Shown here: positions 1 to 64,000 of the stretch, piece after piece
Numbering within the stretch: position 1 is the first letter of the stretch
Layout of the letters: every line of letters starts with the position of its first letter
DNA from: Octopus vulgaris
Lineage: Eukaryota
NCBI GenBank assembly: GCA_951406725.2
Contig: OX597816.1
Location: 177,754,001 to 177,818,000, forward strand
DNA: 64,000 nucleotides
Direction: 5' to 3'
The notes under the pieces: model-generated
Seen by the model: only the letters and a program-made list of their open reading frames with translations
Databases searched by the model: none
Told to the model about the DNA's origin: nothing
Made by a program: the position numbers and the translations under genes

Positions 1-215
1 GTAAACATTTTTGCCCGAGGGCCCTTAATACTCTTAGTCTGCCCCTACTGCCAAGTATACCTAATGTACGTCTTAATGTCTGAAAAGGGTAAGACATATT
101 GTAAGTAGTCCTAGATAAAATGGGAGATTCACGGCTAAAATGCCTTTGTACATGGGTCTGTCTGCACGATGAATATAATCTGAACCTAAATATCACCAAT
201 AACAATATATACACT

Positions 216-340
216 ATGTATGTATGTATGTATGTATGTATGTATGTATGTATGTATGCATGTATGTATGTATGTATGTATGTATGTATGTATGTATGTA
301 CGTACGTACGTATGTACGTACGTATGCATATATGTATGTA
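216..340. repeat. (TATG)n microsatellite
   Basis: Direct TATG/TACG tandem; explains the MYVC ORFs. Confidence 0.95.
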
Positions 341-1011
341 AATTCATATATATTCATGCAAGCACGTACATACACACATATATACATATATATCGTATAG
401 TAGAATTCTACTGTTGCATAATTTAAGAATTGAAAGATGTTGCTGAGGATGTATAGAACGCATTGATAGAAATATACATTAACATCACCCAGGAGTGTAT
501 AAATAATGTAAATGGCGTTGATGTAGAAACAATAGATAAGCCATATCTATGACATGTATACATACATCACACTGAAGTACGAAGTTCGCACATTTCTTCT
601 CGACACACCCACAGCAGACGTCATGCTAAAATAAACCAATCGGCACTCATTGAATAACTACATTTATACACAAACTCTCACTCTCTCTCTCTCACACACA
701 CACACATATATACACATGCATGTAATTAGGTGTACAAGTGTGTGCGTAGGCAGACACAATACGTATGCGCATACATATCGAAATACATGCGCATATACAT
801 AAATACATACACGACTATATGTGTAAAAAATATATATATATATATATCAGACAAGTTTCATAAACTACAAAATATAAATATCCACACTACCACACTCGTA
901 ACGTAGATGTTATAATACTTTGTCTCGATTTAAGTGTACGTGAAGGTATTTAGAATGCCCAAACTCATTTCTGCAACTGTGCCAAGCACTGATGCTGATC
1001 ATAGTTTAATC

Positions 1012-1366
1012 AACAAGCCTAGGAGCGAAGTAAATGCAGAGAACATAGTGGGGTCATCGGGGGGCCCATTTAAGCGGCCCTTCAGAAATTGAACCTCCTT
1101 GGAGTTCATGATATGAAATTCATTGTCATTGCCCCAATTTGGTCGCCAATGCCATGTTTTTGGTTTAAAATGCTGTAAAAATGGGGTCGAGACCAGTGGG
1201 ACCCCAATTAGACGACCTTTAAAAAAATAAACACGCTTATGACATTCCCTGCGATTAGGGGAGTTGCTGGTTCGAGTTTCGTTGTCCTTGCACCAAGGCT
1301 CTTGGAGGAGTTAACGAACTTAAAAAAGTAACGGACAAAGAAACATCACTCAAATTTATAATGGGA
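1012..1366. mobile_element. Probable non-autonomous Helitron/Helentron-type element
   Basis: Minus-strand end reads TCCCATTATAAATTTGAGTGATGTTTCTTTGTCCG, resembling Helitron-type termini; internal GGGGCCC/GACCCC subrepeats; boundaries uncertain. Confidence 0.35.
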
Positions 1367-1387
1367 TATATATCTCCTATATAGACC

Positions 1388-1418
<31 letters not shown>

Positions 1419-1783
1419 CGTGTGTTATAATGGACTAATTACTATGAAGCATTGTGTAAAATATTTTGCATAAATGATCGTTGGTAAGGCCAAAACAACG
1501 GGAAGTAAATGCAAGGTCAGTCACAAGAAAACAAATATATGAATTAATGTAGACTAACCTTGTATTAAATATTTCGGGGTTATGACCCCATTTTCAAGAG
1601 ATTCATGAATGTTGCCGATGTGCGTGTGTGGAGTGGACATGCGCAGAAGCGTGTTGCTATAGCAACCAGCTAGCTTCCTGCAACTCTCTTCAATTGTTGA
1701 TGTTGGGTTTTTGCATTTTTGTTTGTTTTTCTTTTGGGGGGATCAAAAATTGAAGCGAGTTACAGGAGGGGAATTACATATAT

Positions 1784-1826
<43 letters not shown>

Positions 1827-1914
1827 CATACATATCACATACATATATACATACATACATATCACATACATATATGATACATATATATATATCATATAGT
1901 TCTATATTTAAGAA

Positions 1915-2045
1915 AGGAGGAAGTATGTACATTATTTACATTTCACGTATATTTGTCCTCATCTTGTTTGTTGTTAACACAACGTTTTGACTGATACACC
2001 CTCCAGATTTCATCAGGTGTCTTGAGGAAATTTCGAACCTGAGTT

Positions 2046-2118
<73 letters not shown>

Positions 2119-2141
2119 TCACTGCCTGGAATCGAACTCAA
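1915..2141 (-). mobile_element. 5'-truncated tRNA-type SINE with (AAT)n linker and a degenerate hammerhead
   Basis: Minus strand: B-box GAGTTCGATTCC (2128-2139), (AAT)n, then GACAC-CTGATGA-...-AAAACGTT-GTGTT (1976-2021), then an AATGTAAATAATGT tail. Confidence 0.6.
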
Positions 2142-2286
2142 GCTATTCATAATAACTGCACTCGGTCTGCTTAGGAGGTTGTTAGGACCTAGCATATGTG
2201 CTGCTTCATTTATTTTTTAGATTTTAGCAGGACATATGCTACGGCACAACAGCCTCCTAAGCAGACCGAGTGCAGATATGAATAGC
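2142..2286. repeat. Imperfect inverted repeat (about 60-bp arms)
   Basis: GCTATTCAT..CTGCACTCGGTCTGCTTAGGAGG..TAGCATATGT mirrored by ACATATGCTA..CCTCCTAAGCAGACCGAGTGCAG..ATGAATAGC. Confidence 0.9.
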
Positions 2287-2380
2287 ATATGGGAATTGGT
2301 ATTAAAGAAGGATAGGAAAATATTAGCCCTAAAATTCACTCCATAATTGCCCGCGGGCATATGACGTAGTGGTTATATAT

Positions 2381-2452
<72 letters not shown>

Positions 2453-2453
<1 letters not shown>

Positions 2454-2669
2454 TTTATTTTAAGCAGCAGAAAAATCAACAAAATCTGTTACCTGAGTTT
2501 CTCGTTGCCGTTCATCAGACAGTTTTTGCTAGAATGATGAACGGCAACGAGAAACTCAGAGTAACAGATTTTGTTGATTTTTCTGCTGCTTAAAATAAAG
2601 CATATTACTCTACCACTGGTATTTGAGTACTCTTTTTTCCACCTTGTTTCACATTTATGTGTTTACTCC

Positions 2670-2672
<3 letters not shown>
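2453..2672 (+). mobile_element. Short Penelope-type element (inverted segment + HHR + tail) in (TA)n
   Basis: Inverted arms 2453-2517 / 2535-2600 then a ~70-nt unique tail; minus-strand CTGT-CTGATGA-ACGGCAACGA-GAAA-CTCAGGTA-ACAG; related copy at 42415-42615. Confidence 0.75.
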
Positions 2673-2714
<42 letters not shown>

Positions 2715-2792
2715 TAAACATATAATATATATATATATCATATATATTTATGTATATATATATATCTTGTATATATATATATATTATATCAT

Positions 2793-2827
<35 letters not shown>

Positions 2828-3232
2828 ATATATATATATATATATACAATATATATATCATATATATATCATATATATCATATATATATCATATATATAT
2901 CGTATAAATGATATGTATTCTATATATATATATATATATTATATATTATATATATATATCATATCATATATATTATATCTATATATATATCATATGTATT
3001 ATATATATATCATATATATATATATATCCTATATAAATATTATATATATATTATATATATCATATATATCCTTTATAAATATATTATATATATATATATC
3101 CTATATAAATATTATATATATCATATATATCCTTTATAAATATATTATATATATATATTATATATATTAGATATATATATGTATATACGTATGTATATAT
3201 ATTATATATATATGTATATATATATGTATATA

Positions 3233-3296
<64 letters not shown>

Positions 3297-3297
<1 letters not shown>

Positions 3298-4329
3298 GCT
3301 GTGAGTCAATGGGCAGACAGAAACAAAATGCAACTGAATGAGGGAAAATTTGAGCTGATGCATTTTGGAAGAAATTCCTCACTAAAACAACCATACTCTC
3401 TTCCTTCAGGGGAACCGCTCACAGCCTCTAACAATATCAGAGACCTGGGTGTAATTGTTGATGACGATCTCAGTTGGAGTGCACACATCAACAAGAAGGT
3501 CGATATAGCTCGTAGGATGAGTTCCTGGATCTTAAGAACTTTCCGGTCCAGAGAACAAGGTGTCATCATACCACTTTTTCCTCCTTTGTACGGCCACACC
3601 TTGAATACTGCTGCCCATTGTGGTCTCCTCACACAAGACAAAGCATCTCCAGAATTGAGTCACCCCAGAGGGCTCTCACTAAACAAATTGAAGGCATGGC
3701 TGCTCTCGATTATTGGGATCGCCTTAAAGCCTTGAAACTTTACTCCCTCCAGCGTCGCCGTGAGCGGTACATCATTTGTACGATGTGGAAAATATACCGC
3801 CAACTTTGCCCAAACGACCTAAACATTAGCTTCAAGGTTCATCCAAGACTTGGACCACGGGCTATACGTCCCCTGCCAAATTCAAGATCACAACATACAT
3901 GTACACTGCAACATAATTTCTTTTCCTCAACAGGCCCTGCCCTATTTAACATTGTCCCGAGGGAGATCAAAGAGGAAACGGATCCCATCAACTTCAAACA
4001 GAGTCTGGATAGATTCCTTCAAAGAATACCAGATAAGCCACCCATAATTGGATGTATCCAATTATGGGTGGCTTATCTGGTATTCTTTGAAGGAATCTAT
4101 CCAGACTCTGTTTGAAGTTGATGGGACCCTTGAACTCACTACTTGAACTCACTACTTGAACAAAACTCACTACTTGAACAAAACTGGATACAACTCACCC
4201 AACAAGAACTCACTACTTGAACAAAACTTGACTTAAACAGGATTCGAATAATCCTATCAGGTGGTGATATTAAGTTAGACATGGCCTGGACCAATCTCTG
4301 GTCGAAACATATCTAAGTTTATCTAAGTA
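3297..4329 (+). mobile_element. CR1-group LINE, 5'-truncated ORF2 C-terminus and 3' UTR
   Basis: Frameshifted ORFs with RDLGVIVD, RPHLEYCCPLWSP, LYSLQRRRERY; 3' stem-loop GACC-AATCTCT-GGTC and TATCTAAGT tail repeats; flanked by (TA)n. Confidence 0.9.
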
Positions 4330-4376
4330 TATACTATATATCATATATATCCTATATAGATATATTATATATATAG

Positions 4377-4505
<129 letters not shown>

Positions 4506-4558
4506 TATATAAATATATATTATATATATTATATTTATATATCATACATATATCATAT

Positions 4559-5720
4559 ACACAGGCATGCAGGAAGTAAATAGATACCTTTAATTTTTAA
4601 AATCTGTTATTTAATGCGCAAAGCGAACAAATGAAATGTAGGACTACATACTTAAGTATTTGGTTGACATTCCCTTTGCAGTTTTTAATTCAGAAACTCT
4701 TTTTGGCATTGAACCGATGAGCTCTGTGATTGTCTCTTGCGGAAATTCTCCCTACTTGTCACTCAAAAATCGAAGCAATTCATCTTTAGAATTAGGTTTC
4801 TGTCGAGTTTTTCGTATAGCTCTGTCTAGTATGGTCCAAAGATTTTCAATTGGGCTCATGTCAGGAGATTGCCTCGGCCAAGGAAGCTTTTTGATCCAAT
4901 TTTCAGTCAGCCATTGTTGATTCCTTTTCGCTGTGTGGCATGGAGCTCCCATCTTCTATGAATAAAAACTCACTTTTCGTTATGTTATCGTGTAAAGACA
5001 TCGGAAGTAGTCCTTGCTTGAGTATTTCGATGTATTTTTCAGACATTATGGTTCCAACGCATTCGATCAGCTCACAACGATCATTGCTGGTGGTAGCTCC
5101 CCATACCATTACAGAGATACCGCCATGTTTCACAGTTGGTTGGAGTCGTTTCAAATCAAATTCTTGATTGGGAAGCCTCCTGAGCTTCACTATCTGATAA
5201 TAATGCAAATCTGGATTCATCTGAGCGAATCACTCTATCCCAAAATGAACTGGATTTTTCTGACATCGCCTTAGCCCATTTCTTGGGTTGATTCATTCGA
5301 CTTAAAATTCTTCAAGATGTTGCCCCAGCATGGCTGCAGTCTAATGACTGAAACAAGTAAAAGATAAAAGATTTATATTCCTACATACACACACATTATT
5401 TTTATAAACAAAAGAAAGGAGTACTCAATACCTGCTATAGATTTTGTTTAATCTGACGATTTACTCCAACATATAAAAATCACTTTCCTCTTTCAGCTAT
5501 AAAATCAGCAGTCCTGATGTTGCTTTTCATTGAAATCTCCATTTATACCAACGTTAAAGATTCTAGAGACAATCTCCTTGTTGAGAAAGATCAATATCTA
5601 CTTTTGAACCTTAAAAATATTGGCGACTATTTTTTGAATTGAGAAACACTAATATATATTCCCTGAATACTTTATCAAAAAAACCATCCGATTTTAAATA
5701 CTTAGTCATTTTATTTCATA
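4559..5720 (-). mobile_element. Degenerate Tc1-family transposon
   Basis: [20 protein letters not shown] and WPRQSPDMSPIENLW (Tc1 DDE motifs) in broken frames; upstream boundary approximate. Confidence 0.85.
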
Positions 5721-7133
5721 TATTTCGCTTAATGCCCTCTAGAATGGTAAGTACTTCCCATTTCCTCTTTGCTTGCTCACTCCCGTCACAAGTTTATGTT
5801 TATGTTTAAAACATATATGACATCATAAATAAATAGGCAATTATAAATATGTTTAACTGTCTTTCCTTTCCTTGTTTTGAGATTTGCTTTGGTGAAACAA
5901 ATGGTGTTTATGCCTAATTTAGATCATGGCGGCGGAGACTGCAGTGCAGTTTCCAATCCCAATTCGTACTGCTTAACTAATGTCTTTAGGATGTACGAAC
6001 GCCTCGAACTTCTATCGTTTACCTCCTTGTCGCAACTGTTAACTTCACGGTTAATTAATAAATCATTATTATTGCTGGTGGTATTCTTCTTGTTGTTAGT
6101 ATCACACGTGTTTTCTTTGTTCTTTGTTCCTTCATGTCAATTATCTTACGCTTTGCTTAGCTAGCTTGTACTTCCCATGTAACGAGAGAACAGAAATCAG
6201 TCAAGTGGATGACGGAAATGAGAAACTGATAGATGAAGCGAAAAATTGACTGACCTATACAAAACAGAACCAATTTAAAGTTAATATTTAAAGTTAATAT
6301 TCCGATGGCATAAATACTCTGGAGAAAAATGTATCTGTTTTGATTGTTTTGCTTTCTGCCTCTGGCTCATTATAGGAATTTTATAGTAAGTACTCAAGTA
6401 TCATCCCAGCTGAATTGCTCTGGTGTTTACAAGTTTTCTATCGCTTTAGTCTCATATTATAGAAGTCTCTTGATAAAACATTATGATTGATTATTTCGAC
6501 TTGTAGATAATGTCAGACGAAGGGAAAAAGATCCCACTAAATGGGAGAAATCTATACATATACATATGGCAAAATAAAGTAAACTTGGTCCGGAAGAATA
6601 TATAAAAGTCTACATTCATGCAGCTGTTTCCACAAACTTATATACAACGATAAATTTCAAAATATGATTTTAATTGCATCAGTGTAGTTGATGTGATAAG
6701 AAAAATTGCTGTATTTTATCTCAATTCACAATTTAGTTTTTTGTTGTTTTTTTTATTAGTTTACAATATAACAGAAGTAGTGGATAGGAAATTTGGTAAA
6801 GCGTAGAATACGTGCTGAGTTCAAATCGCGCCAGAGTCAACTTTGTCATACAATTTTATGAAGTTGATAAAGTAAATACCATTCTACTACTCGGGTTGCT
6901 TTAACACACTGTGTCCTACTCTGCCTTGAGTCAAGGCAAAGAAAAGAATCAATATTAATGAAATATATTTAGCACTTTCTATTGTCATTGTTGCAGAGTA
7001 AACTTCCCCCCTCTCCCCTCAGACATATAAAGACCTTTAGAGATTGCGCAAAACATAGCATCACAAACAATAATATGTCTGATGACTTCCAGCTCATAAG
7101 ACTTGTTTTTCTTTTTATTATAAATTACACATG

Positions 7134-7322
7134 AGGCGGCGAACTAACTGAACCGAACAAAATGCTTAGCGGCATTTCGTCCGTCTAAGCTCAAATTCTG
7201 CCGAGCTCGACTTTGTCTTTCATTCTTTTGGAGGCGATAAAATAAGTACCAGTCAAGTATTGTGGTCCATATAATCAATTTCCCTCTCCCCAATCTGTTC
7301 CAAAATTTGACACCATTATATA
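7134..7322 (+). mobile_element. tRNA-derived SINE family B, diverged copy
   Basis: AGGCGGCGAACT..AAATGCTTAGCGGCATTTCGTCCG..GATAAAATAAGTACCAG, shared with 31127, 35391, 46370, 59872. Confidence 0.75.
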
Positions 7323-8899
7323 TTAGGTATTGTGTAGTATGTGGGGGATCTTGCTCTAAAGATGCAGTAAAAACAGGTTTGTTGGAGAAATATCTAAGAA
7401 TCTGAGGTAGCCAATGTAGATCATTGGCTACCGCAGATTTCATGCTTCTAATTATACCTTGTTTTGAAAACTTAAATTAAGAAGGTAACGTATTTATTTC
7501 AAGTTTAACGAAGAATATGTATATAATTTAAACAATAATCTGAACAATGGGCATTTAGTGCACACAATGTGTAAATAGAGATAAGAATATTAAAATGTTT
7601 GGTTATAATTCACTGGAAAAAATATAAAACAATATACGGTTTAAAGTTTCCTCCTGCTTACGATAGTTGTATGAAACTTTGGACACAGTCATCTATCAAA
7701 CCTTTTTGCTATCAATTAAAATTACTGCGAACTTAATACTTTTTGAATGCCAAATTTTCGAACAGAAAAGTTGAAATTTAATAGCTGTATCTTTCTGAAT
7801 TAGTTTTTATCTTTACGATAGTCTATGATCATTTCCAAATCAACTAGAATTTCCTGAAAGCCGTACAGAATGATAAGCAACCTATTCGGTATGTGAACTC
7901 CTATGACTCTCTGGAGTTTGCGAAGACTACTAATAAACAGTCTGTTATTGCGCAATCACCGATGTTAGCCTAAATGAATTATGATAAATGTATAATTGCT
8001 TCTAACGCTTCACAGCATGACATACTTAGTCTCATACTTGCGGTTATAACTTTAATATTATTCTGCAGCTAGATTAAATATTAAATATGTGTTTTAAACA
8101 TACAGTGATACTATTGCGTATTAAACTGCTCAGATTCTAAATTCCAGTAGAGAATTGCATGATTCAATTCGTTTTGGGGATATGGTTTTTAAGCAGAAAA
8201 TATGCTTTCACACACTGAACTGTTAGGTATATTGAAATAGTTAAGTGTAAGGAGCAAAAAATTCTAAAGTGGGAAGGAATTTGTAGAATATTTATTAAAT
8301 TAGAAGTAGTAATTTTCGCAATAAGGCTCTGTAATACATAGGCTTGACAGAGTTTTCTTACATTGGTACCATGTACCATAATGCTGATTTCTAAAGGAAG
8401 AGAATTGTTAGTTGAAAGGGACTTCAGCAAACTGTACTTATTGGGTTTACTTCAAATTCATGCGAAGTTGACTATGGCGAGTCAACTCACAACGTTAAGG
8501 AATCCATTCGAAGAAGAAGAAGATGACCATCATCATCATTATCATCATCATCATCATCATACAAAGAGGAGTGGTGATGATTATCTTGATGGAAGCCCTG
8601 AGTTAGCAGATCTATGATCAAAAGTTGTCCAGCCAGGCTGACAACTTCTCTCGGACAAAATACATTTAGAACTACGTTAGACTACATAATGTAAAGAACT
8701 ATATTATCTATTATGTCCTCTTTTGTAATTCAGCCGAGTGCAGTTTGAGAGGAATTCAGCTATGGCCTTTCGCAGATCGGCCATCTACACAAAGGCTCTC
8801 CGATGAAGGATAAAATAGTTTCTATAAAAGAAATGTTACTAAGTAATGCAGGTTATTTTCTCCTGACTTCAAGTGATTCCACTGTTTACCGTTCCTTTC

Positions 8900-9420
8900 G
8901 AACAAACTATCATTAATTTGTACACACACTCGCACACACTATCGTTATATAGAGAATTTCGATATTAGGGAACATGTTGAGCAAATTGATGAGTGTCTCT
9001 TATCTTGTAAAGACGATATTTTGCAAGCGATCAAATATATGTTCATTGTTGAGTCACCATATCCTTAAAAGTATGCTTTTAATTCCATCCGTAAGAAATG
9101 GCTTCGAGAAATATCAGATACATTATGCACTCATTCACTTGCTGGCATTTCTGAAGTAGTGCTACAATGACAGCATGCAGCCAGCAATTTGGAAATCTTC
9201 CACAAATCCAAATGTTATTAATGGTGTTAAACAGCTTCATATACGCAGCATCGAACCAGTTGACTTCTCTCAGAAATGTCACCGTTGTGGATTTATATAT
9301 TTAGCTTTTAATCATTCATGTCGGCTATTCTGTTCGAATATGCTATTATAAGTCATCTCAATGGAATACCGAAATGTATGATCCTGTTCATAAAAGTTAA
9401 TTATCTCAGTCTTATGGATT
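8900..9420 (-). mobile_element. Highly decayed non-LTR RT fragment (I/jockey-like)
   Basis: LFNTINNIWICGRFPNCWLHAVIVALLQK resembles the pre-RT LFN..W..G.FP..W..A.V..I.K motif. Confidence 0.45.
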
Positions 9421-10829
9421 GATAGAATTAAGATTGTGAGTGTACTCGCTCGGAGTTGTCTCCCGTACTAACAAGCAGTTTGGTACTATATATTTTACCA
9501 TACCTACTATATATTTTGTGCCAAAATATATTGCCTAATACAAGAATCCTAGTATGTTAGTGCTTGCATATTAAACTGTATGTGTTACAGTGCTAGCGTT
9601 TCGGCAATCTCAGAATTTCAAATCAGACCTTTGCAGATTGTCCTCATTCTGTTGTTTATACCGATGATATTGACCTTATTACAACTTTCTACTGTTTGTG
9701 ATACCTCAAGTTTATTACACATCAACTAGAATATATACTACACTTAGCATTTATTTTGTTCTCCATATATCCCATTGGGATAATCAGGAAACAGAAATTA
9801 GGAGTTTTAAACCTAACTTTGTGTATATGAAAGAATGAGAGAGAGTGGAGAGAAAGAAGGAAGGAAGGAAGGAAGGAAGGAAAAGAGAATGAAATGGCTT
9901 AACGCTTCTGTTATCCTAATTTAGCGTTAAATCTAACAAAAAGGCATTAAATATATGTTGCTATCATATTAATTCTTCTCAGTGAATCAAAGTCTTCATC
10001 GAATTTATTATTAAAAAACCCAATAAATATACACTTTACTTCATTTCTAATTAGATTTTTGATAATCACTACATGAGATATACTAATAGTAACTTAACTA
10101 TTGTTTTGCCGTCGGATTGCTGCTCTAGTGTGTATGTGGTCAAGCTATATATTCAGTGGAGTCAAGTTATATATTCTCAGATTAAAACATACTAAGCTAA
10201 CAGCATCACAAAAGTGTAATAACCGCTGAGATGAATATCTCTGGTTGGACAATGCAATTAGAACAGTCGACAAAATCTAAGGATTTGATAAAGAATTTAA
10301 TTCCAAATTCTGAGAACGTCACTGATTTCGGTATATCTAGAGAGACATCAACAGAGAGATCTACGCAAATACAGAGGGTACTGTGACTAAAATGTTGTGT
10401 TTATATCAACCGAGATGATTACAATAGTATGGATATAATGTGTGTGTGTGTGTGTGTGCGTGCGCCCGCGTATGTATGTCTGTCTGTGCGCGTAAGCGAG
10501 ACGAATGAAAATTCGTTAGCTCATTGAAATTAAAGTAGTAACTACGTGATGTTCGATTCGACCTCTGTCGTGTTTGCTACCAAGGTATCTTACTAGCAGA
10601 ATTTGGTTTTTAAGTGAACATTTTGGGGAACAACTAAGAATGGTCTGGGGGTAACCGACTAAATATAACAAACAATTCTACCTAATTTTAAGGAAGAAAT
10701 TTGAAAGCTCATTGTGATATAAATAAATGGTAGCACACTTACTCGGCAAGTAAGACGTAGGTGGACAGATGCCTGAAGAGATGTATATTTTTCTATCTCA
10801 AATTATTGGTTTCATGTGTATTGTTTAGA

Positions 10830-11000
10830 ACAACAAACGAGAACCACCCAGATTGTTGTAAGAGAGCTACTATACGCAGATGACAGCGTATTAATCGCGC
10901 ATGCGTCAGAGCACATTCAGACACACTGCGTTACGTTCTCCACTGCATCAAAAAATATTTGGCCAACAGATAAACACCAACATAACACAAATAATATTAG
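10830..11000 (+). mobile_element. RTE-clade LINE RT fragment
   Basis: VRELLYADDSVLIAHASEHIQ, typical RTE YADD context. Confidence 0.75.
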
Positions 11001-11102
11001 AGTCAAACACAATGACAACACAAGAAAAAGAAGCAGGGCTCATTGAATAGTACACACTCACACAAACACACACGCACACACACACGCACACACACGTACA
11101 CT

Positions 11103-11686
11103 AATCGGGCTGTCACATAAAAACGTTCGCTTCTTTACAATGTGTTATTTGAATTAACACGGAATATATTTTTATCGTAGTGTTTTGTTTTTGTTGTATG
11201 TATTTTGCATAAATTTTATCTCTTTTCAGACATTTTACGATGGTGTGCCAAGTAGAAAATGAATATTTTCGATACCTGCCTTGCCTCTCTTTCAATCGAG
11301 GTTCCTGAGCTGCCGAAATCACTGGAGACATTTCTGCTGTGTACAAAGAAGGCGGTATTACCGAAGGAACTGCACAAAATGGACTTTAAAAGTTTTAATT
11401 TGTGGATATTAGCCTCACAGACTATTCAGCTCAACGAGGATCGATTCGACATGCTCATTCACGAGTATCCGCATCGATCCACATGGTAATTGCTCAGCAA
11501 ATGGGCTGTTCACGTGATACCGTCGCCCAATACCTTCATTCGATTGGTAAGGTCCAAGGGTTCCGTGCGAGGGTGTCATACGTCCTGGACGAAAGAGAGA
11601 AACATTGATGATTAAATTTCAATTGACTATAACATTTGGTCACTTGTTTTCTTTATTCAAAATTCGGAGAGAACTTATGGGATGAC

Positions 11687-11690
<4 letters not shown>
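11103..11690 (+). mobile_element. Internally deleted mariner element
   Basis: Degenerate TIRs (TAATCGGGCTGTCACATAA / TTATGGGATGACCTAATA); N-terminal HTH remnants including IAQQMGCSRDTVAQYLHSIGKV; no DDD domain. Confidence 0.75.
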
Positions 11691-11735
<45 letters not shown>

Positions 11736-11744
11736 TTCTCTTTC

Positions 11745-12130
11745 TCTTTTACTCGTTTCAGTCATTTGACTGCGGCCATGCTAGGGCACCGCCTTTAGTC
11801 GAACAAATCGACCCCAGGACTTATTCTTTGTAAGCCTAGTACTTCTTCTATCGGTCTCTTTTGCCGAACCGCTAAGTTACGGTGACATAAACACACCACC
11901 ATCGGTCGTCAAGTGATGCTGGGGGGAAAACAGTGACACACAAACATATACACATATACATATATATACATATATACGACGAGCTTCCTTCAGTTTCCGT
12001 CTACCAAATCCACTCACAAGGCTTTGGTCGGCCCGAGTCTATAGTAGAAGACATTTGCCTAAGGTGCCACGCAGTGGAAATGAACCCGGAACCATGTGGT
12101 TGGGAAGCAAGCTACTTAGCACACAGCCAC
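11745..12130 (-). mobile_element. tRNA-derived SINE family A
   Basis: Head GTGGCTGTGT..GGTTCCGGGTTCA, body, and tail CAGTCAAATGACTGAAAC.AGTAAAAAGAG; many copies in window. Confidence 0.9.
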
Positions 12131-12155
12131 TTTATGTATGTATATCTATTGTATT

Positions 12156-12229
<74 letters not shown>

Positions 12230-12367
12230 TTCCTGAATGTTTTTAATTTAAATGGCGGTGCCCCAGCATGGCCACAGCTCATGAGCTGAAACTGGAAAAT
12301 CAAAAAAAAATCATATATATATATTTCCATATATATTAATATATCTATTTATATATATATTTATATA

Positions 12368-14277
<1,910 letters not shown>

Positions 14278-14464
14278 TAACTACATATATATAAATATAT
14301 ATAGATATATATTTACATCTATATATATATTTATATATCACTTTATATATATCTTTATATCCTTATTTATATATATAAATATACGTAGATATTAATATAC
14401 GCATTAATATAGGTATATTTTTATTAGTGTATATTTGTATATTTACCTATGTGTATATATATAT

Positions 14465-14612
14465 GCTCCAATTAAATGGAGTTGTATGAAACGATCGTAC
14501 TGCATTACCTCTGGCTATCCTTGTAGCTTATTTTAATCACCTTACTTTGATATTGTATGGATAATACCGTACAAAATTCTGGTATCTCAACTTAAGTAGC
14601 ATATTCATCTTA
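14465..14612 (+). mobile_element. PLE-type tail with the 3' half of a hammerhead
   Basis: GAAACGATCGTA-CTGCA plus tail homologous to 20041-20187. Confidence 0.7.
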
Positions 14613-14631
14613 ATCTCTCTCTCTTTCTCTT

Positions 14632-14664
<33 letters not shown>

Positions 14665-14773
14665 GTGGGTGTGTGTGTGTGTGTGTATCTATATGTATAT
14701 ATATATATATATATGTATGTATATATATATAAATATATATATGTATATATATACATACACACACACACACACC

Positions 14774-14823
<50 letters not shown>

Positions 14824-14990
14824 AGGCCATTTATGGCCACCACATATTGCGAATCTAACAGCCGAGCTTGAAGCAGTCTAACTCCTCCAAACTTATAAAT
14901 TTTGAAATAGTGCAGCGGTGAGCGACAGGGACGGGCTGAGAATGAATGAAACGAGTAAAAGAGAATAAATGTGAATATATATATATATAT

Positions 14991-15236
14991 AGACGAAGAC
15001 GGGTGTCTAAACAACAAACATATGTATTCGTTTAACGCTCGTAAAGTGAGAAAGTCTTTTGCGTTTCGAGTCTACGCTCTTCGACAGAAAGGAACACAAA
15101 AATAAATAATGAGAGAATATAAAAAGGTTTAGTGGCTAGTGATCTAACATGGCGAATGCCGGAGAGAGGGGTCAGACAGGAGAACTAGGAAGAAGGGGAG
15201 ATAATAAAGTAGTGGTGATCCCCAAACGAAGAAATA
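14991..15236 (-). mobile_element. Penelope pLTR fragment with variant HHR (CUGUCGA)
   Basis: Homologous to 29636-29790 and to 51085-51365 upstream of the PLE RT ORF. Confidence 0.75.
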
Positions 15237-15238
15237 TT

Positions 15239-15358
<120 letters not shown>

Positions 15359-15544
15359 TATATATATATATATATAAATATTTCTTCGTATTGATTTGCC
15401 TAATAGTGGTTTTATCTCTAATTTAATATAATATAATATAATATATTTTACTATAAAATTGGATTTAATCCTAAATCTGATTTTTCCCTGTAAGTTTGGA
15501 TTTATTCCCTAATATTTTATTATATATATATATATATATATTTG

Positions 15545-15586
<42 letters not shown>

Positions 15587-15641
15587 CATACAAATATATA
15601 TATATATATATGAAGAAATATTTATACATATATATATAAAG

Positions 15642-16340
<699 letters not shown>

Positions 16341-16347
<7 letters not shown>

Positions 16348-16935
16348 CAAATAAGAAAATGGAGAAACAATTTAGTTGGTTCATCAGGTTTCGGATATTA
16401 GAATTTTGACTTATTTATTTAACAAAAATGAGAACCTTAATAACATACGTATATACGTTATAATTCAATACATATAAGATAAGAATATAATTATAAAAAT
16501 CTTAATATAAACAATTGAAATCATTAAAATCACTCTTACAGCTGTTTCAGCCTATGGAAAAAAGTAGTTTTTCAGTGCCTATAGTTGTCAATTATATTGA
16601 GGTTGTAGGCATTTAAAAATGGGGTACTTATATATAACCCATAGGCCTCGTCAGAGATTATAAAGAACTTTAAATATATAAATACATGAAACATGATAGA
16701 CGTACAATTTAATATATATAAATATAAACAAATATCCATATACACATACACACATAAGCAAAGTATATACACCTTTACATTGTATAAATACATAAATAAG
16801 CACAATTAAACAATAGGTCCAAGCAAATAGACCGTTCGTCATATGCATATATATACATATATACTGGAACATATACATACGTCCATGCTCATGACTACAT
16901 AAACAATATTTAATAATTACTAATATTATTATTAC

Positions 16936-17000
<65 letters not shown>

Positions 17001-17899
17001 TTATCATTATTATTATTATTATTATCAATAATAACAATATCATTAGATTTAGAGTAATCTTCACTTCACAATACATATAGTAGATTCCAATATATCATAT
17101 ATTACGATACATTATAAACAATTCATTACGGTAGATTTAAATTTATAAATTTTAAAACCACAATCAATACAAACAGATACAATATTGTTCTTCTTCATAC
17201 ACACAAGTCCATGCGTGTGGGCAACAAATAGAAGCAACATGTGCATATATATACATACGTTCAAATATACACTAATATCTATATAAGGATTTTTTCTTTA
17301 CGTCACAGTTAAATTATACGTATATGTATGTTTGTCCATCGAATTAATATGATTTCACAGAATATTTTTATAGAATATTTCATAAAAAGAAAACATTTGT
17401 TAAGAAATAATAGATTAGCTATAAGAGCCATGTTATATGTTGTATATTAATATTTTAGAATTTCAAAATTATTGGGGGTTAGGGAGCGATTATTTTTAAT
17501 CATAAGCTATATCCAATTGGTTAACAAATTTGAATTTCTATGTCTCAGTTACGGTTAGTTAATAGAAGACCGAATGATTAAGTAAATATACCATGTTAAA
17601 CTCTCGTAATTACAATGTATATCCTTAAATTAACTTTCAAATATTAATCGTAAACAAAGAATTCTTACAATAAGCAATACAAGTGTAATTTAATATATGA
17701 GAATTTATCTACAAAATTTAATAAAGCATATAAAAATTCAACCATATGTTATATAGATTTTATATATATATATACATATACATATATACATGTGCATACA
17801 CAAACATACATACACACATACATATACATAAATATACATGCATACATATATATTGATATATTCTTACACAAAGTCACAGATACATATCTACAGTCCTAC

Positions 17900-17939
<40 letters not shown>

Positions 17940-18840
17940 CACATACATTTATACATCAACATATCAACATATAAATCAATATATACAAACACATACATAT
18001 CCACACACTTATATACATTTAGGTCTCCAATTGAACAAATAAACTAATTATAAGTTAAATAATCATATACCCAATATTTTCATTAAACAAATAAACGAGA
18101 AGTTACCTATGTCTATAAATACATTTGTATAGACACAATACATTCTCCATACATACGATATTACTTGATATACATACATACCCATATATATCTCCACACA
18201 TAATATATATTTATACATACATATATATGCATATATAAATATACCCATACATTCACATGCATATACATGTACGTACACACATTACATTCTTCCACATATG
18301 AGTATAAATATGTACACTCAAAGAACCTCCATATACACATACTTACATGCAAATATACATATGCAAGCTCACATTTACATATCACTCCACACATACACAC
18401 ACACCCACACATACACACATATATATATACATATATACACGCACACATATACTTATGTATACATACATACATACATACATATGCAAAAGTAAATGTATCC
18501 ACACACATAAAAATACAACCATACATACTTGCGTGTACAGATAACCACACAGGTAATTATATACCCTAATTTAAATACATAAATACACATATATCTACAT
18601 AAGTATAAGCTAGACTACATATATATATATAAGTATATATTTCTCCATTTTCTTATTTGTATTATAAATTAATGCTAAATTATTTCTTTACCTTCACTCA
18701 TTTAATACAATAAGTAAGTTAATAGCATTGCAATTAAAAACACTTGTGTATTAATAATTTGTGTATTATACCAACAGTATATTGGATAAATATTATCCCC
18801 TAGTGGGTTGTATCCATAACCCCTAACTTACTTGGTGCTA
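16341..18840. mobile_element. PLE-type element with long inverted segment and short tail
   Basis: 27-bp inverted match TATAATACAAATAAGAAAATGGAGAAA (16341-16367) vs 18640-18666; HHR inside; (TA)n on both sides. Confidence 0.6.
16534..16657 (-). ncRNA. Type I hammerhead ribozyme with large stem II insertion
   Basis: TCT-CTGACGA-GGCCTATGG..CCATAGGCT-GAAA-CAGCTG-TA-AGA; palindromic stem III ACAGCTGT. Confidence 0.85.
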
Positions 18841-18851
18841 TATATATATAT

Positions 18852-19029
18852 AGGCGCAGGAGTGGCTGTGTGGTAAATAGATTGTTTACCAACCACATGA
18901 TTCCGGGTTCAGTCCCACTGCGTGGCACCTTGGGCAAGTGTCTTCTACTATAGCCTCGGGCCAACCAAACCCTTGTGAGTGGATTTGATAGATGGAAACT
19001 GAAAGAAGCCCGTCGTATATATGTATATA

Positions 19030-19087
<58 letters not shown>

Positions 19088-19263
19088 TGTTTGTCCCCCT
19101 AGCCTTGCTTGACAACCGATGCTGGTGTGTTTATGTCCCCGTTACTTAGCGGTTCGGCAAAAGAGACCGATAGAATAAGTACTGGGGTCGAGTTGCTCGA
19201 TTAAAGGTGGTGCTCCAGCATGGCCGCAGTCAAATGACTGAAACAAGTAAAAGAGTAAAAGAG

Positions 19264-19265
<2 letters not shown>
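18852..19265 (+). mobile_element. tRNA-derived SINE family A, near full length
   Basis: AGGCGCAGGAGTGGCTGTGTGGTAA head, CCTTGGGCAAGT core-like block, GTAAAAGA tail. Confidence 0.92.
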
Positions 19266-19305
<40 letters not shown>

Positions 19306-19983
19306 GAAAAAGTCAAGGTAGAAAATGCGAAAATAATTATATAAAATACATTTCAGTACCGGTTTCAGTCATTGAGATCTTTTCAATGTATGAAAACAAT
19401 TATATTTTGGGAAAATTAAAAGAAAAGTTTTTTTAAAAGAATATTTGCATTGTATTCAAATACAAGGGGCATTTTCCTTGCTTTTGTCTGTCTCTATCCC
19501 TGTTGTTTACTCTGGTGGGTTCGAAATCATTGTGGATTCTTGGCAGAGAAGAAGATAGTGAAGAAGAAGGTGGAGGAGGAGAATGTGGGAGTGCCATGAT
19601 AATAGTACGATGTTTAATTTTCAACTGCCCCGAAAGTTGCACTTGATCATTTAACATAAATTAAGGAAGGATGTGGCGGTGAGGAAGATGACGAAGAAAA
19701 AGAAGGAGAAAGAGAAGAGATAATAATAAAGGAACGCAGGTTGTATGGTAGTAGTAGGATGTTAAATGGTCAAGGGTCCTAAAAGTGGATCATTGTGGAT
19801 TATAGCAGAGATGGGGACTGTTTTTTTAATGAATTCTTGGGTAACTCTTGAATGCATCATTTTCAATATTTGCCTGAGTGTTTGTGTTATTCTAGGTTCG
19901 TGGTGGATATGTCGTTTGTTGTAGATGCGTTCAAAAGGGGTCTGTATTTTGTGCCCTTCTAATTTAATTGAATTCTGTCTCTG

Positions 19984-20075
19984 TGCAGCTGAAGATTGCT
20001 CTACATTTTAAATTGATGTAATGAGATGATTGCATTGTTAAATTAAATGGAGTTGCATGAAACGATTGTACTGCA
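19984..20075 (+). ncRNA. Type I hammerhead ribozyme
   Basis: TGCAG-CTGAAGA-(imperfect long stem II)-GAAA-CGATT-GTA-CTGCA; perfect 5-bp stem I. Confidence 0.8.
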
Positions 20076-20187
20076 TTACCCCTCGATATCCTTGTTGCTT
20101 ATTTTGATTTTAATCACCTTATTTTGAAATTGCATGGATAACACCATACTAAATTCTGGTGCCTCAACTTAAGTGCCATATTCATCT

Positions 20188-20708
20188 CGTGATGGTGTCA
20201 AGCCTATCTGGCGACGTCGATGTTCGCCTGGGGCTAAATGCAACAGTAACACCCTCACCACCCTGCCCTGTCCCTAGCCATATTCAGATGGCTTTAGTCC
20301 CTTATGTTATCGAGCAGTTACTGTCTATATCTCTTTTAGAGAATTATTATTGCTTTCGAACAGATTTTCGAAATCAGCAAATGTATTTTGCTTGAAAATC
20401 TATATAAGAAAATCCTGCAGAGTGAGAATTTCGTCGAGGAAGCGGAGGCCTACCACACGCCGATGATAGGCAATACACCTTGAAACCATGGTCCGTGTGT
20501 GGTTTCCGCTTCATCGGGGAATTATCTCCCTTTGCAGGTTAAGGGCACCGTGACGGTGTCGAGCCTTTCTGGTGACGTCGATGTTCGCCTGGGGCTAAAT
20601 GCAACAGTAACACCCCCACCACCCTGCCCTGTCCCTAGCCATATTCAGATGGCTTTAGTCCCTTATGTTATCGAGCAGTTACTGTCTATATGTCATTTAG
20701 AGAATTAT

Positions 20709-20711
<3 letters not shown>
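20188..20711 (+). mobile_element. Retrozyme-like partial tandem, 361-bp period
   Basis: Direct repeats 20188-20350 and 20549-20711 (7 mismatches counted in 163 bp) around an HHR-bearing rod-like hairpin. Confidence 0.7.
20454..20499 (+). ncRNA. Type I hammerhead ribozyme, variant core CCGAUGA
   Basis: CACACG-CCGATGA-T-AGG-CAATACA-CCT-T-GAAA-CCATGG-TC-CGTGTG; 6-bp stem I, palindromic stem III, GUC site. Confidence 0.8.
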
Positions 20712-20730
<19 letters not shown>

Positions 20731-20739
<9 letters not shown>

Positions 20740-20910
20740 AAATATAAGAGAGCTAACTTTGAATATGTTAACTCTAGTGCTCATATTCAAAGTTAGATCT
20801 CTTATATTTACGGATAAATATGTATTTGTCTCCCTGGTTTATTGTGCTAGGTCGCTTGGTGTTAAAATAAGGGTATTATTGAATTAATATCTAATTATTT
20901 TCACCCTCAT

Positions 20911-20912
<2 letters not shown>
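20731..20912 (+). mobile_element. Very short PLE-type element (hairpin + tail)
   Basis: TATCCGTAAATATAAGAG.GCTAACTTTGAATATG inverted around a short spacer; tail TTGTGCTAGGTC.CT resembles 42993-43010; flanked by (TA)n. Confidence 0.6.
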
Positions 20913-20951
<39 letters not shown>

Positions 20952-21065
20952 TATATAGATAAATATTTATGTCTATCCATCTGTACATATATAACGTATG
21001 CATATACTTATCTATCTATCTACCTCTCTGTCTCTCCCTCTCTCCCCTCTCTCCCTCTCTCTCTA

Positions 21066-21123
<58 letters not shown>

Positions 21124-21134
21124 GAGAGAGAGAG

Positions 21135-21312
21135 CATTTTTTTCCTCCGTCTTCCCTTCTCGGGATCTTTCCTTCTCCTTTGTTTCCGACGAAGAGCTCA
21201 GCTCGAAACGTTAAACCCTCCTTCTTCCCTTCCCTCCTGAGCGTCCAATAATAATTTATTTGTTCCACGTCCTTGCATTGCTGTGTTTTTTTTTGTGTTT
21301 TCTTGTTTGGAT

Positions 21313-21318
<6 letters not shown>
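21135..21318 (+). mobile_element. PLE pLTR fragment with HHR (CCGACGA), copy 1
   Basis: GTTT-CCGACGA-A-GAGC-TCA-GCTC-GAAACGTT-AAAC at 21182-21216; ends GGATTAACT(AT)n. Confidence 0.8.
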
Positions 21319-21356
<38 letters not shown>

Positions 21357-23312
21357 TATGACGTATTGGTAGATATTTGTTCCTGTGTGATATTATGTAT
21401 TCAAATCTCACAGAGGACAAATTTGCTGTTCATTCCTTCGACACGTTTGCCATGCTGTATCGGGCCTTGTGCTTCCTTTGAGCAGGATTATTGGCCTGCA
21501 GAAGGAAGACGTGCGTTCTTGGGAAACTATGCAGACTTCCCATTAAAAATATTTTTAAAGGCCTATACCTTGGAGACTTATTTTCCAGCTTCAAATCTCG
21601 GTCTCATGAAACACACTGTTGAGCTAAAAACGTGTGTATGTATGTATGTTTGTATGTGTGTATATATATATCCTTATAGATTCAGATACATATATATGTG
21701 CGTCTCTGTGTAAATATATATATATATATATATATGTGTGTGTATGTGTGTGTGTGTGTGTGTGTGTGAATATATATGTGTGTGTATATGTGTATATAAT
21801 ATATATACGCATACGCAAACACAAATTCATGCAGTTATTATATATCTATAAATGAAAATATAAAATAAGCACATACGTACATACATGGGGATGTATGTAT
21901 CTATATATTCTGTTTATATTCTGTAATATATACAATTCTGTAACTTTTCCATGCTTAAATAATAGGTATTTCTGCGAGAGTATTTGCTAGTAGACATCTC
22001 GTTTGTTTATTATTTTTTCGGTCACCCGCAATTTCGTTTCTTGGTTTATAGAAAAATGATAGCGCGTTTCGACTACCCTCAACTGTTATAAATAGAGGGT
22101 GCATAGTTACAAATTGCCTATTCCCCCCCCCCCCCTCTGGTCCGCTGATGATAGTGCCAAGTATGTGAAACTTTAGGCTGAAACCTGGAGTTATTTTAAG
22201 GGATATATTTCTCAATGTATTTATTTGTATTATTGCACACACACACTAATCCACGGATGCATCCATCAATCCACCATCTTTGCATGTCTGCTGTGTCTGT
22301 GTCTGTAAGCACATACTCGCACGCGCGCACACACACACTTTAATGTTTGTCAAAAACAATTTTACATTAATCTGATTGATGACTCTATACATTTGTAGAG
22401 TACAAGTTTATTATTTTTAAGCAAGAATATTATTGATAGTGACTTCGATGTTTTGGCCAGCTGAGCCATCGTTGGATTGCGATAAATTGACTCTTTATAG
22501 TCTCTGTTGAGTTAAAATCTTCCTGGGTATGTGGGCTTGAGTGCAGTGGTAATTAGGTTGTAGGATGTGTTGTGCTGGAGAGGTATTTTGGAGAAATTTG
22601 GGATTGTCTTATTGCTTAGAATTTATTAGTGTATATGGAACTTTGCAAGCAAGTATATTTACGTATGTTCCCTTAAGGTAATAGGATTATTTTTGAGTGT
22701 CTCACAAAAAGGATATAAAACTTACTATTTGGAGGTGTCAACCTTTTGTAATGGAATTTTTTAAGGGTTCACAAAAGAACGTAAGAAGGTGGTGTGGTTC
22801 ATCAGTTTTTTTACTTGTTACTTAGTGTATTTCCTGTTTTATATTTGGAACGCTAGAGTTATTAGTCTGGTATATCATGGTATCGTTAGGATATAAATAA
22901 GGTTACCTCGTAATTTGATGTTCAGAAGAGGATATGGGTAGATATAAAGGTTGTTGGTCTGTATCTTTCTCTCAAGGGCTTCATTGTTTTATAAGTAATT
23001 TGAGTAATGTGTAGACATTCTAACCTGCTTTTTATGGAGACAGATCTTTGGGGCTATGTGCTTAGTGTTTCAATTCTGCTTCAAACGGGGTTATTTTATA
23101 ATATATTCTTTTAGGCCTATGTATATAGGCAAAAGTGGAACATTATAAAAAGTGGGTACATACTCATGTATACAAATGGATATAAAATTTAATTAAAAAT
23201 TGATTTTAAAATAAAAAATACGGAATTTAAAAAAGAAAAATGTCTTCCAATTTGTTTACATACAAATGTGTGTGTGGATTTACGTAAGAAATATATATAC
23301 ATATATATATGT

Positions 23313-23352
<40 letters not shown>

Positions 23353-23562
23353 GCTTTCAATATGTGACCTCGTGAGTACCTCCAGCGATTTTTTCCCTCT
23401 GTCTTCCCTTCTCTGGATCTTTCCTTTTCCTATGTTTCCGACGAAGAGCTCCGCTCGAAACGTTAAACCCTCCTTCTTCCCTTCTTTCCTGAGCGTCCAA
23501 TAATACTTTATTTGTTCCACGTCCTCGCGTTGCTGTGTTTTTTTGTGTTTTCTTGTTTGGAT

Positions 23563-23568
<6 letters not shown>
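23353..23568 (+). mobile_element. PLE pLTR fragment with HHR (CCGACGA), copy 2
   Basis: Same motif at 23434-23468; same 3' end; between (TA)n tracts. Confidence 0.8.
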
Positions 23569-23628
<60 letters not shown>

Positions 23629-23629
23629 G

Positions 23630-24220
23630 GGGGATTCTACGTGTATATAAGGAAAGTTTTAGGAAATTTCTACAGAACTTGCTTATTTTAAAGCTGTAGA
23701 AATGTTTTTCATGTACATTTTTAGGATAACTTATGGTGTAGGTGGAGGGACAGAAGATGATTAGTATTTTTTTAATTTTGCGCTTCCATGATTTTTGGTC
23801 TTGAGTGTAAGAATGTGGTAAGATTCATTAGTACAAAGTTGGCAAGGCTTTGTCATTACCTTGGTATGGGTGAACATGTGAGAGGATTTTCCAATTTATT
23901 CTAAAGGAGTTATTTTTTATCATAAGCCCATATGCCTTTGAATAGTAACGAATCATTTTTCCTGTTCGGATTGCGATGTGTGTGAGTTGGTTGTATCGTA
24001 TCTTGAACTGGTTTTTTGTAGCTATAAGTGGATATAGTAGTTGGTGTCCTATTCGGGAATAGCGTTCCACCCAATCCTATATTTCTTGAGAGACAGATTC
24101 CTTCGAGAGAACAGGATAAATGTGCTTTATTAGTATTACGTAGAATACACTCATTACAACAAAAACACAAATTTAGAGCAATGTACAGGGAAAATCACAC
24201 ATTAACAATACGTATTTTGA
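23630..24220 (-). mobile_element. Decayed Penelope-like GIY-YIG endonuclease region
   Basis: CNEC..SCSLEGICLSRNI, FKIRYNQ and FRINWKILSHVHPY match PLE endonuclease-domain patterns; stops and frameshifts. 22340-23150 may be decayed RT of the same element. Confidence 0.6.
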
Positions 24221-25089
24221 AATGGTTATGTTTCCTAAAACAGGCCAAGGCTAAGCATCGTACAAGGCTGCGCGGTTTTTAACTTCGTCGCAGGATGAAG
24301 ATTTAGCCAACTAAATCAAAAATTATTTCCTGACTGGTATATAATAGTTGACGATAGAAGAATGAAAAATGAAGTCGAAGCCAGCTTGATGTTAATACAG
24401 AAAAATAAGAGAAATCGCGAAGTACCATAAAACACAAGTTCTGGCGCTTTACCAGTTTTACCACGAGAAATATTTTTCTCGGATAGATTTTGATATCGAT
24501 TTCTTTATTTTAGAGAATTCATTATCATCACTGCTGTTATCAAAAAGAAACAAAATTATACCCCATCAACCATTTATATAGATCAGTTGTAATACCTTGA
24601 CGTTTGCCATTTAGTCTGCTAATATTTCTTCTCGAACTTTGGAGTGTAAACGTTGATCTGAGAAAGATTATATTTCAACAAAGTGAAGTTTTTCATTATC
24701 TTATAATGATAACTTCAACTCGTCCCGCTAGTTAAGTTTTGAGAAAAATGGGATATTTTAAACTGTAAAATACACTGATAATTTCTATGAGTCTTCATTG
24801 CTTTAGCAACGACCCAAACAATTACAGTAACTCACCTCACACTATATATATATACATATGTTGTGTTTGTAAAATTTGGGGTAGTTGGATTATCTATGTA
24901 TATACCGAAAACCAATATTAAAAGCCTAGTTAAGACATTGCTTTTAGACTTTCCACCATATCTTCAATTGAAAATATACTAAACGAAATAGCAACTCCAT
25001 TTAAAGAAGCTTTCAATAACAGCCGTTTCAAAGAAAAGTGCAAAATAAAAACAAACCTCCCACGATGAATATAACATGTAAGAATAGAA

Positions 25090-26600
25090 AAAGGAAAATC
25101 ATAACGCAGAGAAAATTGAAGAGAAAATTGCTCTCATATCCGTGCGTGACAACCGATATCGGATAAAAGAAAAAAAACGTCAAGACCGAATCAATGTTAT
25201 GGATGCGGTGGTCTACATTTTAAAAATAACTGGCCGTTTAAAAATATAAAATGCTTCAAGTGTGGTGAGACAGGTCATAAAAATCACACTATAAACAAAA
25301 CCTAAAAAAAGGTTCAACAGAAAAAAAATCACGTAAACAGGTTATTGGTGACAAGAAATACGAACGATCCGCAAAGGAAATGTGTATCTAAAAATGAAAA
25401 GCACAAACGTAAAGTTACAAGTGAATACGGTCAGAAATATCTCGATAATTAATACAGATACGTGAAAAAAATCGGGAGAACTAGATTAAAAGAAACTTCG
25501 ACAATTGCCTGTGGCGTTTCAAGAAAAGAATTATATTTTAAGTGCGAATTGATACGTGACATTACATTTCGTGAAAAAACATTAAATGCTAAAGTTCTTG
25601 TGTTGAATAATACAAATTTATTCGGGACTGACTGGATGGAATTATCTAACTTATGGAACCTCCCCATAAATCTTTTCTGTCGCCGGGCAAATAAAAAAAA
25701 TTAAAGATTTTTCCTGAGGTTCTGTCTGATAAATTAGGTCTGTGCACCAAAACGAAAGCGAAGTTTCAAATAAAAGAAAATGCCATACCGACATTTAAAC
25801 AAAAACGAACGGTACCGTTCGCAGCGTTAGAACAGATAAACTTGAAGTTAGAGAAAGAGTAGAAAAAATTAGAGTTGTCCAAAAAGTGGAATATAAAGTC
25901 AATGGGTAACACCACCTGTGTTCGTTAAGAAAAAGAGGTATACAATTAAGGTGTGTGCTGATATTTCCACTGGTTTAAACGAATGTCTTAAAACGTGCCA
26001 CTATCCATTACCTACTCTGGGCGATATTTTTGCGAAATTAAACGGTGACACGATATTTTCTAGACTGGATCTCTCTGAAAGCTGTAAATACCTAACAATT
26101 AACATACATAAAGGATTGTATAAATACAACAGGTTACCATTTGGCTTAAAAGTCGCACTAGCGATTTTTCAACAGATTATGGATGCAATGTTAGCGGACT
26201 GTGAATTCGTACTTTCATATCTGGATAATATACTCATTAAAACGAATCCAGGGACCAACACGTACAGCAAGTAAAATGTGTGTTCGAAAAAATCAGGAAT
26301 TACGACTTTACTTTGAGTGAAGGAAATGTGAATTTTTTCTTACCGAATATAAGATATTTAGACAAATCATTTCCAGAAATGGACGTCGACCAGATCCGTC
26401 AAGGGCTGACGCAGTTAAAAATGTCCCCCTCCGACTAGTGTTGGGACCTTAAAAGTTTTTGTGAGACAGGCAAATTATTACCAAAATTATATTTCAAATA
26501 TGCATAAGGTGAGAGTAACACTGAATAATCTGCTAAAACAAGACATGAAGTGGAATTGGTTGGAAATTTGTCAAAAGGCGTTTGACGAAATTAAAAACTT
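25090..26600 (+). mobile_element. Ty3/Gypsy LTR-retrotransposon gag-pol remnant
   Basis: CFKCGETGH zinc knuckle; CADISTGLN, YPLP, SRLDLS, YNRLPFG, FQQIMD, YLDNILI RT motifs; multiple lesions. Confidence 0.9.
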
Positions 26601-27130
26601 CGAACATGCACCGGAAACTTGTAGGTGTGAAGGTTTCCAGGAAGGCTTCGCTGTAGGTCTTCATTGAGTTTCGCAACAAATGGCTTTTTCACACAGCCAG
26701 TTCAGGTTTTGGTAGTTTATGTGCAGATCGGGAAAAATGGCGGTCCATAGGTGTGCCTACGTGTGAGGCAGCCATTTCTCCAGCTGCATCGGAGGGAGCT
26801 GTGCCATCACAAACGGTGAGACGTTGCTTGTCACCCGATAAGTTGTTGCTGAAAAGCAGAGGCCTCATGTTCGGTCAAAAATGAAGGATTTAAGGGCAAA
26901 AAACTGATTTTCTACTCAGTTTTTCGCAATTGTTAATGAATTCTGCGCAAGTCGGAGTCTCCTAACGTTATCTTTAGAATGAGTAAATAGTGTATAACGT
27001 TTGAACGCAATCCACCGAAGCAGTGAGAAGTTTTTGAAGATTTAAAGGGGGAAAAAGTGTATAAAATTCGATTCTTTAAGTTTTTCGCAGTTCTTTTGTC
27101 ACACAGAGGTGCCTTTGAACATAAAAGAAT

Positions 27131-27264
<134 letters not shown>

Positions 27265-27430
27265 ATCATATATATATATATTATAAAAATATTATATACA
27301 TATAGATATATAAATATTAAATATATATATATATCATATATCATATATCATATATATAACGTATATAAATACCATATATTTATACGCACACACACACACG
27401 CACACAGATATTCATATTTATATATATATA

Positions 27431-27644
27431 GCTTTTCAAAATGTGACCTCGTGTGTACCGTTGGCGATTTTTTTCTTCTGTCTTCCCTTCTCTGGATCTT
27501 TCCTTCTCCTATGTTTCCGACGAAGAGCTCCGCTCGAAACGTTAAACCCTCCTTCTTTCCTTCTTTCCTGAGCGTCCAATAATACTATATTTGTTCCACG
27601 TCCTCGTGTTGTGTTTTTTTGTGCTTTCTTGTTTGGATTAACTT
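27431..27644 (+). mobile_element. PLE pLTR fragment with HHR (CCGACGA), copy 3
   Basis: Same motif at 27513-27547. Confidence 0.8.
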
Positions 27645-27841
27645 TATATATATATAAATAGAGAGAGAGAGAGAGAGAGAGAGAAAGCAATAAGGAAGTT
27701 AGTATTTTTTAAAGCCAGTAAAACACTAATACACACACACACACAAACATACACACTCACACACACACACATCTATATCATATCATATTAAGGCTTTCCC
27801 TCCACACGACAACTCGTCTTGTTTTGTCTCTATTAGTCGAA

Positions 27842-27883
<42 letters not shown>

Positions 27884-28229
27884 TTTGTGCGTCTATGTTT
27901 AGTTAGTGTGGGGGAAAGTGTTTGTAATATTTGTATCTCCTGTTTATACACGTTCGTGCAATTTGTTTTTGTTTATTTTGTTCATAGAAGTTAAAATCTT
28001 GTCCACACAGAACAGGCGCAACAATTAGACAAATCACGGAAGCTACACACATAATAGAAGATAAACCTAGCCTGAATAGGAAACTGGAATGGAACACTAG
28101 CACACACCACAACATATGACAGAAGAAGATCCCCATAAACTGGTTACAATATAAACAAAACTAAAAAACACAATAAAATACACAGATAAATAAACAAATA
28201 GAAGTAAATAACTATATACATTAACGAAA

Positions 28230-28373
28230 ATGGCCCAGTGGTTAGGGCAGCGGACTCGCGGTCGTACGATCGCGGTTTCGATTCCCAGACCGGGCGTTGT
28301 GTGTGTTTATTGAGCGAAAACACCTAAAAAGCTCCACAAGGCTCTGGCATGGGTGGTGGCGATTCCTGCTGTA
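28230..28373 (+). mobile_element. tRNA-derived SINE family C, 5' part
   Basis: A-box TGGCCCAGTGG, B-box GTTTCGATTCC; probable 3' parts of the same family at 56968-57085 (+) and 62836-62996 (-). Confidence 0.75.
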
Positions 28374-28382
28374 AGTTTTTTA

Positions 28383-29083
28383 AGGCACAGGAGTGGCTGT
28401 GTGGTAAGTAGCTTGTTTACCAACCACATGGTTCCGGGTTCAGCCCCACTGCGTGGCACCTTGGGCAAGTGTCTTCTACTGTAGCCTCGGGCCGACCAAA
28501 GCCTTGTGAGTGGATTTGGTAGACGGAAACTGAAAGAAGCCCGTCGTATATATGTATCTCCAGCATGGCCGCAGTCAAATGACTGAAACAAGTAAAAGAG
28601 TAAAGAGTAAAGAGTATATGTGTGTGCCTGTATGTTTGAGTGTCTGTGTTTGTCCCCCTAGCATTGCTTGACAACCGATGCTGGTGCGTTTACGTCCCCG
28701 TAACTTAGCGGTTCGGCAAAAGAGACCGATAGAATAAGTACTGGGCTTACAAAGAATAAGTCCCGGGGTCGAGTTTCTCGATTAAAGGCGGTGCTCCAGC
28801 ATGGCCGCAGTCAAATGACTGAAACAAGTAAAAGAGTAAAGAGTAAAGAGTATATGTGTGTGCCTGTATGTTTGAGTGTCTGTGTTTGTCCCCCTAGCAT
28901 TGCTTGACAACCGATGCTGGTGTGTTTACGTTCCCGTAACTTAGCGGTTCGGCAAAAGAGACCGATAGAATAAGTACTGGGCTTACAAAGAATAAGTCCC
29001 GGGGTCGAGTTTCTCGATTAAAGGCGGTGCTCCAGCATGGCCGCAGTCAAATGACTGAAACAAATAAAAGAGTAAAAGAGTAA
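28383..29083 (+). mobile_element. SINE family A with 236-bp tandem reiteration of the 3' half
   Basis: CTCCAGCATGGCC recurs at 28558, 28794 and 29030. Confidence 0.9.
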
Positions 29084-29086
29084 CCA

Positions 29087-29127
<41 letters not shown>

Positions 29128-29349
29128 GTAGGTGTAAACACATGAACAAAATAAACAAAAACAAATTACACGAACGTGTATAAGCAGGAGATACAAATAT
29201 TACAGACACTTCTCACACACACACACACTAAAACACATAGGGGTATACGCATGCGCAAATAAAGACACATACAATAGGAATACAAAATATAAAATGAATG
29301 ACCATAAGTAAGGAGAGACACACAAAATAAAACAGAAGAAAGCAAAGGA

Positions 29350-29389
29350 CCACTGATGAGGTCACAGAAGTGTGACGAAAGAACTCTGG
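29350..29389 (+). ncRNA. Minimal type I hammerhead ribozyme
   Basis: CCA-CTGATGA-G-GTCAC-AGAAGT-GTGAC-GAAA-GAAC-TC-TGG; lies in an element whose 29140-29211 segment is inverted at 27917-27986. Confidence 0.75.
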
Positions 29390-29566
29390 CCGAAATAAGA
29401 TTAAGATTAATGTAAAAAATAAATATCACTGAAGCAAAATAACACCAAATATATAGTGCGTGTGTTTTTATTGGCTAAACTGGCAATATGACCATTCCGA
29501 AATATAACAATATCTGTTTCAACACACGACTTCACATAAAAAATCTTGCACAACAAATATTTAAAC

Positions 29567-29635
<69 letters not shown>

Positions 29636-29638
<3 letters not shown>

Positions 29639-29790
29639 AAAAGTTTAAGAAAAAAAGTCAAAAGGCGAAGACAGGTGGTGTACAAAACAAACAGATGTAT
29701 TAGGATAACGCTCAGGAATAGAAAAAGTATTTTACGTTTCGAGCCTACGCTCTTCTACAGAAAGGGACACAGAAAAAACAAGGAGAGAAA
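29636..29790 (-). mobile_element. PLE pLTR fragment with variant HHR (CUGUAGA)
   Basis: TTT-CTGTAGA-A-GAGC-GTAG-GCTC-GAAACGTA-AAA at 29730-29763. Confidence 0.75.
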
Positions 29791-29818
29791 TATATATATA
29801 TTTATATATATATATATA

Positions 29819-29935
<117 letters not shown>

Positions 29936-30120
29936 TCTTTTATTCTTTAATCATTTGAAAGCGCTCACATTGGAGGAGCACCTTTTAGTCGAGCAAATCG
30001 ACCCCAGGACTTATAATTTGTAAGCCTAGTACTTATTCTATAGATCGCTTTTTGACGAATCGCTACCCTAAGGGGACATAATCCCACCAGCATCGGTTGT
30101 GAAGCTATGTTGGGGGACAA

Positions 30121-30157
<37 letters not shown>

Positions 30158-30323
30158 GGAGGGGTTTCTTTCACTTTCCGTCTAGCTAATCCACTCGCAA
30201 GACATTTTGTCGGCCCAAGGTACCATGTGGTTGGTAAGCAAGCTACTTACCACACACCTGCGCCAATATATATATATATATATATATTTCGCTCTGAGAT
30301 TTATCATTGTTTGATTACACTTT

Positions 30324-30385
<62 letters not shown>

Positions 30386-30831
30386 GGTTTGGAGATGATG
30401 TACAAGTATAATATATTAGAAGAAATGAGGTACTCAGAAATCTGGTTGGTTTTATATTTACAGATATTTATTAGTATGTTACATGTTTTTATACATCATA
30501 TATCATATATCATATATTAGCGTTTTCGTCCATTCTAGTGGAGTCTCCGAAAATTTACACAGATGATCCGGTGGTGATGCTGGGCTTTGTATTTTTTCAT
30601 AGCTCCGAGATAATCTACTATAATAATACTCTTGTGTTTATGAATGAGAAACAAAGGAGTGATATCATGCTTGGGAGTGTACGCTGAAAAAAATAAATCA
30701 ACCAGCGTTTCAACTCTGTGTGAATATATGTGGGTGTATGTTAAAGGAGGTATGTGGATGTGGATGTTTGTGCGCGCGCGCGCGTGCGTGCGTGTGCAAT
30801 GGAAGTGGGATGGTTCATCTTTGTTCGCTAA

Positions 30832-30987
30832 GGCCAAACACTAACAACGACAGGCCTTCATTCAGGCCAACCATGCTTCTCGCACGGCCAATTATACGTC
30901 AGATGCTCAAGAGTCGGATGCAAAAACCTCCTTTTCGTGTTCGCCCTGAAAGCCAAAATGAAAAATGTCGTCTACCGTGAGGTGGTG
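30832..30987 (+). pseudogene. Helitron RepHel PIF1-type helicase C-terminal fragment
   Basis: Frame absent from the ORF track: GQTLTTTGLHSGQPCFSHGQLYVRCSRVGCKNLLFVFALKAKMKNVVYREVV, matching GQTL..PCFSHGQLYVACSRV..NVVY.EV. Confidence 0.85.
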
Positions 30988-31126
30988 TGGGCCATCCAAC
31001 ATGCCGCAGCTTCCTTATCGAACCGGTTTATGGTGAGTGAATACTATTGTTGCCATTCTTTCAAAATTACCTGATTTTCTTAAATGAATATATCAAATAT
31101 ATCAAATGAATATATCAAACCTAAAA

Positions 31127-31342
31127 AGGCGGCGAGCTGGCAGAATCGTTAGCACACCGGGTAAAATGCTTAGTGGCATTTTGTCCGTCTTTACATTTTG
31201 AGTTGTTCAAATTCCGCCTAGGTCGACTTTGCCTTTCACTTTTCGAGGTCGATAAAATAAGTACCAGCTGAGCACTGGGGTCGATGTAATCGCCTTAAGC
31301 CCGCCCTCAAAACTGCTGGCCTTGTGGCAAAATCTGAAACCA
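31127..31342 (+). mobile_element. tRNA-derived SINE family B with TSD
   Basis: Flanked by ATATATCAAA(C/T)CTAAA direct repeats. Confidence 0.85.
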
Positions 31343-31430
31343 ATATATCAAATCTAAATTATTAAAGTGTTTATGTAAAGGGATTAATAAATATGTCAAC
31401 CCCAATAATTAAATATATCAAGTAAAGATA

Positions 31431-31939
31431 TCTATATAAAACTGTAGTTGTGTGAGTGTCTGTCCCCTTCGATTTAGATTCCTAACTACTCCCACATTTT
31501 GCGGTGCAGTTTAACCAAATTCGGGTATCTTATAGTCGTGATTCATATCGAGCCCGTCTGAGTACTAGCGCGCGTCTACGATGAGTCTACGATTTTAAAA
31601 ATAATTTAACATCATTTTTTATTCCATTTTAATGCATAATTTTTCGTGTGTCGATGGCGGCGGAGTTGGCGTCCACGCTCACAGCTGCACCTGTTTGCTT
31701 CTCCCCCTTCTTCCCTCCCTCGTGAAGCTGTGGGGAAGGGAGTGTAAGGAAATCAACGTTGTAAAGCGTTGTCAAGGAGACCAGCGTTCTTTTAGAACAA
31801 CGACTTCATGGCTTGAAGACACCAAAACAGAAATGGCTAAGAAAGCCCGAATTGGCATCTATAAGGGAAGTAACTCTCTAAAAATGCTTATATAGTTATT
31901 TCCCTTACAAACCCGAGCAACGCCGGGCGATACTGCTAG
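31431..31939 (+). mobile_element. Non-autonomous Helitron
   Basis: A|TC start, subterminal hairpin CCCGAGCAACGCCGGG, CTAG|T end; near-identical copy at 50289-50801. Confidence 0.92.
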
Positions 31940-32182
31940 TTAAATATAAAATCTATAAAACTATTAATAATCAACAAATTAATAGAAATGTCAGCTAACG
32001 TGATAAATTTTCCCAGTTACATAAATAATAAATAAGACAAGTTGAAGACTCGATCATTTATCAGATGATGCATTTCATTACTCAACTATTTATATATATA
32101 ACCATTAGCATGACTATTAAATATGCGATATCGCTTCATGAAATGTCACACTGTTTTAATTATTTTTTAGACTGATATTTTA

Positions 32183-32610
32183 TAGGCACAGGAGTGGCTG
32201 TGTGGTAAGTAGCTTGCTAACCAATCACATGGTTCCGGGTTCAGTCCCACTGTGTGGCATCTTGGGCAAGTGTCTTCTGCTATGGCCCCGGGCCGACCAA
32301 TGCCTTGTCGGAAACTGAAAGAAGACGGAAACTGAAAGAAGCCCGTCGTATATATGTATATATATATATGTGTGTGTGTGCGTGTATCTTTGTGTCTGTG
32401 TTTGTCCCCCTAGCATTGCTTGACAACCGATGCTGGTGTGTGTTTACGTCCCCGTCACTTAGCGGTTCGGCAAAAGAGACCGATAGAATAAGTACTGGGC
32501 TTACAAAGAATAAGTCCCGGGGTCGAGTTGCTCGATTAAAGGCGGAGCTCCAGCATGGCCGCAGTCAAAGGACTGAAACAAGTAAAAGAGTAAAAAAAAG
32601 AGTAAAGAGT
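32183..32610 (+). mobile_element. SINE family A
   Basis: Head to tail present, small internal rearrangement. Confidence 0.92.
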
Positions 32611-35390
32611 ATATGCAATGATCAGATACATTTAGCAAGAAAGAAAATCTTAACGTAGCTTCTGGCAATATAAAAATAATTATTACCAAATAAATAAACG
32701 GTCTCTAATAATACAGAAGGGAAATATTGAAAATGACATTGCCAGTGTGTAGGAATGGAATCATACTATTGAATTATCGTTTATAGCTGATTCACGCTGT
32801 TATGAAGTATGGATGTCCAGCATTATTTTCATATCCGTTGTGTACATAATGTTGATTTACGCAGCTTCTTAGGATAGCTGTTCGGTGCATTTCTACTGTA
32901 TAACATCATACTTACATCTTTGAACAACTAGAAGCATCAAGATGTTAGCATTTTAATGCCCTCCATATGTCGTAAGAAATCCGTCTTGTTATTTATTTCT
33001 TCAGTACTTTTTGCATCTCGGATACGATACGATGACAACATAACCAATTTTCTCACGTTACATTATCCGTTAAGGTTGGGATTTTCTTCTTATAGCAAAA
33101 GATTATTTCTCATTCTATATCTATATACAAGCAGCTCTTTAAGATATGAAATGTTTTTTGAAGAAAAATATAACTATATAGTACATGCATAAATATTTGC
33201 ATAATGAAAATAGCACTTTTCATAAATTAGCCAGACTATCTGATATAGCTGTTGGGTATTTGCTAGAATATGTAGAGCAACCTACTTAAATACTGATGGG
33301 TGTGGAATGATGCCAAGCAATACGCAGTTTTATTTACGTCTTATTATTGATGGTGGGGCTATAAACATTGTTTGTTACTAGCGACTGTATTACTCTTAGC
33401 TTTAGAATGAATCTGTTCCGGGTTGAAGAAAATACAATCAATTTGATTCTTTGAGTTCATTCTGTATCATCCAAATATTTTTAAAGAAAATATGATTCAA
33501 TAAACCTTCATGATTATTATTTTGCTACATTATAATGCATCTGTACTCTGTGTGACTAAAGAAATTATCATCATTTGTGACTTACGATGGTTTATAACAA
33601 TTAAAGACGTATTCAACTTTATCGATTTCTTTAAACTGAAACTCAGGCTCCGTGTGAAACAAACACCTTTCTCTAATCTCAACATACATAAATTCATCTG
33701 TTTTATGCCAGCCAAACATCCGCACTCCACCACACTTCAGTTTCAGTTTCAAACTCTCCAACCATTATGAATTCAACTCGTATTTTACTCCCATTTGGAC
33801 CAAATTCAAACCGTTTTTTTATCCACAATAAACGAATGCAGCCTTCTACGTAATTCCAAGCTCAAGTGTCGCTCTGTAATCAAGTCTTATAATATATGTT
33901 CCTTTCCCTTATTTATATCAGTAAAGTTGTATAGAAAGTAATACGATAGTGAGTTTTCGGTAAACGTTAAAAATAAATTTTTGATAAGGATTTCTCTCAT
34001 GACACTTGAAGCCATCAACATGTCAGCAATATACGCGTTAATAGACCAATGGTCACTAGTTATTTTCAAAGAGATTTGATAGACTCGTTATTATACTTCT
34101 ATTTGAGAAGTCCTCTAAAAAAGAATCATACTCTGGCTTAAAAAGAATTACTTCGATTCAATTCCTCTTATTAGTGGTTTCAATAAAAACTGTTGCTTCT
34201 CATCAGCTCTTTTTTTGTAACATTCACGTCCTCCAAGGAACAACGAAAAGAAAACCTATATTTAAAAAAAATGTATTCATGACTTTAAGGTTTTAAATAT
34301 GTTTTATTTCATCTTTGTTGCTTAATTTTGTTAGGAAACACTTATTTCAATCCATTTTCAGTTTTGCTCGAAGATACAGATTATCAAAGATTTCAGGAAA
34401 GCCTAATTTAAGTGACACACCCTTAAAATGCTGATCCAAATCATATACCTTCATATATTTGTTTGTCGTTATCATTTTCTACGTTTCAATATTTCGACCG
34501 TTTTTACACAAAATGTTTTACGAGATAAATGTCTCCGATTAAATTTTTAAATTGAAATCTTCAAACAAAAGGCAATTCGGTGAAGATGTAATTTTATAAT
34601 CTGAAATCTGAAAAAAAGAACAATATCTTCAGCATAATTATCTATTTTAAAGATGGTAGGATAGAGTTTGAAGTTTAGTTGCTGATTAGAGTACGTTGAG
34701 TTAATGTTTAGCCGTTCTTATACTCTCTTAAGGAGAGATCATTTACCAAATTCGTACGATCTGCTAGAGAAGTGCATCCTTTTCTCTCTGAAATCGCACA
34801 TCAAACCTCTTCAAAAAGTAATGATACATTGGGCAAAGTAGTCCTAGATATACAAAAGTGAGATAGACACATCTGAAATGCTTTCCCTCATAGATCTGCT
34901 AGAAAAGAGTTGCCATGGGGCTACACAACAACAGCACAAACTGTGGACTAGTAAACTATCTTTAGAATAAAAAAACAACACTCTAAAGTTTGCAATTTTC
35001 CTAATGGAAAGCTACAAGTGTCTATTCCATGATCCACTCTTTTCCACCTGTACCTGAATGAATTTTCCCCAGACCTCAAAACACACATGCTGTTACATAT
35101 CCAGATGATACCTAACTCACATTTTTCAGAAATTCTCTTAACACAGATATACCCCAACTACACCAAAGCTACAGCCATGAACTACAAGACTGCCATCAAG
35201 ACACCAGACTTAAGATAGCACTCACCAAAACCTCTGTCCCTTTTCTTACCAGTAACACAAGATAACATTAGATATAACCAACAATCGTGTTCAATGATAT
35301 AAACACCATACACGCAGAAAACACACCACCTCCACAACATTTGTATCATATGTGGAAGGTATTGTGAAACCAAAACAGTATACAATCATA

Positions 35391-35623
35391 AGGCGGAGAG
35401 CTGGTAGAAACGTTAGCGTGCCGGGCGAAGTGCTTTGCGGTATTTCGTCTGCCGCTACGTTGTGAGTTCAAATTCCACCGAGGTCGACATTACCTTTCAT
35501 CCTTTCGGGGTCGATAAATTAAGTACCAGTTACGCACTGGGGTCGATGTAATCGACTTAATACCTATGTCTGTCCTTGTTTGTCCCTTCTATGTTTAGCC
35601 CATTGTGGGTAATAAAGAAATAG
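35391..35623 (+). mobile_element. SINE family B with 13-bp TSD
   Basis: GTATACAATCATA at 35378-35390 and 35624-35636. Confidence 0.92.
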
Positions 35624-36284
35624 GTATACAATCATACTGAGATCACATTGGCTAGCAATGACACAATAACAAAAGTGTTGAAGCAATACATTAGATCTCT
35701 AATGGATTATACCAACCCTTTCGTGATTTTCAATCCTTCCATAACAAAGCAACGAACTACACAGAAAACAGAACATCCCACTTCGCTTTATGAGATATAG
35801 TTCAAAGACAGTAGACATAGATCATCTACACAATGAAAGAAATTCAGAAGAAATAAAAGAGACCCCATGAACATATAAGGGAGACAGTTTGTTGTCCCAA
35901 CCAATTTTAGTCTTCACAGTTCCCGTAGCTACACGAAAGCTACCCTCCAACAATTCAGGTGCACATACAGCAATTCAAAGCAATTACTACCATCATAGTA
36001 TCCTGAAAACCCTATGTTTCTCACTCAGCTTACACAAACACGATAAAAAATTGCAGACACAGAAGTAGCCATTAAATCAATAATTCCATTGGTTCTTAGA
36101 GGGACAGTAACAGTCACAAAGTGACAAAAACCACTTTGTCTGCTTCTGCTGTAGCTGTTAGCTGAAACTTAAGACGTACAGAAATAGTCTGAACAGCAGA
36201 GATAATTAATGTCCAAATGGCACCGCCATAGTTGCATTTGAGAGGAGGGTGAAATGTAATTAGTAACTGGACAGAAGCATGGAA

Positions 36285-36686
36285 TCTTTATATATAAAAG
36301 TGAAGTTGTGTGTCTGTCTCCTACGATTTAGATTCCTAACTACTCCCACATTTTGTGGTGCAGTGTAACCAAAACCGGGTATCTTATAGTCGTGATTCAT
36401 ATCGAGCCCTTCTGCGTATTAGCGCGCGTCTACGATGAGTCTACGATTTTTAAAAAAATTTACAATCATTTTTTGCCATTTTTAATGCATTTTTTTGCTA
36501 TTATATAAGGGAAGTAACTCTCTAAAAATCTATTATTAAATCTCAGAACATAAAAAGCTACAGTAACACCCCCCCCCCCACTTTGTGGTTAGCCATATTG
36601 AGATGGCTATTATACTTTACATCTCTAAAAATGCTTATATAGTTATTTCCCTTACAAACCCGAGCAACGCCGGACGATACTGCTAG
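36285..36686 (+). mobile_element. Non-autonomous Helitron, variant subfamily
   Basis: A|TC..hairpin..CTAG|T; shares both ends with 31431-31939 but has a different middle. Confidence 0.9.
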
Positions 36687-36699
36687 TATACGATACAAC

Positions 36700-37760
36700 A
36701 GATCTGTAGGTTACGCCTAGTCTTTTGGTCGATCATCTTCCTGCTGCTGGTTTGCATTATCAGATACACCATTATTTTTTAAACTTTCTCGGATCTCTCT
36801 TTAGATCATGTTTTTCATCAGTGACTCGATTCCTGCGAATTCGGTCAACTATGATACATAGAAAATTAAAGTTTAATCATATTTATTTTATAATCCAAGA
36901 CATAATTGTACAAAAGCCTCTAAAATTACTTGATTTATTAATATGATGGATGGGCCAGTTGGAAGTAATTTTTTACATCTGGTTCAATATTAGTAAGAGG
37001 TATCTTCGACTTCTTGAAATCGGTCTGTCTTTCTAATTAACAGGCACCGAAACGGCATTAAATCCATGTTCGACCAAATAGGACAATGAATTCGCCAGTA
37101 GATCTTGGTTAAAACAGCCCATAATTTAGGATAATTTACAAATGTAAACTGATGTTGCAACCAGAAATGATGACTTCAGCTCTTCTTAAATTTGTTTTTT
37201 TTTTATTATCTTATTATTATTCAATTAATTCTCCCTGTAACTGTATTTCTGTTTCCTCAATACCTGAAAATGGGCTTAAAGCCATTCCGGAATTTCAAGG
37301 CAAGAATATCTGGAGAAGCCCTTAGGTAATACTGCAAAATGGTTACAGTGGGCCTATCGTTCAGAGAATTGTTTCTAATTTTGTTTGCTGCTACCATAAC
37401 AAAATATAACATTTAATAAATGTTAATGTTTTAAAGTAAAGGTAAATCCTATTTAATCTATTCCCGACTGCGATGCCCTGCCATTTTAAATTACTGTTTT
37501 TATATTTCACAACCTTCTTTTTCATTTCTCTCACTACATACATACATACATACATACATACATACATACATACATACATGATATGATATATGTGATATTT
37601 GTAAAGATGTACAATAATACATTAGCAATACTTGCAGCTAATTTTCTTAATGACTCTTCAAATCTAAAATTTATAAAAAAGATTAAATGCAGAGCGTCAT
37701 TATACTCGTGGCTCTGCAGTAAATAACGACTTGATATAGTTTCTTCTCCGTTGACCGCTT
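36700..37760 (-). mobile_element. Decayed hAT (Buster/Charlie-like) transposase C-terminus
   Basis: Minus-strand FWLQ..YPKLW, SYLVEHGFNAV and LTNIEPDVKKL..AHPS in broken frames. Confidence 0.55.
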
Positions 37761-40700
37761 ATCATTTTTACCCTTCATATTGTAAACATTATACTACACG
37801 ACTGAAAGACTTAGAACGTAGTTTCACGAAATAAGTTCCAATCCATATACACCATAAACTATAACGAGTGCAATGGTGTAAGAAGTAAACTGGCGGCAAA
37901 GTAGGATGTAGTGTAGTTTCAATTCCTTCGTGGAATCATTTTACTTCATTCACACCTTTAAGTAGCATTCACAAAAACAAGAACAGTCCTCTTTCCATTT
38001 CTGTCGGCTTCAAACAAAAACCACTGTCAAAACTAAACCACCAATATACATAAGAAGTTACACCCATTTCCATATCACTCTTGCTACTCCTTCTTGGTAC
38101 TGGGTCAGTGAATTCACTTGATAAATCACTATTTTATGGAAATTCTTTCATTTTCACTTTATTTTTCATTGACGCTATCTTTCCCAGTCATTCCAGTTAT
38201 TTCTTTCCTTATCTATCTATCACTCTCCACCTCTGTCACTCTACTTATGACTGTCTATCACTTTCCTTCTCTCTTTCCCTTTCTCATTCCTTTATCCCAT
38301 ATCTCTATTTGTTCCCCGTCTTTCCATGTTTATTCTTTCTATTCTTTTTTCCCCAGCACTAAATCGTTATTATTACTAACCCGACATCAAAAGCAGAGAA
38401 TGTGTAAATTCTGTTGATGTTATCGCATCAACCGGACATTTGCGTTAAAAAAATCCCACACAAAACATAGATAATATTTCAGGGTAGCCCCTTTTTCTCA
38501 CTCTCTTACCTATCTAAATATTTATCAGGCACTATTTATTCTGTCGTCTTTTCTTTAACCCTCAGTACGGTGAGATCGTTAGAAGTTAATTCCTTTTCAA
38601 AGTTTCCCTCCTCAAACGCAACGCTATAAGGTTGGGGGAGAAAAAAGTGAATAAATTCCGTGCCAAGCTAGTCTTTCTAGACCGCCCTTAAGACATTAAC
38701 ATGGTAATTGTGACTCTGATTTTAACCCAGGAGACCTTTGCTCGACACATAAAAATGATAGAATCTTCAGTAAAACACAGGATAGATTGAAACACTTGCC
38801 TGTTGTCTTTGTTTGCATCAACTATTTTTTCTTTCTCCTGATTGATTTACAGTTTTTCTTATAATCTTGCCTTTAACAGTTTCTTTGACTTCTTTTCTTA
38901 TTGTCTCATTTTCTTTTCTACAAGAAGTAAGCTCCCTGTTAAATGTGTGCGGTTTCCATTCTAAGTGTAAGCTAGTTTACATTACTTTAATCTATTACTT
39001 CTCTTGAGAATGAAAGGAATCTCACACAACTTCATTCTCTTCCCCAATAAATATATTAAAACGTGCATGACTAAAACTGTGTTGGTTCTGTAACACACAT
39101 TATCAGAGATGCTTTGTTACTTAACTTTTGTTGTACCTTCTATTTTTAAAGCTTAAATTTAGTGATAAATAATCTTCAGGGAGGAGTACTTCCTTTTTTT
39201 TTTTTTTTTTACATAAATATTTCTGATGCTTAAAAACCATATTGAACATTTGAGCACTTTGAACATTGAATCGTATTTATTTAGGTATTGAATCGCCACT
39301 TAATTTAATTCAACAAGAACTTATATTTCAATAGAATTGAAGCCATATTTGTTAGACCAAAATAGGCCGCTAGATCCAAATCGGAGCAAAAGCATCTTGT
39401 TGACAATTTAAAATTACCTAAATTACCATGGATTTCAATAATATAAGCTTTAAAGTATAAGATAGGTTCCTTATTCAAGGATGCTTGCCTTCAATCAGCT
39501 GACTTTCACATCCACTTTTCATTCTCAGTTTGACTCAATACACCTTATTTACGTATTATATGAGCTTGCTTGGCGTTACATTAATTTGCCGTGGAATGGA
39601 CTCATACTACGTTGACTTTCCACTGACACATTATATAAAAGGAATATTTGTGCTGATAATCAAATAAGTCCAGTGGATTAGGGGGAATTTCATTGACAAT
39701 CTAAATATTACATCCGGTTCTGTGGTGATGTGAAGGTAGAAATTTTGCAATGAACAAGTAAAAATCTTAAGCAAAATATTCGTGAACATTTTTCAATAAG
39801 TTTTCAATTTAAAACAAACATTGTGAAATTTAGAAATATTTAATGTAATGAAAGACACCATCCGCATGAAAAACAATAATTAAACTAGTATTAGCATATT
39901 CGATGAAGGTACCAGCAAAATTTAATTAGAAATACTTCAGTGGTAAAAGGAAAACAACAAAATTCTGCTCATGTCTCTGTCATAGACCACACCAATGAAG
40001 CATAAACATGTCAAAGTGGGCCTGGTAAAACTAAGTTAATGTATCATTAAAACTAAGTTAATGCTTTGAATTGCTGTATGTGCACCTGAATTGTTGGAGG
40101 GTAGCTTTCGTGTAGCTACGGGAACTGTGAAGACTAAAATTGGTTGGGACAACAAACTGTCTCCCTTATATGTTCATGGGGTCTCTTTTATTTCTTCTGA
40201 ATTTCTTTCATTGTGTAGATGATCTATGTCTACTGTCTTTGTACTATATCTCATAAAGCGAAGTGGGATGTTCTGTTTTCTGTGTAGTTCGTTGCTTTGT
40301 TATGGAAGGATTGAAAATCACGAATGGGTTGGTATAATCCATTAGAGATCTAATGTATTGCTTCAACACTTTTGTGTGTAGGCGTGAAAAATTAAGGGTT
40401 TTTTTTAAATCAAATCATTGAAATTACTTAAATTCGCAATCTGCTTGCAAAATAATTATCAAGTTACAGATTTTTCATGCAGTGAAAATTAAGAATAATT
40501 ATATAATGGTGTAAAGTGTATATTTATTGGATTTTTCATCAGTACTTTATCTAATACGTTGATGTCTATGATTCGCAAAGGAGAATTAATAAGACAAAAA
40601 CATATCCGGGGAATGTCTCTTCTTGCTGAAATGATTCACTCATCTTTCTCAAATCGCACCTTACTCTCATAAGAAAAATAACACATTGACTAAGTCCTGA

Positions 40701-40766
40701 ATATAGTGTACCCTAGCAAACACACACACACACACGCACACACACGCACACACTCACACACGCGCG

Positions 40767-40809
<43 letters not shown>

Positions 40810-41069
40810 GTCTAAACTTGAAAAACTCGAATACCACTAGTCAGTTTGATCAGAGTTAACATGAAACTAAACAACATCCTTGAATCATTTATTCAGGCTT
40901 AACAAATAATGATTAAAACGTATCTACTAAGACAGCAATATCTACTACTAAAGTTAATGGGATTGTTTCGGTTATGATAGTATGCAAGCTTGGGACAGGG
41001 AGCATAAATAAAGCCCGTGAGACGTACAATACTCGTAATATTTATTCATATATTGTGGAATGGGCATGA

Positions 41070-41480
41070 GAAAGGGGGAGAGCTGGAAAGAGAGAGAAGG
41101 AGAGAAAGAGGGGAAGAGAGAGAAAGAGAAAGAGAGAAGAGAATGAGAGAGAGAGAAGAGAAAGAGAGAAGAGAATGAGAGAGAGGGAAGAGAAAGAGAG
41201 AAGAGAATGAGAGAGAGGGAAGAGAAAGAGAGAAGAGAATGAGAGAGAGGGAAGAGAAAGAGAGAAGAGAATGAGAGAGAGGGAAGAGAAAGAGAGAAGA
41301 GAATGAGAGAGAGAGAAGAGAAAGAGAGAAGAGAATGAGAGAGAGGGAAGAGAAAGAGAGAGAGAGAGAGAGAAGAGAGAGGAAAAAGAGAGAGGGGAAA
41401 GAGAGGAAGAAAAAGAAAGGAAGAAAGAAAGACAAAAAGAAAAAAAAGAAGGAAAGAAAGCGTGAGACGAGAGAGAGAGA
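41070..41480. repeat. Polypurine tract with 32-bp minisatellite (about 7 units)
   Basis: GAATG recurs every 32 nt from about 41141 to 41337. Confidence 0.9.
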
Positions 41481-42379
41481 GTTCTGTCCCTGTAGTTACT
41501 TTCAATTCTTTTTAATTTCCAAAATTACATCAACATCAAAACCCAGAAAGGTGTTGATTATATATAAATGTTGGGAGAGAGGTGGGGAGAGAGGGGCGAT
41601 TATGGTAATAATAATCGCAAAAAGAAAAATTAGAACCAGATTTTGGGGGGAAATGGCAAATGTTAGAGGTGGGAAGGTATCCCAAAGAATGTAGATATTA
41701 CATATGTAATCTAAATTTAGAACATAATCATTAATTTTGGATCCGAAATTACAAGCATTTTAACGTAGATGCTTATAGCTAAAGCTAAACTAAACATGTC
41801 AGCTATGATTCTAGTAGAAAAATGTACTGTAATAACCAATGATTATGATTACGTTTTCGGAAATGTGAGCCTTCTGTATTTTCTGTTTCTTTGAAATCTT
41901 TAGAGTTAGGTTTAAGTTTACACCACTAAAAATATTCTCTAACGATTTGTTGAAATTAAGCCAAAGTATCACTTTCTCTGTCTGCACTAAATCTGAAATA
42001 CAGATACAAATTTAAAATACAGCAGACGTACCTCGTATATTTCAAATTTAGAATTATAAGCAAATATTTTTTTTTAATAACAGGTGACATAACTGTGTAA
42101 AAATCTCCAAAATAAAACGGGACTTAAGTGAATTCATCGTTTGTTTCTCGCTTGTTTCAGTCATTAGACTTCAGCCATGCTGAGGTACGACCTTGAATGA
42201 ATCAACCTCGATACTTATCTTTTAAGCCTGGTACTTATTCTATCGGTTTCTTTTGCCGAACCGCTAAGTTATGGGGATGCAAACATACCAGCATCGGTTG
42301 ACAAGCGGTAGTGGGGAGATAAACAGAAACAAACACAAACACACACACACACAAAAAAAAAAAACACACACACACAATA

Positions 42380-42414
<35 letters not shown>

Positions 42415-42416
<2 letters not shown>

Positions 42417-42611
42417 GGAGTAAACACATGAATGTGAAACAAGGTGGAAAAAAGAGTACTCAAATACCAGGAGTAGAGTAATATGCTTTATTTAAAAGCA
42501 GCAGAAATTCAACAAAACCTGTTACTCGGAGTTTCACGTTCCCGTTCGTCCGACGAACGGGAGCGTGAAACTCCGAGTAACAGGTTTTGTTGAATTTCTG
42601 CTGTTTTAAAT

Positions 42612-42615
<4 letters not shown>
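42415..42615 (-). mobile_element. Short PLE-type element, same family as 2453-2672
   Basis: Near-perfect palindrome centred at about 42551 inside the HHR core; tail 42415-42487. Confidence 0.8.
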
Positions 42616-42659
<44 letters not shown>

Positions 42660-42669
<10 letters not shown>

Positions 42670-43042
42670 TACATTAAAAGGCTTCCAATAAAGAAGCAAG
42701 TGCTAGATACATAAAGAGGGGATAACTTCACGAAATGGAAAGAAAATTAATTATAGCTTGGATTATAAAGGCTTCTTGCTGACTAGTCCGGCCTTGGCAG
42801 ATGTATTCTATCCATTTGCTAAAAAAAGACGAAACTGCAGTACAAGATTGGCTGAGATGGTAAACGTTTTTAATTTTCTTTCCATTTCGAGAATTTATCC
42901 CCTCCTTGTGTATCTAGCACTTGCTTCTTTATTGGAAGCCTTTTAATGTACTTATATATGAATAACGTATAGTCTAATGACTAATTCGTCTTTTGTGCTA
43001 GGTCACTGGTAATAATAATTTATTTTTATTACCCTTTTTACT

Positions 43043-43050
<8 letters not shown>
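42660..43050 (+). mobile_element. Short PLE-type element: ~90-bp inverted arms enclosing an HHR, plus tail
   Basis: 42660-42750 inverted at 42870-42958; TCTTG-CTGACTA-GTC..GAC-GAAA-CTGCAG-TA-CAAGA at 42774-42847 (G8 mutated). Confidence 0.8.
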
Positions 43051-43099
<49 letters not shown>

Positions 43100-43258
43100 T
43101 CAAAAATATAAGGAATGGCCATAATAGGGCATTCGACTCACTAGAAAGAGCAGTCAAACTCAAACCGCTAATAGTTATAATTCTGAAATTGAAAGAGAAA
43201 TAAAAACGTTTACCCCTTTCATCTCTGGACTATGCATAGTTTCGGCAAACTTTGGTAA

Positions 43259-43329
<71 letters not shown>

Positions 43330-44040
43330 TACAACGGGCTTCTTTCAGTTTCCGTCTACCAAATCCACTCACAAGGCTTTGCTCGGCCCGAAGCTATAGT
43401 AGAAAACACTTACCCAAGTGCCACGCAGTGAGACTGAACTCGGAAACATTAGGTTGGAAAGCATGCTTTTTATCATACAGCTACGCCGGCCTAATCTTTC
43501 TCCATATAAAATTCTTTGTGTCTTTTTGCCCGTCTGTCTGTCTGTCTATCTGTTTCCAATCAATTTGGTATTACGTGTCAAAAGTGAAAGAATAAGATCT
43601 ATATTGTAATATGGTATAATATTGTTTCATTTTTATTCTTTCACTTTTAATTCTAATGTGATAACACTAAGATCATCTTATTTCTATTGCATTTGAAATA
43701 AACAAATAATTGATATCCTGTGAACAACATTACGCATCGGTAACTTTCCGTCTGTACGACCACGACAGCGGAATGGTGTGTCAGTGTATGTGCGTTGACT
43801 GACATAATGAAAGGCTAGAGGTGAAACTCTTGACAAAACACGTTCAATTACCAGTTAATAATAATCGCAGCATCACAAGGTTGCGAGGTACTTACAATGA
43901 CAAATTAGCAGTTTATACAGGTTCTATTTGGTTAATTTGCTTATATTTGGTTAATTTATACTGCCTACAAAAATAAAAACATACAATACATACATACAAC
44001 TGCTTACAAAAATAGAGAATAATGTATGATTTTTCTATAC

Positions 44041-44443
44041 TCTTTACTCTTTTACTCTTTTACTTGTTTCGGTCATTTGACTGCGGCCATGCTGGAGCAC
44101 CGCCTTTAGTCGAGCAAATCGACCCCGGGACTTATTCTTTGTAAGCCCAGTACTTATTCTATCGGTCTCTTTTGCCGAACCGCTAAGTTACGGGGGACGT
44201 AAACACACCAGCATCGGTTGTCAAGCAATGCTAGGGGGACAAACACAGACACACATACATAAATATATATACATATATACGACAGGCTTCTTTCAGTTTC
44301 CGTCTACCAAATCCACTCACAAGGCATTGGTCGGCCCGGGGCTATAGTAGAAGACACTTGCCCAAGGTGCCACGCAGTGGGACTGAACCCGGAACCATGT
44401 GGTTGGTTAGCAAGCTACTTACCACACAGCCACTCCTGTGCCT
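44041..44443 (-). mobile_element. SINE family A, full length
   Basis: Close match to 28383 and 32183 copies. Confidence 0.93.
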
Positions 44444-44474
44444 ATGTTCATAATTTTTTTTTCAATACTGAAAG

Positions 44475-45020
44475 ATGCCACCAAAGGAAAGATGTAAACG
44501 CTCCACAAACAACTATAAAGTAAGGATGATCCGAGTCTCAAGGCAAGGGAGATGAGATCAGCAAAGGCATACTGCAGCACGTCAGATGGAGTTTCAATAC
44601 AGAAGGGAGATGAAACTTTGCCAAGATCAGCAAATGCATGCTGCAGCACATGAAATAGTGTCTCAAGACAAGAGAGATGACACTTCTCAAGGTTAGCAAA
44701 CGCATGCTGTAGCACAGATAGAGGCTCAATACAAAAGGGACTTACCCCTAATTTCCAAATGAAACTAATGGCATGCGCTGCTCAGGCGGTAAAGTAAGAT
44801 TGCCAGCACTACCAGCTCCTCTTCAATTTCTTATAGATTTTCTGGAAGATCCACTCAAAAGATTTTCGGAACAATATCAGACAATACAACTCTGCATTTT
44901 AAATGACATCGTTTGGTGTATCTAAGGAGAAAGTTGAACGTGGATTTACGCCGACGTTCAAAGTTCAAGGGCAAGTCTATCGCCCCATTGGTTCCCTGTT
45001 ATCCAAAAATGAACAACTAC
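44475..45020 (+). pseudogene. Helitron RepHel N-terminal remnant
   Basis: MPPK start, 23-aa repeats, then GMRCSGGKVRLPAL, FRNNIRQYNSAF*MTSFG and TFKVQGQVYRPIGSLL, the conserved Helitron pre-Rep blocks. Confidence 0.88.
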
Positions 45021-45307
45021 ACTTTACTTTGTGAGTGAAGTAGGACAACAAATCCGAACGAGGTATCAAAACTTCAGACGATGGGTCGTGCTAGATGCAG
45101 CACCGACTGCCGCAAAGTAGAGTATATCCATTCACAGCTTTTCGGTGCGTTCAAAAATCACAATACCCCCACCCCCAATTTCCCATGACAAGTTAGGGCC
45201 TGGAATACACCAAACGGAAGCATGACATGTCGCTTAGTCGAATTAGCCCATCATTTACTCCATAAATGTTTTGTCGTCAATGCTGCACTTCCTCGTATCA
45301 CCGTTTT

Positions 45308-45870
45308 CATCATCATCATCATCGTTTAACGTCTACTTTACATGCTGGCATGGGCTGGACGGTTTGACTGAGGATAGGCAAGCCAGAAGGCTGCATCAAG
45401 CTCCAATCCTATCTGGTGAGGTTTCTACAGCTGGATGTCAGCCACTCCGAGAGTATAGTGGGTGCTTTCTACGTGCCACCGGCACGGGGGCCAATGAGGC
45501 GGCACTGGTATTGACCACGCATGAATGGTGCTTTGTACGTGCCACCAGCTCGGGAGCCAGTCAGGCGGCACTTGCATCGACCACTCGCGTATGGTGCTTT
45601 TTACGTGCCACCGGCACGGGAGCCTGTCAGGCGGCACTGGCATTGACCACTAGCGTATGGTGCTTTTTTCGTGCCACCGGCACGGGTTCCAGTAAGGTGG
45701 CACTGGCATCGGCCACGACAACGATTTCATTTGACTGAACAGGTTTCCTCAAGCACAGCATATTGCCAGACGATTGGTGGGTACTTTTAAATGGGCTGGT
45801 TATGCGACACTAGCATCGGCAACGGCTACGATTTCCCTTGGCTTGCTGGGTCTTCTCAGGCACATAACTC
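45308..45870 (-). mobile_element. Retroposon with (GAT)n tail and internal 66-bp tandem x4
   Basis: Minus-strand tail GTTAAACGATGATGATG; units start at 45461, 45527, 45593, 45659. Confidence 0.7.
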
Positions 45871-46369
45871 TAATATATATATACAAACTTAGCCATTTTT
45901 AATCCCGAACAACGCCGGGTATCTCTGCTAGTTTTCCATAAACATTAGAAGAAAACAAGGTGAAAATGTAGTCACTTATCAACTGCGAGAAGGTGAAGCT
46001 GTATAACTCTACAATGCCGGGTTATAAGTAATAGAACCAACACTTTGTAATTCTTTCAACGATTACAAGTGTTTCAGGAGGATGTCTTCTGTAATAAGTT
46101 CAAATAATTATATGATAATACTGCAGAGGGCCAACATCTTACACTCATAAACGGTTGCATATTTGAAACGGAGGAAAGAGACAACACCTGCTGGTAATAA
46201 CAGTAATTAAAAATAGACGTAAATATCAATTTAAAACAAATATTTTAATCACAGGATATTTATAAATTCAGGGATATGATATTTAATAATAATTAAAAAA
46301 AACACTCACACACACACAGCATGTCTACACGTATTTGGTTAACATTATATTATATATAATATGAACTAA

Positions 46370-46992
46370 AGCAGCGAGCCCGCAGAATCGTTAGCACGCC
46401 GGGCGAAGTGCTTAGCGGTATTTCGTCTGCCGTTACGTTGTGAGTTCAAATTCCGCCGAGGTCGACTTTGCCTTTCATCCTTTCGGGGTCGATAAATTAA
46501 GTACCAGTTACGCACTGGGGTCGTTGTAATCGACTTAATACCTATGTCTGTCCTTGTTTGTCCGCTCTGTGTTTAGCCCCTTGTGGGTAATAAAGAAATA
46601 GGTATTTCGTCTACCGCTACTTTCTGAGATCAAATTCCGCAAAGGTCAATTCGACTTTGCCTTTTATCCTTTCGGGGGCGATAAATTAAGTACCAGCTGT
46701 GTACTCTGGTCGATCTAATCGACTGGCCACCTCCCCCAAAATTTCGGGCCTTGTGCCTAGAGTAGAAAATAATATGTATAGTATGAACTAAGGCGGTGAG
46801 CTGGCAGAACCGTTAGCACACTGGACAAAATGCTTAGCGGTATTTCGCCTGTCGCTACGTTCTGAGTTCAAATTCCACCGAGGTCGACTTTACTTTTCAT
46901 CTTTTCGGGGTCGATGAATTAAATACTGGGGTCGGTCAAATCGACTGGCCTCCTCCCCAAAATTTTCAGACCTTGTGCCTAGAGTAGAAAAA
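46370..46992 (+). mobile_element. Two adjacent SINE family B copies (first is dimeric)
   Basis: Repeated GAGTTCAAATTCC..CCTTTCGGGGTCGATAAATTAAGTACCAG; TATGAACTAA precedes both. Confidence 0.88.
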
Positions 46993-47297
46993 AACACACA
47001 TACACATATTTTTATATAATTAAAATTATGACTAAATAGCGCGATATAATGAATTAAATTATAGCTGAATTCAAACGCTTTATTTAGAGAAATAAGTGTA
47101 TGAATGTATATTAAATGTTATTTTATGAAGTCAAAAACACCCTCAAATACAGCAATCAAGACAGGTTTGTATTTTTAACTCTCTATGCAGAATGTAATCA
47201 CAGAAAGAAAAATAAATATTCGGTTAAATACACACGCGCGAGCGAGCGAGCGTCCTTAAATGTGAAACTTGGACTCGCATTTAAAATAATTTTCTTT

Positions 47298-47690
47298 TCT
47301 ACTCTAGGCACAAGTCCCGAAATTTTGAGGGAGGGGGGCCAGTCGATTAGATCAACCCCACTACGTAACTGGTACTTATTTAATCGACCCCGAAAGGATG
47401 AAAGGCAAAGTCGACCTCAGCGGATTATGAATTCAGAACGTAAAGACAGACGAAATACCTATTTCTTTACTGCCCACACCGGGGCTACACACAGAGAGGA
47501 CAAACAAGGACAGACAAACGGATTAAGTCGATTATATCGACCCCAGTGCGTAACTGGTACTTATTTAATTGACCTGAAAGGATGAAAGGCAAAGTCGACC
47601 TCGGCGGAATTTGAACTCAGAACGTAGCGGCAGACCAAATACCGCTAGGCATTTCTTCTGGCGTGCTATAGTTTCTGCCAGCTTGCCGTC
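47298..47690 (-). mobile_element. SINE family B, dimeric
   Basis: Reverse complement of the 46370-46772 structure. Confidence 0.88.
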
Positions 47691-47702
47691 TTAGACGTGT
47701 GG

Positions 47703-47816
<114 letters not shown>

Positions 47817-48129
47817 ACACACACACACACATATATATATATATAAAATTAATGTAAACAGCATGTTGCAGTGTTTTACGAAGTTGAATTATAATTGTCA
47901 CTAAATGCGACTAAGTTGTTAAAAAACACCTATATTGCTAGAAATAAGAGCTAAATCGCTCTAATGCTCTACTTAACGCACATGAATGAAAACATATCAA
48001 CTAACCAGGATCATAATTGCCCGAAAAATACCAACCGAGAATTCTTTAGACTGACGCGTCAGTTTCGACAATTTCTGTTGCCATTTCTGGGGCACTGCCT
48101 TGAATTTTTAGTCGAATAAAATCGACCCC

Positions 48130-51100
48130 GGTTCGGGAGTGGGACCAGTGAAACTAGAGAATATTTGGGCCTCAACATAGCCAACGAACAGGTTCGCATA
48201 GTTGGGGCCCATTCGCGTTCCCATGGCCACTCCCGAGACTTGTTGGTAGAACTCTCCCGCGAACGAGAAGCAGTTAAGAGAAAGGACAAGTTCGGCCAGA
48301 CGAATGAGTGTGGAGGTGTCGGGTTCGGGCTTGGGGCGGAGGTCGAGAAAGTGTTGAAGTGCACGCAGTCCTTCGTGGTGAGGGATGACGGTATAGAGGC
48401 TCTGGATGTCCATTGTAAAGAGGAGTTTGGAGGAACCAAGAGGAAAGGAGAAAGAGTTGAAAAGCCGGAGAGCATGGTTGGTGTCGTGGATGTGAGAGGG
48501 AAGAGACGCCACTAGGGGGGCAAGGGCACGGTCAAGGTATTTTGAGATGAGCTCCGTGGGGCAGTTACAGGCGGAGACGATGGTGCGGCCAGGGTTGTTG
48601 GGTTTGTGGATTTGGGGGAGGAAGTAAATGGTGGGGGTGCGTGAGGTTCGGACAATGAGGCTGGATGCGGTGTGGGGGAGACGGGAGGACGAGATGAGGT
48701 CGTGGACAGTAGAGGAGACCGTCTGTTGGTAGCTAAGCGTGGGGTAAGAGGACAGAGGGGAGTAGAAGGAGGTGTCATTGAGTTGGTGGAGCGCCTCGGC
48801 CCTGTAGAGGTCCGCGCGCCACACCACCACAGCTCCACCCTTGTCGGCCGATTTAATGACAATGTCAGCGCGCCGTCGGAGGGAACGAAGAACCGAGAGC
48901 TCGACCGGGGAGATGTTGAGGCGGCGGTGGCGCCTGGAGAAGTTGAACCGCTCCAACGCGCGCTGACAGGCACCCGCGAAAAGATCCACTGCTTGGAACT
49001 GGCCGGGGGCAGGCGTCCACTGGGATGGTCGGCGGCCCAGGTCAGTGAAGCAGTCCTCCTCGTTGGATGCGGGTGGTATGTCGCGGAAAAACGCACCCAA
49101 CCGGACGCTGCGCACAAAGCTGTGGACATCAGCACGCGTCTGGAATTCCTTACAGGATGGAGTGAGGGGTGTGAAACGCAGACCCCTATTGAGGATGGGG
49201 CGCTCCGCCGCAGAGAGGGGAGAATCTGGGGGAATGGTATCAACAGACTGAAGTGGAGAAGGGGTGGATGGAATAGAAGTAGGAGGAGTGGTAGGGCTGG
49301 TGGAGGTCTGAGGGTGGGCGTGGGAGGTGTGTGTGGGTTGTTAGGAGGGACAGTGGGTTAGGTGTGGGTGGGTGGAGCCTATCAGGGGGGAGAAGGGTAG
49401 CGGAGGAGTTGGGGTAGTGGAGTCGGGTGTGATGGAATGGAGGAGTGATTGGAGTTTATGAAGTTTGGTATTGGCAAGAAATTGATGAAAGAGGTGATTT
49501 AAATGGATAATGAAGCGCAACGTGTTTTGAGCATGGAAAGGCGGCAAAGAGGAGAAAAAGATGGAAAAAGCAAGAGGGAGAAGGCAGTTAATGGTATGTA
49601 GTTTAGAGAGATTGGAGCGAAAGGTGGCACGGATAAGGCGGTAAGATGTGGTGCGGAGTATGGATAGAATGGATGAAGCAGAGTGGAGAGCAGTGTGGAA
49701 ATGGAGGCGGAAACCTTTAGGGATGAGGCGGCTTAGAAAAGAGACGTGGCTAGAGAAGCGGTTTTTTTTAAAAAGGAGCAGAGAGAGGTTAATGGATGGT
49801 TGAAAGCAGTGGAGAGGGAGTAGACGTAAGTGTTGTTTCAGGCGATGGTGGAGAGTGAGGAGGTAAGATTTATAATCCGGCATGGTGGAATAGCGAAAAA
49901 AAGAGAGAAGCACAAGCGTTCGAAGAAGAAAAAAAATAAATAAAAATTAAATTAAAAAATAAACATAAAAATAAAAGAATAAGAAAATTTAAAATTAAAA
50001 TAAAATAAAATAAAAATAAAAAATAAATAAAAGTAAAATAAAAATTAGATAAATAAAAGAAGAAAAGGGCGGTAGGAGAAGAAAATAAAGGCGATGAAGA
50101 TGGGACAAATAGAAAAAGGAAAGAAAAGAAAGGAAGCAGAGAGAGAGAGAGAGAGAGAGGCACAATAAGCGGGTGCAAACAGAAAACAGAGTATGGACAT
50201 CCAGAGAAGGAAGAAACGACAGAAAGGAGGACAAAAGAATACAGGAAAATGTGGAAAGTATGAAATGAATGTAAAACAATATAATATACTAGCAGTATCG
50301 CCCGGCGTTGCTCAGATTTGTAAGGGAAATAACTATATAAGCATTTTTAGAGAGTTACTTCCCTTATAGATGCCAATTCGGGCTTTCTTAGCCATTTCTG
50401 TTTTGGTGTCTTCAAGCCATGAAGTCATTGTTCTAAAAGAACGCTGGTCTCCTTGACAACGCATTACGACGTTGATTTCCTTACACTCCCTTCCCCACAG
50501 CTTCACGAGGGAGGGAAGAAGGGGGAGAAGCAAACAGGTGCAGGTGTGACCATGGACGCCAACTCCGCCGCCATCGACACACGAAAAATTATGCATTAAA
50601 ATGGAATAAAAAATGATGTTAAATTATTTTTAAAATCGTAGACTCATCGTAGACGCGCGCTAATACCCAGACGGGCTCGATATGAATCACGACTATAAGA
50701 TACCCGAATTTGGTTAAACTGCACCGCAAAATGTGGGAGTAGTTAGGAATCTAAATCGAAGGGAACAGACACTCACACAACTACAGTTTTATATATATAG
50801 ATGAGAAAAATATGAAAAAATAAAGTGAAAACGAAAGGGACAGATTTTACGAAGAGTTCAGAAGTTTAAAAGTTTGTAGACGTCGTGGTGTATTTCAAGG
50901 ATGTCACATCAATAACAAAGTCAGTTTGATCCGTGTAGGAGAGGTGCAGCCAGAGGGTAGGTGTCCTTAGAGGTAAAAGAAAATCCAATGGAGAGGTAGT
51001 GTCCGTCGAGGAAAGGTAAGAGTTGGTAGTGGTAGAATATAGGATCAAAGTGAGACCACGTGAGCGCGTGATATATAACGGGAACGTTTACGAAAATAAA

Positions 51101-51870
51101 CAAAAGACGAAGGTAGGTGGAATACAAACAAACAAATGTATTAGTATGGCGCTCAGGAATAGAAATAGAAAGAATTTTACGCTTCGACAGAAAGATGCAA
51201 GATGCACAGAAAAAAAAAACAAGGAGAGAAACAAGGAGAGAAAAAAATGCGTGTAAGAGCTAACGATCTATCATGGCGTCCTTACTTCGGACAGTGGTCA
51301 GACGCGAGAGGGACTGTAGGGGAGATAACAGGGTCAAGTGACTTCCAATACGAAGGTGCCCCCAACACAAAGGTGCGTGTGTGTATAAGAGAGTATGTAT
51401 GTGCGCGTGAAAGAGGGCTGGTGGTCTGGACGTGTGTGTGTATGTATGTGTGGGTGTGGAGATGTGGGGATGGGTGTGTGGGTGGTGTGTTGTGATGCGA
51501 TATGTGTATGTATGTGTATGTGTAAAGATGTGGGGATGGGTGTGTGGGCGGTGTGTTGTGATGTGATGTGTAATGTTGTATGGTGTAGTGTAGTGTGGTG
51601 TGGTGTAGTGTGGTGTGGTGTAGTGTGGTGTGATATTGTGGTGGAGAGGTGTGGGATAGGCGTGAGGTGTGTAGGGGAGGGGTGGGGTAGAGTGGGGGAA
51701 GGGGTGGGAAGGATAGGGAAGGTGGAGTAGGGGAGGGTGGGTTTATGGGGGGAGGGGAAGGTGGGTATATGAGGAGAGAGAGGAGGAAAGAAGGAGAGAA
51801 GAGAGGGAAGGGGAGGAGGAAGAGGCGATAGAGGAGAGGAGGAGGCGGGAGAGGAGGAGGGAGAGGGAGA
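48130..51870 (-). mobile_element. Penelope-like retroelement (upstream pLTR, N-terminus and RT; truncated before the catalytic DD motif)
   Basis: KSADKGGAVVVW, PGRTIVSACNCPTE, FTMDIQSLYTVIPH and YQQVSGVAMGTRMGPNYANLF are PLE RT motifs; pLTR homology at 51085-51365; Helitron nested inside. Confidence 0.88.
50289..50801 (-). mobile_element. Non-autonomous Helitron nested in the PLE
   Basis: Reverse complement of 31431-31939 with TC/CTAG termini at an AT site. Confidence 0.92.
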
Positions 51871-51964
51871 TACATATATATACACACACATATATATATA
51901 CATATATATATATATATACATATATATAATACATATATGTACATATATATGATACATATATATA

Positions 51965-52562
51965 TATACATACATACATGATGGCTGCCCCCTCGTTATC
52001 GAGTATGGCCATTGCCCGAAGCTTAACTGTTATTGGTGCTGAGATCGAATGTGACTTTTATTTGCTTATTAAGGCTACAGCCAGCCATTCAGTTGAGACT
52101 CACAGCACTATCAACAATCATGAACAATGTTGTTATCGTGCAATGCCTGTACAAGAAGATTTTTTTTAAAGTGAGGAAAGGCTGTGCACTGAGTTAATCC
52201 CACTCACTAAGCTACAGCATCCATAATCCGAAAAGAAGAACAAATCAACATCATCGGTAACCACTGAGCCGCAAGTTTTATGTCGGAGTTATCCCAGTTA
52301 CCTGAGTTACCTTCTCCTAGAAGGATGCCCTAACAAAGGCTAGGAGTCCTTCACTTCCAATAGTTTAACCGCGCGATCGGGTATTCAGTCCGAATATTTC
52401 TATGTCCCCGCGTATGATACAGCCTTAAGCCGTAAGAAGAAAAAAATTACACATTTATTGGATGGCTGTTGACTCTCAAGAGTTCCTCCGCCCTTTCACG
52501 GGTTTTGTTTTTCATCACGCAGGGTGTCCAATGAACACCCTCCTCACCAAGCAAGATCCCAT
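51965..52562 (-). mobile_element. Probable non-autonomous RTE-related retroposon
   Basis: (ATGT)n tail after GGGGCAGCCATC; structured 5' end (GGGTGT/ACACCC hairpin); family assignment from resemblance only. Confidence 0.4.
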
Positions 52563-52904
52563 TCCATAAGTTCACGTAACACAATGTAGAGTATTATTTT
52601 GATATTCGTAAACTTATGCCAGTAAGCTACCAGTAAAATATGAAGAATATTTATTAGAAATCGATTTTGGAATCCACCAAATTAAAGAGCGAAATATAAT
52701 GCAACCTTTTCACATATACCTATATATGTACATATATATATACACACACACACACATATATATATACATACATATATATACATATAAGTAAATTTATGGA
52801 ATGGGATCCATATGACTAAACAAATTAATTTATGTCTAATAATTCTAAGATCAAGAATTCTTTAGGAAGGAATTACAACCGCGTTTCGTGGTCTGCTACC
52901 ACAA

Positions 52905-55900
52905 CAGCTCCTTTATAGGATTCAGTTTGCGCAGGACATCATCAGGAGGAACCACGTCCGGTTTCGGCCCCTACTCCTCTACCGTTTTGACGTGGCGGGG
53001 CCCTCCTTTCGGAGGTGTCTTCAGCTCTGGTGTTGGGTGCATGTCTTCTTTCTTCTTCTTTCTCCTGTTCCCTGGCCTCTTCGATGTATCGTCAGCGAGT
53101 GTCAGCTGGTGACTGACTGTCTTGTCAAATTTCTCTCTTTAAATACCTGCCGCAAAGGCTCCAGCAGGCAGCCCCAGCAAGTTGTCACGTGACACTGTCT
53201 CATCTTAACTGACTAGTGAAGGCGCGTAGTCCCGCTCTTTTTCTAAACGACCGTCACCTGTCAGTCAGCTTGTCTCACCTAATGATGTTATTTCCCGTCG
53301 GCGTGTTTATGACTTTCAAGCCATTTTCGGTCTTCCCGCTTCAGCCATATATAGAAGCTGGCTTTTTCGACCGCCTCCTGGACTCTCCTTATTAGTTTAC
53401 CCAGCTCGGGGCTAGAAAATCAAATCTTCTTTTGAAAAGCGTTGTCATTTTCCTTTCAATGAAGCCTCTAGCCCCCGCTGCCAGGTGATAATATTCGACA
53501 TTCCATCCCTGTTCTCTACATTCTTCGATTAGCTTTTCATACCTCTTCTCCTTTCGTTCCTCTGCATTGCCGATATTCTCTTCCTAAGGTACTGTCAGTT
53601 CTAGTAAAATTCCCATTCTCCGGTCTCTGTTCCATAGAACTAAATCCGGTCTTTTTGTTGTTTTTATTAGTGGAAATACTACTTGTCTTTCCAAGTCCGT
53701 GGCCACCTCCCAGTATCCCTTCCATCTTTCGTCTATCTCTTATACTTTACTTGTAGGCTTGGTTTTATAACCTTTTCCCTCCTTGTGGAAGTATACTTTC
53801 CTGCGCTTTTCTACTTTTGGGTACTCTCCCCTATTGTACCTCTCGATCTTCTCCTTGAGTGCTGTGCTTATGACACCGAGGACTTGATTATGCCGCCATG
53901 TATATCTTTCAAGTGCTAGTCTGAAACTTGACAGAGCATGTCTAACCGTCGCTTTCTCTCCGCATCTACACTAATCGGTTTTGTTTATGTTCCACCGGAC
54001 TAAGTTCGCCGGTGAGGGTAGAACGTCGAAGGTAGTCTTGATCAGGAAGGATGTTCTTGCTTGTTCCCAAGCCCAAAGTTCCTTCCATAATATTCTGCGG
54101 CTGATCACATATTCCTCCCATCACAGGCACTGTCCCTTTTGACTACATTGCACCAAATGTACATTTCGCCTTTCTTCTTCCTCCTTTCTCATTTCGTATA
54201 CCACTGCCTCTTTCATCTCTTTTACACTGCTCTTGCAAAATGGCCTGAAATTTTGTGACCCAAGGCCGGTTCTAGTTTCTTGCGTCGCTCAGACTATATC
54301 TGTGTGCGTTAGCTTTCCGATCGCCCTGTTTACTGCCTCTTCCGCCTTCCATTTCCTCCATGTTTGTACCTTTGGAGGGTTTTCCCCGGATGCTCCGATC
54401 TTTTGAATACCTTAGCATCATTACTGTCCTTGCCTTTCCTGCCTTATATTCTTCGGTGATTGATATTATTGGTAGTTGCAGCACGGGTTTTCCATATAGT
54501 GCAGTTGTATTCAGTGGTTTCGGCAGACCAAGCCATTTTCTGATAAACACACTGCATCTTTGTTCCACCCTTTCTACTCTACTCGAGGCTATTTCGTACA
54601 TTTGCAATGGCCACATTATCCTTGGGTACAGCCCAAATTGCAGTATCCAACATTTGAATTGTTCTGTCAATTGCCTTTAATCCGTGTTCTACTAACTCGT
54701 GCGTTCCTTTCCTTTGCTTCTTATCATTTAATAAATCTCTATACCATCTGCCGAGACTCTTTACTGGTTGTTCTTTCACCGTTGGTATGTCTTCACCTCC
54801 TATCCTGAATTTCACTTCTTCTTGCCTTCCTTTCACGAGAGCCACGCTTCGAGATTTTTTGGCTTTGAATTTCATCCTTGCCCATCCTATCAGTTTGTCC
54901 AACCGCTCTAACGTTCCCTCTGCTGCTTCTCTACTTTCCGATAATATAGTTACGTCATCCATAAAAGCCCTTAATGTTGTCTTTGTAACAGCTTTCTCAC
55001 AGTTTGTAGATCTGAGTAGCATTCCCATGACTAGCACGAATAAGATGACTGATATCGTGCATCCGGCTGCAATACCTATTTCAAGCCGTTGCCACTCCGT
55101 GGTGAACTTTCCTGCTGTAAATCTCATCCTCAGGTTGTCGTAGTAGAACATGAGCATTCGTTGAACATCTTTTGGAATCCAAAAGAAGTTCATTGCTGTT
55201 TTTATTAGTGCATGTGGAACAGATCCATAAGCATTGGCAAGATCTAGCCAAACAACGTACAGGTTTTTCTTCATTTGTTTTGCACAGATGATGGCTTCCC
55301 AGATGGCAAATGCGTGTTCTATGTACCCAGGGATTCCGGGGATTCCTGCTTTTTGAATCGCTTCATTAACGTTTCCGTTATGCTGTACGAATCTTATGAT
55401 TCGTCTAGCAATTATTCCGAACATGATTTAGTAGTGAAATCGGTCTAAATTGGCCTAGTGATTTTGCCTCTTTTACTTTAGGTAGGTAGATAGATACCTT
55501 CGGCTATACACCATCGCTCCGCTACATCTCTCTTCTTCCACATTTCTCTTATCAGTGCAAACAGCTGCAATCGTAATTTTGGGCAATATTTGTATACCTT
55601 GTAGCTCACTCCATCGTTCCCTTGTGAACTTTTTGCTCTTGCTTTTCTTATGAACTCATCCATTTCTTTCTGTTTAATGTCACTCAAATCAAATGGTACC
55701 CTTTTCTTCAGTCCGTGCATTTCTGAGAGTACTTCATTTCTGTCAGAGTCGCTGTATGTCTCTTTCAGATGTTGTCCGAGCTCTTCTTTCGTGCAATCCA
55801 ATTTTCCGTTTTTACTTTCAGTAAATAGATGTTTCGCATATTGATAGGGATTGATCACAAAGCTACGATAGTTTTTTTCTCTCTCCTTTCTTCTGCTCTT

Positions 55901-55962
55901 CCTTCTTTGTTTTCTTAGCAGGTCGTGATGCCTCTTTTTTATCTCTTCATACAAAATTTCTT
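52905..55962 (-). mobile_element. R2-group (Hero-like) non-LTR retrotransposon with restriction-like endonuclease, 5'-truncated and frameshifted
   Basis: QKAGIPGIPGYIEH, WLDLANAYGSVPH, RAFMDD, KFKAKKSRS, PVKSLGRWY; RYTWRHNQVL; RPDLVLW..LLELTVP RLE motifs. Confidence 0.88.
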
Positions 55963-56058
55963 GCGATGGAAATTTATGGAATGGAATCCAATATGACTAC
56001 ACAAATTTGTTAAAAATAAAGAAGAAAAGATGTTAAAGTTTAAAAGAATTCTAATTCA

Positions 56059-56169
56059 TGCATATGATCGTTTCAAACAGCGATATTAACACATGCATCT
56101 TCATGGTAGAATAATTAAATTAATTTGATTAATTTTAATTAATTGTATATCACTGTTCTCCTCAGTGCA
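56059..56169 (-). ncRNA. Type I hammerhead ribozyme with long stem II
   Basis: TGCA-CTGAGGA-GAACAGTGATAT..ATATCGCTGTTT-GAAA-CGATC-ATA-TGCA; 12-bp stem II with G-U pairs. Confidence 0.8.
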
Positions 56170-56275
56170 AGAAGCATAAACAAAAAATTTATTTATATAT
56201 ACGTATATATATGTATACATATATATGAATATATATGTATATAAATTATGTATACATATATGTATATATATGTAT

Positions 56276-56306
<31 letters not shown>

Positions 56307-56398
56307 ATGTATTTACATGTATGTATATATATATGTATATATATATATGTGTGTGTATATATATATGCATATACATATATGTATATATATATATATTA

Positions 56399-56440
<42 letters not shown>

Positions 56441-56723
56441 ATATATATATATATATGTATGTATATATATATACCTATATATATATATGTATATATATAT
56501 GTATCTTGATATGCATACGCATATATATGTATATATATATGCATATATATATATATGTATATATTTATATGTATATTTATGCATATATATATATGAATTA
56601 TATTTGTATATTTATATGTATGTATATATGTGTATATATATATGGATGTATATATACCGACGTATGTCTGTATGTATGTATATATATACCTATGTATGTA
56701 TATATACATACATACATAGTATT

Positions 56724-56904
56724 GGACAATCAGTAAGTTGTCATAATAGAACTCAGAGTTTCAAATGCTGGAGCTAAATGCTTCGGGGCATTTTCATCGG
56801 CTATTTTTGACGATAGACGCTACAAATAGCCGAGGAAAATGCTCCGAAGCATTTAGCTCGGGCATTTGAAACTCTGAGTTCTATTATGTTCACGTACTGA
56901 TTGT

Positions 56905-56906
<2 letters not shown>
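56724..56906. ncRNA. Inverted pair of hammerheads (CCGAUGA on -, CCGAGGA on +)
   Basis: AATAG-CCGAGGA-AAATGC..GCATTT-GAAA-CTCTGAG-TT-CTATT at 56825-56885, mirror copy at 56745-56805. Confidence 0.8.
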
Positions 56907-56967
<61 letters not shown>

Positions 56968-57079
56968 ACAGCTTGGCCTGCTCGCCTAGCCAGCGGGGTG
57001 GCATCATTTGAATGCGAAGCGTATTGTGACCAGAGATGTGTAGCAACATCTGATAGCCTGCTCGGTCACGGTGGTCACG

Positions 57080-57151
<72 letters not shown>

Positions 57152-57392
57152 TATACATATATATACACAGACACACATATATACACACACACACACATAT
57201 ATACATATATCGAAATACGTGAGTAGAAAAACAGCCAACAACTGATGAAATGTCGTTCCTTATGTTGCTTGTCTTGTTCTCCATTTGTATCTACGTTGTT
57301 CGAAAAAATATTTTATATTCCACGCACTCGTACTTCGTATTTTTTGTTGTATACGTTTTGTGACGTCCTGTGCCCACGTATGCATATATATG

Positions 57393-57474
<82 letters not shown>

Positions 57475-57475
<1 letters not shown>

Positions 57476-58405
57476 CAAAGTGGAGTTGTATGGTACTGCA
57501 CGAGTGGAATTATATACGAAAGAAGGTTTGAAAATGCAATTTAAAAGATGTTTATTTACTTTACCGGTTTCACTCTTTGGAAAAAGATTGTCAAAAGTAA
57601 CATGTAGAAGTTTGGTTGCGTTAATTATTGGTTGTTACAAATTGCTACATTACATATATACAGTCTTTGGTATTAGGGACATGTTAAGGACATAAAAAAG
57701 TTCAACAAGTTCCTTAAAATATTGGGCACAAAAGATTACTATATAAATGATCATTCTCAAGAACATGCTTAAGATAGTTTCCATAGGAATTGATATTGGT
57801 ATTGGTGTTGTATCTGTATATTCAAACATACACAGAATATTGGTTGACACAGAGTACTACAATCCATATAAATATATATTCTTTGGTGACAAGAGCATGT
57901 TGAGAATATAAAAGAGTTTAACAAGCTCATTGAAATAATGGGCACAAAAGATTACAAATATATTATACATTCTCAAGATAATTTCCAGAAGGAATTATTA
58001 AAAAAGTTCAGTATACACGTACAGAATATTATGAGTTCAAAAAGATTTACATTATAATAGTGGTGAAGCTAAAACTGACCTATTATCTATTATCTATGTT
58101 TGAATATACAGATACAATACCAATACCAATATCAATTCCTTCTGGAAACTATCTTATGCATGTCCTTGAGAATGATTATTTATGTAGTAATCTTTTGTGC
58201 CCAATATTTTAAGGAACTTGTTGAACTTTTTTATGTCCTTAACATGTCCCTGTTACCAAAGACTGTATATATGTAATGTAGCAATTTGTGACAACCAAAC
58301 GCAAACAAACTTCTACATGTTACTTTTCACAATCTTTTTCCAAAGAGTGAAACCGGTAAAGTAAATAAACATCTTTTGAATTGCATTTTCAAACCTTCTT
58401 CTTTC

Positions 58406-58410
<5 letters not shown>
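57475..58410 (-). mobile_element. PLE-type element with ~320-bp inverted arms, ~36-nt tail and U3-A8 HHR
   Basis: 57511-57830 inverted at about 58095-58410; TTACTT-TTGACAA-TCTTT-TTCC-AAAGA-GT-GAAACCGGTA-AAGTAA at 57556-57600. Confidence 0.8.
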
Positions 58411-58448
<38 letters not shown>

Positions 58449-58536
58449 TATATATATATATATATAGATATATTATATTAATATATCTATTAACGTATAG
58501 ATATTATATGTACATCTACTAGTTATAGTATATATG

Positions 58537-58616
<80 letters not shown>

Positions 58617-59429
58617 AAGCCTTTCCTCTTTCCTGCTATTTTTAAACAAAGCTTTTCCTTCTGAGGTTTGAAACATTTTCACACCATGCTCATTCTTATT
58701 CTTACGAATTCGATGAGATAAGAACTGGACTAATTTGTGAGGTTAATATATATGTTTGAAGGACTGTTTCCCGACATGTCACTGTAATAACTATAGCCAG
58801 CAAAATAAAAAATGGTAATAACAGTAAAACGCAAAATGCTCGTCCAACCTTTTAGTGATGTATTTCATCCTCTCGTATGACAATATACGGGATCGTCGAG
58901 AGCAAAGTAAGAGTGATGAGGAAGAAAGAAAGAGAATGAGACATTCAGCTACTTCTTACGCACGCGGATACACACCCACATATAAGTACACGCACACCGA
59001 GAAGACTCTGAACACTAGCAGAATCATAAGCCCGCCGGGTGAGATACTTAATGACATTTCGTCCGTGTTTACGTTCTAAGTCCGATAAAGTAAGTACCAG
59101 TTGATATAATCGACTTCCCTCAAAATTGCTGAGCTTGTGCTAAAATATGAAATCATTATTTAAAACAGTTTTGATACGGCTCCATGCAACTTAAAGTTTC
59201 GCAGACCTCTGACACAAACCCGTTTTTCTCAGATTTTAGATTAGCGAATCGGTAATCCAAGCCTGAAGAAGACGAGTTTCTATTAATGGTCCGCGAAACT
59301 TTAAATCGCATGAAGCCCGAACGAAATGTCACTCCGTTGCAGTGTCATCCATTTACAGATGAAATGAAGTGTTTTAAACATATATATATATGTATATATA
59401 TATATATGCATATATATATTCTTTTATTC

Positions 59430-59639
59430 TTTTCTTTTACTTTTTTCAGTCATTTGACTACGGTCATGCTTGAGCACCGCTTCGAAGAGTTATAGACTAA
59501 CAAATCATCTCAGGACGTTTCGTTAAAGCCTAGTACTTATCCTATCGGTCTCTTTCGCCGAACCGCTATGATACGTGGACGTAAACATACCAACACCAGC
59601 TGTCAAGCGGTGATGTGGGGACAAACACAGACACATAGA

Positions 59640-59687
<48 letters not shown>

Positions 59688-59852
59688 GGACGGGCTTCTT
59701 TCAGTTTCCGTCGACTAAATCCACTCACAAGGATTTAGTCGGCTTGAGGCTATAAGAGAAGACACTTGCCCAAGGCGCCACACAGTGGGACTGTATCAGG
59801 AGTCATGTGGTTGGGAAGCAATCTTCTTACCATACAGCCAGGTCTGCGCCTA
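59430..59852 (-). mobile_element. SINE family A, diverged
   Basis: Head and tail recognisable. Confidence 0.85.
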
Positions 59853-59871
59853 TATATACATATATATATGA

Positions 59872-60212
59872 AGGCGGCGAGCTGGCAGAAACGTTAGAAC
59901 GCCGGGCGAAATGCTTGGCGGTATTTCGCCTGCCGTTACGTTCTGAGTTCAAATTCCGCCGGGTCGACTTTACCTTTCATCCTTTCGGGATCGATAAACT
60001 AAATGCCAGTTACGCACTGGAGGTCGATGAAATCGACTTAATCCGTTTGTCTGTCCTTGCTTGTCTCCTCTGCTTTTAACCCCTTGTGGGTAGTAAAGAT
60101 ATAGAAATAGGTATTTCGTCTAGCGTTACGTTCCGAGTTCAAATTCCGCCGAAGTTGACTTTGCCTTTCATCCTTTCGGGGTCGATTAAATAAGTACCAG
60201 TTACGCACTGGT
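59872..60212 (+). mobile_element. SINE family B, dimeric
   Basis: AGGCGGCGAGCTGGCAGAAACGTTAG head. Confidence 0.88.
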
Positions 60213-61517
60213 ATAACCTATCTTAAAAACCGTATTACTATTTTACGATCTATATATCTCGTTGGCTAAGTAATATCTTACAAATAACGTACTGTAATAA
60301 ATCTAATAATTAAATACATATCATCAACAACTAAATAATTATAGAATCAAATTAACAATCAGTAGTTATAAAGTATACAATATAATACAATAAAACTTAT
60401 TAAAATACTTTAAAATCTTAAACAGAAAAGGTTTACTTAGTTTTCAAAACCGTGTCATTAACTAAAATTTTAAAACGGAAAACGTCTTTTAAGCGTTTAT
60501 AAGAATACTCGTGGAATTACGTTATTAACAGAAATAGAATAAACAGATGAAAAATTCTTTTAACAATGAAAACTACGAATATATTTTATCAATGAAAATT
60601 ATGAATAGATATTATCAATGGAAAATACGGCTATAGTATAGCTAAATAGATAAAGAGAACAAAGCCACTATTAGAGAATAAAATCACTATATACTATAAA
60701 ATTCATAGTTAAAAATAACTACAATAAATTATACTCAATACTCTATAAATTAAATAATTTATATAACTACAAATTACTGTATATACTCTAAAAATCTTGT
60801 AAAAATTAATTAATTTTATATGAAAAAGGTTACGTTGTAGTCAAATCTTAATTTAAATAAAATAAAAATATGACTATTAGACACATTCAAAATTAATTCA
60901 GTAGTAATTCAAACATTATCTATAATATGACCAATAATTAATATAAAAAACTATATTCTAATAAAATTCATTAAATAATATTAATTAAATAAACATCTAA
61001 ATAAATCTACTTCGAAATATATAAAAAATACATACATATTGATTAATTTAACAAATTTATTACAAACTATAAACTCAACTGTAGTATAAAATAAATATAT
61101 TTTATATATCATATTAATACTCAAAATAAATGCTAGACAATAATAAATTAAACTTATTATATAGGTAAACTAATTTATATTTAGATCAAATACATTGTTC
61201 TTTAATTGAATAAATAAAGTACATATTATCATTATAAAAAGTATTACATAAAGAAAAAAATTATTATCCTATACATTCAAAATTATAAACCATCATATAA
61301 TCTATATTCATTAAAACCATTAAATATTTAGTAATAAAATAAACATCAAAATATAATCTAACTATAAGTATTTAAAGAACCTTTACTAACTCTTATTGAC
61401 TAATACTCAAACCACATACAGAACTGCAAACACAACACTACTGTCATTAATTAATATATTTATTAAATTTATTAAATTATTTAATTATTTATTTAATATG
61501 TATATATATATGTATAT

Positions 61518-62462
61518 AAGATCTTTTCGCTTTGACCGGCAAATTTTTTAAATAATTTCTTTTCAACTAAAAAATTTAAAACTTCGTATACTGGTAGAAT
61601 GTGTTTATAAAACATCTTTTTCTCTTGGCTTTCTTGAGAAAATTCTGTAGTTTGTAAGATATTTGTTGTTTATTTTCTTGCATTTCGGCAATTTCAACCA
61701 ATCAATGACGTCTATTGAGGTGAAAACAATTTCTCCGGAGCGTTGTCAACTACAATAATTTCCGGTGTCATATGAAATTGTCGCTGTTATTTATGACATA
61801 TTTCATATCAGTTACGTTCGTATAAATAAAAGATTATCGTTATTAAACTTTTATTAATAAACACATATTCTAAGTTCACAACATATGCAGATTTAATTTT
61901 CCTCTCTGTTGCACAGATACACATATTTCATATTATATATTCGTTTAAGAAACAGATTGGGTTTATTTACATTTCTGAAGAAAAAAGATACCCTTCCCCC
62001 CACCCCTAACCCTAACCTAAACCCTAACCCTAACCCTAACACTAACCCAACTCCTAACCCTAACCCAAACCCTAAAACAGATTGAAATGCAAGGGTCATA
62101 ATTATGGGTGGACACTAAAGAGGGAACGGTTTTGTTATCCAGCTCTGTTTACGAGTGACCCCTCAGTTTATGGCCACAGGGTATCTTTTTTTCTCATAAA
62201 TAACAGGGACAAATTCATATGACACCGAAAATTATTGTTGTTGACAACGCTCCGGAGAAATTGTTTTCATCTTAATAGACGTCATTGATTGCCGAAATGC
62301 AAGAAATTAAAGACCAAATAGCTTACGAACTACAGAATATTCTCAAGAAAGCCAAGAGAAAAAGATGTTTTATAAACACATTCTACCAGTATACGAAGCT
62401 TAAAAGTGTTTAGTTACAAAGAAATTATTTAAAAAATCTGCCGGTCAAAGCGAAAAGATCCT
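61518..62462. mobile_element. MITE with ~275-bp TIRs and internal (CCTAAC)n
   Basis: GATCTTTTCGCTTTGACCGGCA..TGTTATTTATGA mirrored at about 62194-62460; in (TA)n; telomere-like tract 62002-62075. Confidence 0.88.
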
Positions 62463-63094
62463 GTATATATATATATATATATAAACTTGTTACCAGTTTG
62501 AATATGCTTCAAGCGTATTGGAACCCGTAAGAAAGCTATTCACTGTATTTTGTCATGGAGAAAAGTTTCTCGCTCCAAATATAGTGAATGGCTTTCTTAC
62601 GGATTCGAATATGATTCAAGCGTATTTCAACGCTTCCATTCCGCGCGCAATGTTCTGTGTGCGTCTGTATATAAAAGAAATACAAAAGTTGTTAGATAGA
62701 TAGATAGATATCTGTAGAGTAAAGAGGAAAACAAAATGACAAAGTAAGTGAGATGAACCGAAACTAAAAACGATCACATAAAAAGAAATACTTTTCATAC
62801 TGTTTCTGAGTTAATGAATATATATATATATATATATCACATGATCACGTAACTGACCAGACCATCAGATGTTGTTACACATCGCTGGTCACAATGCGCT
62901 TCGCATTGTTTTAGCCTTCAAATGACGCCACCCCGCTGGCTAAGCGAGCAGGCCAACAGAAGAAAGAGTGAGAGAAAGTTGCGGCGAAAGAGTACATATA
63001 TATATATATATGTATATATATATATGTATATATATATATATAAATATATATATATAAATATATATATATACATATATATATATACATATATATA

Positions 63095-63291
63095 TTTCTT
63101 TACTACCCACAAGGGGCTAAACACAGAGGGAACAAAGAAGGACAGACAAAGGGATTAAGTCGATTACATCGACTCCAGTGCGAAATTGGTACTTTATTTA
63201 TCGACCCCGAAAGGATGAAAGGCAAAGTCGACCTCGAATTTGAACTCAGAACGTAACCGCAGACGAAATACCGCTAAGCATTTCTCCCGGC

Positions 63292-63295
<4 letters not shown>
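63095..63295 (-). mobile_element. SINE family B, 5'-truncated
   Basis: Reverse complement of the family B body. Confidence 0.85.
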
Positions 63296-63366
<71 letters not shown>

Positions 63367-63405
63367 CGTATTTAATAACACACACACACACACATATATA
63401 TATAC

Positions 63406-63454
<49 letters not shown>

Positions 63455-63466
63455 TATGTATGTATG

Positions 63467-63505
<39 letters not shown>

Positions 63506-64000
63506 CATATATATTTACGCGTGCAGGTATTCTAGTCAGTATTAAAATTGCACTGAAACGTTAAATAATTGGATGTTATCACTAGTATTTATCACCCAGT
63601 CAAATGACCTTGACTCCTATTTTACCTGGATGCCATTTAGAGATGCTATCTTGATGAAGAAGCAAACAGGCTTCTAGTGGCGATGAGTGACATGGTTTTC
63701 TTATAATATCTACCATATGTTCTGACGGGTTTCAACGAACAAATATAACAGCTAGGAATAGAGATTTGCTGAGAACTGCTTCTATCACGAGGCAATAGAG
63801 TCAGATAAACTTTTCACGACTGGCCGCTATATTGCCAGTCTCTCTTACTTTTTAGACGCGATGCTGTTAGACAACAAGTTGGCACCAGATAGCGTACCAA
63901 CTCTTGAAACAGACTGCAGACCACACGCACAAATATCAGACGTATTTCTTAACTGACCTAATTTTTCTTCAAATACTTTTATCATACGGAATCCATGTCC

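What the first reader, a model, noticed from the sequence alone, without database searches (positions are those of the whole stretch)
1915..2141. tRNA-type SINE that carries a hammerhead: possible Pol III-driven, PLE-mobilised SINE
Seen on the minus strand, in order: B-box GAGTTCGATTCC, GCAGTGACCTG, (AAT)n, then GACAC-CTGATGA-stem II remnant-AAAACGTT-GTGTT and a short repeated tail. This copy has G12 changed to A, so it is probably inactive. Known: SINE 3' ends normally mimic a partner LINE. Inference: a SINE whose 3' module is a PLE-type HHR would be an unusual SINE/retrozyme hybrid.
Basis: partly seen in the sequence, partly recalled or inferred. Interest (0 to 1): 0.7.

Follow-up and report, generated by a model that had tools for sequence, protein, structure and literature searches.

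The report
tRNA-headed Penelope retrotransposon end repeat
This is a damaged copy of the end repeat of a very common protein-coding jumping gene (a Penelope-like element), not a separate SINE; the repeat begins with a tRNA-derived start signal, most short copies begin right there, and they were likely made from RNA polymerase III transcripts.

Summary
The motifs are real and linked genome-wide, but they are not a free-standing SINE. Head, (AAT)n and hammerhead form the pseudo-LTR of a Penelope/Poseidon-type element of about 2.6 kb (reverse transcriptase plus a C-terminal GIY-YIG-like domain). The head lies 29 nt after the stop codon of one unit and upstream of the ATG of the next; the reading frame runs through the hammerhead. 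The window copy is a decayed, internally deleted, head-to-head insertion (1895-2375) with a dead ribozyme, and includes coding sequence. The unusual part is the tRNA-derived head: 54 of 70 A-box copies start within a few bases of tRNA +1, against 2 of 30 for a control motif, so SINE-like short copies dominate. They match ORF-attached repeats in sequence and age. Pol III transcription is inferred, not shown; RNA reads were uninformative. The coding strand has no TTTT terminator, a weak hint (P 0.002-0.06 by null model) that the whole element is a Pol III transcript. Hammerhead-bearing tRNA SINEs (Sm-alpha) and pLTR hammerheads are known. This scan found the same element before on other pieces of this genome (e1-8669850).

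The parts
1895..2375 (.). Whole insertion: head-to-head pair of 5'-truncated pieces of one Penelope-like element, lodged between (TA)n-rich tracts
   Evidence: blastn of the window against natural copies L139 and L186; TRF
1898..1921 (-). PLE 'tail' (extension beyond the first reverse-transcription start; in the full element it is ORF sequence)
   Evidence: tail at exactly one end in 24 of 29 pairs
1898..2050 (-). Start of the PLE ORF: ATG at 2050-2048, frame runs through hammerhead and tail; this copy has an in-frame stop
   Evidence: tblastn of homolog P0008 residues 18-61 against this stretch, 43% identity, E 3.5e-4; module continues into the ORF in L132 and most of L366-L395
1976..2021 (-). 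Minimal type I hammerhead, inactivated here (G12>A, two stem II mismatches); predicted cut between 1981 and 1980
   Evidence: features as in PMC4209133
2049..2114 (-). (AAT)22 linker between head and ATG; the ~20 nt that normally follow it are missing in this copy
2115..2139 (-). 3' third of the tRNA-like head (head positions 51-75) with B box at 2137-2129
2142..2225 (-). Piece of the ORF 3' end (C-terminal nuclease region), joined by an internal deletion to the B box
   Evidence: 82% identity to L139
2226..2352 (+). Inverted partner: ORF 3' end and 3'UTR (forms the 2142-2286 palindrome with the piece above)
   Evidence: 86% identity to L139
2355..2375 (+). Inverted partner: head positions 1-21 with the A box (2362-2372)

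Best explanation
This is a decayed copy of the pseudo-LTR of a high-copy Penelope/Poseidon-type retroelement whose repeat begins with a tRNA-derived head that likely acts as an internal RNA polymerase III promoter. Shown: the unit is head (A box +8, B box +53) - (AAT)n - ATG - hammerhead inside the first codons - ORF of about 840 aa (RT, C-terminal GIY-YIG-like region) - stop - 29 nt - next head; most head-bearing copies start at or near tRNA +1, end at one of two fixed points, often sit as head-to-head pairs with the tail on one side and an 8-16 bp target duplication. Inferred: transcription starts at the head of any intact repeat; the PLE protein binds the ORF-start region and begins reverse transcription internally (as shown in vitro for anole Poseidon, PMC11167929), so a transcript of the repeat alone is a full substrate and yields SINE-like copies of about 270 nt; at the RNA 5' end the cDNA folds back or switches template, giving the inverted partner. 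The hammerhead would cut only as a dimer or with protein help, would sever the ATG from the ORF, and is probably not needed for insertion. Whether Pol III also makes the 2.6-kb coding RNA is open.
For: Head follows the PLE 3'UTR in 30 of 30 copies and precedes the ORF start in L371, L375, L384, L388, L390, L395 of 30 ORF-start loci, L375 starting at +1. RT: Pfam RVT_1 E 1.2e-9 and 2.8e-10; 13 homologs, the best 50-65% identical; homolog P0008 carries the same hammerhead-encoded peptide at its N-terminus. One open frame of 798 aa in the majority of 30 long copies. 5' ends: 54 of 70 within 12 nt of the A-box motif versus 2 of 30 for a motif 26 nt upstream, Fisher p 2e-11; exact-match counts step from 707 (UTR) to 2,007 (A box). 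Head aligns best to a host tRNA-Arg(TCG) among 40 tRNAs, z 7.2. Tail at exactly one end in 24 of 29 pairs, none at both; duplication of 8 bp or more in 20 of 34 tailed units versus 21 of 1,122 mismatched controls. Short and ORF-attached repeats have the same age (4.5% and 5.1% non-CpG divergence). No T4 run on the coding strand.
Against: No direct evidence of Pol III: RNA reads from three runs of one study were even on both strands, 75-79% ran on into unrelated sequence, and no start or end pile-up was seen. 41 of the 54 short copies have an inverted partner and 16 reach -6/-7, where a small palindrome could itself cause fold-back (loose ends at -7). Rfam and ARAGORN do not recognise the head; the Arg assignment is narrow (score 62.5 versus 58.5 and 57.5) and the tRNA set was incomplete. 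The T4 absence is not significant under a dinucleotide null (P 0.064) and G4 is equally absent (P 0.045). Pfam gave no GIY-YIG hit for this family's own C-terminus. The 5'-end samples come from contig C1 only and near-duplicates (L201/L203) were not dropped. No intact young copy was found.
Confidence: 0.7

Rival explanations
1. Same PLE repeat, but the head is a passive relic of an old SINE insertion; the element is transcribed from outside or by Pol II, and copies pile up at the head because the small palindrome at -7..+5 makes the reverse transcriptase stop and fold back there.
For: 41 of 54 short copies have an inverted partner; 16 extend to -6/-7; fold-back junctions at -7 recur in other runs; inverted 5' copies also occur at random points in the ORF.
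Against: 35 of 54 start at -1 to +3, inside or after the palindrome's left arm; 13 short copies have no inverted partner; an ORF-start copy also begins at +1 (L375); both boxes are kept at tRNA spacing in the family majority.
Confidence: 0.17
2. One reading: an independent tRNA SINE that borrowed the PLE end and propagates as its own family.
For: Short copies outnumber ORF-bearing ones (54 of 70); one neutral hammerhead variant (position 7 U>A) is commoner in short copies, 25 of 90 versus 4 of 52, p 0.0045, not significant after about 45 tests.
Against: The head is inside the ORF-bearing element at both ends; no fixed diagnostic difference and equal age (the starred differences come largely from one tandem array on C4 counted several times); the (AAT)n is internal, not a tail.
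Confidence: 0.08
3. The head marks a real transcription start, but Pol II uses it (a co-opted internal promoter), so capped mRNA and short copies come from one Pol II start.
For: A protein-coding RNA needs translation, which normally needs a cap (established knowledge); PLE promoters lie in the pLTR (PMC6765202).
Against: The start coincides with tRNA +1 and both Pol III boxes are kept; the coding strand has no T4 terminator.
Confidence: 0.05

Closest known systems
Penelope/Poseidon PLEs, e.g. Poseidon_Ac of green anole (PMC11167929; parts 1-2 of 4 and passages read) and PLE structure in PMC8557442 (passages)
   Same: Single ORF with RT and C-terminal GIY-YIG-type region, hammerhead overlapping the ORF start, two 3' end points with a one-sided tail, inverted 5'-truncated partner, AT-rich targets.
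   Different: The repeat here starts with a tRNA-derived A/B-box head and (AAT)n; PMC11167929 has no mention of tRNA or Pol III. Clade placement rests on domain order and motifs, not on a tree.
[quoted passage not shown]
   Same: tRNA-derived Pol III-type promoter followed by a type I hammerhead, tens of thousands of copies.
   Different: Described as non-coding and often tandem, with no coding parent named in the passages read; here the unit is the terminal repeat of a coding element, the hammerhead is the minimal form, and pairs are mostly head-to-head.
Minimal hammerheads in animal pLTRs (PMC4209133, passages)
   Same: Extra base between 9 and 10.1, G10.1-C11.1 pair, palindromic 15.2-16.2 with no loop 3, expected to need a dimer.
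   Different: No tRNA head mentioned ('tRNA' 0 occurrences).
Helenus/Ajax/Cassandra TRIMs (PMC10886601, passages)
   Same: Small-RNA-derived Pol III promoter inside a terminal repeat, proposed to arise by SINE insertion.
   Different: Those are non-autonomous LTR elements, and the author argues the autonomous partners must use Pol II; here the head is in the repeat of the coding element itself, and it is a PLE.
Octopus tRNA SINEs OK, OR1, OR2 (Ohshima and Okada 1994; citation seen only, not read)
   Same: tRNA-derived heads in a genome whose repeats look octopus-like (recalled, not established by a call).
   Different: Not compared: no sequence was available. OR2 is a CORE SINE. I cannot exclude that this head or element is already in Repbase, Dfam or SINEBase.

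Membership tests
Penelope-like element (EN+, Penelope/Poseidon type) | Single ORF with PLE-type RT | tested here: met
   RVT_1 E 1.2e-9 and 2.8e-10; DKG and YVDD motifs; one 798-aa frame
Penelope-like element (EN+, Penelope/Poseidon type) | C-terminal GIY-YIG endonuclease | tested here: inconclusive
   VYSIPC...YKGET motif seen; no Pfam hit on three own copies; homologs P0013 (E 0.0024) and P0008 (E 0.23) give sub-threshold GIY-YIG hits
Penelope-like element (EN+, Penelope/Poseidon type) | Pseudo-LTR at both ends with hammerhead at the ORF start | tested here: met
Penelope-like element (EN+, Penelope/Poseidon type) | One-sided tail and inverted 5' partner | tested here: met
   24 of 29 pairs with tail at one end, 0 at both, 5 at neither; 44 of 70 with inverted partner
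Penelope-like element (EN+, Penelope/Poseidon type) | Phylogenetic placement with named clade members | not tested
   no named reference PLE proteins were on hand
tRNA-derived SINE | Head from a Pol III RNA with A and B boxes | tested here: met
   A box +8, B box +53; best match tRNA-Arg(TCG), z 7.2 among 40 host tRNAs; Rfam and ARAGORN negative
tRNA-derived SINE | Copies start at the head's 5' end | tested here: met
   54 of 70 versus 2 of 30
tRNA-derived SINE | Transcribed by Pol III | not testable with these tools
   RNA lays uninformative
tRNA-derived SINE | Non-autonomous family distinct from its partner, sharing only the 3' part | tested here: not met
   whole unit including head is part of the coding element; no fixed difference
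tRNA-derived SINE | 3'-terminal simple-repeat tail | tested here: not met
   (AAT)n is internal; 3' ends fall at two fixed points in coding sequence
Minimal type I hammerhead | Conserved core, stems I and II, palindromic 15.2-16.2 | tested here: met
   family majority; core intact in 32 of 74 aligned copies; not met in the window copy
Minimal type I hammerhead | Self-cleavage | not testable with these tools
   no clear peak of 5' ends at the cut (5 of 96 at 91-98); deletion excess at the cut is unexplained
Animal non-LTR retrozyme | Non-coding head-to-tail repeats processed to circular RNA | tested here: not met
   copies are mostly head-to-head or single and derive from a coding element; tandem cases are few (L003, L008); circles not tested

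The most novel reading that the evidence does not exclude
An autonomous, protein-coding retrotransposon that captured a tRNA-derived promoter as its own 5' module and is transcribed end to end by RNA polymerase III (2.6 kb with no T4 terminator), so that one promoter yields both the coding RNA and a swarm of SINE-like copies: a SINE and its partner still being one element.
Probability: 0.25. Interest if true: 0.8.

Novelty: new variant of a known kind. Interest (0 to 1): 0.52.

Why it matters
If the head is a working Pol III promoter, this element shows an intermediate of SINE birth: the tRNA head and the partner's recognition signal on one coding element, shedding thousands of short copies. 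It would name Penelope-like elements as movers of SINE-like RNA, which may bear on how Sm-alpha-type hammerhead SINEs move. If the coding RNA is also a Pol III product it would go against the view that autonomous retrotransposons need Pol II (argued in PMC10886601) and raise how an uncapped RNA is translated. Both are testable with simple assays. For annotation, such copies will be split between SINE and Penelope labels.

Tried and rejected
Rfam and ARAGORN: no tRNA or hammerhead call. Free-energy folding does not give the hammerhead fold for the window copy (z 0.02 and -0.12) or an intact monomer or dimer; the structure rests on motif and pairing checks. The 2142-2286 palindrome first looked like a MITE; rejected, it is two inverted ORF-end pieces. 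Sequencing runs: no RNA holder listed; lays showed no starts or strand bias. 5' ends at the hammerhead cut: no clear peak. Sister PLE families without the head: none found in 1.6 Mb of loci, so the direction of capture is not shown. The control failed (motif absent from the reference) and was redone. The frame break and G4 result led to the alignment-based repeat. T4 depletion weakened under a dinucleotide null. PDB search gave only distant RTs. No covariation test, fold or complex job was run. Literature searches listed no paper on a tRNA-headed PLE; two searches returned nothing. The library lacks most subscription papers, Repbase and Dfam; bioRxiv supplements and the Zenodo library of PMC13282606 were not seen.

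Full report
Observation. Every motif named is on the minus strand in the stated order. The window lies at G000:C3:177754001-177818000 of a 2.8-Gb genome; its repeats look octopus-like, which is recalled and not established by a call. The stretch is a high-copy repeat: exact 23-mers occur 10,836 times (3' of the hammerhead), 6,191 (hammerhead 5' half), 2,007 (A box) and 707 (upstream of the head), with 0 for each reversed control. Forty arbitrary 10-kb stretches held 3 insertions with the module, roughly 20,000 genome-wide with wide error. In 74 of 100 copies that aligned over the ribozyme the majority has intact CUGAUGA, an extra A, a 5-bp stem II closed by G-C, and GAAAC-GUU; 32 of 74 keep the catalytic core, 11 have G12>A. 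This is the minimal type I form of PMC4209133 (passages). The window copy has G12>A and two broken stem II pairs.

The head. Other copies carry a full 75-nt head with A box at +8 and B box at +53. Among 40 host tRNAs it aligns best to tRNA-Arg(TCG), about two-thirds identical, z 7.2, narrowly ahead of Arg(TCT) and Ala; the set was not complete. Rfam and ARAGORN miss it. Of 70 copies picked by the A-box motif, 56 have the hammerhead module downstream; of 96 picked 3' of the hammerhead, 44 have a head upstream, most others being 5'-truncated.

What it belongs to. Upstream of the head many copies run into a coding region with an RT (Pfam RVT_1) and a C-terminal VYSIPC...YKGET region. The stop codon is followed by 29 nt and then the head; 30 of 30 copies picked by this UTR continue into the head and 27 into the hammerhead module. 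At the other end the module and its 'tail' run straight into the ORF (L132; 30 loci). An ATG just after the (AAT)n opens a frame through the hammerhead, and the full-length homolog P0008 (847 aa) has the same peptide at its N-terminus. Six of the 30 ORF-start loci keep all or part of the head in front; L375 starts at +1. The majority of 30 long copies gives one frame of 798 aa, plus about 38 N-terminal codons, in a unit of about 2.64 kb. So the finding is the pseudo-LTR of a Penelope/Poseidon-type element, as in anole Poseidon, where the hammerhead also overlaps the start codon region and reverse transcription begins internally at two sites that define the tail (PMC11167929, parts 1-2 of 4; I reached this paper through earlier finding e1-8669850). 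Insertions fit: tail at exactly one end in 24 of 29 complete pairs, and target duplications of 8-16 bp in 20 of 34 tailed units versus 21 of 1,122 mismatched controls and 2 of 22 tailless units (boundaries of ORF-bearing units were not extended, so 20 is a floor). The window copy is such a pair: ORF-end piece 2225-2142 joined by a deletion to the B box, and an inverted partner 2226-2375 with the A box. No target duplication could be read in the (TA)n flanks.

SINE-like behaviour. 54 of 70 A-box copies begin between -7 and +3; the other 16 extend 44-793 nt into the UTR and ORF. For a motif 26 nt upstream only 2 of 30 end within 12 nt (p 2e-11). Both samples are from C1, and near-duplicates were not dropped. 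Short and ORF-attached repeats are the same age (4.5% versus 5.1%) with no fixed difference among 90 and 52 copies; starred rows there come largely from one tandem array counted several times, and one neutral variant is enriched in short copies (25 of 90 versus 4 of 52). The simplest reading is a transcription start at the head. The rival is a fold-back hot spot at the small palindrome around -7..+5: 41 of 54 short copies have an inverted partner and junctions at -7 recur in other runs, but 35 of 54 start at -1 to +3 and 13 have no partner.

Is the coding RNA a Pol III product? The coding strand has no run of four T. Expected: 4.6 (base shuffle, P 0.011), 3.1 (codon shuffle, P 0.017) or 4.9 (composition-weighted codons, P 0.002), but only 2.5 under a dinucleotide shuffle (P 0.064), where G4 is also absent (P 0.045). 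A second PLE family has 6 against 5.6 expected and six other long ORFs are at or above expectation. A necessary condition is met; it is a hint only. RNA reads (X21-X23, one study, organism B) cover the element on both strands alike, mostly as parts of other transcripts, with depth doubling at the head and no start or end pile-up: no evidence either way. Contigs of runs X16 and X19 (organisms C and E) bridge the UTR-head junction, so it is not private to this assembly.

Known and new. tRNA SINEs with a hammerhead are known (Sm-alpha, Sj-alpha; passages of PMC2770079 and PMC6765202). tRNA heads in terminal repeats are known from non-autonomous LTR elements (PMC10886601, passages). PLE structure is in PMC8557442 (passages). 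Passages of PMC6962438, PMC7229834, PMC3531059, PMC6685494, PMC4758252, PMC8967140 and parts 1-2 of 3 plus a supplement search of PMC13282606 describe no such element. Ten searches listed no tRNA-headed PLE; repeat databases and Ohshima and Okada 1994 were not seen. Earlier notes of this scan reached the same reading on other pieces of this genome; my reading was formed before I saw them (and the notes) and they are not independent support.

Verdict. A real feature and a member of the Penelope-like elements; it works like a SINE in its short copies but is not a separate SINE family. New variant of a known kind: a coding PLE with a tRNA-derived 5' module. Pol III use is likely for the short copies and possible for the full element.

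Noticed in passing
family-wide; window 1981-1983 equivalent: Deletions of 2-6 nt pile up at the predicted hammerhead cut (48 of 362 covering copies; most bins 0-3, repeat-slippage bins 7-14), mostly loss of the 3 nt just 5' of the cut, with no linked subfamily marker once one tandem array is discounted. Slippage, or a scar of reverse transcriptase crossing a cleaved RNA.
   Followed up: partly
window 2456-2600: A second, unrelated palindromic hammerhead-like repeat (core 2518-2497, minus) in (TA)n; 309 first-look candidates, best copies 93-97% identical.
   Followed up: partly
window 48171-49400, minus: RT piece of another, C-rich Penelope-like family; 1,977 first-look candidates; used as T4 control.
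   Followed up: partly
L003:1-1470 (G000:C25, 19.15 Mb): Tandem array of a 76-nt unit derived from this hammerhead, with two extra bases in stem III; retrozyme- or satellite-like offshoot.
   Followed up: no
G000:C4:129456000-129483000 (L081-L085): A head-to-head insertion of this element amplified in a 5.2-kb tandem array of about six units.
   Followed up: no
L367, L368, L372-L374, L388, L390: Internally deleted derivatives: repeat, first 200-270 nt of ORF, repeat again; possible non-autonomous subfamily.
   Followed up: no
L002, L005, L020, L022, L308, L218: Headless modules joined at (AAT)n to the tails of other elements, suggesting 5' joins by microhomology in existing (AAT)n tracts.
   Followed up: no
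window 3300-4070, plus: 3' end of a LINE-like coding fragment, judged by eye.
   Followed up: no
window 28558-29083: Tandem repeat of period 236, 2.2 copies, 98% alike.
   Followed up: no
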